A model generated the notes under the pieces. The model saw only the letters and a list, made by a program, of their open reading frames with translations. It searched no databases and was not told the origin of the DNA. Source: Eledone cirrhosa (taxonomy: Eukaryota). From it: a stretch of 64,000 nucleotides of DNA. Location: positions 14,756,001-14,820,000 of the forward strand of contig OZ024745.1 in NCBI GenBank assembly GCA_964016885.1, in the 5' to 3' direction. The position numbers and the translations under genes were made by a program. Positions 1-64,000 of the stretch are shown one piece after another; within the stretch, counting starts at the first letter, position 1; each line of letters begins with the position of its first letter.

Positions 1-1596
1 TAACTACAACGTACAAGGACTAATCTGTTTTAACTTATTTATACCTAAACGTTTTCTCCAAACGCTTCTTTTTATATATTTCAATTTGTATCATTTCTAA
101 GCGTATATTTGTGTACAAAATTCAAATAAAAGAAATATTTTGGTAAGAGATGATAATTCAGTTACGTTTCCATAACTACCAGCTAAGAAGGAACGCTGTG
201 TAAATAATGTATTATCTTTAAGCTGTCAAAACTCATCATATTTATCTCTGTCCTTCTCCCTCACAGTTCCCATCATTGTGGAATATACTCTACTCTAATA
301 TATTCATGTCCGTGTTTTTCTTTTTCTCCCCCCACTCCTCTTTCTCACTCCCATATTCACCCTTTCTTTTCATTATTCTTTGTTTTTCTCATCCCTCACT
401 CACTCTATGTCTTCTCTATGTCTTCTTTATCCTTTTCTCAACTTACAACCTTCAGGCAGTTTTGTAAACCTGAAATCAAACCGTACAGAAATGTTTCTAT
501 TGAAATCAATCCTACACGAGCGAAGAGGGTGGCAACCATTCTATGAGATTTTCTTATTGATATACAAATTACCAGGACAGAATAGGGCAGTTTCTGTATC
601 TTTACAACAATCAAGAGAAACGGCTTTTGTTTTTATAGTGGTAGGACTAACAGCTGCCTGGTTCAATACTAAAAGCAATTGTATTTTCTTAAAAAAACCC
701 TGAAAACCTTACAAATATATTTCCTATACTTAAACATCCACGGAATTTGGTAATAAATAATCACCCACTTTCTGTAACTGAACACGAATTGCCAAATATA
801 ATATTTCATTTTTTTTACAAATTGTATCTGTGCCTCCTTATTAACCTCTCTCTCATCAGTCACAACACTGATACGGACACCAGTTAAAATAACTGCGTGT
901 TTCTCTGGTATAAATTCCTTTAACTTCATTTCCTAAACATATTGACAAGACAAAGCATATTCTTCCGACTTAACATTCCTGAAGCCCCCTGAAAGGGATA
1001 TAATAACTACCCTTCCATATCCTAGATATGTTTATACATAGTTTTTTCATACCGAAATATCGTATTTCCAAACCGCAACTGTGTTGAAATAGTGGCTCTG
1101 CTGCAGCAGTACGGGCAACACATGTATGTTACTTACTATACCCGAGGACCTTAAACTATCCGGAACAAGAGACATTTGCTCAACGAAGGCAGACTGTGGA
1201 TGCGACAAACACTCTCCTATCAAACAAATACACGAACACGCACATACACATACACAAACAAATACACATACATATACATATGCACACACACATACACATA
1301 CACACACGAATATTTTCAACCTATCTCGATAATATGTGACACACTGTCAAGAAATGCCAAACCTTCACTTTTCACTTAATTTAAGAATGTTAGCAATCCT
1401 ATATAACTATCATTAAACTACTATCTCTCCCACCTTCAATTCACGTTTCACTGTCTTAATGTAAGTTCTATTAGCTCAGATTCATCAGAGACCTGTCATT
1501 CCACTTCCCACAACAGCACCATGTCAGGCTTCAGAAATAATTTTCAACAGATTATATAATCACTATACAAATCTGCCTCCTCTTTTTTCTCCGCAG

Positions 1597-1701
1597 AGCT
1601 GTTCTGCAAGTGAACAGGTCGCAGATGGCTGATGATATGATGGCTAGTTGCGATATGAGCGGGAGCCTGCTGGACGAAGAAGCAGCCCCGGACCAACAAC
1701 G
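1597..1701 (+). CDS. Candidate isolated host exon (105 nt), product unknown
   Basis: Polypyrimidine acceptor ctgcctcctcttttttctccgcag at 1573-1596, donor G|gtaaaa at 1701/1702, length divisible by 3, open frame AVLQVNRSQMADDMMASCDMSGSLLDEEAAPDQQR, GC above flanks. No homology recognised. Confidence 0.3.
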
Positions 1702-2049
1702 GTAAAATACTAGCAGAGATGGAGTAATGAGTGGTGACACCTTTAGCAAAAAAGAAAACTCTTACAGCCATGTAGCTACGGCGAGGCGAGTAAAGGCCCC
1801 TCTAAAACAGCGTAGTTTTCGCGGGTCTGAGAAAAGTACCAGTTTGGTGACTGGCGCGAATAAAACCACCAGAAATCGCTGCAATGTGCCTAGCCCCCCC
1901 CCCCCCCCCCCTCGTCTTGAAGAGTATGAGATATATTGCAAGTAATAGCAACAACATAGTACACTATCCATTACAAATTATAGATATAATTTTAAAGAAA
2001 TAGGGAGAAAGTGACGTCGGAATGAGTATCCTTCAACTTCAACTAACTT

Positions 2050-2760
2050 ACACTGCGCCTCTGTGTTCCGGCGAACAGGATGGAGAATACATTGCCCTCG
2101 GTAAACGGCGAGGGTGACGTACAGAAACAGCCACTCCATCTCGCGGGTCTCGCACCTGCGGGTGGCCAACTCCACTCCGATAGTAGTGAGTAGGGTTGTA
2201 GTCCGGGGGCCAAGAAAGTTGTGAGTCTCCATAACTACAGGCCCGACCACAAACCTATCAGAGAACAGCCGATACTTGGACAGTTTGCTCTCTTCGGCTT
2301 GATGGGCAGCAGAATGCAAAAGGTTGCCACTAGAGTAGGTGTTACAGCATTTGACATCTCAGATGAGGAGCCTACGCTCGCGGAAAGGGAGAGATGTGAT
2401 GCCGTCTGGCTCTTTGACGCACCCCTCCCCCGGTCCAGAAATGTTGGCTCGAGTTGGGAAGGGAAGTCTGTTCCGTCCAGGCCAGGCTTTATGATCTCAT
2501 TGAGAAATGTATGGTGTAAGAAGCGGTCAGAACTGCAACGGCTTGACAGTAGGTGAAGACCGAAAGGATCCACAATGGTTCTGCAGCGGAATTTGTGAGG
2601 TATACAGACGCGGACTCAGGGAAACACCGATACAGATATAGTCACTGTCAAGCTGAGTGCCAGTCTCACGTGAAGGAACTGTTTTGAGCCAAACACCACT
2701 GTGGGGTTGGGTGACCCAGCAGAAACATGCCGGTCGAACCGGCGCAACAGCCTATCCTTA
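2050..2760 (-). mobile_element. CRE-clade non-LTR retrotransposon 3' remnant (Zn-finger plus restriction-like endonuclease), frameshifted
   Basis: Minus frames give DPFGLHLLS..RFLHHTFLNEII..PSQLEP, a PDG motif, then AAHQAEESKLSKY..PVVMET..LGPRTT..LATRRCETREMEWLF, matching CRE RLE C-termini. Homologous to 30676-30891. Confidence 0.75.
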
Positions 2761-2952
2761 CAGCTATATAACATTTTAAGAAAACTCAACATCCATCCCT
2801 AAACCTAATGGCTCATACAATATCTTAGAATCTCTCATTGCCACATTAGATATATTGCAATGATAAACAAGAAAAACCAGAAAATGGTCCAGATTTAATC
2901 AGTTGCGTGTTTATTTAGGACCGGCATCATTTAATATCTGAGATGGAGCTGC

Positions 2953-3004
<52 letters not shown>

Positions 3005-3007
<3 letters not shown>

Positions 3008-3344
3008 AAAAGGTATGACCCCGACTGTAGAGCTCAAGCAGTTTCGACGGCTATTTCTGGATTCAGAAATAGCCGTCGAAACGGCTTGAGCTCTGCCGTC
3101 GGGGTATACCTTTTCCTATTACTACCCTAAGTATTGAGTACTCTGGTGCGTTATGGTCCATCTGGTTCCTTACCACAATTCCTTCGTTATATATATATAT
3201 ATATATAACGAAGGAAATGTGGTAAGGAACCAGGTGGACCATAACGCACCAACGTACTCAATACTTAGGGTAGTAGAATGGGTAATAGGAAAAAGTATAC
3301 CCCGACGGCAGAGCTGAAGCCGTTTCGACGGCTATTTCTGAATC

Positions 3345-3413
<69 letters not shown>

Positions 3414-3625
3414 CGAAAGAAATGTGGTAAAAGAACCAGGTGGACCATAACGCACCAAAGTACTCAATACTTACGGTAGTAGAGTGGGTAATAGGAACGA
3501 GTAGGACCCCGACGGCTGAGCTCAAGCCGTTTCGACGGCTAATTCTGGACTCAGAATTAGTCCAGAATGAGTCCAGAATTAGCCGTCGAAACGGCTTGAG
3601 CTCAGCCGTCGGGGTCCTACTCGTT

Positions 3626-3630
<5 letters not shown>
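3005..3630. repeat. Cluster of (TA)n-embedded PLE-type terminal-repeat fragments forming fold-back palindromes
   Basis: Several copies of a ~170-bp unit in both orientations, palindromes centred near 3061 and near 3560. Carries an HHR 3' half, GAAAC GGC ttgagctct GCC GTC. Same family at 26545-26722 and 37255-37312. Confidence 0.8.
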
Positions 3631-3715
<85 letters not shown>

Positions 3716-4189
3716 CATTTGGCGGCGTCTCACAAATTTTAATTACGTCGCCAAATGTATGCAAGGCACGCAAATTAAACTGACCATGTCAGCTACATTC
3801 TACATCCTTTATGACATATATAGAGTTACAATAGTAATATTATTCTGTATAGACAATCACAGATGTATTTATAGCGGCTTGTGACGAGGAAGTAACATGA
3901 ATAATTATAATCTCATGTACAGAGGAATAATTAAAAGTATTTAACTTCATTATATTCACAGCAAATGCTTCTAATTTGAAACCTGTAATTATATTTATTT
4001 TGGATTTACCTATAATATTTACTTTCACATAAGTATATGTGCACGCACACAAACACAGGCACATACGAACACACACAAACACATATACACACACCCATAC
4101 ACACGCATCAATCTAAACTATAATAAAGTAAGGAGTGCGGGACTGAATACGGTTTATCATTTTTTATCCCATTAGTAAAATAAGTTGGA

Positions 4190-4385
4190 TTACTTTGAAT
4201 AAATAATTGTTTCTACTTTAGGCACAAGGCCAGCAATTACCCAGTGCATTACTGCTACTTTATTTTATCGACCCCCCCCCTCCCCCACCCCTCTTTCATC
4301 TTTACGGGGTCGATAAAATAAAGTACGAATTAATTGCTGGCCTTGTGCCTAAAGTAGAAACAATTATTTACTTTGAATAAATAAT
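4190..4385. mobile_element. Two SINE 3' ends in opposite orientation inside one direct repeat
   Basis: Minus arm 4202-4275, plus arm 4294-4368. Direct repeat ttactttgaataaataat at 4190-4207 and 4368-4385. Confidence 0.75.
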
Positions 4386-4935
4386 GAATGAATATTACAT
4401 AACTTATCTACTAAATTTCGTGGCTGTTGATTAAACATATTTTGTTTATTTAAATATTCACTTATTTAAAGTTTCTGAAATGTCAACACTTCCGGTTGGC
4501 CATCGCTTAAATAAACATACCTATTTTCTCCTAATGCAGTTCATATATAATATCGTCTTTTTTAATCATGGATTACGTTACTGATTACATAAGACAGTGT
4601 AACGCAATCTTCGTTCAATTTCTATGTAATAATATTGTCAATTACTATTTTATTGTCAATTACTATTTTATTTGATGTATCATATCTATATGTATATATA
4701 CCTGCGTATAATATCAATATACACACATGCTAGCAGAAAACTACCCGAAGGGTGGTTTTTCTGCTAGTTTATATAATAGTGTGTTTCCTTTTTTAAAAGT
4801 CCGAAACGCAACTATAAAAGAGGCGAATTCGTCGGCTGTTAGTATCGGGCAAACCTGACAATCCGCAACGAAGCATGTTAAATGTAAAATTGCATATTGT
4901 AACCTACCAGCATAAGCCTCATTTCTCTCTCTCTC

Positions 4936-4972
<37 letters not shown>

Positions 4973-5050
4973 TTCTCTGTATATATATATATATATATCT
5001 TTCTCTCTCTGTATTACATATATGTATATATTTATATATATATATATATA

Positions 5051-5737
5051 AATAATGGAATAGAAAGGGCTAAAGCAATAGGCATTGATGAATTACGGAA
5101 ACAGAAACAAATTCAAGGTACGTCCAATATTCTATCATATATCTCAACACACAACCCAAGAAATGCGGAAGCTTACAACACTATTCACAATAACATCCCA
5201 CTACTAAAACAAAACCCAAGAATGAAAAAAGCCCTTGAAACACACAAAATAATCAAAAGCAAAAGACAACCAAAATCACTGAAAACATTACTCACCAATG
5301 CCAAATTACCTACCACAAACCCACAACCAAGTATCAAAAAATGTGGTCGCTCTAATTGTGGAACCTGCACTCACCTCATTGAAGGCAACACGTATACATT
5401 TAAATCAGGACAAAATTTTACTGTAAAAAATCACTTCACTTGCTCATCAAAAAATCTAATTTATGCCATTAAATGTAAAGGATGCAATGAAGATTATATA
5501 GGACAAACTAAACTCACACTCAGAAACAGAATGACAGTTCATCGCCAACAATTACGAGATCCAACCACGAGACAGATACCACTAAGTGCACATCTAGAGA
5601 TTTGCGCAAGTAATAAGACACCCAAATTCCAAGTCTTCCCATTTTACCTTTGAGCTAACAATACAACAGAACAAATGCGAATAAATAAGGAAAATATGTT
5701 TATTCAAAAATATAGACCAACATTAAATAAGGTTTAA
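5051..5737 (+). pseudogene. Penelope-like element ORF 3' remnant (RT thumb/linker, Cys pair, GIY-YIG endonuclease)
   Basis: THNP..RQPKSLKTLLT..CGRSNCGTC..FTCSSKNLIYAIKCKGCNEDYIGQT..LRNRMTVH. Premature TGA at 5651-5653; the frame continues RINKENMFIQKYRPTLNKV to TAA at 5735-5737. 5'-truncated at (TA)n. Confidence 0.93.
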
Positions 5738-6031
5738 TATACATTATGTCAACACCACAATATGACATACACACACACACAATATATATATATATATATT
5801 CTCTTCATCTTAACATGCTAACCATACTCCCACACACATAACACCCATACACACACATAACAACCCCCACACCTGCAACTCCTTCCCCATTTCTACTAAT
5901 AGAACCACTTTCCTACACACATATATATATATATATATATACACACACAAATATATATTCTCTCCATCTTAACATACTCGCACACACACAACTCCCTCCC
6001 CCATCTCTACTAATAGAATCATCTTCCAATA

Positions 6032-6088
<57 letters not shown>

Positions 6089-6780
6089 ACACACAAGCAC
6101 ACAAATAAACATACATATCTTCACTTCAATAGAAAATCTGAACTCTGACACCCCGGCGAGCTGGACATATTCACTGAACCAGAACAAATCTCCCAATCCC
6201 TTTTCTCTTGACCACTATCTCTCCATTGTCATAACATTCATTATAAAGACTACAGAATAGTTTTCCAAATAAGGGCGCAAAAATGTAATGAAAACTTGTT
6301 CACGTGACAGCCAAATTTCATTTATAACCAACCAAAAAAAAGCCTTCGTGAGCCTCCTTTTTTCAAGTAAAAAGAAATTCAAACACTCATATATGAAAAA
6401 ACAACCTGTGACAACCACCCCTCTCTTATTTGAAGAACTATTGTAACGCGAACTGGCGCGAAATTTATTATAATTATTGACAAACCAATCAAATTACTTC
6501 TCGAAAAACCTGGCATTTCGAGCCACTTTTTCCATATAAAACAAGTAACATTCAGAGACCAACCAGATGTGAGAAAAACCACAGACCCTCCATCTCAACT
6601 CACCTTTTGAAAAGCAGAAGAACTGCGAAACCGGTAAAGGAACCAAATAAATATATATATTTAAAAAAAAAATAAGACTCCAGTTGCATTTTCGATTTCA
6701 TCTCTTTTTCTTTATACTTTCACTCGTGTAGGACACCTCGGTTATTTTTTATTTTGTAAAAAAAACCTCACTTTCTAATA
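5738..6780 (+). mobile_element. 3' UTR / pseudo-LTR of the Penelope-like element
   Basis: Follows the ORF, has an internal ~150-bp duplication with CA/TA repeats, and ends in (TA)n. Parts of 6140-6780 recur at 48703-49332 (minus) and 42733-42930 (plus, partial). Confidence 0.8.
6603..6640 (+). ncRNA. Type I hammerhead ribozyme, U3-A8 core variant
   Basis: CCTT TTGAAAA GCAG aagaa CTGC GAAAC CG GTA AAGG: 4-bp stem I, 4-bp stem II, palindromic minimal stem III (ACCGGT). Confidence 0.75.
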
Positions 6781-7734
6781 TATATATTATATATATATTT
6801 GAATAATGATTTTATATTAGAAGAATTTATTTAATTTAAAAAATATTTATAAATTTTAAATTGACGCTTGGTAGATTTGAATTATATAGAATGATTCTAA
6901 GATATTATAGGCACGTTTATTTCTCGAGCGCCATTCACACTATCACTTTTTCTCTGTTGTACAACAATATGCTTTTAGATGTGTGGTAGAATAGAAAATG
7001 TTCTTCTTCAAATTGTGGAATATTATGTCAATACATACAACAATTATTTGTTGCTTCAATTATTTTGCATAACTCTTCGTATCAAGTATATACGTGTAGA
7101 AATGAAATACCTTAGTGTACATGTATGCATGCGTTTGCGTGTATATGTGCGCGTTCGTGTTAACGTGTACACGTTTCTTCGTGTGAGCGTATACACGCAT
7201 TAATCATAAGATATGTGGGACAGAGGGAAAAATAATTTGGAATTGGTTTGGTGAGAATGTAATACGATATGCGGAACATAAATTATTCATGTCTGTCACT
7301 AAATATTCAGAAACACATTAACAGTACTACGAATGGTATTTGGAAAAAATTAAATAATTTATCGATCATGGTTATTCTAGTTGTACCTCAGCCCTCAACT
7401 CAACGGCAATAAATTGCAATAAACAACAAAAGATATATAGATCACTTTCCATCAGCATTTTCAACACATCATATTGCCATTTCTCTCTGCATATTCAATT
7501 GCTAATACAATATCTCAGACGCATCTAGTTCTCTGTGTAATGCGCAACCCCACCAGGCTATTATTTCTGTCTTGGCACCAGGAATATGTCGTTCTACTTC
7601 AACCCCTCCACAATAAATTGATCGCTACTCACTCTTCCTTAGAATAGTATCAACACTTTCCTCTCTAGTCATCATATTCTTGCAGATTTTCAATTTACAG
7701 ATACCTGGTGATGTCCAAAGAAAGCATTAAACAA

Positions 7735-7955
7735 AGGAGGGTGGATTGCCAGTATAGGTTTATCGTCGGAAAACTTGCTTCGCGACATAGAGTTACGGCG
7801 CTTTAAATCCTGCGTTCAAATCAGGTCAAGGTTAGCTTTCCCTTTCATTCTTACGGGGTCGATAAAATAAAGTGCCATTAATGCACTGGAATCGATTTAA
7901 TCGAATTTCTTTTCACCCCAAATTATTGGTCTTGTGCCTAATTCAGATATTATTT
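7735..7955 (+). mobile_element. tRNA-derived SINE, degenerate
   Basis: gttcaaatc B-box, then ctttcattcttacggggtcgataaaataaagtgcc, the body shared by the many copies of this family in the window. Confidence 0.8.
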
Positions 7956-10215
7956 TACATTACTTCTAATTGAGGTGGCACGTGGGTCTGTAGCTAGTCC
8001 TTCAATGGATTACGTCATTGCAATGCTTTAGAAATGAAAACAGTGCAGCAAAATGTATCCCCTCTCTTTCCAAAAGGCACAGATGTCTTTCGCTGCAATC
8101 ATCGAAAAATGTACCACGTGGTAGAACGTACACCAATATTCAGCCAAACACGCCTTTAGTGTCTCCAAATTAATGTTACACTATTATCCTTCAGGTTAGG
8201 GTAGGCTGCTGCCTGCTACTGATACCATGTAACCCAGTACAATCTGCTTCTTGCTTCAGTGGTCCGCGACTAAACCGAGTACCCCACCAGACCCTGGCAT
8301 AGTCAGATTAGGTTTCTGACTACTACTGATACCATGTAACCCAGTACAATCTGATTCTTGGATCAGTGGTCGGAGATTAAACCAGCATCACAATAAAAAC
8401 AGATGTAAAAAAGGGCGGATGAACTACTCAGTCAACGGCCTTCCACCCCAGCTTTGGGTTATATAGCGTCACTGACCCGTAATTGGTTAACGTGGTGAGT
8501 ACACTTACACTTCTTTCATGACCAAAGCCAAAATGAAAACGGTCAACCAGGGAGGGGTTCTTTCAATTGAATTGGATTGAACTGTTCCCATCGAACATCA
8601 TTTATTCAACTCAACTAAGAGCAACAAACAAACAGCAGCAGCAACTTTGATAGAAAGATAAATGGATCTTACGGCTTAACAACACTATTATGGCATGTGA
8701 TGTATGTATTGGGGTTAATAGTGTGTTCAAGATCAGTTCTTAAGGCTAACCTTCTCCCTCCCTTCCAAAAATGAGAGAGGCTCGGGAAAATGTCATAGCC
8801 ATTAAAACATTCCAATGGTGTTAGAATGTACACATCTATATATGGTGGGGATTTTAAGTGCAGAATACCTGCCCCTCTCTATCTTTCATATTTCTGCTGA
8901 CGTCACCACACTAACCTGGACAGTGACAACAATAGAATATGCCTAATTTATCATTCTCAGAATAAAACTATAAATCATTGGATGCATGATGGTCCTAAAT
9001 GAGGGAGATACATGGTTCATCTGTGATACTAGAGATGTGGATCCCCTCCATACGACCAATTACTAACGACGGGAGGGACACAACAACGGCAAACACCGTC
9101 AATAGGAAACTCTACGATGTAAATGAATCTTTTAGTATTCAAAATAGTAGCCAAATATTGTTAAAAACAAAGAACATAAATTATGCCTAAAAATACGATG
9201 AGAGGATTCGTTTGATCACTGTCCTACTTGAAAGGGAGAAAACATTTGTTTTAAAAAAACAACGGCAATAATATTGTCGAAGTAGTTTTGAGAAGTAGTT
9301 TTGTGTGAATTTCAGATGTAATCAATCTCTAGAAAGATTAGAATAACATCAGAGCTATGTTATAAATGACATAGGATGTTTCCTAACATGCATTTAGATG
9401 CCTGTCGCAAAAGCTTGCTGAGAAACAAAGGCTTCGGTAAACGAAAGTCAAAATCGGGTTGTAAATATTTTATTGTATGAATATATTAGAATGTGTATGT
9501 GTATTAAAAACCAAAGTTTGTATATAATAAAACATAAATACAGCGCAGTAATATTTCTTCATCAGAATGATACGAAATATATATATAGATATATACATAT
9601 ATATAAATGTACAGTCCACCACATAACGGAAGTATGATTTCTCAACCCTTTCATGTTTTGCAATCACTTTAGTTAGCTTTATATCGATGTAATATTTTAT
9701 AATATGAAACTGTGTCTTTGAACATTTCAGCAATAAATATTTTTGAAAGAGAACAAAGCTATAATATATTCTATGATTTATACGGTTTAGTATGGTTTAT
9801 TAAACATCAAAGTTACGCAAGATTTGAAATTAGAAAAATATCTCTTTCTATAATATTACATCTCTAAAAGGGAAAATCGAACTCCAAGGTACCATTTTAA
9901 AAATGGAAACAATCAAATACGATATCAAAAGAGTTCTTAATAATTGTTTCTTCCTGAGAGAGGAACCCTGGGTGTTATGTTTCGAAAGAATACGAAAGGT
10001 TGTGACATTCATGTATTTTCCAAAAAGAATATTAATTATATAAAATGAAAATTTAAACTGGGGAGCAAATCCACTTAGAAAGGAACTACTGTTAAAGTTT
10101 GGAGTTGTCCAATGTTTATTTCGCATTGAAAAATCTGATAAACTTAAAAACCTATTCTCGCCTTAGCAGAATTAATGGCCAGAGGTTATTATAGCAATAT
10201 TTTATTAGCATTATA

Positions 10216-10277
<62 letters not shown>

Positions 10278-10332
10278 CGTGTGTGTGTGTTTATATATAT
10301 ATATATGCATATTTATATATACATATGATATA

Positions 10333-10397
<65 letters not shown>

Positions 10398-10412
10398 CCA
10401 TATATATATATA

Positions 10413-10451
<39 letters not shown>

Positions 10452-10453
10452 TA

Positions 10454-10543
<90 letters not shown>

Positions 10544-12149
10544 TAGAGACAGATGTAGATATAAAGCCTACATCTCTCTCTCTCTCTCACTAACCAAATT
10601 TAAGAGAATAGGAAAAGATGAAGACACAGATAACGGTGCAGAAGATAGAAGCGGAGTAGAAGACATATTACTGTATAATTTCCGTCAGCCCATTCTAAGG
10701 CTACATCACAAACGATCATCTTCACAAAAATCAACCATCATCACATCGGCCTACGTGGATACCTTATGACTGAAATGATAAATTCATATAGTAAGATTCG
10801 GTGTCCTTGTAAAAAGAATAATTTACAAAGAACTGCGGACAGGGAGAGAAAGAAAAATGGACAAATTAAAAGATGAATAAAGAACATAAAGGAACAGTAA
10901 CACAGACACACACATGTAACAAAAAGAGGAATAGTTAGATACGATCTTATATATCCTTCAAAAGGTATAATCCAAAGAAACAATCAGCTTTTCTTTATAT
11001 TTTGTCACTAAATCTGTTGTAATTTCATTTACAAATACATGAAGCTTGTGAGTTAGGATCTACAACAACAGGAGACGCCAACGTAACTCATCCTTTCTCT
11101 GTGGTTAATCTAAAGATATATACAATAAATATTACAGTAAGAATATCGATATTAATGGGTTGTGTAACATTTTTAGCTTATAAAGAGGCATTTCTCCTCA
11201 TCTCCAAACTATTACATCAATAATACTTGTATCTCCTCTCTTCCGTATACCAAGTGCTGTAGATACTTTAGCATTAACGATTATATATCATCCAAATGTG
11301 CTATGAACGAGACCAGAGTGACCGCGAATATTACGTATAAAAAAATATGGCGGAGCTTGACACCTTATTTCCCGTTGCTTTAGTTTACTCAGCTGTAAAA
11401 ATGATTTACGATGTCGCTGATTGTCAAGTTGTATCTGCTTTCGCTTTTGCCTTTGACAACATCGCTGGCGTGTGAGAGGAGGGACTGGTATGCATGGGCG
11501 ACTGCTGGTATTCCACAAACAACCTTGCCCGGACTTGTGTCTGGAAAAAGAAACCTTCAAGATGGAAATATCATGACCATTCGTGACCGAAAGGAGTCTT
11601 TACCCTTTTACAATGTTATTTTATGGCATGCACTTTGGCAAATAAATCAGTTTATAAATAAAAAATCAAATTGCTAAATTTATATTTAGCGAAGTATTTC
11701 TCACTGACATCTTATGCTGTCTTCGAACTAATAAAACAAGTACTGAAAAAATGTTTTATCTCACCCAGACTGAATAAAACATTAAACATTTTTTGAAACG
11801 ACGTCGACTAATTGATGTTCAAAAGGTCACCCAATTTCGAGAAACCATTCTCACAAGAAGACACTCTATACCAATGAGTAAAATGGTATAATACATTTAT
11901 ATATAATAAATATGAATAAACAGCTAATAAAAATTGAACTAACATAACAAATCTAAGTAAGACAAAAGAAAAGTATAATTTAATATGTGAGGAAGAAACG
12001 AAGCAGTGTCATTCATTGCATTCCTATCACAACCGACACAGCAAATTCAATACATTTTCAGAGTTCTTGCTGACAGATTACTAAAACATATATAATGTGG
12101 ATCCATTTATCCACGTCATTTTCGCTACTCTCACCGACATTTCATTAAT

Positions 12150-12348
12150 AATTATTTCTGATTTAGGCACAAGGCCAACAATTTCGGGGGAGAAGAAAGT
12201 TGATGAAATCGACCTCAGTGCATTACTGGTGCTTTATTTTATCGACTCTGTAAGGATGAACGGCAAATTTAAACTCGACGGGATTGGAACTCTATGCTGC
12301 AAAGCATAGTTTCATGACGCTCTACCGATACTGCTAATCCATCACCCT
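12150..12348 (-). mobile_element. tRNA-derived SINE
   Basis: Reverse complement of the same family (ggcacaaggcc..ttttatcgac..ctctaccgatactgctaatcc). Confidence 0.8.
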
Positions 12349-13258
12349 AATTCCCTGTCTAATGATAACAATACATAGCGTTTATGGCACTGGAAGAGAC
12401 AAAATTGAATCTTTCATCTATACGATTAATTAAATTCTTGGCTTTTATTACCATATTAAAGTATCCGTGAGCCTATTTACATAATATACCAGTTTGAGAC
12501 CATCTCATGTATTATTTCAATATAGTGGATAAAACAAATATGAAAAATACAAAGAATGACAAAATACATTCCAGGTAATTCTATTAAAATTCAGAGTATA
12601 TTTATCATTTTCAGTATTTAATAAATTTTATCATTTATACTTATACTATTTTCCATTTTTGTTTTGTTGTAGCGAATTTATATGAAATGAAGATCAAATT
12701 TCTGTGTGAGTGGAGACAGTTTATTTGAAATGCATCTAGCCAGGAATTTGAATCCTGAAAGTATTATGAATTTGAAAAGAAAACATCCAATATTCATTTA
12801 GCATGAAACAAATGCATATGGATATTGAGAATTTTAAATGAAATTATTTCATATATGGTGAATATTCAACAATTTGTCATAATATTTCGTGAAATTTTAA
12901 ATTGATGTATGTTTCATAAACAAATTGTCATAAACAGAAAGCTATATGATGAAAAATTAAAATACTTTACTTGATATAGATATTGCATCACGAATAATAA
13001 CTAATAAAATTGATTATAAAATTATTGTTCATTTTAACAGAAAAAAATAAAGAATGAGCTGATAGGAAAACTGTTGATACTTCATGAATAAATACAATAC
13101 AATAAACAATATTTCGACCGAAGTTATGAAAGGATCTATTGAAGCAAACAATAGAAATAGAGTGATATTTTTGAATCAGCTATTACCATTAATGATAACA
13201 GTAGAATGATCGGGTGATCCTACATGTCTTGCACATAGATACTTACTCTATCTCACTT

Positions 13259-13318
<60 letters not shown>

Positions 13319-13485
13319 TATATGTATATATATGTATATATATATATATATGTGTGTGTGTTTGTGTGTGTAAAAAGCAAACAGAAATATAATCGGTACA
13401 GTATATTGAAGGAATATATTAGTTTAACGCTTGAAATAGCAGGAAGAGGGTCTTAACACACACACACACACACACATACACGCAT

Positions 13486-13531
<46 letters not shown>

Positions 13532-13563
13532 AAAATTGCAAACTTGACTGTCACCACATATTA

Positions 13564-13602
13564 TGAACCTGAAGATTGCGAAAGCATGAAAGTACTTGTT
13601 CA
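13564..13602 (+). ncRNA. Minimal type I hammerhead ribozyme
   Basis: TGAAC CTGAAGA tTGC gaaa GCAt GAAAG TA CTT GTTCA, with palindromic stem III (AAGTACTT). Lies in a unit flanked by (TA)n on both sides. Confidence 0.7.
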
Positions 13603-13714
13603 ATTAACAATTAGAATTTAATATTCTATCATACTATTTCATTATAATACCATTATAAATTTTAAAGGATTGTAAATAAAACGAGTAAATCAGACAAAGT
13701 TGGAATTCCTCTTA

Positions 13715-13809
<95 letters not shown>

Positions 13810-13936
13810 AGTTATTCCGGGTTGAATGGGAGGTAACCACAGTAAGTAAGGTACTCAATACATAGTAGAGTATAAAAGTTTTAATATAGATGAGATTCTA
13901 CAGGACTAGAACTGTTTCATTCTTTAGAAATCAACA

Positions 13937-13989
13937 GAGATTCCTGATGATTTTTAAAGAATGAAACAGTTCTAGTCCTGTAGAATCTC
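13937..13989 (+). ncRNA. Type I hammerhead ribozyme within a ~100-bp palindrome (13889-13991)
   Basis: GAGATTC CTGATGA tttttaaagaat GAAAC AG ttctagtc CT GTA GAATCTC: 7-bp stem I, 4-bp stem III, weak stem II. Related to 63921-63971. Confidence 0.65.
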
Positions 13990-14123
13990 ATATATATATA
14001 TATATATAAATACAATTCTAATTTTACTTTTAATTTTCAGCACGGTCACCCGTAATTCGTTCGTTATGCAAATGAGGTTACTCAGCCAAATTGTTCGATA
14101 CAATCCATACGTACATATATATG

Positions 14124-14158
<35 letters not shown>

Positions 14159-16249
14159 GTGCGTATGTATGTAATTCTGTTTGGCTTATGAAGCGTTGCT
14201 TGGTACAGGTATTTTAACTTTGAGAAGGACACAAGAGTCTCCGCTCCCTACCAAATTTATTAATTTCCGCTACCCGAAGAGGTTCTTTTGACGAAAGTCT
14301 AAGTTTCAAGTTATCTTCTAAATCTGTTGTCTATATATTTCTAGTTGTAATTTTTATTACATTCTTAAATTTTCCTGTCCATTATTTTTGTTTTTGTCTT
14401 ACATGTATCTTACCAACAGTGTGGATCTCCAATCTGTTGGTTATACTAGCGTTAAAAGTGTAATTCTTCCTTAAGCATGAAATTGCACTGTACAAAGTGG
14501 CTGACGAGGTAACTGGGTGAAACTTCTGCCGTTATATCTAATTATCTAGCTATAATATTACCAGTCTGAACGAAAAGTATGACCACTACAGCTTAGAAAA
14601 GGATATATATCGATAAAACATACTGAAAACACAGGTCCGTTACACACTATTTCATATTCAGCGCAGGTCTACATATTCAGAGAGGAAGTCTGTACTTTCG
14701 TCAGGGATGATCCTGGTCTTTATCCAACAGGAGGTGAAGAAGAGCGGACATCTATCGAATATAATGTATGTGAGATACGAGATATGTCATGTTAAGTCTA
14801 TTTTTTATGTTAATTAGATCACGAAATACTGTACACACACGCGCATAGATACATGCGTACACACACTTAGCTTGATCTTCCTCAGAGAAATATATAACCA
14901 ATAAGACCATAACTTGACTATGACACGTCTATATATGCTCAATGCATCTATTTATATACCAATTTACACTGTCTTGGTATATCACATATTCCGGATGCTT
15001 ATAAATTACCCCCACCTTTTCTGGTATGTATGTGCATGATGGTGGGTGTGGGTTTGCTCAACGTAGTTGTTTTGTTACCGATAATACTGTTGGTCTGCTA
15101 GAGTTAACAGAAAAGTCTGTAAAAATTCAATCTAAATTCAAAAGATAAATATAATGGATACCATATATAAACTATAAAACCTGATCACATGATTGTGAAG
15201 CAGACGTCTTAATTACGCGGTTATTCCTATGTCAACATATAAATAGATAAACACTCAATTAAAGCACACACAAATTTACCAATGGGCGTTGCCATTTTTA
15301 ATTATTGTCTTTCCTCTAATCTACATGCGTTCATCATTAATAACAATAGGTTCCTGGGGAATGACTATAAAGTAACGGAAGAAATATACAAAATGACCCG
15401 TAAGTTCACAGAACTTATTTAGATTTATTGTCTAAAGATTTATTTTATTTATACAGGAAATAAAGGATAATTAACTCTAAAGTCTCATAATATAATTATC
15501 AAATGAATATATTTATAACAAGAAAATATGGAGGTAGGTTGTAATATTTATTGATACATTTCACCTTCATTGGAAAATATAGTTTGTATGGCATAAGATT
15601 TTGATGGGACGTCAACAGAGAAAGAAACAATATCATTTTCATACACTGTATACATGATAATTGATAAAAGAAATGTAGTTCACAATATTATGAAACAAAA
15701 ACCCCAGAGTAAAACTAGAGGAAAAATAGATAAAATATATGAAATTGATTATTTGATAAAACATATGGAGTCGTATAATGGAAGCCTCCAACTCCGAACA
15801 TTTTCCAGAAGAATATAGAAAGTAGGGCAGAAGGAACATCAAAGTCCTTTCAAATATAAAATCGATGTTGGATAAATCACTCAAAGAGTCAATCAATCTG
15901 TGGCACATTCACTGTTTAAAAGCAAAACGCGAGACTTGTGTATGTTTAGCTTACAACAACATATTCTGCCTCTACTGTGAATCACGCTATTATCAACCAA
16001 TCTCTCGTTCTCTCTCGCTCGCTCTTCCCCTCTATCTCTAGCTTTCTCTCTCTCTCATATAGATATATATACATATATGTATATATATATTTATATGTAT
16101 CTCTCTCTCTAGATACATATATACATATGGTAGGATCTAAACCGTATAAAGAACTCAATGTAATCCGTATGTAGAAGATGTCGTGAAGCAAAGTTTAAAA
16201 TACAAAAATGTTAACAACGATATAATTCAATTGGATACAGAGTCAAAAT

Positions 16250-16642
16250 AGAAATATTAAAACAATGAAATTAAACACAAAACTGTTAATTCATAGTAAA
16301 ACTCATTATTTTACGATCGTTTCTGGGGGCGGGGGGTAGTTCCCTGTATGTTCATTCAATTATTGATCTATGTAAAACATATTACAATATATCATAGTAA
16401 GAAAAATATATCATAGTCAGAAATAATGTTATATAATAAATAATATTATTTCTGAAGATGGCGGGTAGTGAAGACGTATGTATCTTTTTCTTACTATGAT
16501 ATTTTGTAATATGTTTTACATAGATCAATAATTGAATGAACATACAGGGAACTACCCCCCACCCCCAGAAACGATCGTAAAATAATGAGTTTTACTATGA
16601 ATTAACAGTTTTGTGTTTAATTTCATTGTTTTAATATTTCTA
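16250..16642. repeat. Long imperfect inverted repeat (~160-bp arms)
   Basis: 16250-16410 is the reverse complement of about 16485-16642, with a few mismatches. Abuts (TA)n. Confidence 0.85.
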
Positions 16643-18021
16643 TATATTTCTATATATATATATATATATATATACAAATATAATATACACACACTCATAA
16701 GTGTGTGCATATATATATCTATATATATGTATATATATATATGCACACACATATATATATCTATATATATGTATATATATATATGCACACACATATATAT
16801 ACAAACTGTTATGGTAGTGTCCCAGCATGGCCTTAATCCAATGACTAAATCCAAACCAGTGAAATAATATACTTACGTACATTTGTGAATACTTAAATCA
16901 GTTGAAGTGCAATAAAATATCTTCATTCATCAGTTTATATCGGAACGGGCACATTTACTCTCTTTCACACACACATATATGCCTGTTACTACAAGTCTCT
17001 ATATATTATCTATGTGTATATATGTTATACTACTCAAAAACTGTGTAAGCGTGAAGAGGCATGTTATAACATCAAGTAGTTAAGCACAAGAAAATACAGT
17101 CCATTATTTTCAGAGCACGCAACAACAAAGAATAAAATATTTGCAACGGGCTGAATGTAAATTGAGGAATATATCCAGGAAAAAAATAAAAATAAAGCAG
17201 AAATCAATATCGTATTTGCAAACAATGGTCAATTTTATCGCAAGAAATTTTATAGCCAAATTGCTTTGGAAAACATTGTAATTCCTTCCTAAACGGCTGA
17301 AAATTTTCGATAAGGATTTAATAAAAATTTTGGGCACTAGATGAAAAGAAGGATGCGTAAAGAAAATTTTAACTGATAGTATTAATGATATATAATAAAA
17401 AGGTAGCCAAATATATATGTTTAGTGCAATGTTTTTTTCTTGAGATAAGCGTTTAACGTTATGAGTAAAGTATGTTTTTTTTATCATATTCTTTAGTAGA
17501 ATTTCCTGAAATAAGATATAGTTCTTTATTCATTTATGTACGATGTTTGAATAAATAATTGAAGTATTTTTTCACATTTACTCTTTACATTGTCGCCATT
17601 CAGCTAGTTTATCACCACATTACACTCGTACCACATCGCACAGACAGACACACAAGCAAGAATATTCAGAAATGTGTATGTATAGCTACACAAATACATT
17701 CATATGTATGTGTACGTTTTAACGTGTTTTGTGTGTAAATTTACACAAACACATAACACGTATGGTTTGGAATATATTCGAGTTCAAGTTACATTTTCAT
17801 ATTTATATAACACGTTAATATACATTATGCGAAAATATTTACACAAATATTGTATCACCTCTTTTTATATACAAAACAGACTGCCACCAACAATATGTAT
17901 ATATATATATATATATATATATTTAAAGGTTAAACAAGGTTCAATGAATAAATCAATGAATGAGTTTTACAATAGATTGGAAGCACTCAACAGTAAGGGT
18001 TTGCCGGATTTATTAATATTA

Positions 18022-18342
18022 ATTCAAAATTTTAACAAAAATAGACATTCGTGTGATCAAATATATTTTATTATACATATTTCAGAGGTACTGAGCTATC
18101 TTCAACAGTACATCCTCATCAGATAAAATAAGATGATGCATGACATACCCTGACTTAGTAGATGGTTAAGATTCAGTCATGACTACCATGACTGAATCTT
18201 AACCATCTACTAAGACAGGGTATGTCATGCATCATCTTATTTTATCTGATCGGACGTACTGTTGAAGGTAGCTCAGTACCTCTGAAATATGTATAATAAA
18301 ATATACTTGATCAAACGAATGTCTATTTTTGTTAATATTTTG

Positions 18343-18345
<3 letters not shown>
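18022..18345. repeat. ~320-bp palindrome; left arm carries a hammerhead (18064-18130, minus)
   Basis: Centre near 18185. Minus strand reads TATTTTAT CTGATGA ggatGTACTG..CAGTACctct GAAAT atgt ATA ATAAAATA. The right-arm core is mutated (CTGATCG). Confidence 0.8.
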
Positions 18346-18421
<76 letters not shown>

Positions 18422-18435
18422 CTCTCTCTCTCTCT

Positions 18436-18505
<70 letters not shown>

Positions 18506-19967
18506 ATAAAATATGTAGGTTCCCGAATTGTGTCGGGGGAAGTGTAATCACAGTTAAAAATGTACTCAATAAATTGGTAGAATATATGAATTTTTATTAT
18601 ATATATGTATGTCTGTGTTTATGTGTGAGAATATTTGACTAGAAAATCATGATACAGAATGAGAAGGAACTTGGTATATACCAGTTCACAGCCTCATTCA
18701 ACTGATAGACTGTGACGTACCCTTGTAGAAGGAAACGGTATTAGCAGATAACTATTTCTTACACTCCTTTAGTGGACAGGTGAAAATCACTAGGACTATG
18801 TCTGGAAACATACGGCTTGAGAATTCCGTGCCACAGCATTTAAGTATATATGCATACATAGTCCTGCAATTCCTGAGGAATTCGTAGGGGCGCCGTATTG
18901 CCACATGACTTCTCTACGGCATTTTGTAAACCCGGAGGCGCCCAATCCTCTCTAGGTTTAAATACAGCAAATTTCTTCCTGAGAAGGAAAGAGTGAGAGA
19001 ATGGAATTGAGAAAGCGATATAGAGGATGAATCGACCCCAGTACTAGACTGGTACTTTTTTATCGATCTTGAATGGATAAAAAACAAATTTGACCTCGGC
19101 ATGATTTCAACAGATTTGAGCAGAGAGTCGAAACGGATACCTCAAAGCATTCTATCCGCCTATTGTAAAATAATAAGGAAAGGCAATAATTATAATGTTA
19201 AATCTACATCATATTGTGCAGCATTTCCAAATTCTTAATTTATGAAGTTTTTATTTTAATTAAATCACCACATTCTTACATATTGTTTTAACATGTCGTT
19301 ATAAGATGTATTGAAAAAAAAATCAACTGAAAATCATTTGCAAATCTTCAAATGCGATACCTAAAATAATTCTGCGCTTAAACACCATAAAAGTTTTCTT
19401 ATATAAAGTTCACCGACATTGAAAACATAAACAGCCTGTACGATAAAAGCAAATTGATTGCCAGCAGTATTAAATTCTCTTTTACATCATTATCTACGAA
19501 CAATGAATAAGATAATAGAGATTCCGAAGAACATATTATCACCGGTGGAAGTCATAAAAAGATTTTCTATTATATCTAAGTACAATACAATTATCTGTAA
19601 CGGTCAGTGAAACGAAGATATATGGTTTAGGTTATTATTAAGAATCATCACAAAAATAAGAACATTAGAGAAAACTAAGATATTTATTGCTGATGTAGAT
19701 TTGATAAACAACTGTATCAGGTTGAATAAGAAGCGTTATACCTAGGAAGAGTGAATTAGTATATATAATATATTAATATATTGTTCAATGCACACACAAA
19801 CACATACACACACACACACATACATAGACACATACACACACAATTTCTTTTTCGAATTTGTTTCATAAACTCGTGATGTGCAATCTTGTTTTGAAAGAAA
19901 TATTGTACTTTGGGAGGGCCAGTATATAAATAAAAGCAGTGGTTTATTATTATTACTTCATATATAA

Positions 19968-20160
19968 GGGCGGTGGATTGGCAGTATCGGTAGAGGGTCG
20001 GACGCCATGCTTTCCAGCATAGTTACGTCCCTTAGCGGTCTGAGTTCAAATCCCGCCGAATTCAACTTTGCCTTTCATCCTTACGGGGGGTCGATAAAAT
20101 AAAGTACCAGTAATACATTGGAGAATTGCTGGCCTTGTGCCAAAAGTAGAAACAATTATT
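19968..20160 (+). mobile_element. Near full-length tRNA-derived SINE with target-site duplication
   Basis: A-box-like tggcagtatcgg, B-box gagttcaaatcc, 3' agaaacaattatt; flanked by ttattactt(c/t)atatata. Confidence 0.9.
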
Positions 20161-20287
20161 ACTTTATATATATATATATATATATATATAAGCAAAAGGG
20201 ATATTCAATTTGTTGGTTATTGAACAAATATAAATGTTTATAACTGATTCAAAGCACTCGACAGTTTTTCTGGAGTATAATATTCAA

Positions 20288-20607
20288 TGATATTAAATAA
20301 ATGGAAACTATATTTATAAAACCATATTTATTCTATTATATATATTTCAAGGGTACCAAAACTTTGGTACGGTCTCATCAGATAAAATACAAAGTTTGTT
20401 TTATAAATATTGACATAACCTTGAAAAACTTGAACTATCCAGGAAAAACTTGAACCGTTAAGTTATTTTTTCCTGATTATGTCAATATTTATAAAACAAA
20501 CTTTGTATTTCATCTGATGAGAGCGTACCAAAGTTTTGGTACCCTTGAAATATATATAATAGAATAAATATGGTTTTATAAATATAGTTTCCATTTATTT
20601 AATATCA
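20288..20607. repeat. ~320-bp palindrome with a hammerhead in each arm (20329-20389 minus, 20506-20566 plus)
   Basis: CTGATGA ga(c/g)cGTACCAAA gt TTTGGTACcctt GAAAT atat ATA. Same family as 18064-18130. Embedded in (TA)n. Confidence 0.8.
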
Positions 20608-20610
20608 TCG

Positions 20611-20642
<32 letters not shown>

Positions 20643-21364
20643 CCAATTGCAAATGACCAAGTTAGCTAGGAATTCTGGCTTTTACTTAATAATTTTTGCG
20701 AAACAGATTTAGGTCTGTCCGGGTATCACGGACTTAATTGTAAAATACTATTTTGAGTTTCTAACTAAATCTATGATATATATATAACCGAATTCACAGA
20801 CTAGACCCCCTTCTTCCTCCCGTTAGACCTGTGCGAAATTCCTTCCTTGCTCACATTTCAACCAGGTTTGATGGTCTTTATTCTCTCTCGTTCACGATTT
20901 CACCGAATTTAAATTCATAGAAATTTGGGACTTGACTCCTTCTTCCTCACTTTTCGTTGCTTCACCATTTTTGTTTGTTTACACTCGTGTCCCCTTTATT
21001 TACGTGTCCCAACGACTTTTTTTAGTCGTTGCTCGCACCAACCGGAGGTATATGGTCTTTAAAGCGATGAAATACCAATGATGGTTGGAAGATCACTGAT
21101 GAAGGACTAACTTTATTCATATATATATATATATATATATATTCATTATCATTAGGCTAAAAAGTTAGTCTTGTTTATCACAGACCCTGTGATAAACAGG
21201 TGAAACTCCAAAGTAATAAGACACACTCTTTAGCCTTAATAATAATGAATATTTAAACTCCACTTCGGTATTGAGTACTCCGTTCTCTCAGCCATCATCA
21301 ACTACATACGGATATATATGACAGTCGATAACTTGTCGATTGACTATCGACGGATATATATATA

Positions 21365-21550
21365 TAATTGTTTCTACTTTTGGCACAAGGCCAGCAAATA
21401 ACCAGTGTATTACTGGTACTTTATTTTATCGACCCCGTAAGGATGAAAGGCAAAGTTGACTTCGGCGGGATTTGAGCTCAGAATAGAAAGGGCCGTAACT
21501 CTATTCGCCAAAGCATGACGTCCGACCCTCTACCGATACTGCTAATCCAC
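21365..21550 (-). mobile_element. tRNA-derived SINE
   Basis: Reverse complement of the 19968-20160 family. Confidence 0.9.
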
Positions 21551-21559
21551 TATGAAACG

Positions 21560-23620
21560 AAGTTATCGACATAACCTTTATTATCACAACCAACATTGAT
21601 GTTGCTTAGGGAATACCAGGCAACACTAGTAGACTAGGAACACTTCAACGTTTTCACACCCTCCTTTGTGCTTTAACTACTGCTGGTTGTCCAGAACCTT
21701 TTCGAGCTATTCTCAGTAGGCATGTTGCCTGGAGCGGATCAATCCCTGGTACAACGTTTATCTTCAACAGTTAGTTATGAAGGTCCTTTTGTTTACATAC
21801 CATGAGCGCCAACCACCAGTAGACACAATGGAGACTGTCTTCGCTTCATTACTCCAGCATTTCAAAATCTCATATTTTAGGTCGGTATAAATCCCTGTTA
21901 TCTCTTTTCCTTCAATTGTAGTGCAACGAGGCTACACTGCATCTATGAAAGTACAAGCTCTCTCCTTCTCAATTACAACAATCTCTGGTTTGGTGTGCTC
22001 AGTGTTTGATAGCTTTTTTTCTGCATATGGAAATCCATACTTTTCACACAAGCTCCAACCGCCAACAATAGAACCGTTTCTCTCTTATTTTTTATATAGA
22101 AGCCCATACCGCTTTCTTCTACATTGACAGCAACCTGTACACTCAGCAATCTTTTAACTCCCTCTGTCTTTTCCAATACAGTCTGTCTGCATCACCTTCT
22201 GGGTGCATATATCAAGCGAGTCTTCTAGTTTGCAACTTTACTTTCGTCAACGTATCTAATAGAAACCACTCTGGCGTTTATTGCCTGCACAGTATTTTTA
22301 CCATTCAAAGTAGACTTGAGGACCGTCCTCAATCTTCGAAAGTATTCTTTTCTGACAATTTCTTTCAATTCTTTTGCTATTTACTTCATGGTTTTGTAAT
22401 ACAACTAGGTATTTATGAACTTCGTCTGTTTGCAGTGACTTGATTCTTCTACCGTTTGATAGTTCGATTCCTATATATATATATATATATATACGTGAGG
22501 TCAGTTACAGACACATCTATGTGGTCTTTAGAACTGAATCCCGTTGATAACGCGCACTCCTAGTTCAGTCAGGATACGAGAAACTTAACATCCTTTATGT
22601 AAGTGGACAGTAAATGACTTACGGAGCCGCAGAAACCCCAACACTGGACTTTACCATCATTCCAGGGGTCCGGTGAGTATAAAACATTTATGCTTTCATA
22701 TATTTTTTTATCTGTATATCTGTTTGACCCGAAATAGGAGATCGAATCTTCGCTGTGTGGATAATTAGTTTAACCACCATCTCAGTGTGTTTGACCTTTA
22801 ACGTAAGTTGTAAGCTCTAATTCTTTTGAATTATTGAGCGCTTGCCTCACAATTCGAAAGTGTTTTTTCGTTATTTCATAGGCTGAAATTCGATTCTCGC
22901 TAATTTTTACTTGTATATATACATATATATGTTCCTGTAGGAGCTTCCACCTTAAGGTAGATATGTAATTAGTCCAAAATCCGAAACTTCGTTACTCTTT
23001 CTCTCATCATTCTGTGTCATCCATTTTGGTATATCTCCAGAAGTTAAGACTTCAGCTAATTGTGCAGTTATTACTTCATGTACGTTGCTGACGTTTGTTA
23101 GGGTCCATTTACACGATCTCGTCCACTTGCTTTCCATTTTGCCATTTTAACAATTGGCTTTTCACCATCTCTTTCGTTATTTTGATGTTTCTTCCTTCTT
23201 GAAATCTGTTACCTGCTTCCCAACCTATTTTATCCAGTCTGCCTTATTATTGGGTTGAAGAGATTCTACTCCAAATGTTATTCCGAAAGCCATGCTTTCT
23301 TCAGCATCTGACCTTACATCTTTGATCCTTTTGATTCCAGTTTCTCAAACAATATTTTTTGGTTGATTTGAAGAGTCTATTCTGCATTTATTGGTTATTT
23401 CTTTCTTCGTATTTCTTTAGTTTTGCAGTCTTTGCTTTTATTCATTGCATCAACTCCTTCACCACCGAATTCCCTTATTCTTCACATGGTATTGTCTTTC
23501 TGGTGCTTCTATTTTCCATTCCTACAGTAACCTTCCATTTTCCATTGTTCACGTTTGCTTGGTTCCTTTCTCAATTTCGTAACACTGTCCTGAACTCTTC
23601 TCAAATCATAGTTCGCTGTA
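21560..23620 (-). mobile_element. Degenerate R4/Dong-like LINE RT remnant, interrupted at about 22473-22925 by a (TA)n-flanked insert
   Basis: Minus frames: VHEVITAQLAEVLTSGDIPKWMT..DFGLITYLP, KYLVV, EYFRRLRTVLKSTLNGKNTVQAINA. Many stops and frameshifts. Clade assignment from motif recall. Confidence 0.7.
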
Positions 23621-23634
23621 CTATGTGGTGTGGA

Positions 23635-23900
23635 TGCACGTGGCCTAGTGGTAAGGGAGTTTGTTGGGCTTACCATCATAATGTCGTGCGTTCGATTCCT
23701 GGAATAGTTGGGTGTTGTCTCGTTGCGCAAAACACTTAATTTCACGTTGCTCCAGTATACTCAGCTGAGAATGAGTACCAACAATAGCTGGGAGTTTAAC
23801 CCTGTGATGAACTGAAGTATTGTACACCCAGTCGCTTCACGCCATGAAAACTGAGATTAGCACTGACTTGATGAGCCTCCTGCCTCGAGACAGACTTTAG
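23635..23900 (+). mobile_element. Second tRNA-derived SINE family
   Basis: A-box tggcctagtgg, B-box gttcgattcc, core atttcacgttgctccagt.tactcagctg. Confidence 0.75.
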
Positions 23901-24905
23901 ATGTTTTAGTACTATGTGCTACATATAGTTTACGTTATCTGACACTGCGTTGAGACAATATAGGTTGTAGTAGAATTTGACACTTCTGTGAGCTATTTGA
24001 CAACGTAATTATATAGTTCTTTTATATTTAAAATATTTCAGAGTAGGAAACACGTATGCTGCCATCTAAACTTTCAATTTCATTTCACGATTTCTTTTTC
24101 AAACATATACACTACCATTGTTCTTTCTGAACTAACTGGTTCGTATATTTCTCGCTCCAGTTATTCGATGTTTCGAACTTCTTCTGTTTGATAAATTTGC
24201 GTTTCTTGGATACATATTGAATATGTAATACGATATATTCCAGAAGTGATGCCTAGACATCCAATTATATTGACTGTCAGTTTAATATAAGGCGTCTTTC
24301 AATATTGATATATTCGCGATCTATTAGTTTCCGGTGTTGTACACATCTTTAGATATGAACATTTTGTTTATAAAACTTTGCTCCTGAAATAATATTCAGA
24401 TACAATGTTAGATGTTATTAAAGTGTGTGGGATTCCACTTTATCGCCTATTGTTTTGACAAAATATTTTCTCTATTAGTAGCTATGATGTCCTGTCAAAC
24501 TCTGATGAAAATACAATTCCACAGTGCAAGACATTATAAGGAACACCTGGAGATTTTGTGATAGAAACAGTTGATTTAGATAAACAACATTCATAGTGTC
24601 ATACTTTAGGCTTAAGCTGGAAAATGAAATGGCTTAGCTTTTATTGAAAATGATTATGAATATCCTGGACTGGAAGGTAATTTTGTATTGTTAGGTTCAC
24701 GAACATAATTAAGTCAACGAGATGATTGTGAATTAAAGTTTGTAAATGCATTTCAATAAGTAAAATAGTATACGCTTCAAGGATGGCATTCAATAAAGAA
24801 AACGCATTGTTATAAGGGTAAATGTACATATCCTTTGACTCTTCAAACCTAACAATTTAATAAATACAAAGGCAATTCTAGGGTTTTCAACAAACTTTGC
24901 AATGC

Positions 24906-24991
<86 letters not shown>

Positions 24992-25044
24992 CGTTTCTGA
25001 ATTTGTTTAGCTAGATTCTTTATCTGAAAACGTGTGTTGAAACC

Positions 25045-26543
<1,499 letters not shown>

Positions 26544-26544
26544 C

Positions 26545-26722
26545 GAAGGAAGTGTGGTAAGGAACCAGGTGGACCATAACTCACCAGAGTACTCGATACT
26601 TTGGGTAGTAGAGTGGATAATCGGAAAAGGGTCAGGACCCCGACGGCAGAGCTCAAGCCGTTTCGACGGCTATAGCCGTCGAAACAGCTTGAGCTGCCGT
26701 CGGGGTCCTGACTCTTTTCCTA
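26545..26722. repeat. Copy of the 3005-3630 family with a fold-back palindrome
   Basis: Centre gacggctatagccgtc near 26672. Confidence 0.8.
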
Positions 26723-29154
26723 TATATATATATATATATACACGAGGGTACGCAAAATATTATCTACACTTTCAGCAAAACATGTCTTTAAGTTTGTCAC
26801 AATGCTTTCTGCTCGTGCGGGCTTATAGTTGTTAGGATTTTAGTCATGTGATAGAAGTTTGAGCGTGATCGCACCAGTTTTCTTGCTGCTGTTACCTTGT
26901 AAACACAGCTGAAGTGGACTGCTTATTCTAGCAACCCGTTACTTGCCCTTGTCCACCTACAACTGCCCTTCTTCTAATCGTTAATCACGTGATAATTCTT
27001 CCATTCGAAATTATCGCGTGTAACGGATAACTCGGAAAAATTTGTCTTGTTTGAGACGTTTCCTGATGAGCTGGGACTTCTCACAGTACTGCGATTACTC
27101 AGCGAAACATCAACGTAAATAGGTAAAAAAATGTTCTTATCTTGTTTACTTTTCCCAAATACAATTATATATATATATAGATAGATAGATATAGATAGAT
27201 AGTCGACCCTCAATCAACGAAAATAAAGCATTCTTGAAGAAAAGACTCCCGACTATTGAAAGAACATCTGTTCTGCTCAGTTCGTTCTTGCCAACATGTT
27301 AAACATTGCAGTGATGACTGCAGATTTGAAGCAACAGAAAATGACGTATTCTTCACTCGCCTTGGAGGTCCAATGATACAATCGTTCCAACGAAACACAT
27401 GATGATGCTACGTTTAACGAATACAACATTAATTATATACACGATAGAAAAGATTACCTATTCGAGTGTATAGGGGAATAATCAACTGAAAAATATACAT
27501 GAAAGAGAATTCCCAGGAAATGTTTTGTTCATTAATTTATTTCTAGATGGCAAAGATTATCTTTTGTTCACTTTCGAAATACACAGAATTTAGGTGGCTA
27601 GTAATAAGTAAATTACTAAAAGGTTATTCAGAAAATAGATCTTATCAACATTTTAGCAAATAGAAAAGTCGGTATACTATTATTATCATAGTCAAGTAGT
27701 ACCTTTACGGATCCCAAAGACACATACAGAGCTAAAACGGAATAAGATCATGTCTATCCAAAATCGAGAAAATTTCACCAATGTATGGTAGCCCCTTTCC
27801 TATATTCAAATCTTAAGAAAGCGTTAATGTAGCTGCGTAAACCTCGTACTTCTAAAGCGATTCGACAATACAGCATCATGGCGAAATTTCTTCGAGAGTA
27901 ATCTCGGACCGGTCACTATATAGTAACCGAAGTTTGGCCGACTAAAACTGTGGGGAACCAAAGCCGACCCTCAATCACTCATATTGAAAACAAAATCCTT
28001 GGTTTGTTACATTTTCAAACAGTAGCAGAATGGAACTTGGAAATACAATTGTGTTTATATGTTTATAATACGGAGAATATGTTTTATAATTTATTAATTC
28101 ACTAAATATTTTCCCAGTGTTTGAAGGTGAACATTAATGCGTCAACGGATTGATAAAACTACATTTGTGATAGTGATGTTACCTAATGCGTATCCAAGAA
28201 ATGTCCTTCACGAAATGAATTAACCGTCAGATAAAATCGAAGCGATAATATAAACCCATGAATCTATATATTGCAGAAACTTCCACATCAATATCATAGA
28301 TATTGAACGTCTCAACACCAAACGAATACAAGTAGCTCAATGAAGTTTCTCTCTTAAATATCACTTAGTAATCATCGTTAATAGAGCGTCAACATTTACA
28401 AAAAGAAATAAAGTTCTGTGTATCTGGAAAGAACACATTTTACAGCACGTGACGATAACTAAAAATTACACCAAATGTACAACTTTATCTAAATGCTGTT
28501 AAGCGAACATATCTCTTTATATATCAGAAGAATTTTATATAGAAGTATGATAATTGAAAAAGCTTTACATCACCAAATTTAGATAGGCAAAGAAAGGGAT
28601 TTTTACAGCGCCCAAGAAACTAAAAATATAATCGGAACACCTAATCCACAAAGTGGGTGAAAATGTGTGCCTGGCAATGTACTAAGATCCAACAAACCCT
28701 TTTAAATACTTATCAAGAATCACCTAATATATTTCCATGTTTTTAGAAGAATTAGAGTTTTTCGAGATTTGCTCTCCTATTACACTCAGCACTGATTTAA
28801 CGTTCTTGCGAACCTTGACACAATCTCTTTAAACCACGCCTATGAGTGTGTCCGGCATGAGAACAACCTAGGTAACTTACTAATATACGCTTTACATCAG
28901 TCATTGCTAAGGTAAAATACTCCTTGCTAAATAGACCAATATAATGCCTGAACGTATGTGTATCACATACGAAACACACATACCTGAATACCAAACCTCT
29001 AAAAACACCTGTATATAAACATTTCTGTTGAACACATACCTAGTTAGTAATATCACCTTAAATCACATGCCTGTCTGCCAACAACTCTAGGTACTTGCAC
29101 ATCAACATCCTTACAGAACAGAATATCTTCCTGTATATCAACATATCAAAATAC

Positions 29155-29347
29155 GAATAATTGTTTCTACTTTTGGCACAAGGCCAGCAATTATCCAGTA
29201 CATTACTGGTACTTTATTTTATCGACCACGTAAGGATGAAAGGCAAAGTTAACCTCGGCGGGATTTGAACTCAGTTCGTAAAGGGGCGTAACTATGCTGG
29301 AAAGAATGTCGTCGAACCCCCTACCGATACTGCCAATCCACCGCCCT
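29155..29347 (-). mobile_element. tRNA-derived SINE
   Basis: Full-length reverse copy with an imperfect TSD, tcaaaata..aataat. Confidence 0.9.
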
Positions 29348-29576
29348 CAAAATATAAATAATACGATCTTAAGTTATCAAACACTGTATTTCAATGTCAG
29401 GCATGTTTATTACTTCAATCTTCCTTTCATTTCCTGTTTTTAAATAGCTGTTGTGTTGTTATTTGATATAGATGTGTTTCTGATGTTTTTGATTTATATT
29501 AAAAAAACGTTTTAGTAAAACAAAGAATAACTTACAATAGAATATAATTTCTTCTAATTGTCTAATCATTTACTTC

Positions 29577-29756
29577 ATTGGTAGTATTGGTAGAAGGTTG
29601 GCGCCATGCTTTCCAACATAGTTACGTCCCTTTGTGGTCTGAGTTAAAATCCTGTCGAGGTTAACTTTGCTTTTCATTCTTACGGGGTCGATAAAATAAA
29701 GTGCCAGTAATGCACTGGGTTATTGCTGGCCTTGTGCCAAAAATAGAAACAATTAT
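29577..29756 (+). mobile_element. tRNA-derived SINE
   Basis: Same family, forward orientation. Confidence 0.85.
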
Positions 29757-29784
29757 ACTATATACATAGTAATAAAATACTACA

Positions 29785-30020
29785 TGGAGGCACTCCGTCG
29801 GTTACGACGACGAGTGTTCCAGTTGATCCGATCAACAGCTCAGCTTATTAGTGAAATTAACGTGCAAGTGGCTGAGCATTCCACAGATGCGTACACTTAA
29901 TGTAGTACTTAGGGAGATTCAACGTGACACATAATGTAACAAGGCTGGCCATTTGAACTGCAGGTAAAACTCATTTTTCCCAGCTGGAGGAACGTGAAAT
30001 AAAATATGGTGTGGTTAAAC
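29785..30020 (-). mobile_element. SINE of the second family (3' body)
   Basis: gaggcactccgtcggttacgacgacgag..gaaattaacgtgcaagtggctgagca..cagctg..aacgtgaaataaa. Shares its core with 23635-23900; a degenerate relative lies at 50340-50600. Confidence 0.75.
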
Positions 30021-30675
30021 GGAAACAACATTTCGATTGAGTTCAGTCTTAGGGCCATATTTTTATGTCCTAATATTATCCATCTCTGGTTTTGCTATCT
30101 CTGTTTCTCTCTCAATCAATCTACCTATTTAAATATCTCTCTCCCCCTTTCTCTTTCTCTCTCTATTTCTCTCTCTTACACACAGACACACACATACACA
30201 CACACACACACTCTCTCTCTCTTTCTCTTTCTCTCTCTCTTTCACACACATACACTATCTCTTTCTCTCTCTCTCTCTCTTACACACACACACACTCTCT
30301 CTCTCTTTCCGCCCTCTTTATTTGAATTGCTATGAGAAACAAAAGCTTGTCACATCTCCCTCTTCTTCATATACATGACAAACATTCATATATTTCTGAA
30401 GAAAAAATAATTAGTTAGAAACAAACAGTCTCTCTTGGATACAGAGTTAAACTTTCAACATTTAAATTTAAGTTTGATTGCCTAGGAGGATATCCTTCCG
30501 CCTGTGAAAAATGAACTGCTTAAATAAAAATGTAATTCTCCTCCTTGTTTCAAACAATGGAAATATAGAGAAAGGAGGAGCCAATGGAGTTTGAATATAA
30601 CGTCAACTAGATAGTAAAGAATTGACTTTTACGACACAATAATTATTTATTTACAATAGTTTAAAACTTTGCCTA

Positions 30676-30891
30676 TTAATCGGTATGGTGAGCAAATGGG
30701 GTCTCACGTGCTGGCCACCCCACAGCCCCGGCGGACAGGGTGGAGAAGGCGTTTCCCCGGAGGACGGCAAGGGAGATGCGCTGGAAGAGCCATTCCAACT
30801 CGCGTGGCTCACACCTGCGGCTGGCCAGCTCAGTGCCTATTAAGGTGAATAGGGAGGTAGCCCTAGGGCCAAGGACACCTACACCTTCAAT
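30676..30891 (-). mobile_element. CRE-clade LINE extreme 3' fragment
   Basis: IEGVGVLGPRATSLFTLIGTELASRRCEPRELEWLFQRISLAVLRGNAFSTL, containing the QRISxAxxRGNA signature. Confidence 0.8.
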
Positions 30892-30928
30892 ATCAAATAA
30901 TAAAACTTTGTAATACTAATGTACCTAA

Positions 30929-30972
<44 letters not shown>

Positions 30973-30973
<1 letters not shown>

Positions 30974-32522
30974 GAACCGGGACAAGTCGATCAGTCTGCA
31001 ACTCGGCACGTGGAGGGGCAGATCGATGCCCTCCGATGGCGTCGTCGGGCGCTGGACGGAGGGCCCGGTGAAGTTGCTCGGGGTCTGGTTCGGACCAGAC
31101 CTCCAGGTGGAGAAGAACTGGGGTGAGGTGACGAACAGGGTGTTTGCACTGACCCAGAAGTGGGCCGAGTGCAAACTGTCCCTGAAAGGTCGGGCGGAGG
31201 TGGCGAACACTTATATAGCGTCCGTCATCTACTACCGCCTGACCGTTGTGCCTTGCCCAAGGGAAACGCTCGCCAAAATGGAGCGCGCACTCTTCCAATT
31301 CCTTTGGAAGAAGCGGGCTCCTATGGTGAGGAGATCCATCTGCTGTCAACACCCTTCGAAAGGAGGGCTGGGATGCCGTGGCTAATGATACGTAAACACG
31401 CATTAAGGCTACGGCACCTTCAGGTATTCCTCTCTGGTCAACCGGTGTGGGCTCCGTTTGTGAGGCGAGCCTTTCCCAGACTCGTCTCACTCACCGAGCT
31501 GCAATCCTGGGTCAAACAAAGACCGAGAAAACTGGGCGCCTGGCACACCGAGTGTGCCCAGGCGCTCACGGCTCTCTGGCAGGCGGACCCGGCTGTCAGT
31601 GGAGAATCCACCTCGTCATTCTATAGAGGGCTGGTGGTTAGCAGGTGCGACGACGCCCTCGGAGAAGCCCTAGGCATGGAGGAAGACGAACTGGCCAACC
31701 TGTTCGGTAGGACATTCAGCCCGGGACCCATGGATAACTTCCAGAGGTCCCTGGCCTGGCAATGCTACAGAAGGGCTCTGCCCGTTCGAGAAACGCTCTA
31801 CAGACACGGGCGCCCGGGTAGGGACCCATCGAAAAAGATCTGTCCGAGATGCGTGTGCGACGAGGAAGCCGTTGCACACGCATTGGTACACTGCTCGGCC
31901 ATTGCCGATCTGTGGGGCTATGTCGAACAACTGCTGTCAAGGGTGGGACCGATCCAGTTGACCACCGAGTCTATTGTAACGATCAAGCCGCCTCCCCTCT
32001 TCAAAAATGAAGGAGAGGCGGTGTTTCTGTGCGTAATAGCCATAGCGAAAGAGGTTGTATGGTGGACGCGTCTGAAAGGACTGAGGTCAGACACCTTTCT
32101 CTCTGGCCAACAACTGGTCCGTTTCTTCCGATATCATTTCGGAAGAAGGATCAAGATGGAGAGAGAGGTGCTGCACCCCAGCCGTTTCTATGAAAGATGG
32201 GTGAAAGTGGCGAGAATGGCCCGTGTGAATGGGCCTTCACTCTACATCAGACTATAGGTGAGGAAGATGAAAGACCAAGGGAGCACTCCTTCTCTGTGCT
32301 CCTGAGGAGAAGGGTTGCACACTTTTTTCGGGTGTGTGTGTGCGACCCCCCAAGGCGCCTCCTCTCTATTGAGGACTTTGTTATAAATTTTATTTTTTGT
32401 TATATTTTATTTTATTTTTATATATTGTTATTGCCTCCTCCTTATTGAGGACGCCTTGTTTTGTAAACTCCCCCCATTGTACTTGTCCCACTTTTGATGC
32501 CCTGGTGGCAAATAAAAGAAAC
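30973..32522 (+). mobile_element. 5'-truncated Tx1/L1-group LINE (RT C-terminus, C-terminal Zn knuckle, 3' UTR)
   Basis: NRDKS..VKLLGVWFG..LSLKGRAEVANTYIAS..ALFQFLW..KGGLG, one frameshift near 31370, then CPRCVCDEEAVAHALVHC and stop at 32257. AATAAA near 32511. GC-rich; (ATCT)n on both flanks. Confidence 0.92.
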
Positions 32523-33983
32523 ATATCTATCTATCTATCTATCTATGTATCTATCTATCTATCTGTCTATCTATTTACTTATTTATATATTTATCTATCT
32601 ATTTATCTCTGTCTGTTTGTTTGACTCTCTATCTCTCTATCTAGTTGTTGGATATTCTCTCTGTATATGTATACAACCATCTATATATCTACCTATCCAT
32701 CTATCTACGTATCTACATACCTATCTAGCTATATATATCTCCCTACCTACGAATGTACCTATATCTGTCTATGCAGAGTCATACCTGTTAACTCATAAAT
32801 ATGTGATTGGCTGCCTCTCGTATTGCTGTATATTCATGTAAATTGATGGGAAAATTTGATAGCAGTAGGAAATAAAAGTGATACACAAATAGACTTGAGG
32901 AATGTGTATATGTGTACGCACGCATGCACATACACGTTATATATATATATATATATATATATGCATAAACATATGTACATCGGTAGATTACGAGAAATGA
33001 AAATAATTGCTGTAATAATGTTCTGGAAAATACTTATGGTTATATATGCTTCTGAAGTTGTGTATATTTATATATACTTATGGTTATATGTGCTTATGAA
33101 GTTGTGTATATTTATTTTCAGATTTGTCAGTATTTTATTGTGGACCAAATGACTATCTATCTATATCTGTAGTCAGCTCGATTCCATCGTTGTATTCTAT
33201 TGTATTACCAATTATTTACTAATCTATTTTCTCAGGAATTTATCACTATATTTATTTATGTCTTCCTATCAGTATTGCCTGGCACAAGGAAACACTACAC
33301 ATATAGTATTATTTCTCAATATACCGCATTCATTTGAAATGCACATACATACAACTTCTTTATTTCTAAATATTTTTTCACTCTTCCATCTTTATTGATC
33401 CAATTATCCGACATGATTTTATTTTCTACTTAGTCATCTACGCAATATTAACATTTCTGACTTCTTTCTTTACCATTTTGCCAGTTAGTTCATTTGTTTT
33501 TCAATCTGATTCTAGTCAAAATGTTGCTAATTTTCTCTTATTTTTCTCTCCATTTCACTAATTATATTTTGCAGCAAAATATAGATTTCACCATCGTTTG
33601 GAATATATTTTATTCATTTAATTATTTTTCCGTCCTTCTGAAATTACCATATTCTTGAAGAAATATTTCTGGTTGATATAACATGTCAGAGGGAACCGGA
33701 ATAACTGCCATAAATTCGATTAGTTATGTCTAATCAATCAACTCCAGAGATACAGTTACGTTCAGAACTTCTTAACATTTCTTTCTAACATAGAAAACAA
33801 ACTACGGCGGCGATATTTCATACAAATGCTGGGTTAATTGAAACGACGTTTCATTGTTAACATAGAAAAGCACCGTAGTTAATGTAAACATCTTGAATTC
33901 TTACATCCAATATGTTTTCAAATGATTGTCAAATAATTATTGACTGTAAATATTATGAAAAAGTATAAGAGAAATGGTATACG

Positions 33984-34034
<51 letters not shown>

Positions 34035-34156
34035 AATATAGACATAGAATATTCGAAAATATTCTGTATGTTTATAATAAACATTTTGAAGACCTAATCG
34101 CTATAGAATAGAATACGTCACGTATTACAATTAGATTCTCGATAAAAGCAAGGGAA

Positions 34157-34199
34157 GTAATCTACGCGTTTCATTCTTGTTAGAATTCATCAGGACTAC
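34157..34199 (-). ncRNA. Type I hammerhead, minus-strand copies (also 34467-34509, 34777-34819, 35087-35129)
   Basis: Reverse complement of the 35464-35506 motif. Confidence 0.9.
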
Positions 34200-35463
34200 A
34201 TATCCAGTGCTTTTATCGAGAATGACACAGCTAGAGACTTATAGAATACTTAGCTGTGTACAGGAACTGGTTTGAAAGAGCGGTTGCCGGTCCGGCAGAA
34301 ATTAGAAATTGGAATAAATGCTCTGAAATAGCGATATATATGTGAATATAGACATAGAATATTCGAAAATATTCTGTATGTTTATAATAAACATTTTGAA
34401 GACCTAATCGCTATAGAATAGAATACGTCACGTATTACAATTAGATTCTCGATAAAAGCAAGGGAAGTAATCTACGCGTTTCATTCTTGTTAGAATTCAT
34501 CAGGACTACATATCCAGTGCTTTTATCGAGAATGACACAGCTAGAGACTTATAGAATACTTAGCTGTGTACAGGAACTGGTTTGAAAGAGCGGTTGCCGG
34601 TCCGGCAGAAATTAGAAATTGGAATAAATGCTCTGAAATAGCGATATATATGTGAATATAGACATAGAATATTCGAAAATATTCTGTATGTTTATAATAA
34701 ACATTTTGAAGACCTAATCGCTATAGAATAGAATACGTCACGTATTACAATTAGATTCTCGATAAAAGCAAGGGAAGTAATCTACGCGTTTCATTCTTGT
34801 TAGAATTCATCAGGACTACATATCCAGTGCTTTTATCGAGAATGACACAGCTAGAGACTTATAGAATACTTAGCTGTGTACAGGAACTGGTTTGAAAGAG
34901 CGGTTGCCGGTCCGGCAGAAATTAGAAATTGGAATAAATGCTCTGAAATAGCGATATATATGTGAATATAGACATAGAATATTCGAAAATATTCTGTATG
35001 TTTATAATAAACATTTTGAAGACCTAATCGCTATAGAATAGAATACGTCACGTATTACAATTAGATTCTCGATAAAAGCAAGGGAAGTAATCTACGCGTT
35101 TCATTCTTGTTAGAATTCATCAGGACTACATATCCAGTGCTTTTATCGAGAATGACACAGCTAGAGACTTATAGAATACTTAGCTGTGTACAGGAACTGG
35201 TTTGAAAGAGCGGTTGCCGGTCCGGCAGAAATTAGAAATTGGAATAAATGCTCTGAAATAGCGATATATATGTGAATATAGACATAGAATATTCGAAAAT
35301 ATTCTGTATGTTTATATTCACATATATATCGCTATTTCAGAGCATTTATTCCAATTTCTAATTTCTGCCGGACCGGCAACCGCTCTTTCAAACCAGTTCC
35401 TGTACACAGCTAAGTATTCTATAAGTCTCTAGCTGTGTCATTCTCGATAAAAGCACTGGATAT

Positions 35464-35506
35464 GTAGTCCTGATGAATTCTAACAAGAATGAAACGCGTA
35501 GATTAC
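35464..35506 (+). ncRNA. Type I hammerhead, plus-strand copies (also starting at 35774, 36084, 36394, 36704, 37014)
   Basis: GTAGTC CTGATGA ATTCT aaca AGAAT GAAAC GC GTA GATTAC. Canonical core, palindromic stem III ACGCGT. Stem I is extended by attctcgataaaagca/tgcttttatcgagaat. Confidence 0.9.
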
Positions 35507-37209
35507 TTCCCTTGCTTTTATCGAGAATCTAATTGTAATACGTGACGTATTCTATTCTATAGCGATTAGGTCTTCAAAATGTTTATTATAAACATACAGA
35601 ATATTTTCGAATATTCTATGTCTATATTCACATATATATCGCTATTTCAGAGCATTTATTCCAATTTCTAATTTCTGCCGGACCGGCAACCGCTCTTTCA
35701 AACCAGTTCCTGTACACAGCTAAGTATTCTATAAGTCTCTAGCTGTGTCATTCTCGATAAAAGCACTGGATATGTAGTCCTGATGAATTCTAACAAGAAT
35801 GAAACGCGTAGATTACTTCCCTTGCTTTTATCGAGAATCTAATTGTAATACGTGACGTATTCTATTCTATAGCGATTAGGTCTTCAAAATGTTTATTATA
35901 AACATACAGAATATTTTCGAATATTCTATGTCTATATTCACATATATATCGCTATTTCAGAGCATTTATTCCAATTTCTAATTTCTGCCGGACCGGCAAC
36001 CGCTCTTTCAAACCAGTTCCTGTACACAGCTAAGTATTCTATAAGTCTCTAGCTGTGTCATTCTCGATAAAAGCACTGGATATGTAGTCCTGATGAATTC
36101 TAACAAGAATGAAACGCGTAGATTACTTCCCTTGCTTTTATCGAGAATCTAATTGTAATACGTGACGTATTCTATTCTATAGCGATTAGGTCTTCAAAAT
36201 GTTTATTATAAACATACAGAATATTTTCGAATATTCTATGTCTATATTCACATATATATCGCTATTTCAGAGCATTTATTCCAATTTCTAATTTCTGCCG
36301 GACCGGCAACCGCTCTTTCAAACCAGTTCCTGTACACAGCTAAGTATTCTATAAGTCTCTAGCTGTGTCATTCTCGATAAAAGCACTGGATATGTAGTCC
36401 TGATGAATTCTAACAAGAATGAAACGCGTAGATTACTTCCCTTGCTTTTATCGAGAATCTAATTGTAATACGTGACGTATTCTATTCTATAGCGATTAGG
36501 TCTTCAAAATGTTTATTATAAACATACAGAATATTTTCGAATATTCTATGTCTATATTCACATATATATCGCTATTTCAGAGCATTTATTCCAATTTCTA
36601 ATTTCTGCCGGACCGGCAACCGCTCTTTCAAACCAGTTCCTGTACACAGCTAAGTATTCTATAAGTCTCTAGCTGTGTCATTCTCGATAAAAGCACTGGA
36701 TATGTAGTCCTGATGAATTCTAACAAGAATGAAACGCGTAGATTACTTCCCTTGCTTTTATCGAGAATCTAATTGTAATACGTGACGTATTCTATTCTAT
36801 AGCGATTAGGTCTTCAAAATGTTTATTATAAACATACAGAATATTTTCGAATATTCTATGTCTATATTCACATATATATCGCTATTTCAGAGCATTTATT
36901 CCAATTTCTAATTTCTGCCGGACCGGCAACCGCTCTTTCAAACCAGTTCCTGTACACAGCTAAGTATTCTATAAGTCTCTAGCTGTGTCATTCTCGATAA
37001 AAGCACTGGATATGTAGTCCTGATGAATTCTAACAAGAATGAAACGCGTAGATTACTTCCCTTGCTTTTATCGAGAATCTAATTGTAATACGTGACGTAT
37101 TCTATTCTATAGCGATTAGGTCTTCAAAATGTTTATTATAAACATACAGAATATTTTCGAATATTCTATGTCTATATTCACATATATATCGCTATTTCAG
37201 AGCATTTAT

Positions 37210-37255
<46 letters not shown>

Positions 37256-37314
37256 GAACAAGTATGACCCCGACGGCAGAGCTCAAGCCGTTTCGACAGC
37301 TATTTCTGGACTCT

Positions 37315-37341
<27 letters not shown>

Positions 37342-37347
<6 letters not shown>

Positions 37348-37906
37348 GGAATTGGTGCTCTGAAATAGCGATATATATATGAATGTATATATAGCGTATT
37401 TTGCAATACACTGTATGCTTAATTAAAAGCATTTCGAAGACCTTATGCTATTGTTTTAGAGTAGTGACAGTCTCACTTACTTTACATTTTCAGCAAACAG
37501 GGGAGATAAAGCTGACAGAGCTCTTTTTGGTACTTATCAAAACTAAGTACTCCACCTGTTTGCTGAAAATCATGAATGGTTGATTCTTATAGAGCACCAT
37601 TTCAGAGCACCAATTCCAATTTTCAATTTCTGCTTGACCGGCAACCGCTCTGTATAATCAGTTCCTGATTATTACTAGAATTCTATAAGAATCAAACATT
37701 CATGATTTTCAGCAAACAGGTGGACTACTTAGCTTTGATAAGTACCAAAAAGTACGAAACAGCTTTGTCAGCTTTATCTCCCCTGTTTGCTGAAAATTTA
37801 AAGTAAGTGAGACTGTCACTACTCTAAAACAATAGCGTAAGGCCTTCGAAATGCTTTTAATTAAGCATACAGTGTATTGCAAAATACACTATATATACAT
37901 TCATAT
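37342..37906. repeat. Diverged relative of the 310-bp unit, arranged as an inverted repeat
   Basis: Arms about 37373-37591 and 37683-37906. Shares atttcagagca..ttccaattt..gaccggcaaccgctct and gaagacct..gctat with the 310-bp unit. Confidence 0.85.
37731..37773 (+). ncRNA. Type I hammerhead, U3-A8 core variant
   Basis: AGCT TTGATAA GTAC caaaaa GTAC GAAAC A gctt T GTC AGCT, with distal stem attttcagcaaacagg/cctgtttgctgaaaat. The mirror copy near 37510-37545 has lost GAAAC. Confidence 0.8.
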
Positions 37907-38039
37907 ATATATATATATATTATGAAGAAGAGAGACGGTCTTATGTGAATCGATAAGGAATACAAATCGTAGGGAGCTTTACGTCTGTTTACAAAAAACA
38001 GTCGGCGGATTATCTGATCAACCAACATTCATTAATTGA

Positions 38040-38127
<88 letters not shown>

Positions 38128-40344
38128 GTATTAAAACAACGATGAACTTTCGTTTACATTATTAGATTTTTATTGTATGTCGACCTTTTACGCGCGTTTC
38201 GCCAAGGATTGGCTCAAGGACATCAATAGGAGATATGGACCCAGACATTGTATATTCTACTTGAACCCTATGCAGCTGTACATTAGAGTTGCAGTAGATA
38301 GAGAGAGGGGGGGGGGGCTGTGAGGGAGGAGGGTCGTGAGTGAGAAGACCAGATGTTAGCAATGAATACGTTTATTTTAATTTCACTGAGAGACAGCCCA
38401 TGAAAACTTTCGATATTATTTTATCATCAGTGAAACATAATATACTTCTTGCTAATTGTAATACTTTGTCACAATATATTGTAAAGCTGGTAATTTATAT
38501 ATGTTTATATACTTCAGTAGATTAACGTAAATATGCGTGTATCTGGATGTTTGCTTGTGTGTTTGTGTGTGCGGTTATGTCACATTACCAGATAAGTCAT
38601 TCAGTAGTGTGATAGTTCCAAGAAAATTATTAAATGTTAATCGAAGGCAGCAACTATTACATTCTAATTATTTTTAGTTCCCGTTTGAGGATTTCTATCT
38701 TCTAAAATATCTCGTCTTATTGCGCTTATTTTAAAACTGTGCTTATTAAGTTCTGTTGGCAATCAGGATAAAGTAACAGAATCCTGATTATGGTTTTAAT
38801 GAAAGCTGAAGCTATTAGATTATCTAACTCAATCTTTTTGGTTGCTAAGACTCATGTTGATTAGCTATGCTGTCATATTTAACAGCGAAAACGTTTATTA
38901 AATACAGGATCCTATCTTTGTTTACCTCATTGAAACTCATCTTCGCTGTTTCTAAATTCTAATTAATACGTACACATATGTGTATGTGTGTAACACATAT
39001 ATGTACACACATATATGTATGTGTGTAACATATATGTGTACACACATATATGTGTATGTGTGTAAGCATGGATATCATTAAGTGTGTATATACACTTACT
39101 ACTTGCTACACTGCTGGAATATTTTTGCATATTTTTACAGATACGTTAGAAACTTTGCTTTTATTTTCTGTTTGGTATGTTATTGTATATACGCAGGTGT
39201 GCATGGCGAGCGTCGTTTATTTTAAAGATGCTATTTTGTGTTCGAATTTGATAATTTTATTAAGTATTTGTTTCGTATTTCTCTATTAATTCTTTATTTA
39301 TTTTGAAATAGTGACATTTACCATTTATATAATGTGCTTAAAACTACTATAAGAGAATAGAATATAGAAGATATGTAATGCCTTCATTTATGACAGAAAG
39401 ACATAATCATATGTAGAATATTATACAGAAACATATATCTTGCGTGTTTATTAAATATTTTGAAATTAAAATACTGCACAGTATACCGTTCTGTTTATTA
39501 CACATTTGATTGATTTTTGTCTGAATTTTTGAGTAATCTCAAGTGAATTTCGAGAGCTATTTGTTTTCTATTTAGTTTCGCAGATAATTTATTTTAATAC
39601 TATTGAATATTATTTTGTCTGCTTTTTTTTTTTTGGACAAAACAAATATAGTTAAAATGGCGAAGATTTCTACGTTTATTTTTACTTTCAATCTAAATTG
39701 ACATATCGCTGATAAAAATTGTTTCATTTATCGAGCAAACAGACAACTTATTTTTATCTTTTAACATTTCAAATTATTTTCATAATTTGTTACACCAACT
39801 TTCATAAATGTACAGGATAATTATTGAAATTTCTAACTGAAAATATCTAATTTTCATTGAACGGTAAGTGTTTTCAATTTAATAAAAGCTAATTACTATA
39901 TGTAAGAATGACTAAATTTGTTGACAAATAAGCGAGAGTAATCTTATGCTGTTTATAATCAATGGCAATCAATAATGAAGACTAAATGTATTTTAGGTAA
40001 TGTCTATCATCAAAATAGTTGAAATCAGTTAAATAGCAGTTCAATATTTCGTTTATGTCATGTGTTACAAATTGATTTTAGTGTCTGTATAGAATTCTTT
40101 TGATAATAAGATACATTTGGTATGGTATGGTATGGCATGGTATGGTATGGTTTGGTATGGTTTCGTTTCGTATGGTATCATAAATCCTGATGGAGTCAAA
40201 GGGGTGCCGTTGTGGCACACATCATTACTGGGGCATTTTCAACCTAGTGGAACCCTAACCCTAACCCTCTCCAGGTCTGAACACATCTGATGTCTTCCAG
40301 AAAAGGAAGAAAAGTGAGATAGAGGAAGTAAGAAGGAGATATAG

Positions 40345-40500
40345 GGAAGAATTGATCCCAGTACTAGACTGGTACTTTTTCTATCGACCTCGAAAGGATG
40401 AAAGGCATAGTTGAGTTGCGTGGGATTTGAATTCAGAGAGAGGAGAGCCGGAACGAATACTTCAAATAACACTATCTAATGTTCTATCGATTCTACCAAT
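40345..40500 (-). mobile_element. Degenerate SINE
   Basis: ctggtactttttctatcgacctcgaaaggatgaaaggc..gggatttgaattc. Confidence 0.7.
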
Positions 40501-40769
40501 CCTATAACAATTTATGCAGTTGTTATATGTTAGTGCCGAGTGATCGTGTCCATGACTTTCATATGCTCCTCAGACTGTTGTTCAGCATGTAGCTACAGTA
40601 GTAATATTGTGGACAAGGAAATCGTAGAGCTTTGACATTCTGTGTCAGGCAGCTGTTGATATGATAGTTAGCGTTGTACCTCCAAGTGATAGAGTATTGG
40701 TAACGAACAATTGAGAAGCGGCTGTGACAATTTAGGGATAACATATCTTTTAATATTTACGTCTACGCT

Positions 40770-40945
40770 ACGGCAGTTGATTGGCGGTATTGGTAGAGCA
40801 TTGGCAAACATGCTTTATGGCATAGGGCTACGACCCTTTACGATCTGAGTTCAAATCCCACTAAGGTTAGCATAGCCTTTCACCCTTACGAGGTTGATAA
40901 AATAAAGAACCAGTAACGTACTGGGTTCGATTTAATCGACTTTCC
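40770..40945 (+). mobile_element. tRNA-derived SINE
   Basis: ttggcggtattggtagag..gagttcaaatccc..gataaaataaag. Confidence 0.8.
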
Positions 40946-42732
40946 TAATATTTACAACTACGCTATATTATCTCGATCAGTTTGTACGAGTTCAAAGATC
41001 ACTTATCACGAGTTCTCTTCTTCGATGTGTGAATTGAACCACATTGAATTCAACCCCGGAACGTTTGCTCCTTAACGAAAAGCAGTATCTACCCAAGCTA
41101 CTCATGGTATTTGAAATCTAATACCATGCATCTAATACCTAAAAGCATATCCATTTGATTAATTAAATCCTTAATCACGATGGGAAATGACTTGAATTCC
41201 TATATAGAAATATCTGCATTGCTTTATCCATGGATAGTTCGAATTCACACTATAATTCCTAAATGAAATATGAATATTTTATTTCACCTTCAACAGAACT
41301 TTGTTGCTGGAGTGTGCGTGCGTGCGTGCGTGCGTGCGTGCGTCTCTGTGTGTCTGTGTTTAATAAAACGAAATATATCATAAATATTGAAAATGTTGCA
41401 GCTAATCACATTTCTATATCATTCCCCTTGCAACGAGTGAAAGGCTTACCATATCACATTCAATATAAATATTTCTACTTCTATATCGTGTTGGATATAG
41501 ATATAGAAATTTATTTATTCGTGGTGATAAACAGATATTCATAAATTTAACATTATCTTTCTGTTTCTGTTTTGAGTTCCATTTACCCATACATACTTCT
41601 TCCCTGTGACACCGTTTTATGATAAAATCATTTTATATATTTAACATAACTCATAATAGCTTCATCCGGAAACACGTAGCAATTCATTATGTATCTCGTG
41701 AGAATTGCTAGGTAAAACTATACTTAACAATAGTCATTATATTCAGTTCTATCTGTCACATAGCAATCGATCTGTTGATGTTCGTTTCATATCTTTACTT
41801 CTATTGTCAATTCTTTGTGTGTTTTTAATTAAAATTTCATCTATAAAAAAAAAATAGACACCAGAAACACTTCTTAAGAATTCAATAGATTTTATTAAGA
41901 TATTTTAAGCCCTTTTTGAGCCAATAGATTTCGTTAATAGATGTTATTAATATTATCTGATGGAATAGTTCCGCTAGAATCGAAAGTTATATATGAACGC
42001 AGCTTGATTTCATTTTCCGCTTTCGTGTTTACTTAATTGAAAAATCTCAATTGCTTACCTTCCCTTTGTATTCAATAAATGTTTAATGCTGAATACAGAA
42101 TATTAAATTTTAAATTACCCTCAGATAATATGAAGTATGTGATGTTTACGTTGTCTTCTTAATCCGAATATGAAAATATAAAGCTCTACTTTATATTAAA
42201 ATATAAAGCTTGTTAAACAAATATGTTGTCAGTATTTCCGTTAAATGACATCAAATATGATTATAGCTTGAAAGTTGGTTCGACATGCAGGCGAGAAAAT
42301 AGCGCATACTTACCAACACAGATTTCAACACATAAGATTCATTTATATTTGGATCTACTGAATCTATAATAGAAGAATATCAGAACGTTTAGCGTTTCAT
42401 ATTACACAGTTAACAAGTAACAAAAGGAAAACGATGAGATATTAGATTTCAAAAGTGACAAACTAGACATTGAGAAACGGTTATAACTGATGTTCATATG
42501 TAAGAGAAATGAACATTATGTTGCAGTTATCAGAAGATCTCAAATCCCTTCTGATACTTTTTATCCAATATGTAAAAAAAAATCACATATCACATTTCTC
42601 ACAAGCATCTTTCCTATTACCCCCCCCCCCCCCCAACCAGTAAATATAGGCAAAGTGCATTCAATATTAGTGGTAAAGCAAAGTAGATGAAAGAAAATAT
42701 AAAACCATTTACGATATGAATTATACATATGC

Positions 42733-42920
42733 ATAGACCCTCCATCTCAACTCTACTTTTGAAAGCTGAAGAACTGCGAAACCGCTAAAGAGACCAAATA
42801 AATATATATATATTTTTTTAAATAAAACTCCAGTTGCATTTTCAATTTCATCTTTTTTTCTTTATACTTTCACTCGTGTAGGACACCTAGGTTATTTTTC
42901 ATTTTGTAAAAAAATCTCAC

Positions 42921-42930
<10 letters not shown>
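42733..42930 (+). mobile_element. Solo fragment of the PLE pseudo-LTR with decayed hammerhead
   Basis: Matches 6583-6780 and ends in (TA)n. Confidence 0.85.
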
Positions 42931-42978
<48 letters not shown>

Positions 42979-45294
42979 CAAGTATGTTTAGTACATTGTC
43001 CGACAAAAAAGACAAATAAAAACACTAGCTTCAAAAGAAATGTGAACACGACCATGGGGTGCCAGGGGCATTTGAAAAACATGAAAAACATAATATGCTG
43101 TTTTCATTGACACTTTCAGAGGTAGAATATTACTGTTGCCCTTCTAAATGAAAGATCTCCAATACTTGTATAGCATATGAAAAACCAAAGAGAATATATA
43201 AGTTTTCAAAACATTCATGCGCATTGTAAGACTCATTATAGTGGTAAATAAGCTATTATTTGCTTTAATATGATGTCTTAATGATACATAACCAAATAAT
43301 TGCGTAGCGTTTGATTTTCGAATATTTTACTTCGATTAGTTTTTAAACGTTTCTCAATCGGACATTGACACCTGTACCCGCCACTCTTCATACGACAGTA
43401 GAATAGATCTCATAAACTTAAGGAATTGATAGAAGAAATAACCATACACAGGAAAAAACACTTTCAACTGTTGTTCACGTGTATAAAGAAAAAAAATCAG
43501 TTTTTAAAAGAGATTAGCACCAACTAAACTGAGATACCGTGTAATAAAATTTATGCAAAACGTAGAATTTGAAAACATTTTGAAATAAACGTAGGTAATC
43601 TCCTGGACTTTTAGGGTATTAAGTTAATATAAACAGTGATGTGCTCATTCGCGGAGATGCGATAAAATTGCTTATAAAATAGAGTGAAGACCCTTAAAGA
43701 CTGAAAAAGTTGTCAGCAGCTGCTACGAGGGGTCGAACCTCATATCTCCCAGATAGCAGCTAGGCGTTATTAAATTTATCTCTTCAGCCCTTCGTAAAGG
43801 TCCGAGGAATTGGCTACGTATATACGATGTTTGTTGACATTTAAAGCTGAGATTCAGCTCCCTAATTTAAAACAGTAAGAGTTGTCACAGTCCCTTGGAT
43901 TAATGGTTCAAAGCGCCTAGCCGGTATCTGAAACACACGCATTCGATACCTCGTAGCGGCCGCAGTCAAATTTTATAAACTATTCTATAGCATCTTCACG
44001 TATAAGCACACTACTCGTTATATAAATGTTGATATAATATTATAAGCTACGTAAAAGCAGTATAAGAGTTAACATTGTTTCCGATACTGCACACAGTTCA
44101 GAAGCCCCTAGTAAACAATTTTGCGTGTCATAAGTCTCACTAGCATGTATGTTTCTAATTTATTTAGCTGAAATATGAATCCAGTTTTAATAATGCCACT
44201 TTCAATACACAGAAAAACATCGTACTTCAAAGTTATCTCCTGTCCAGCGTACTTAAAATCCCTACCTTTTTCTATTATATATTACGTTTTATTGAAACGA
44301 ATTACAGTGTATTCATTAACAAATGATAGAAGCTTATTTGACCGTGCCAAACACTCTCCCATACAATCGAAATATCCGCAGGAAGTAAAAGCTGCAAATT
44401 CAAAACTTTCAGAAATATTTTATTAATCAACAATTAATGACACAACTTCCAATTATCTCATCGTCAAAGAAAACAACACGAATCTAAACAAACTTAAGAT
44501 ACATCACTCAGAGGTACCTAAAACCTGTATGCCTGCCCCTAACGTATTTATCAGTACACACACATATAGTGAATCCAATTGTATACATGTGTTATAAATT
44601 AATAAAATATATTTTAATATAATTTTATTACAAATTCCAAGAGCCAATTTGAAGCAGAAACCATCGCTTAAATCACATTGAAACTCTAATATAGAGTAAA
44701 ACTAAATATACAATATTACAATCTCACACCAATGTATGTTTTAGAAAAAATCACAAAATAAAAAAAAAATTTATATTCAAATTATAAAAGAACTAATATT
44801 GATTTCTTACATTAAATAAAAGTTAACATTGATTTGTTAGAACAGAAGTAATATTATAAAGTGGCATCAAAGAAAGAACACTTATAACTAAAAGAAACAT
44901 CACACACAAGAACAAAGAGGATACGGATTATCAATAAAACTATAAACTACTTCTGATAGAAATACTAAAATAGAAACATTTCATGCCAACAATATACACA
45001 ATATATGATTAGTTGTTCTTGTTGCTATTCATACCCAGGTTAGTTTTGCTTAATCTCTTCTTTGTTTTCCACACTGTCTATCATGAACATTACTTCACAT
45101 GATGGTGAAAATATGATTTGATTTGATGGTGATTTTGCAGCTCTTTTTAGTAGATCAAGTGATCGCATACCGGCATATCCGTTGGTGACTTTTATTAATA
45201 ACATTCATTGTTGTTAACACATTATTCCAACTGATTTCAAATGTTTAACATGGGAGACAGTGTTTATTTGATGTTTTGTATTTTATTAATATTA

Positions 45295-45660
45295 AGGGTG
45301 GTGGATTGGCAGAATCGGTAGACCTTTGGACAACATGCTTTGTGGCATATAGTTACGTGTATTTACGATTTGAGTCGAAATCCCGCCGAGACTAGCCTTT
45401 CATCCTTACGAGGTCGATAGAATAAAGTACCAGTATTGCACTGGGGTCGATTTAATCGACTTTCCTCTTCTCTTAAAATGGTTGTCTTTGTGACGAAAAT
45501 AGAAACATTTAATATATATGGCGGCAAATTAACAGAATCATGAGACCATTAAGAGAAATGTTTTTCGGTACTCATTCTGGCTGCTTACTTACCTGAGTCC
45601 AAATCCCACTGCGGTCAACTTAGTCTTCGTCCGGTGTCCATAAATAAAGTACCAATAAAG
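45295..45660 (+). mobile_element. Two adjacent degenerate SINEs
   Basis: 45295-45510 and about 45520-45660 each carry the head and the ataaagtacca motif. Confidence 0.75.
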
Positions 45661-46037
45661 TAATAGTTGAGCGGTGAAATTATTAGTGATAGTATTCGTA
45701 CCAGTGCTTTGGAATTTTAATTCAAATCTCGCCGTTACCTAGTGGGCTGGTAGACGCCATTCGACGCCAGGTTTAACACTTCGGATGCTTTTAGTGATGG
45801 TCATATTTATAAACATTTGGGTGAAGTATCTTGATGGAAGATATTGTCTGCACTCACTTCAACCCAGCCTCTGAGGCCCTGAAAAGTATCACGGGCATTG
45901 TCTTTTTTTTCTATCTAAGCATGAACATTTTATTTTAAATCATATTATACCTTGAACAAGTATTTGTTTGCTGCTCGGGCACCGGTTTTTACATCCACTA
46001 AGACATCATATAATATGCCGTAATATTATAATTTATT

Positions 46038-46084
46038 TAGTAGTAGTAGTAGTAGTAGTAGTAGAAGTGGGAGTAGTAGTATTG

Positions 46085-46130
<46 letters not shown>

Positions 46131-46219
46131 GAGGAGGAGGAGCAGCAGCAGCAGTAGTAGTGGTAGTAGTAGCAGCAGTAGCAGCAGTAGTAGTAGCAGC
46201 AGCAGCAGCAGTAGTAGTA
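46038..46219 (+). repeat. Compound (GTA)n/(GCA)n/(GGA)n trinucleotide microsatellite
   Basis: Direct inspection. Confidence 0.95.
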
Positions 46220-46651
46220 ATTCCTATACAGATATGTGAGTAATATCTGAATGTGGATCGTTGTTGATATTTGTAGACAAATTGACAAGAGAAACAAATA
46301 TATCAATGAGATTTATTCATCAAAATATGTCTCACAATAAAACATATTTTATTACAACTATAAGAGGCGCTACTTTAAAGTTTGTATTTCACTCGTAATT
46401 TAATTGTTTGTCATATATTTATCTAATTCCAAGAAAGTTTAAGCATAACACAACATTAAATTTCACATAAACCAACACAACCTGTCAGGAGGTTTCTTGA
46501 TTACAATTCTATTTATATGTATTTAAATGCATCCATCTACCTTCATCTACAGATGCATATATATACGTATATATAAACGTCCAAATATATTATCTATCTA
46601 TCTATCATCTGTCTGTTTATTTCTCTCCATCTATGACTGTCCTTTATCTGG

Positions 46652-46771
<120 letters not shown>

Positions 46772-47120
46772 AGAAATTAAAAGTTGGTTAAAAGAGTTCC
46801 ATATATTTTATTATGCGCATTTGAAATACAAAATCATCCTGGGACAAAAATTGTGTTCTCATCAGATAAAATAAGGTAACATGATATGAGGCATAATACC
46901 ACTTGTTTACAGGAAAGTACTAAGTTTAGTCATATATATATATATATATACATATGCAAGGTTCTGCCAATAGATTGAGGATTAGATGTTCAGTGCTGAA
47001 GCTATAATGAAATATATCGAATATCAGGAGAGTTGCTGCCAGCGTTTTCAAATATATAAATATATATATATATATGATAAAGAACACAAGAGCATCTACA
47101 ACATCAACAGATTTTTATTG

Positions 47121-47165
47121 GCTTACAATGTTTCTTCCTTACGTAACCGTAGGATTCGTCAGAGC
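47121..47165 (-). ncRNA. Type I hammerhead candidate
   Basis: GCT CTGACGA aTCCT ACG gtta CGT a AGGAa GAAAC att GTA AGC; stem I extended by tttttat/ataaaaa. Lies between TA tracts. Confidence 0.6.
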
Positions 47166-47501
47166 TATAAAAGGGGTTTGATTGGTGTTATGGACTCTAC
47201 CAACCAAACATTCAAGAACAAAGAGTAAAGAGAGTAAAGAGCAAAAGCAGGGGACGATAAGTCTAATTTTGGTGCGGGAGGGTGGGGTGTGGGTCCTTGT
47301 TTACTAGCTGCGGTCATATTCATTCCCAGGAGTCGGGTGGTTAGCTGAACCATAGATGGGGTGGCGTCGATAGTAGGGTGCAGAGGGTGTGCAGAGGCTA
47401 CACACACACAAAGGGCATACAATATATATATATATATAGCGGAGGAGAAAGTACATGAGGTAATTAGAAATGGAAAAAGAGTAATAATAATAATCTATAA
47501 T

Positions 47502-47646
47502 TAATTGTTTCTATTTTTGGCACAAGGCCAGCAATTACCCAGTGTATTACTGGTACTTTATTTTATCGACCCCGTAAGGATGAAAGGCAAAGTTAACCTC
47601 GGCGAGATTTGAACTCAGAATGGAAAGGGCCATAACTCTTTGCGTC
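47502..47646 (-). mobile_element. 5'-truncated SINE with 16-bp TSD
   Basis: ataatctataattaat at 47490-47505 and 47647-47662. Confidence 0.9.
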
Positions 47647-48702
47647 ATAATCTATAATTAATAATGTATAATTAATAATGTATAATTAATAATGTATAAT
47701 TAATAATGTATAATAAGGCATGGGGAAGATTACACTATAATAAGGTATAAAAGTAAGGATAAGGTAAAATATAAAGGAGGATAAAAGGGAAAATAAGAAT
47801 AAAGATAAAAAAATATATATATAAAAAAAAGTATATAGAGAATATATAAAGAAGTATTTGAAGGGGAAAACCCAATGTAAAAAAACCGATTTTTTCAAAT
47901 AAAAATATAATTATGGGGGGAGAAAACGATACAATATACATGTATACAATGCACGCATATATACATGCATGCATGCACACACGTACGCACACACACATAC
48001 ATATGTCTGTGTGTGTGTGTGTGAGAGAGAAAAGGAGAATACACACACACACATATACACACACATACACACACACACAAAAACACCAACCTTGTAGAGG
48101 ACTGTTCCACCCTTAGGCTACCTATCTATCTGGGTTACGGGTTGGAGGGGAGGGGGGGAGCTGTAGTCAAGCATGTCTAGGTGGGGGTTGCGTAATATAT
48201 GTTACGTCTATGTGCTAGGTTTAAAATAGAAGAAGGAACTCAGGATTTTGTGTTGGCAAGAGGAGAAAATTTCCGATTTCCTGTTAAGCAGGTTCAGTTT
48301 AGAGTGTATTATGGCATGGCATTCCAGTAAACACAGGTCACAACTCCCGCTCTATATATATGCACATCTATACTCTCACGGCTGCCAGCTCGATTGCGGT
48401 GCAACGTCCATCGTTCATATCTTTTCACAAACAAACGAACAACCCAGCACGTACTCACTCGCACTCACACGCACGCACGCACTCACACACACGCACTCAC
48501 ACGCACGCATTCACATGCACGCATTTCATCCTTTATTTATCATTCTATCTCTTGATGAAGGACTAGTGTGAGAAATGTAAAGATGCTTTTCCTACTATAT
48601 GAAGTGTTAAACTAATATATTCCTTTATTATACTGTGATGTTTGCATTATTCTTTCCCTTTACTTTTCGTACACACAGGGCACACAGCTATATATATATA
48701 TA

Positions 48703-49332
48703 TTAGAAAGTGAGGTTTTTTTTACAAAATGAAAATTAACCGAGGTGTCCTACACGAGTGAAAGTATAAAGAAAAAAAGATGAAATAGAAAATGCAACTG
48801 GAGTCTTATTAAAAAAAATATATATATATTTATTTGGTTCCTTTACCGGTTTTGCAGTTCTTCTGCTTTTCTAAAGTAGAGTTGAGATGGAGGGTCTGTG
48901 GTTTTTCTCACATCTGGTTGGTCTTTGAATGTTACTTGTTTTATATGTAAAAAGTGGCTCGAAACGCCAGGTTTTTAGAGAAGTAATTTGATTGGTTGGT
49001 CAATAATTATAATAAATTTCGCACCAGTTCGCGTTACAAAGTTCTTAAAACAGGGGGCGGGGCTCAGGTTGTTTTTTTCATATATGAGTGTTTGAATTTC
49101 TTTTTACTTAAAAAAAGGGGCTCACGAAGGCTTTTTTTAAATAAACGTAATTTGATTGGTTATAAATGAAATTATGGCTGTCACGTGAACACGTTTTCAT
49201 TAAATTTCGCGCCCGTATTTGGAAATTTATTCTGTAGTCCTTTTAGAGAATTTTATGACAAGCAAAAGATAATGGTCAAGAGAAATGGGATGGGAGAATT
49301 GTTCTGGTTCAGTGAATATGGTTAGTTCGCCC
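48703..49332 (-). mobile_element. Solo copy of the PLE pseudo-LTR
   Basis: Diverged reverse complement of about 6150-6780, with a decayed HHR core. 3' end in (TA)n. Confidence 0.9.
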
Positions 49333-50034
49333 TCTCATCTAATATAGACCACACAAATTCCACTACAGTGATAAATACTTCATCGGTCAGATAAAAACCG
49401 ACTATTACGGCCACCTGACCTACATTGTTTAAAAACACCAGCTTATCTTTACACTTGATATAATACACCCTACGATAGTTTTTACATGTCAATTTTATAC
49501 ATCTGCCTCATGTCAGCTAGTTTTACACGCTAAAATCATAGATATACTATACTTCCCACCTGGATTGATGTTGTGATTATTTCAAATAATTTATTGCTAG
49601 CATTGATGATATTGTTGTTATTGTTCTAACTGAATGCCATTACTACTACATATAGTAGCCTGTATATTCTTTTCATGCCTGTATATTCTCTTCATTCTCG
49701 CAAGCTCCGATGAACTGATTGGTTATAACTTTGTATTGGCGATCGAGTAACGCGAAAATAAGCGGATATCGATCTCTAGACCTACCAGTTCAGAGAAACA
49801 ATTGTCAGCAATGAGATTAAAAACCTTTTTTTGTATAGCAAACCGTGTCACTCTTCTTTCCTGATTTATTATTACTCCAAGTGTTTACAACATAGGAATT
49901 ACAGCGTACTCGCAGCATCACTATGGAAACGCCTTGTTGAGTCAAACTTAGCCAAGCGTTGATATCATCCACTACCCGGAGTACCATAACTGGACTACAC
50001 CTAAGTGGACTGCATATAACTATTATTTTTTACC

Positions 50035-50107
<73 letters not shown>

Positions 50108-50288
50108 CTTAAACTTTAATGTTATTTTAATAAATATTTGCTCTAGGGTTCTTATATATATGATATATATTTATCCTTATCGAGCCCTCTTTGGATTTTA
50201 GTCTTCACATTTATTATTATTACTATATATATATATATCATCATCATCACGATCGTTTAACGTCCATCTTCCACGCTTGCATGGGTTT

Positions 50289-50333
<45 letters not shown>

Positions 50334-50686
50334 ATTGTCGGTACTCCTGTTGATTCAGTGAAATACGCTACCTGCCGAAAAATTAACGTGTAAGTGTTTA
50401 AACATTTCACGTACACACATCCCTCAAAGTAGTTGTCAGTCAGATCGAGCGGGAAACAATGTGAGACATAGGTGGGTCCTTGATCTAGAGTCAAAGGTTA
50501 TTTTTGTCAGCTGAGTGAACTAAAAGGACGGCGGTCCCGGAATCAAACGTATGACCCTATAATTGTGAGCCCAGTACCATAAGCACAGCACCAAGTGCCT
50601 TGTTCTTACAATGTCGAATATTGTTTATGTAAATACATCTTCAAGTTAATTATACATTTATGTATAATATTATTGATGCATAAAAG

Positions 50687-51093
50687 CGCGGTGGATTGGC
50701 AGTATCGGTAGAGAGTCGGACGCCATGCTTTGCAGCATAGGGTTACGGCCCTTTATGATCTGAGTTCAAATCCCGCAGGGGTTAGCTTTGCCTTTCATCC
50801 TTACGGGGTCGATAAAATAAAGTACCAGTCACGCACTGGGGTCGATTTAATCGACTTTCCCCTCCTCCCCAATAGCTGGCCTATATAAGAAACCAATATT
50901 ATTGAACGGTGGATTGGCAGTATCGGTAGAGGGTCGGACGCCATGCTTTCCAGCATAGTTACGTCCCTTTACGATCTGAGTTCAAATCCCGCCGAGGTTG
51001 ACTTTGCCTTTCATCATTACGGGGTCGATAAAATAAAGTACCAGTAATGCACTGGGTAATTGCTGGCCTTGTGCCTAAAGTAGAAACAATTAT
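50687..51093 (+). mobile_element. Two tandem tRNA-derived SINEs
   Basis: Copies at about 50687-50900 and 50907-51093; attattgatgc at 50669 and 51089. Confidence 0.9.
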
Positions 51094-54000
51094 TGATGCG
51101 TATCAGTAAAACATTCTGAATATTATGAACTGTGTATTAACCCTCGCTGGCGTTACAGACATTTTAAACAGAAATAAGAATTCTTATACGCCACCTTAAA
51201 ATAATTCTATAGAAACAATAAACCTATTGAATATTAACAAATGTATTTGATCGCCATACATCTATATTTCATTTTCGTTTGAGTCAGTGAAGTAGAAAAT
51301 TGTAAATTTAAATTTTGCCTGTCAAATTCCTAGTGGAAGATATTACATAAATATGCGGAAACATGAAACAATTTATTCAGCGAAAATATATTTTATGACG
51401 GAATTTTAGTATGCCAGAGTATTCAAACAGTTACTGGAAAATGTTAAAGAAATAAATATGTATAGTTTCAGATAATGAAACTTGCTACTTCTGTCGTCGA
51501 TGGAATTAATGAAATATATAAAGAAATGTTCTAGAATTTGTTTTTCTCTTCCAGACATTATTTCATAGTTTCGCAGTGTCTTCAACATATATAATAAGTA
51601 ATTATGTTGTTTTCGCATCCAACTGGGGATTCGATGTTCGTTATCAGATTTCGTAGTTCTATACATTTTACAAGCAGGACTGTTTCTTTAACTTTGGAAA
51701 CGTTAGTTTCATCTAAAAATATACGTACAATATCTTCATTTGCAATACACTTCTAAATCGCATCTCTGCCTAAATGAAATACAATAACATGAATTCACTA
51801 CTTTTTGGATACATTGTTTTGAAAAATGCTAACAATCTTCAGTTCATTCAGGATTGTAAATTTACCCCAAAGAGTCTCATTGAAGCAATCCAGAAGAGGA
51901 GCTTCGTAAAAATGTACACAAACAGGATTTAAAATATTTTTATTATCACATTAAATATTTCTTCTATTTTCTCGCATAATATTGTTTTTTCTACAAAACG
52001 TTTTAATTCTCAATGAATTATTTTTCTAATTAGTAACATTTTTCAGTGTCTTTTTTCAGTACTTAGATGTATATAATGTCTTAGTTTCCGACTGGATATA
52101 GAAAGAACAGCTTTAAAAGCTGTATGAATCCTTACCGAGTTGAAAAGTCTTCGCTTATAATTTGGATTAAACATAACTACTTACAGGTTTATTTATTAAG
52201 ATAGCAGTCAATATAGTTTCACTTTTAATTTACAGAACTCTCTGTAGATTATGGAAACACAATAGTGCCATGTTTTGATTGATTATATCGAATCGGAATA
52301 TTAAGAGAGTCTTTGAAATCCGATTTATATCATTAAGGGAAAGTTTTGCTTTCAGTGGGTGTAATTTCGTAGAGTATCTGATGAACTATGGAAAATACTG
52401 TTTAATTTAACATGTTATCATGAAAGACAAACACATGCGAAATTTGATTCCACATTATGCCACTGATTCTCAATTAATAATGTGAAATGCAACCTTGTAT
52501 CTAGGATGCGTATAAAATGAGGAAGCTCGATTAAAAATGATATATCTAGTTACATCCAACAACAGTATAAATTTGTGCGACATAGATCATAAGGTTTTGT
52601 TCTGGGGATTGACAGCAACATTGCAATGTCCAAATCCAAGTTATTAAAATTGTATAAGATTGATAGGTCTATACCAACTGTTGTGCCTAAGGCAGAGGGA
52701 TTTCTATTTTTATTTAAATGACAAACCAAACGAAAGCTGCTGTTATGTTGTCAGTATTTAAAAAGAGAGGAATATAATATATCAATGTATGTAGTATAGC
52801 TACAGCTTTGAGTTAGGATGTATAAAATAGTGTAATTCGTTGGGTCACGATTTTATTTTATACAGTGGGATTGTTAAGTACATTACTTCAATGTACTCTA
52901 TATTATCTAACATGCTGAATGTTGGCATTGATACGAAATAAGATGTGTAAAAATGTGTTATAGATTATTCCCAATTGGCGAAGTTTGAACTCCAAACATG
53001 GAGTATCAAAAGGAAATAATGGGTGATATTTCTGTTCCTTACTCCCTTATTTATGATTTAATTTTACCTCAGAAATACCGCAACAATTATAACTTTGGTA
53101 GTTGTATTGATTAGTGAATTGATGTCAAAGAGATGTCAAAATTGAAATTATGTAGTAAGGCCACGTGATCTACTGTCGAAACTGAGTGATTCACAAGAGA
53201 AGGTATAACATACTAATATCTCTGAATTTCAATCCTGGGAATACAATTTAATTTAATAATTCATTTGATGTACAGCTTCAGCGTCGTACTGATTTCATAA
53301 TTTGAAAGGACTAAGGTAATTTAATGCTGGAGAAATTTTGCCTGTTTATGCAAACTCTAGCCATTCCATATGATGGTTTCTCATAATAGTGTATTCTGTC
53401 AGATTTGTAGCAAAGAATGCAATTGTATGACATTAAATGTACTAGAAATCTCTACCTATAAGAATGTATCATGTACACATACTCATGTCTTCTGCATTGT
53501 AATTAAATGAGATCTAGATCACCCCTCCATTAATTGGATTAATATATAATAATTACTTATTTGAGAAACATTTATGGGTATAGAAATCCTTTAGTCACAA
53601 TTGTTTATGCTTCTACAGGTATGATATGGACCCGTAATTCCTGATGGAGTCATAGGAGCGCAACATTCACATACGGCGTTTCTAAGGGCGTTTTTAAACC
53701 TGGCGCAGCCGGTCCCCTTCCCAGGCTGAATACAACAGATTTCGCCTGGAAAGAGATTATAGATATAGAGAAAGAGATATACAGGAAGAATGGACCCCAG
53801 TAGTAGACTGGTATTTCATAAGAAAAACAACGAAAAAAGAAAACATGTTGCAACCTCATTTGTATAAACACTGGGCATGAATAAAATAAACATACATATA
53901 TTACTCCTATCTCCTATTATACATTTTACAGGTTTCAACTATTACATTCAAGATGTGGTTGGTGCTACGACATTCACGAACGCTAGCGGTTTCTACTGGC

Positions 54001-56573
54001 TGGTTATTACAGTTCTTGTTTTGCAAAGAATAGGATAGAATGATTTATTTAATTTTCTGTTTTTTTCCTTAGTAAATTTAGGCTACATGTACATCAAAAG
54101 CAAATGGATGTTAATGACATTTAATTCATTTAGTCCATATCTGTAGGCGAATTCATGTCTACGTTATTTATGTGTCATCGGCACAGAATTATAGACTGTT
54201 GTAGTTAGTGTTTAGTTTCAAGACTTTTGCTTTCAGTAAAGTAGAATGTGGCGACGTACAAGGAATAATGGAGGAGAATAAAATAAGGACAAGAAATAAG
54301 GAAGAGACGTATTTCATTCGGGATTCATGTTCTGTATTTCTTTAGGGGAATAACAAAAACAAAAAAGCCAAATCGTTTCTTTTTCTGCTTTACTTTCCCT
54401 GTTTCTCTGTAAATCAAAAGAGCTACAGATTTAATAATCCTTGCATAGGACCATAGTTATACTTACACTTCACCAATGATTATGAAAGATATAAGCTGTG
54501 AGAATGATCCTAACGACTATGAACACGATACATACAGTTAGTCTGTAGAAAAGGTCATAATAAGGCTGAAACACATTGCCAGAAAATGGATGTAATATTA
54601 GTCACTGATGGCTAATGTTGTTTTCTAAGGTTCTTTGGCGTAAACATATTAACATAAACTTAAGAATTAAACTCGCCAAAGATCGTTAAATAAAGAGACC
54701 TTGAATAGAAGAGTGTTTTAGTTTAATTAAAGTATTGTGTAATAAGTAGAAAACAATGCTGTCGGAAAATTATATACACATGACAATAACAAGGATATAT
54801 GAGTTAGTCTTGTTGGTATTTGGTGCAATATCTATTTTAAAATGTGTTGTGGGAACGAAAGAGAGAGAGAGAGTGAGGATAGAGAAAGAGAGACTATATC
54901 TTCTTTATTTTGGCATTAACAACAGTCTGGAATTGAATGAAGTCCAGTGTCTATTATAGCCATTCCTTATAATCAACATGTGTTATTATGATAAACCAAA
55001 TTCTATCTCAAACGTATGGCAATCACTGGGCAAGTACACCTTGTCATCAGAAGAATTAGTTTTAAAGTTTTTTGGCCTTAATAACAGTGATTCTAAATAC
55101 AATGAAAATATGAGAAGGCATACTCAACAACCATCGCTACTCTAATACCAAGAGTTTATATAACACAAAAACAACTCTAGCATCCGAATCTCTACACGTG
55201 TGTTCTTTTGTTTAATACTACGTACACTAAATCAGAATGGCAGAGCCTCGCCTGTCAATACCTGTTGTTCTCTTAACATCGTTGTAAAGGTATAGTTAAT
55301 TCGAAATACTATGACTAAAATATTAATAGTCTATTGATATGTTAACATTGTAAGGTATCCCAATAGATCCTTAATCGATGTTGTTCAATGTATAAACTTA
55401 TCTCGTGCAAGCTGTTTGCCCATATGTTTGACGTCAACGAATTTTAACATGCACGTGTATCATGTTCATTAAATGCTTTTCTATTTTGCCATTGTATGTA
55501 CACTAAAATATTCGAAACTAAATTTCATGGTTATGTGCTTTCAGCAGAATGCTCACATAAAATGTATATGGCGAACAGCCTTTTCAATCAAATATTTTGT
55601 TTGTGACTCCCTGTACATCTTAATATATGTTTCATATGAAACGTCTTTCATACTTAAATTATCCTTCGCTAAGATAATAAAGAGCATATATTGTACATAT
55701 CGTTATCATTCTCAAATAGGAAGGTGTCTACTAAGGTTTCACGGAGTTATTAATTAAAAGTAATAAGCAAGTTTTGATTATTTATTTTTAATATTTCCCT
55801 TTTACAACGTGCTGAGATAGTGCTGCTGTTGTCTTTTGAATTATCACCAACCATAAATCTCTGTTATATAGCCGTTTAAATTAGGTTTGGCAAGAAGCTT
55901 AATTTAAAGTGAAATATCTTGGAGATATCTTGCCTTACATACCTCCATGAAATAATATTTCTATTACAGTAAATTTATTAAGATTTACTAAGATTATATT
56001 AATAAAAAAATAAACTGATTTATTAATTTAAAATACTCGTGAAAATAGGTGGCGGTGTATAAATTTAGTGAATATACTTGAATATTGATGGATAGTCACA
56101 TTAAGACTTAAAGCTCCCTTTGATCTCCAAAATGCAAACACATTTATGAGATACTTAAAATCTTAAATCCTAATGGAATATTTTTTGTTAGTTCTTATTT
56201 TTTTTTCAAAATACCATGATACCTCCAATATATTGTATAAACATTACCAAGAAGCAACAGGTCTAATCGTAACATAATATTAACACAAATTTATGTAAAA
56301 TATACATATGATCTTTAATGAGAAATCTTGAAATTACCTCTTCGCATCCTAATATTTTGTTAACTTCATCATATATTTTACTTTAACTATTTCATAATTG
56401 CAACAGCGTTAAAAAATCGATCATTTTATTTGCTTCTATAATCCACACTTTAATTTTCCAAGATGAAAAAATATACATGTAAATTTCATTTTGAATTATG
56501 CATCACGCTATACATACATACATACATATATACAGACACGTATAGATATATACATGCATGCATACAAACATAC

Positions 56574-56613
<40 letters not shown>

Positions 56614-56618
<5 letters not shown>

Positions 56619-58258
56619 ATATTTAGAAACACACAGATACATGCGGACACACACATATATACATGAATGCATCCGCACCCAACTGTGAGTTAAGGGTGCC
56701 AACTTCACCGATGTTGCTCAATGAATGACTGGGACAGACCAATTCAGTTGAACTAGACTGAACCAGTATCAGAGTTAAAAATACATTATGAAGAGAGAAG
56801 AAACATTTAGATATAATTAGTAATAAAATGTATCATACCTAAACTGCTCCTAAATTCCTCGACTACGTAGTTTCGTGGCATAAACAAAAACAATATATCA
56901 TAAAGATATAGAGTCCCTGCGAGGTCTGCCGACTTATCAAGAGGATACCTCATTTTACTAGTCTCAAGAACGCGTCTACACGACGTGAGAAAGAATCCCA
57001 AAAGGCGGAGGGGGAGATAGTCACGCGATATAACGGTCGAGAAACAGAGCTAAGCCTCTTATAACCCCGAAGAAAATACCACGGAGGCGGAGGGGGTATT
57101 TATATCGAGGCCGTAGAAGAGGTGGTGAAGAAGGCGAGAAGTATGAGTAATGGAAGCTTTCCAGCTGTCCCCACACTTCAAAGATTGCTCGACCAGAGGG
57201 AGTTATTAACAATATATTTAGAAACACACAGATACATGCGGACACACACATATATACATGAATGCATCCGCACCCAACTGTGAGTTAAGGGTGCCAACTT
57301 CACCGATGTTGCTCAATGAATGACTGGGACAGACCAATTCAGTTGAACTAGACTGAACCAGTATCAGAGTTAAAAATACATTATGAAGAGAGAAGAAACA
57401 TTTAGATATAATTAGTAATAAAATGTATCATACCTAAACTGCTCCTAAATTCCTCGACTACGTAGTTTCGTGGCATAAACAAAAACAATATATCATAAAG
57501 ATATAGAGTCCCTGCGAGGTCTGCCGACTTATCAAGAGGATACCTCATTTTACTAGTCTCAAGAACGCGTCTACACGACGTGAGAAAGAATCCCAAAAGG
57601 CGGAGGGGGAGATAGTCACGCGATATAACGGTCGAGAAACAGAGCTAAGCCTCTTATAACCCCGAAGAAAATACCACGGAGGCGGAGGGGGTATTTATAT
57701 CGAGGCCGTAGAAGAGGTGGTGAAGAAGGCGAGAAGTATGAGTAATGGAAGCTTTCCAGCTGTCCCCACACTTCAAAGATTGCTCGACCAGAGGGAGTTA
57801 TTAACAATATATTTAGAAACACACAGATACATGCGGACACACACATATATACATGAATGCATCCGCACCCAACTGTGAGTTAAGGGTGCCAACCTCACCG
57901 ATGTTGCTCAATGAATGACTGGGACAGACCAATTCAGTTGAACTAGACTGAACCAGTATCAGAGTTAAAAATACATTATGAAGAGAGAAGAAACATTTAG
58001 ATATAATTAGTAATAAAATGTATCATACCTAAACTGCTCCTAAATTCCTCGACTACGTAGTTTCGTGGCATAAACAAAAACAATATATCATAAAGATATA
58101 GAGTCCCTGCGAGTTCTGCCGACTTATCAAGAGGATACCTCATTTTACTAGTCTCAAGAACGCGTCTACACGACGTGAGAAAGAATCCCAAAAGGCGGAG
58201 GGGGAGATAGTCACGCGATATAACGGTCGAGAAACAGAGCTAAGCCTCTTATAACCCC
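56614..58258 (-). repeat. 595-bp tandem array (~2.8 copies), one variant hammerhead per unit
   Basis: Unit starts at 56614, 57209 and 57804. Near-identical (two substitutions seen in copy 3). (TA)n at both ends. Confidence 0.95.
56855..56946 (-). ncRNA. Type I hammerhead, U3-A8 core with enlarged stem II (also 57450-57541, 58045-58136)
   Basis: TCCTC TTGATAA GT(c)GGCA [~46 nt] TGCCAC GAAAC TACGTA GTC GAGGA, with palindromic stem III ACTACGTAGT. Confidence 0.7.
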
Positions 58259-58369
58259 ATATATATATATATAAATATACAAACATTCATACACACACAG
58301 ACACACATACACATACACATATATATATATTATTATATATCTACAAACATACGTACATTCACACACACA

Positions 58370-58508
<139 letters not shown>

Positions 58509-58771
58509 TTATCTATAATATATATATAAACTTAACTATTATAATTTTAACGTCTGATGAGTGTAGGATATCATATTGAATTAAATTAATTCTTTAGTTA
58601 CACGATAATATATATCGCACGCATCATGTATAATACACACGTATACAAGGAAATACAACTGCCCGCCATATATATATATAGTAATAATAATAAATGTGAA
58701 GACTAAAATCGAAAGAAGGCTCGTTAAGGATAAATATATATCAAATATATAAGAACCCTAGAGCAAATATT

Positions 58772-59569
<798 letters not shown>

Positions 59570-59589
59570 AGATATCCTTCCCAAAGGTA

Positions 59590-60545
59590 ATCAAGGACAA
59601 AGATCAATAATCGATGTTGTTATTGTTTCTGTTCTCTTTGGTTCTGTGCTGGATGTTCGTGTTAAGAGAGGGGCTGACATGTCAACTGATCACCATCTGC
59701 AACGTAAGACTACCTCAAGCCAAAGAAGCCGACAAAGCTGACAGGTGGAAGGAGACGTACAGAATGAAGCGGGAAGTGTTGGTGGAGAAGGAAGTCATGA
59801 TTAGGTATGGAGATACTAATGCATCCAATTTCAGAGAACTCTCTGAACAAACTGAACACGTTGAGACAGAGTGGAGATTGTTCAGCCCGGCAGTTTCTGC
59901 TTCAGCTGTTAACTGCTGCGGCCGAAAGAGGCTTGGTGTGGCGCCGCAAGCCAGGAGGACCCATTGGTTCAATCAAAAGGTCAATGATGCTAACCGAGCA
60001 GAGAATGAGACCTACAGAGCTTGGCTTGGAAATACGACCTCCTTCTTGAACTTGAGACATACGTAGGCACTAAGAGTCACAGCAGAGACAGTAAAGGCGT
60101 ACAAAGTTAAGATATGCGTGGACTTTTTGGGTTAAGATGGAACCCAAATCCAGATCAGCAAATAAAGTATTTGCAAACCATCCGCCGACTTCATAATAAG
60201 AAGTCCTTTTCCAGACCTGCTATCAGTAACGTGTGTCTTGGGTTCTCCTCTCTGAAGAGAGGTGCATCATAAGGGTCTTTACTCGGTAACGTTACTCGAT
60301 AAGGTGCGTAGCTCGTAGATGAGATATTCAATCCAGGTAGAGCCACTACTTTTCCGAATTGAGAGATCACAGCTCCGATACTATTGGTATGTGGTTAGAA
60401 TGTCTCAAGAGAAAATCGGTGGACAGATGTTGCGGGCAAAACCAACCGACAGGAGACCCAGCGGTAGACCATGAGTTGGATATCATCCCTGAGAGTAACT
60501 GGTCTCGTTTGGAATCCAGCCGGATCTGTTGGAGGCAGACTCTGT
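59590..60545 (+). mobile_element. Internally deleted RTE-like LINE remnant followed by (GAAAAA)n
   Basis: APE C-terminus RSIIDVVIVS..VLDVRVKRGADMSTDHHL, and RTE-type 3' end LLFRIERSQLRYYWYVVRM..PTDRRPSGRP. Confidence 0.8.
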
Positions 60546-60705
60546 CCCCATGATATTCTCAAGAATATGAATAAAAAGGAAAAGAAAAAGGAAAAGAAAA
60601 AGAAAAAGAAAAAGAAAAAGAAAAAGAAAAAGAAAAAGAAAAAGAAAAGGGAGACGACGAAGAAGAAGAAAAAAAAGGGTAAAAGCAGAATATTTATATA
60701 TATAA

Positions 60706-60809
<104 letters not shown>

Positions 60810-62881
60810 AGTTTCCGTTGAAAATTGAAAAAGTCATAGGAGTGAAGAGTGCTCTATGTAAGTACCAGAGCAAAATTTAATGTATAATAAACAATACAAT
60901 ATAATTACCTCATTACCAGAGGTTTCCCGAATAAGACGAATACGAAAAAAACGTCCTCATTCGTTCGTCGGACAAGGTAATATATATATATATATATTAT
61001 ACGTGTGCGCGTGTCTGCGTGTGTGTGTGCGTGTGAGTGTATTCAGTTGTTTTTTATTTTCATTTTATCTTCTATCTCATCACTTTTACTTACTTTTGTC
61101 CATCAATAAATCCCTGCACTATGTACAGTACATTGGCATTTTCCCAAAAGAGACATTTTATACTGTATAAACATTTGATGCAGAGCGTTCATATATATCC
61201 ATGCGCGGTAGATAATTTAAGCCGTAACTTAGGTTTATGCATTTATCAGAGATGATGTCAGTGAAAGATCTTTAGTTGATGACTGTCTGAGAATAAAGGA
61301 TTTATTGTTATTTTGCAGGCTTTCTTGCACAATGACCTACAAGACATAATTCAAGAGGGAAACTAAAGAAAATCATATACAATTTCTAGCCACAGTGACT
61401 ACAAACAACAAGATAAATAATTATATCCCAGCATTAAACATTAAACCTTTCACAATCTTTATAAATGCTTGGCTTCATAATCTCGTATGAAATCTAAAGA
61501 ATCATTGCAAATAACAAATGCTGAAGACACTAGTTGTTAAAGACTGGAATATAGAAGTGAATTAACCTACATAAGAGTATTAATCTTGTATTGACATTAA
61601 TGTGTAACTGCTGCACACAGAAACCTTAGCAACTCCATTCAGGGCAGGGATATCACCAGAACATAGATACCATCAGCATGAAACACCATTCATCAAATAT
61701 CTGATCTGTCAGAGTTCGTCTAATAATCATAGCATTAATGATAATACACTAATACGCTGCCTCACACGTATCTATTTTCATATTGTTATTATATCTATTC
61801 CTAACCAGATAATCACGATGTTCCTGCAGAGATTATTTGAGAATTGTATATAACCTATTTCCTGGATTATCTCATTCAGTAAATTCCCCGTTTATAAGAC
61901 TGTAATGGTGAGTTTCATATTTAGCTGCTATTGTTATAGGGTGAAGGTTAAGTGTAGAAGCTCACTCGTTGATGTAAACATCCTAAACATCCCAAACATT
62001 CTTCACAAATTACAGATATTTCGTTTACAATAACGCTACATTGATGAACTTGCAAGCTGTTTCTAATATCATACACAACTGTGCACACACACAAGATACA
62101 CAGAAGAGACACACGCAACAAATAAATGGATCCCTACATCATTCCTATCAGACACTGCAATATAGTAAATAAAACAAAATGAAGCAGCCTAGATCTCTCA
62201 CATACATAATATTTGATGCTCATAAAAACAAAAACAGATATGCGCTTCAAATCATTGTGGGTTTCACGTTCCACCGCTGTCACCTCAAATGACTCAGCTA
62301 ACATTGCAGATCATTCTGATATCTAGAAACCACATACGAACCAAGATATATTGTGTAAACCGTAGTTCATGTCAGTGCCTCGATACGAAAATGTTAGAGC
62401 TTTTTTCATGTAGTTACTTGACGTGCTAGATTAAACAGTGGAAATAATCTACAGTCTAGACTAATTGGAAGAAAGAATCCCTACCTGATTCTGTCAAGTA
62501 CCTATACATTTCCCTCCTTTATAGCATCGCAGCGGTCAGAGAAAATCATAAACTTTTTTCGATATTATACAATTCTCTGAAAAAGCTGCCGTCTCTTAGA
62601 TTAAAAGCTCTATTGTAAAAGCTGTCTATACATATAGATTTCAAGGCCCAATATTGACCATATCTCCAGATTATAAGAGGGATACAAAAGTAATCCTCAT
62701 TAGACGAGTTTGAAGATATCTTTAAAAGTATGGTCAATATTGGGCGTTGAAACCTTATGTAGCACTTTTACTCTGTATATGAACATGGATAAATAATGTA
62801 ATTATCAGCTCTCTTCCCTCATTGAGCACAGTTTTCCTTTTTCCTTTTTCACACCTACGGATATTTTCTACTCACACACAG

Positions 62882-62973
<92 letters not shown>

Positions 62974-63039
62974 CACACACACACACACATACATGTATAT
63001 ATATATATATACATATTTTTATATATATATATATATATA

Positions 63040-63410
63040 TGTAAAATGTAAAAAGAAATAGCAACACAATCGGTACAGTATATGGAAAGGATATATTAGG
63101 TTAACGCTTGATATAGCAGGAAGAGGGTCTTAACGTTTCGGACGATAGTCCTTCATCAGAAGAAAGAATGAGAAATAAGATAGATTGAGGGGACGGGTGG
63201 GTTGGATTTGGAAAAAATGTTGTTAGATAAAAATAACAGGTCCATTCATGTTGACATCTCTTGAAAACTGTTGGTGCTGGCGTTTTGTGTATGATTTATT
63301 TTTAGAAAAATGGATGATAGTGCGCATCTACCTGAAATGGAAAAAAAACGTTTTGTAAAAAGAGCTATACTTGAGCACGTGCGTAAGCATGAGTGTGTGT
63401 GTATGTGTGT

Positions 63411-63446
<36 letters not shown>

Positions 63447-63858
63447 ATGCATCCGTACGAAGCTAAGAAGAAATGTGTGTAATATGTGAGTAAAAGAGTG
63501 TGTGTGCATGTAAGTACAAATCTATAAGCAAAAGTATGTTAATATAAGGGTGTGTATGTGTGTATACAGAGCAGTGAAGGGAAAAGTGGAGTGAGCATAT
63601 ATAGTGGGCCTGTATTAGTTGTAAGAGAAGATGTTAATGATCAAGAGAAAGTGATAGGAATCTAGTGGTGTGATAATTGACGGGGTATTAGAGAAATTGG
63701 GGAATTGGACCCAAGGCGGTGAGTCAGACTTTGTTCAGTTCTGGTGTGCGAGGCCTGTGATCCATGATGTAAAAGGACACCCAGGACTGAAACATGTAGA
63801 GAAGAATGACCAGGATAAAGAAATGACGGGCGACAGGAGTATGCAAACCGTGTCCCCG
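63040..63858 (-). mobile_element. Penelope-like element 3' remnant (GIY-YIG C-terminus plus 3' repeat)
   Basis: PVARHF, frameshift, GHSSLHVSVLGVLLHHGSQASHTRTEQSLTHRLGSNSP at 63680-63850, followed by a CA-rich UTR and an HHR. Confidence 0.75.
63128..63163 (-). ncRNA. Minimal type I hammerhead
   Basis: TCTT CTGATGA a GGAC tatc GTCC GAAAC GTT AAGA, with palindromic AACGTT stem III. Confidence 0.75.
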
Positions 63859-63920
63859 GGAGTAACCACAATAAGTAAGGTACTCAATACAAAGCAGAGT
63901 ATAAATATTTAATATAAAAA

Positions 63921-63971
63921 GGCTTCTACATACTTAGAACTGTTTCACTCGGGAGAAATCCTCAGGAAGCC
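63921..63971 (-). ncRNA. Type I hammerhead candidate
   Basis: GGCTTC CTGAGGA tTTC tccc GAGt GAAAC A gttctaagta T GTA GAAGCC. Homologue of 13937-13989 with a different but still paired stem I. Confidence 0.65.
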
Positions 63972-64000
63972 GGCTATCCAAGTAATATGGTGGAATTTAT

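Follow-up and report, generated by a model that had tools for sequence, protein, structure and literature searches.

A non-coding insert of ~570 bases, located in a (TA)n tract of a 64,000-nucleotide stretch of Eledone cirrhosa DNA (referred to as the window), is in our judgement probably a non-LTR retrozyme for which a Penelope-like element (PLE) provides the copying enzyme, with expression, cleavage, circles and mobilisation being predicted. The insert (37342-37912) represents a single insertion and consists of two outward-pointing arms, back-to-back copies of a repeat unit amounting to 1.8 units (0.8 unit in the left and one unit in the right arm). It neighbours an array of 310-bp units, of which it will be referred to as the sister. 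The 310 and sister repeats are likely to be small parasitic retroelements (retrozymes) that a Penelope-like enzyme copies, beginning at two fixed points, because the ends of both elements look like those of Penelope-like retrotransposons.

An earlier sequence-only reading had marked the element as one stretch, 37342 to 37906. The stretch was confirmed, but its right end lies at ~37912, where it merges with (TA)n, and it is composed of two inverted arms (Table 1). The sister unit has a length of 318 bp, as derived from the tandem joint 37912 -> 37599 with CGCT in between. Over 231 nt the two arms differ by 7 substitutions and an 8-nt deletion. According to the arm comparison the left arm is without G12-A15.1 and half of helix II and thus cannot form a ribozyme; a complete ribozyme is present in the right arm only, because in the left arm the 3′ side of helix II and G12-C15.2 are lost to the deletion. 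With regard to a target-site duplication, both ends of the insert blend into (TA)n. The surroundings are AT-rich and microsatellite-rich throughout the window (GC = 0.33 over 36001-38000), and none of the 60 ORFs of at least 90 aa overlaps the sister locus or any part of 34024-37920. Short ATG frames in the sister and 310 units were inspected by eye and dropped, being unlike each other, and Rfam microRNA-family matches at ~37177-37383 were rejected as they derive from AT repeats and inverted tails.

Table 1: Features of the sister insertion and the neighbouring 310-bp element (positions in the window).
Feature	Position	Strand	Remarks
310-bp family, inverted arm, 4.2 identical units	34024..35316	-	arm stops at the unit's AT run
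310-bp family, main arm, 6.1 identical units	35313..37215	+	ends after 26-nt tail
61-bp spacer between the 310 and sister insertions	37254..37314	+	fragment of an unrelated third family with TA flanks
(TA)n target tract, left flank of sister insertion	37315..37341	no strand	(TA)14 begins at 37315
Sister left arm, inverted 5′-truncated copy, ~0.8 unit	37342..37593	-	crosses the unit's (TA) run, stops after the tail
Sister tail, 29 nt (39 nt including the unit's AT run)	37342..37370	-	at the left end only
Left-arm hammerhead domain, broken	37486..37570	-	8-nt deletion: helix II 3′ side and G12-C15.2
Head-to-head arm joint	37594..37598	no strand	5 filler bases, short duplicate of 37604-37612
Sister right arm, one unit minus first 4 nt	37599..37912	+	terminates in the unit's own AT run
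Best-conserved inter-family region, 58/69 columns	37599..37667	+	tail, predicted AGAGC/GCUCU helix, predicted 4-5 bp hairpin, 16-nt block
Type I hammerhead closed by 16-bp stem	37705..37797	+	core 37735-37741 (U3-A8) and 37756-37759
Sister helix II	37742-37755	+	loop CAAAAA
Sister helix III	37759-37768	+	predicted cut after C37769
8-bp hairpin, 13-22 nt upstream of the unit's AT run	37871..37890	+	loop GCAA, UUCG in the 310 unit
(TA)n target tract, right flank of sister insertion	37913..37920	no strand	sequence

The 310 element shows the plan of the sister in mirror order, and (TA)n flanks are found in both. Its arms are joined via a common TATA (35313-35316) and are 100% complementary over 1293 nt; a tail of 26 nt (37190-37215; 34 nt including the AT run) is present at one end only. 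Perfect complementarity of this kind might suggest that the inverted arrangement is an artefact of assembly or of fold-back reads. We consider this extremely improbable, as the sister arms differ by 7 substitutions and a deletion, the arm ends differ by the tail, each flank is unique, and independent public contigs also contain inversion joints. Judging from the sequences, the sister insertion is the older of the two, because its arms have diverged whereas the 310 copies are still identical. The 310 array contains consecutive units with complete ribozymes, by which Li et al. define activity (Li, Clavereau and Pollet 2026, preprint 10.64898/2026.07.22.740005). The sister copy itself, with no tandem unit pair, one intact ribozyme and inverted arms, lies outside this definition (two consecutive units with complete ribozymes), which applies to active copies and not to a family. 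Having a single intact ribozyme and lacking a tandem, this copy probably represents a dead end. The third family, a piece of which forms the spacer between both insertions, has seven other matches within the window.

Alignment of the sister and 310 units from end to end yielded 68% identity (218/320 columns), and the local alignment score was 192 compared to a shuffle maximum of 40. Because the units align over their entire length, they are best taken as two descendants of one element and not as two elements sharing a block. The shared block that had been noticed before, GACCGGCAACCGCTCT, is indeed present, once in the sister (37636-37651) and in ten of the 310-bp units; a search tolerating up to 3 mismatches gave 11 matches in the window, all of them exact, with a chance expectation of 0.07. 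The flanking block ATTTCAGAGCA..TTCCAATTT was likewise found in the sister. The likeness is not limited to these blocks but extends over the whole unit: 58/69 columns are identical in tail and block, 21/38 in the linker, 59/96 in the ribozyme domain and 80/117 in the 3′ region. The ribozyme was previously described as fully rewritten, which overstated the difference. Since the unit is homologous over its whole length, the ribozyme is rather half rewritten, with 61% identity in the domain, 8/16 distal pairs unchanged and a gap of 4 nt in helix III as the sole gap of the domain alignment.

The right arm carries a type I hammerhead with the U3-A8 core that had been read from it (37735/37740), compared to C3-G8 in the 310 unit. 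Besides U3-A8, the sister contains the core positions G12-A14, A15.1-U16.1 and H17, the GUC triplet, G10.1-C11.1 and three helices, helix I consisting of 4 pairs followed by 2 U-U. The 16-bp distal stem keeps its pairing as proposed (16/16 Watson-Crick pairs in sister and 310 units). Pairing is incomplete in helix I, in which 2/6 pairs are U-U in the sister. Helix III is longer in the sister than the 2-bp palindromic helix III of the 310 unit. A hammerhead with such a 2-bp palindromic helix III would need a dimer for cleavage. A strict hammerhead descriptor yielded 12 matches in the window, ten in the 310 array, one in the sister and one at 6607, and none in 100 locally shuffled windows or 5000 shuffles of the sister unit. 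Rfam Hammerhead_HH9 (RF02275) aligned to 37717-37792 with 24.2 bits (E 0.00025) and to the 310 unit with 23.0 bits, both below the gathering score of 52; at gathering level, no Rfam hammerhead match was obtained in the window. Loop 2 of the sister (CAAAAA) and the helix I bulge UAC, letters of the tertiary contact, are identical to the HH9 consensus. By analogy with known retrozymes, transcripts of both families would be expected to cleave themselves and to give rise to circular RNA. TTTTCAG at 37706-37712 and AAAGTAAGT at 37800-37808, which we take to be splice-acceptor-like and donor-like, respectively, bracket the sister ribozyme domain; these motifs are without counterpart in the 310 unit. 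For Drosophila Penelope, an intron has been described whose end coincides with helix I.

Comparing sister and 310 units, 15 of the 46 modelled pairs (8 helices) are changed on both sides, whereas slid controls with partners shifted by 1-3 columns gave at most one two-sided change. The changes concern 8/16 pairs of the distal stem, 2/6 of helix I, 2/4 of helix II, the 3-8 pair and 2/8 of the hairpin 37871-37890, a helix absent from the sequence-only reading. As this count is based on three aligned rows with a structure drawn from the same sequences, it is a description more than a formal test. Nevertheless, the claim that structure is conserved under selection gains support from the excess over the slid controls, from the agreement of core and tertiary-contact letters with HH9 and from double changes within the family. 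On the basis of three aligned sequences and unphased read tables, the pattern argues for selection on the RNA, which would have kept helices, core and tertiary-contact letters while paired letters drifted. DNA-level template switching, which can create and repair perfect stems (as described in PMC8794818), might alternatively have perfected the inverted repeats of a satellite without selected RNA function. The distal stem, perfect in both units and holding 8/15 of the double changes, would fit such a process, and four adjacent changed pairs (37717-37720) could represent one event. This explanation is nonetheless improbable, as it accounts neither for the swap from C3-G8 to U3-A8 across a 4-nt loop, nor for the unchanged unpaired core and the kept loop 2, bulge and helix lengths, nor for the PLE-type ends. 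The sister/310 pair provides a natural covariation set for a canonical hammerhead.

Sequencing reads were used to characterize the sister family. Four of 14 runs (X1, X4, X6 and X12) mapped on the right arm at 80% likeness make up the family data; X7-X9, with small shares, were left out and contig depths were not taken as copy numbers. The right arm was matched by 3797 (X1), 37 (X4) and 14 (X6) contig pieces and by 6736 reads of X12. X1, X4 and X6 carry three organism labels, indicating a diverse multi-copy family in three organisms. The direct tandem joint was detected in 8 contigs of X1, 1 contig of X4 and 25 reads of X12 (11 starts), and six inversion joints were observed at different places, each in single contigs of X1. 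Both partners of a helix II pair vary at similar rates (T37743C in 264/1032 reads, A37754G in 261/976) and show equal depths within single contigs of X4 and of X6; the same variation on both sides is seen for a pair of the hairpin 37871-37890 (G37874A in 365/1092 reads, C37887T in 405/1154). The read variants are unphased and travel in subfamily blocks, and the latter two changes, which travel with three others (32-38%), mark one subfamily. An AG insertion after 37760 (494/959) together with T37765C (816/958) converts helix III into a 12-nt palindrome. Among single contigs of X4, one relative has a sister-like helix I with CTGA (C3) behind it, and another carries two further double changes in helix II. 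No core variants were present among the variant rows listed (n = 40).

The 310 family is represented by one 340-nt contig each in X4 and X6, in keeping with a 310-bp tandem of very high uniformity. At position 37652, letters of the 310 family account for 97 of a depth of 357,997 in X1 and for 1681/2922 reads in X12, a run with an identical species label; possible explanations of this contrast are library bias, a burst specific to one population or an RNA library. Position 37617 is C in both sister arms compared to T in 99% of the X1 contig depth, in keeping with both arms deriving from a single template molecule. The piles that molecule ends form in X12 were considered as start sites but rejected, as six of the seven listed are located on AATT (37625, 37679/37682, 37798, 37859/37862) and the seventh lies 4 nt from AATT; moreover, 86% of the reads continue into unlike sequence. 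Since the ends sit on restriction sites, the piles are a library artefact.

The ends of the insertions are the evidence for a Penelope-like mode of copying. In each element one arm stops at the unit's own AT run, whereas the other continues 26-29 nt further into the next unit, a two-end pattern established at two loci (sister and 310). Both elements possess (TA)n flanks, a tail confined to one end and an inverted 5′-truncated arm that is joined via its 5′ end. Partial tandems, an inverted 5′-truncated copy, a one-end tail of 30-40 bp and a (TA)n bias, the latter linked to the CX2-5CxxC linker, have been described for PLE insertions (Craig et al. 2021, PMC8557442). The tails observed here amount to 29 nt in the sister (39 nt with the AT run) and 26 nt in the 310 array (34 nt), and reach the published length only with the AT run. 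Ribozyme and end are 133-143 nt apart in the sister, compared to 131-139 nt in the 310 unit. [quoted passage not shown] 2024, PMC11167929). By analogy, the unit's AT run would be the first RT start site and the end of the tail the second. The flanking block would then represent the tail, with the 16-mer 13-28 nt past the second start, at the place expected of a binding site. The two sister families, although diverged, terminate at two homologous positions common to both, and their most similar sequence surrounds those ends.

This bears on the earlier proposal that the shared block may be a cis-signal for the RT, which is made plausible by the position of the blocks, a PLE-type tail plus the 30 nt behind it, but not by the 16-mer. 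An exact run of 16 nt was reached in 17-20% of match-pattern permutations (p 0.17-0.20), and C37645 within the block is T in 539/2754 X12 reads (20%) and in 32% of the X1 contig depth; this position is unpaired in the predicted local fold. Being not beyond background homology (p ~0.2) and polymorphic within the family, the 16-mer was rejected as a stand-alone signal. The 69-column region gave p 0.004 in Fisher's test and a borderline p 0.05 once the choice of window was allowed for. In both units, tail and block can fold alike, the AGAGC of the tail being predicted to pair with the last part of the block and to enclose a small hairpin. The predicted fold is weak (z 0.20 and -1.90) and was not kept in the circular fold of the sister; its 9 pairs show just one one-sided change between the units. 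Metagenome scans with two block patterns yielded 0 matches each. We regard the shared blocks as a plausible RT signal on account of their position, because they coincide with the tail and the following 30 nt, and 37599-37667 as a candidate RT-binding module. The other function suggested for the block, a signal for the RNA ligase closing the circle, would be compatible with its identity in both units. The block is found, though, ~120 nt from the cleavage/ligation site and right beside the insertion ends, and axolotl and mussel retrozyme monomers were circularised by generic RtcB in vitro (PMC7229834), making a ligase signal highly unlikely.

Penelope-like sequences are also present elsewhere in the window. 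A PLE fragment at 5054-6778 (+) encodes a GIY-YIG domain and a CX4CxxC linker and is 72% identical to the full-length 772-aa RT protein P0001. Among 26 matches of a PLE protein fragment of the window two are named, both from Argonauta hians with 57% identity, so that, as far as a mobile element can tell, the host is probably an octopod. Copies of its 3′ end were found at ~48700-49331 (-) and 42732-42927 (+). Behind the fragment, a minimal hammerhead-like motif with U3-A8 (core 6607) is located 142 nt before a (TA)n end common to the three copies; the core is damaged in the other two copies, and no Rfam hammerhead match was obtained for the motif at 6607. The ORF and the 3′ end at 5054-6778 are likely to belong to one element. 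A second PLE fragment at 24990-26443 (-) shows a weak GIY-YIG match (E 0.0015), a CX4CxxC linker, an inverted 70-bp arm at its 5′ end, a ~57-nt tail and (TA)n on both sides. Comparison of the sister or 310 unit with the two PLE fragments gave no likeness beyond shuffles (0/16 comparisons), and no autonomous partner was found among them. A LINE 3′ fragment, GC-rich and with a zf-RVT match below the curated cut-off (E 4.8e-05), is located at 30867-32257 (+).

The unit could conceivably be the pseudo-LTR of an autonomous PLE and the locus a short 5′-truncated insertion of that element. The locus holds just 1.8 units, inverted 5′-truncated copies with tails are typical of autonomous PLEs, the spacing from ribozyme to end matches that behind the PLE fragment of the window, and opposite-strand hammerhead pairs 100-700 bp apart are described for Schistosoma PLEs in PMC4209133. 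We nevertheless consider this unlikely, as direct unit-to-unit joints without an intervening ORF occur in three runs, the 310 sister forms arrays of 4.2 and 6.1 units, and no ORF of at least 90 aa, and thus no RT/GIY-YIG ORF, exists at the locus. In addition, the ribozyme is canonical with tertiary loops and not of the minimal kind that PMC4209133 describes as typical of metazoan PLEs.

The adjacent insertions had further been taken to indicate a shared target preference. Both elements are indeed inserted in (TA)n, but this is generic, as 36 (TA)10+ tracts and three unrelated TA-flanked families are present in the window. From one locus, no preference beyond general (TA)n use can be shown. The third family mentioned above, non-coding and TA-flanked (3006-3627, 26544-26723, 37254-37314), shows inverted arm pairs and a ~70-nt tail, with copies clustered at 3.0-3.6 kb. 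No hammerhead core was found in these three copies, and no sequence kinship with the sister and 310 units beyond shuffles.

Returning to copying of a retrozyme by a PLE enzyme, the following route can be proposed. Tandem copies of the unit exist in genomic DNA. Transcripts of these copies would be cut by their own hammerhead and closed to unit circles by ligation, as shown for retrozymes of coral, mussel and axolotl. The conserved module around the tail would be bound by the RT/GIY-YIG protein of a PLE (probably Neptune or Nematis type), which would cut both (TA)n strands and extend both ends on the same RNA from two starts 26-39 nt apart; we infer this extension from where the arms end in both elements and from what the anole Poseidon enzyme does in vitro. 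The two cDNAs would then be joined at their 5′-truncated ends via microhomology or short templated filler, a possible route to the joints observed. Selection on the RNA would account for the helices, core and tertiary-contact letters being kept while paired letters drift.

A more specific version is tentative and rather less probable than its alternatives taken together, namely that the sisters record the two-start mechanism of PLEs in vivo, with a PLE dimer acting on both (TA)n strands and one circular template. Each strand would roll round the circle, for 4.2 and 6.1 turns in the 310 array, and a conserved module composed of tetraloop hairpin, AT run, tail and small hairpin would load the RT and be kept while the adjacent ribozyme turns over. 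If true, this would represent direct insertion-signature evidence for PLE mobilisation of retrozymes, and a portable RNA address for writing tandem copies into microsatellites.

Metazoan non-LTR retrozymes have been described by Cervera and de la Peña (2020, PMC7229834). As reported there, their units measure 150-450 bp, are low in GC, contain a single type I hammerhead and no ORF, and occur in tandem, all of which applies here. The presence of two related families in one genome also resembles the axolotl retrozymes of 330 and 350 bp, with weaker and stronger helix III (PMC7229834). Unlike the retrozymes described in that paper, the sister, known from its sequence alone, has a U3-A8 core, a 16-bp closing stem and (TA)n targeting. 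The main texts of PMC7229834 and of the preprint 10.64898/2026.07.22.740005 make no mention of inverted arms and tails, though the supplements may differ. The preprint by Li et al. proposes the same origin and mobiliser, retrozymes being non-autonomous PLE derivatives. Its evidence consists of co-occurrence and pLTR homology, mostly in vertebrates, compared to an insertion signature without a partner pLTR found here; the word "octopus" is absent from its main text (10.64898/2026.07.22.740005), and the supplements may bear on this point. For giant squid, the sections of PMC6962438 drawn on here count 235 hammerhead matches and leave the families undescribed. No description of an octopod retrozyme family was found in the literature searched, the supplements of which may list one.

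U3-A8 core variants with the same covariation have been reported (Cervera and de la Peña 2014, PMC4209133; Perreault et al. 2011, PMC3088659), comprising ~1,300 motifs in Schistosoma and reported as active in vitro. Unlike the variants described in these papers, the sister has this core in a canonical-type ribozyme with tertiary loops and beside a C3-G8 sister family. EN+ PLEs of the Neptune/Nematis type share with our elements the partial tandem and inverted 5′-truncated copy, the one-end tail, the (TA)n bias and a hammerhead upstream of the start sites (PMC8557442, PMC11167929), whereas the sister and 310 elements are without ORF. One start site of the latter would be at an internal AT run that could base-pair with the target, unlike the start sites of the anole enzyme, which share no homology with the cut DNA, and the predicted distance from cut to start is ~135 nt compared to 85-92 nt in those PLEs (PMC11167929). 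The hypothesis that PLEs mobilise retrozymes, so far based on co-occurrence and pLTR homology in the papers considered, thereby gains specific tests in the ends of copies genome-wide and the 100 nt that a PLE protein would bind. The non-LTR retrozyme class, the U3-A8 core and the PLE end signature are already known and the locus contributes their combination, the insertion signature common to two diverged sisters being the part worth following.

Follow-up and report, generated by a model that had tools for sequence, protein, structure and literature searches.

The question

What is the 595-bp repeat that interrupts a (TA)n tract in Eledone cirrhosa, and what put it there? The genome is 3.0 Gb in a few very large contigs and is dense in microsatellites. 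The repeat lies on contig OZ024745.1 in a stretch of 64,000 nucleotides, the window, and the coordinates given here count from its first letter. The initial annotation read the repeat as retrozyme-like, with an unusual hammerhead ribozyme on the minus strand.

The insertion

The 595-bp period is borne out. There are 2.76 head-to-tail units on the minus strand (595 + 595 + 455 bp), and (TA)n bounds them on both sides as had been claimed (Table 1). The copies differ at 2 positions only, 57299/57894 and 57519/58114. At 58114 the truncated unit has a C-to-A change, inside the 3' pseudoknot strand of its ribozyme. The insertion is truncated 5' at unit position 141 (58258), and its 3' end is the far one of two fixed sites. 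The unit is 42% G+C. It is also non-coding as annotated: stop-to-stop frames in the array reach 80-87 aa at most, and a frame of its own for reverse transcriptase (RT) plus GIY-YIG is absent. Simple pattern searches of the unit found neither a second ribozyme on the plus strand nor Pol III A/B boxes. The motif CCCTCCGCC occurs twice per unit, 82 nt apart (57013 and 57095 on the minus strand; also 57608, 57690 and 58203), and is kept in sister family D. It is GC box-like and may be a candidate internal promoter.

Other elements share the window. A 310-bp unit forms a head-to-head array (about 4.2 + 6.2 units, 34024-37215), also in (TA)n. It has a canonical CUGAUGA hammerhead core and arms that end differently, and another copy lies in locus L047. 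At 63125-63170, on the minus strand, a short type I hammerhead with the canonical CUGAUGA and a palindromic AACGUU belongs to a different repeat family with two related copies elsewhere. The 376-aa frame at 31127-32257 has a weak zf-RVT match and is probably a LINE fragment.

Table 1. Positions of the features in the window
Feature	Position	Strand	Remark
Tandem insertion, 2.76 head-to-tail units	56614..58258	minus	unit alignment, period 595
Full unit, 3'-most copy, 595 bp	56614..57208	minus	
Full unit, middle copy, 595 bp	57209..57803	minus	served as query
5'-truncated unit, 455 bp	57804..58258	minus	
(TA)n target tract, left	56585..56613		
(TA)n target tract, right	58259..58274		
Predicted type I hammerhead, copy 3	56856..56952	minus	C17 at 56861
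Predicted type I hammerhead, copy 2	57451..57547	minus	C17 at 57456
Predicted type I hammerhead, copy 1	58046..58142	minus	C17 at 58051
Copy 2, stem I	57540-57536 with 57455-57451	minus	
Copy 2, core U3 to A8	57535-57529	minus	GAAA at 57469
Copy 2, stem IIa	57528-57522 with 57475-57470	minus	
Stem III, 10-nt palindrome	57457..57466	minus	folding energies
Distal unbranched stem II hairpin	57480..57514	minus	G-U rich helix, TATATC/GATATA tip
Predicted pseudoknot 5' strand UGAGGU, just 5' of stem I	57542..57547; also 56947-56952, 58137-58142	minus	
Predicted pseudoknot 3' strand ACCUCG, stem II internal loop	57515..57520; also 56920-56925	minus	
Near fixed 3' end site, 80 nt past predicted cut	56781; also 57376, 57971	minus	unused by window copy
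Far fixed 3' end site, 245-247 nt past predicted cut	56614..56616	minus	used by window copy, abuts (TA)n
Candidate partner PLE copy, 5'-truncated	5048..6784	plus	outside insertion; GIY-YIG end, minimal U3-A8 hammerhead at 6607, end +147

The hammerhead core

The pieces named by the initial annotation (stem I TCCTC/GAGGA, core TTGATAA, a GAAA box and a GUC site) all occur, three times on the minus strand. The cut it placed at 56861/56860 is the one we predict for copy 3. The sequence fits the core YUGANRA / GAAA / UH with a paired 3-8 and G10.1-C11.1, in the U3-A8 form. The core is therefore non-canonical as claimed, but it is not new, since U3-A8 has been described before as a covariation that occurs in nature (Perreault et al. 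2011, PMC3088659) and about 1,300 U3-A8 matches have been tied to Schistosoma Penelope-like elements (PLEs; Cervera and de la Pena 2014, PMC4209133). A search for CTGANGA was expected to miss the motif, and it does escape CUGANGA and Rfam searches alike. The Rfam scan gave no hammerhead match at gathering scores or at E<=10, likely because stem II is long. The A8G single change that had been put forward as a control would leave a U3-G8 wobble, and hence would not be a clean null.

Do related copies keep this structure? Among the first 100 listed copies found with a 24-letter search pattern that covers stem I plus the core, 99 have U3-A8 and one has U3-G8. Members of the window's family (family A) were sampled by ribozyme patterns, which makes conservation within the family weak evidence. 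Eleven representatives of families A, D, E, F and G pair in 131 of 132 cells of the hammerhead helices, three of which surround the core, with stem I as the open one. Changes on both sides are seen at 9 of the 12 pairs, including the stem III palindrome and the 3-8 pair, which is C-G in 8 representatives and U-A in 3. Controls with a slid register pair in only 30-44% of cells. The initial annotation would have given up its reading if other copies failed to conserve the core and pairings. They conserve the core and the hammerhead helices.

Stem III is a 10-nt palindrome that is worth +0.8 kcal/mol as a hairpin and -14.3 as an intermolecular duplex. Because it is a palindrome, it suggests that cleavage would be dimeric. 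Weak palindromic stems III have been tied to dimeric cleavage before (PMC4209133, PMC7229834).

One can imagine that the motif is an inactive look-alike, or that it is active without any pseudoknot and the complementarity described below is incidental. The missing Rfam match would fit this, and so would the fold of the 100-nt ribozyme region alone, which is no more stable than its shuffles (z -1.3). The whole monomer is unusually stable (z -7.0), and its predicted fold leaves the ribozyme without its active shape. It must also be noted that 1 of 9 predicted Xenopus retrozymes cleaved in vitro and the other eight failed (bioRxiv 10.64898/2026.07.22.740005). However, every helix and the 3-8 pair have changed on both sides, and there are four pseudoknot sequences that each match their own partner alone in most cross-tests. 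We consider this alternative, in either form, quite improbable. The family of ribozyme-bearing retroelements is real and probably functional.

Stem II and a probable pseudoknot

Stem II was originally drawn as a branched arm that encloses two small hairpins. One of the two stands. TATATC/GATATA pairs as the tip of a long helix, while the CCT/AGG hairpin finds no support in folding energies or in RNAalifold. When stems I, IIa and III are constrained, the folding energy is -13.9 kcal/mol for the branched form vs -22.9 for the unbranched form, and the CCT/AGG pairs have a probability of 0.0. That hairpin can form in just 36 of the 75 distinct family A and D ribozyme sequences, and 72 of them adopt the unbranched fold. 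The RNAalifold structure of 8 variants has no branch either: stem IIa leads to an unpaired ACCUC loop, and a long hairpin lies distal to it. Stem II is thus predicted to be a 6-bp helix, then an internal loop, then the distal hairpin, about 60 nt in total.

The unusual feature of this ribozyme is a predicted pseudoknot, which the first reading missed, rather than branching. The 5' strand of the stem II internal loop is complementary to the bases directly upstream of stem I, and the sequence that does this differs by family. The strands are UGAGGU/ACCUCG in family A, UGAAAAGA/UCUUUUCA in E, GGAAAAU/AUUUUCC in F and CGAGUUU/AAACUCG in G. Families A, D and E share a register, in which 5 of 6 pairs have changed on both sides and 88.9% of cells pair. 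Within A and D the pseudoknot is conserved and shows no covariation. Cognate duplexes average -6.6 kcal/mol vs -2.7 for duplexes between families, of which the strongest is worth -9.1. The cognate pairing ranks first of the 24 permutations of four family groups. In 9 of 11 representatives the pseudoknot beats at least 98% of local 9-mers; two E-type sequences fail. A model built without the pseudoknot pairs has 23 matches in 19 sources. Of these, 15 are not A, D or window copies, and 10 of the 15 beat at least 95% of local 9-mers. The five misses are three E-type sequences with one mismatch, one weak and one unpaired. The windows for this test were set after the data had been inspected and 5 of the 15 were already known, so it counts as support and not as a blind test. 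The sister families may also share ancestry, which means that the pseudoknot and covariation counts are not independent. Even so, the models point to a long stem II arm that likely folds back as a pseudoknot common to several sister families.

Family size and sister families

Family A has at least 5,932 copies: this is the number of matches to the 24-letter pattern, and since the reversed control has 0 they do not arise by chance. A search with the unit gave 1,422 candidate places, of which 38 were scored; the full-length matches are 99-100% identical. With 3.4% divergence between loci in a sample ordered by position, these copies support the retrozyme-like family that had been proposed, and its recent activity. 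Sister family D has a 593-bp unit, 62% identical to family A over 328 columns. The units of E and F are 483 and 485 bp, and G is a further sister. A looser U3-A8 pattern with a long stem II has 8,425 matches vs 132 in the control, and its C3-G8 version has 2,355 vs 21.

Some matches have other explanations. Eight of the first 100 listed U3-A8-like matches lie in a LINE frame (L087-L089), an ORF region with no palindrome. The single match that looked like a C3-G8 member of family A is a junction with another element's ribozyme. The U3-A8 pattern with another first palindrome base has 49 matches vs 44 in the control and these are mostly chance; a few of them resemble one more family. Degenerate copies of a further U3-A8, long-stem-II, hammerhead-like family are seen at six loci (L104, L114, L149, L151, L189, L190).

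The unit also turns up in sequencing runs under 17 organism labels from 16 studies, with no RNA run among those listed. In four of these runs the unit pieces are 90-99+% identical and of low depth, with no covariation and few letters that differ. Closely related species may account for this, and so may diet or contamination, or spread by horizontal transfer.

Two fixed 3' ends

How the copies end is a separate line of reasoning. In unit numbering there are two fixed 3' ends, near (428) and far (593-595), and both lie at short AT-rich motifs that resemble the target. Among 57 loci sampled in the order of the contigs, 25 show a head-to-head inversion in which one arm has the near end and the other arm the far end (two of them, L078 and L080, are seemingly one duplicated insertion). 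Simple copies have the far end in 14 cases and the near end in 12, and 6 are other. One site per arm holds for 25 of 28 inverted copies, and the remaining three are cut by a locus edge or mis-split. The best-match set, judged by eye, follows the same rule in 13 of 14 inverted insertions. Genome-wide, the near end joins (TA)n 1,946 times and the far end about 1,000 times (525 forward; reverse rows are double-counted). Sister families have end pairs of their own past the predicted cut: +60/+215-219 in D, +81/+189 in E and +92/+194 in F. Arrays of nine pieces occur (L093). This is the insertion pattern of PLEs, with 5' truncation, partial tandems, head-to-head inversion and two fixed 3' ends.

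A candidate partner

A GIY-YIG fragment in the window leads to the dominant PLE of this genome, which has a 775-aa RT plus GIY-YIG frame elsewhere. There are 23,363 candidates for it; the best 150 are 98-100% identical and many have the full frame. Its CX4CxxC linker fits the Neptune/Nematis motif given in PMC8557442, and its type is assigned by this motif rather than by a tree. Its copies lie in (TA)n, its hammerhead is a minimal one with U3-A8, and it ends at +79 in 16 and at +147 in 41 of 61 cases. Three 5'-truncated copies lie in the window itself (5048-6784, 42732-42933 and 48697-49321), each ending at +147. At L090:2232-3461 (also in L091) a 409-aa frame without a Pfam match overlaps the start of the RT frame, perhaps by a frameshift or an intron.

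Unit A and this PLE have no sequence in common beyond microsatellite, and other PLE families are co-resident at about 40-60% identity. For these two reasons the dominant PLE is the leading candidate for a partner and is not proven. G-family copies next to PLEs might look like a sign of a parent element, but the common (TA)n target explains them.

Could the unit instead be the detached pseudo-LTR of an autonomous PLE family, so that its copies are 5'-truncated pieces of that family and not an independent non-autonomous one? Homology to known elements, mostly PLE ends, was found for 24 of 57 Xenopus retrozyme families (bioRxiv 10.64898/2026.07.22.740005). No PLE with the unit as its pLTR is seen among 50 GIY-YIG loci, a survey that covers 50 of 10,595 candidates and so leaves such a parent some room. 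The bare 595-bp unit is commonly found in head-to-tail arrays, though, and RT or endonuclease matches adjoin A or D units at only two of the examined loci, L051 and L260. We think the pseudo-LTR reading is unlikely. At L260 the insertion of A lies downstream of a PLE frame, at a distance of about 500 bp. At L051:1256-1900 a family A piece is fused directly to another PLE (L281 type), at the 3' end where that PLE has its hammerhead, and there is a short duplication. This is either a template switch or an insertion into the PLE's TA end.

The template

What was copied? Divergence is 0.47% within an arm, 0.48% between the arms and 3.43% between loci (55 loci). Subfamily-diagnostic cells agree within loci in 389 of 393 cases, and 4 of 80 within-locus discordant sites recur in another locus. 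At 34 sites a rare variant is present in every unit of its insertion, and at 16 of these it is found on both arms; the matching counts for variants not so shared are 111 and 59. The low divergence within insertions means that both arms come from one template or from near-identical ones. Since all 3' ends lie past the cut, the template must span it, and it was either a ligated circle or uncleaved RNA.

Uncleaved RNA has to be taken seriously. In this scenario the element and the PLE machinery are the same, but the template is linear multimeric RNA from long homogeneous arrays. There is no circle, and the hammerhead is a passenger or serves another step. It explains the 3' ends as well as a circle does, and nine-piece arrays could be its sources. 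PMC11167929 reports that hammerhead cleavage is not needed for insertion of the PLE studied there and that uncleaved RNA is the main template in vitro. However, the 34 variant sites common to whole insertions and the low recurrence of discordant sites point to repeated passage through a single monomer, and every family has kept an elaborate ribozyme with compensatory changes. We regard uncleaved RNA as a real possibility and the circle as somewhat the likelier template.

The route would then be as follows. The array would be transcribed on the minus strand. The pseudoknot would hold stems I and II parallel, replacing the usual loop-loop contact. Two ribozymes would pair by their palindromic stems III and cut the tandem RNA to 595-nt monomers, which would be ligated into circles, somewhat more likely than not the template. 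The PLE protein would nick (TA)n, and reverse transcription would begin at two internal sites, one per DNA strand, cross the cut site and often go round more than one unit. In vitro, one PLE does begin reverse transcription at two internal positions, which set the tail seen in the genome, and it extends both strands (Frangieh et al. 2024, PMC11167929). In sum, we hold with good confidence that this is a non-coding tandem family of several thousand copies in (TA)n, with a predicted type I hammerhead and a likely pseudoknot, and that it was likely copied by the RT plus GIY-YIG of a Neptune-type PLE.

What this may mean

A wider claim can be put forward tentatively, and we would not lean on it yet. 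There may be an undescribed subclass of type I hammerheads, defined by a long stem II with its internal loop pseudoknotted to the bases 5' of stem I, by a stem III that is a 10-nt palindrome and by C3-G8 or U3-A8. At least five retrozyme families would have radiated with it in this genome, to about 10,000 copies in all. Their template would be circular RNA and their enzyme the co-resident intact Neptune-type PLE, which would prime one DNA strand about 80 nt past the cut and the other at 150-245 nt. If this subclass-plus-PLE reading is true, the genome holds a matched pair of enzyme and template for testing how animal retrozymes move. In the cited literature, as far as its accessible portions go, both the enzyme that moves them and the circular template are proposed and not shown. 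In this genome a hammerhead repeat that codes for no protein has the same two-end footprint as an intact PLE (near ends +80 and +79), and the footprint says exactly what to expect from the in vitro PLE assay that has been published. The natural pseudoknot swaps are ready-made compensatory variants. Since these ribozymes escape Rfam and CUGANGA searches, such families must be undercounted.

Comparison with known systems

The U3-A8 core, pseudoknotted hammerheads, units of this size, PLE origin and the two-start tail have each been published already. The combination of U3-A8, a pseudoknotted stem II, a 595-bp unit and a two-end tail was not met in our literature search. Nor did that search find a type I retrozyme hammerhead with a stem II internal-loop pseudoknot (figures or supplements could hold one), a cephalopod retrozyme study or a statement of one start site per arm. 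The accessible text of PMC10085705, PMC13725137 and PMC7761336 has nothing on stem II pseudoknot topology or per-arm start sites.

The closest systems, as described in the accessible parts of these papers, are the metazoan non-LTR retrozymes (Cervera and de la Pena 2020, PMC7229834; Li, Clavereau and Pollet 2026, bioRxiv 10.64898/2026.07.22.740005). These are also non-coding tandems with one type I hammerhead per unit, G+C below 50%, a weak palindromic stem III, thousands of copies and co-resident PLEs. Like them, this is a dispersed multi-copy family without an LTR/PBS/PPT layout, as judged from the copies and their arrangement rather than from a motif search for PBS and PPT. The unit was said to be longer than typical metazoan retrozymes. 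That is true against the 170-400 nt of PMC7229834, but 595 bp is within the 51-972 bp of the 2026 preprint. Homology to the pLTR of a PLE, known for part of the families in that preprint, was found neither with the dominant PLE nor in the 50 GIY-YIG loci surveyed out of 10,595 candidates. Retrozymes have a short helix and loop-loop contacts, whereas here there is a stem II of about 60 nt with an internal loop, a predicted Watson-Crick pseudoknot and U3-A8.

EN+ PLEs of the Neptune/Nematis kind (Craig et al. 2021, PMC8557442; Arkhipova et al. 2013, PMC3846280; PMC11167929) share the 5' truncation, partial tandems, head-to-head inversion and microsatellite target, and also the optional tail on one end that marks two internal reverse transcription starts. 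Unlike them the unit has no ORF. Its tail has a length of 165 nt, and that of the local PLE 68 nt, vs the 30-40 bp published for EN+ PLEs, and its ends resemble the target while the start site of the anole PLE does not (PMC11167929).

Turning to the ribozyme, the U3-A8 hammerheads of PLEs and other natural sources (PMC4209133, PMC3088659) have the same covariation, a palindromic stem III region and predicted dimeric action. The minimal motifs have a helix II of 7-8 bp, whereas the present ribozyme measures about 100 nt and has peripheral structure. Pseudoknots occur in about 40% of hammerhead representatives, in all three types (PMC3088659), and as in those the stem I side and the stem II side are joined by Watson-Crick pairing in place of loop-loop contacts. 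In the crystallised pistol-like PK hammerhead (PMC11300833) the pseudoknot replaces helix II entirely, unlike here. In the HDV-like type III hammerheads of toad and termite (PMC7936874) the proximal lengths are similar (stem I 5 bp, stem II 6 bp), and there too a distal hairpin lies beyond an internal loop. The form described here differs in being type I. Its internal loop and its distal hairpin both belong to stem II, and the predicted partner is the sequence next to stem I on the 5' side.
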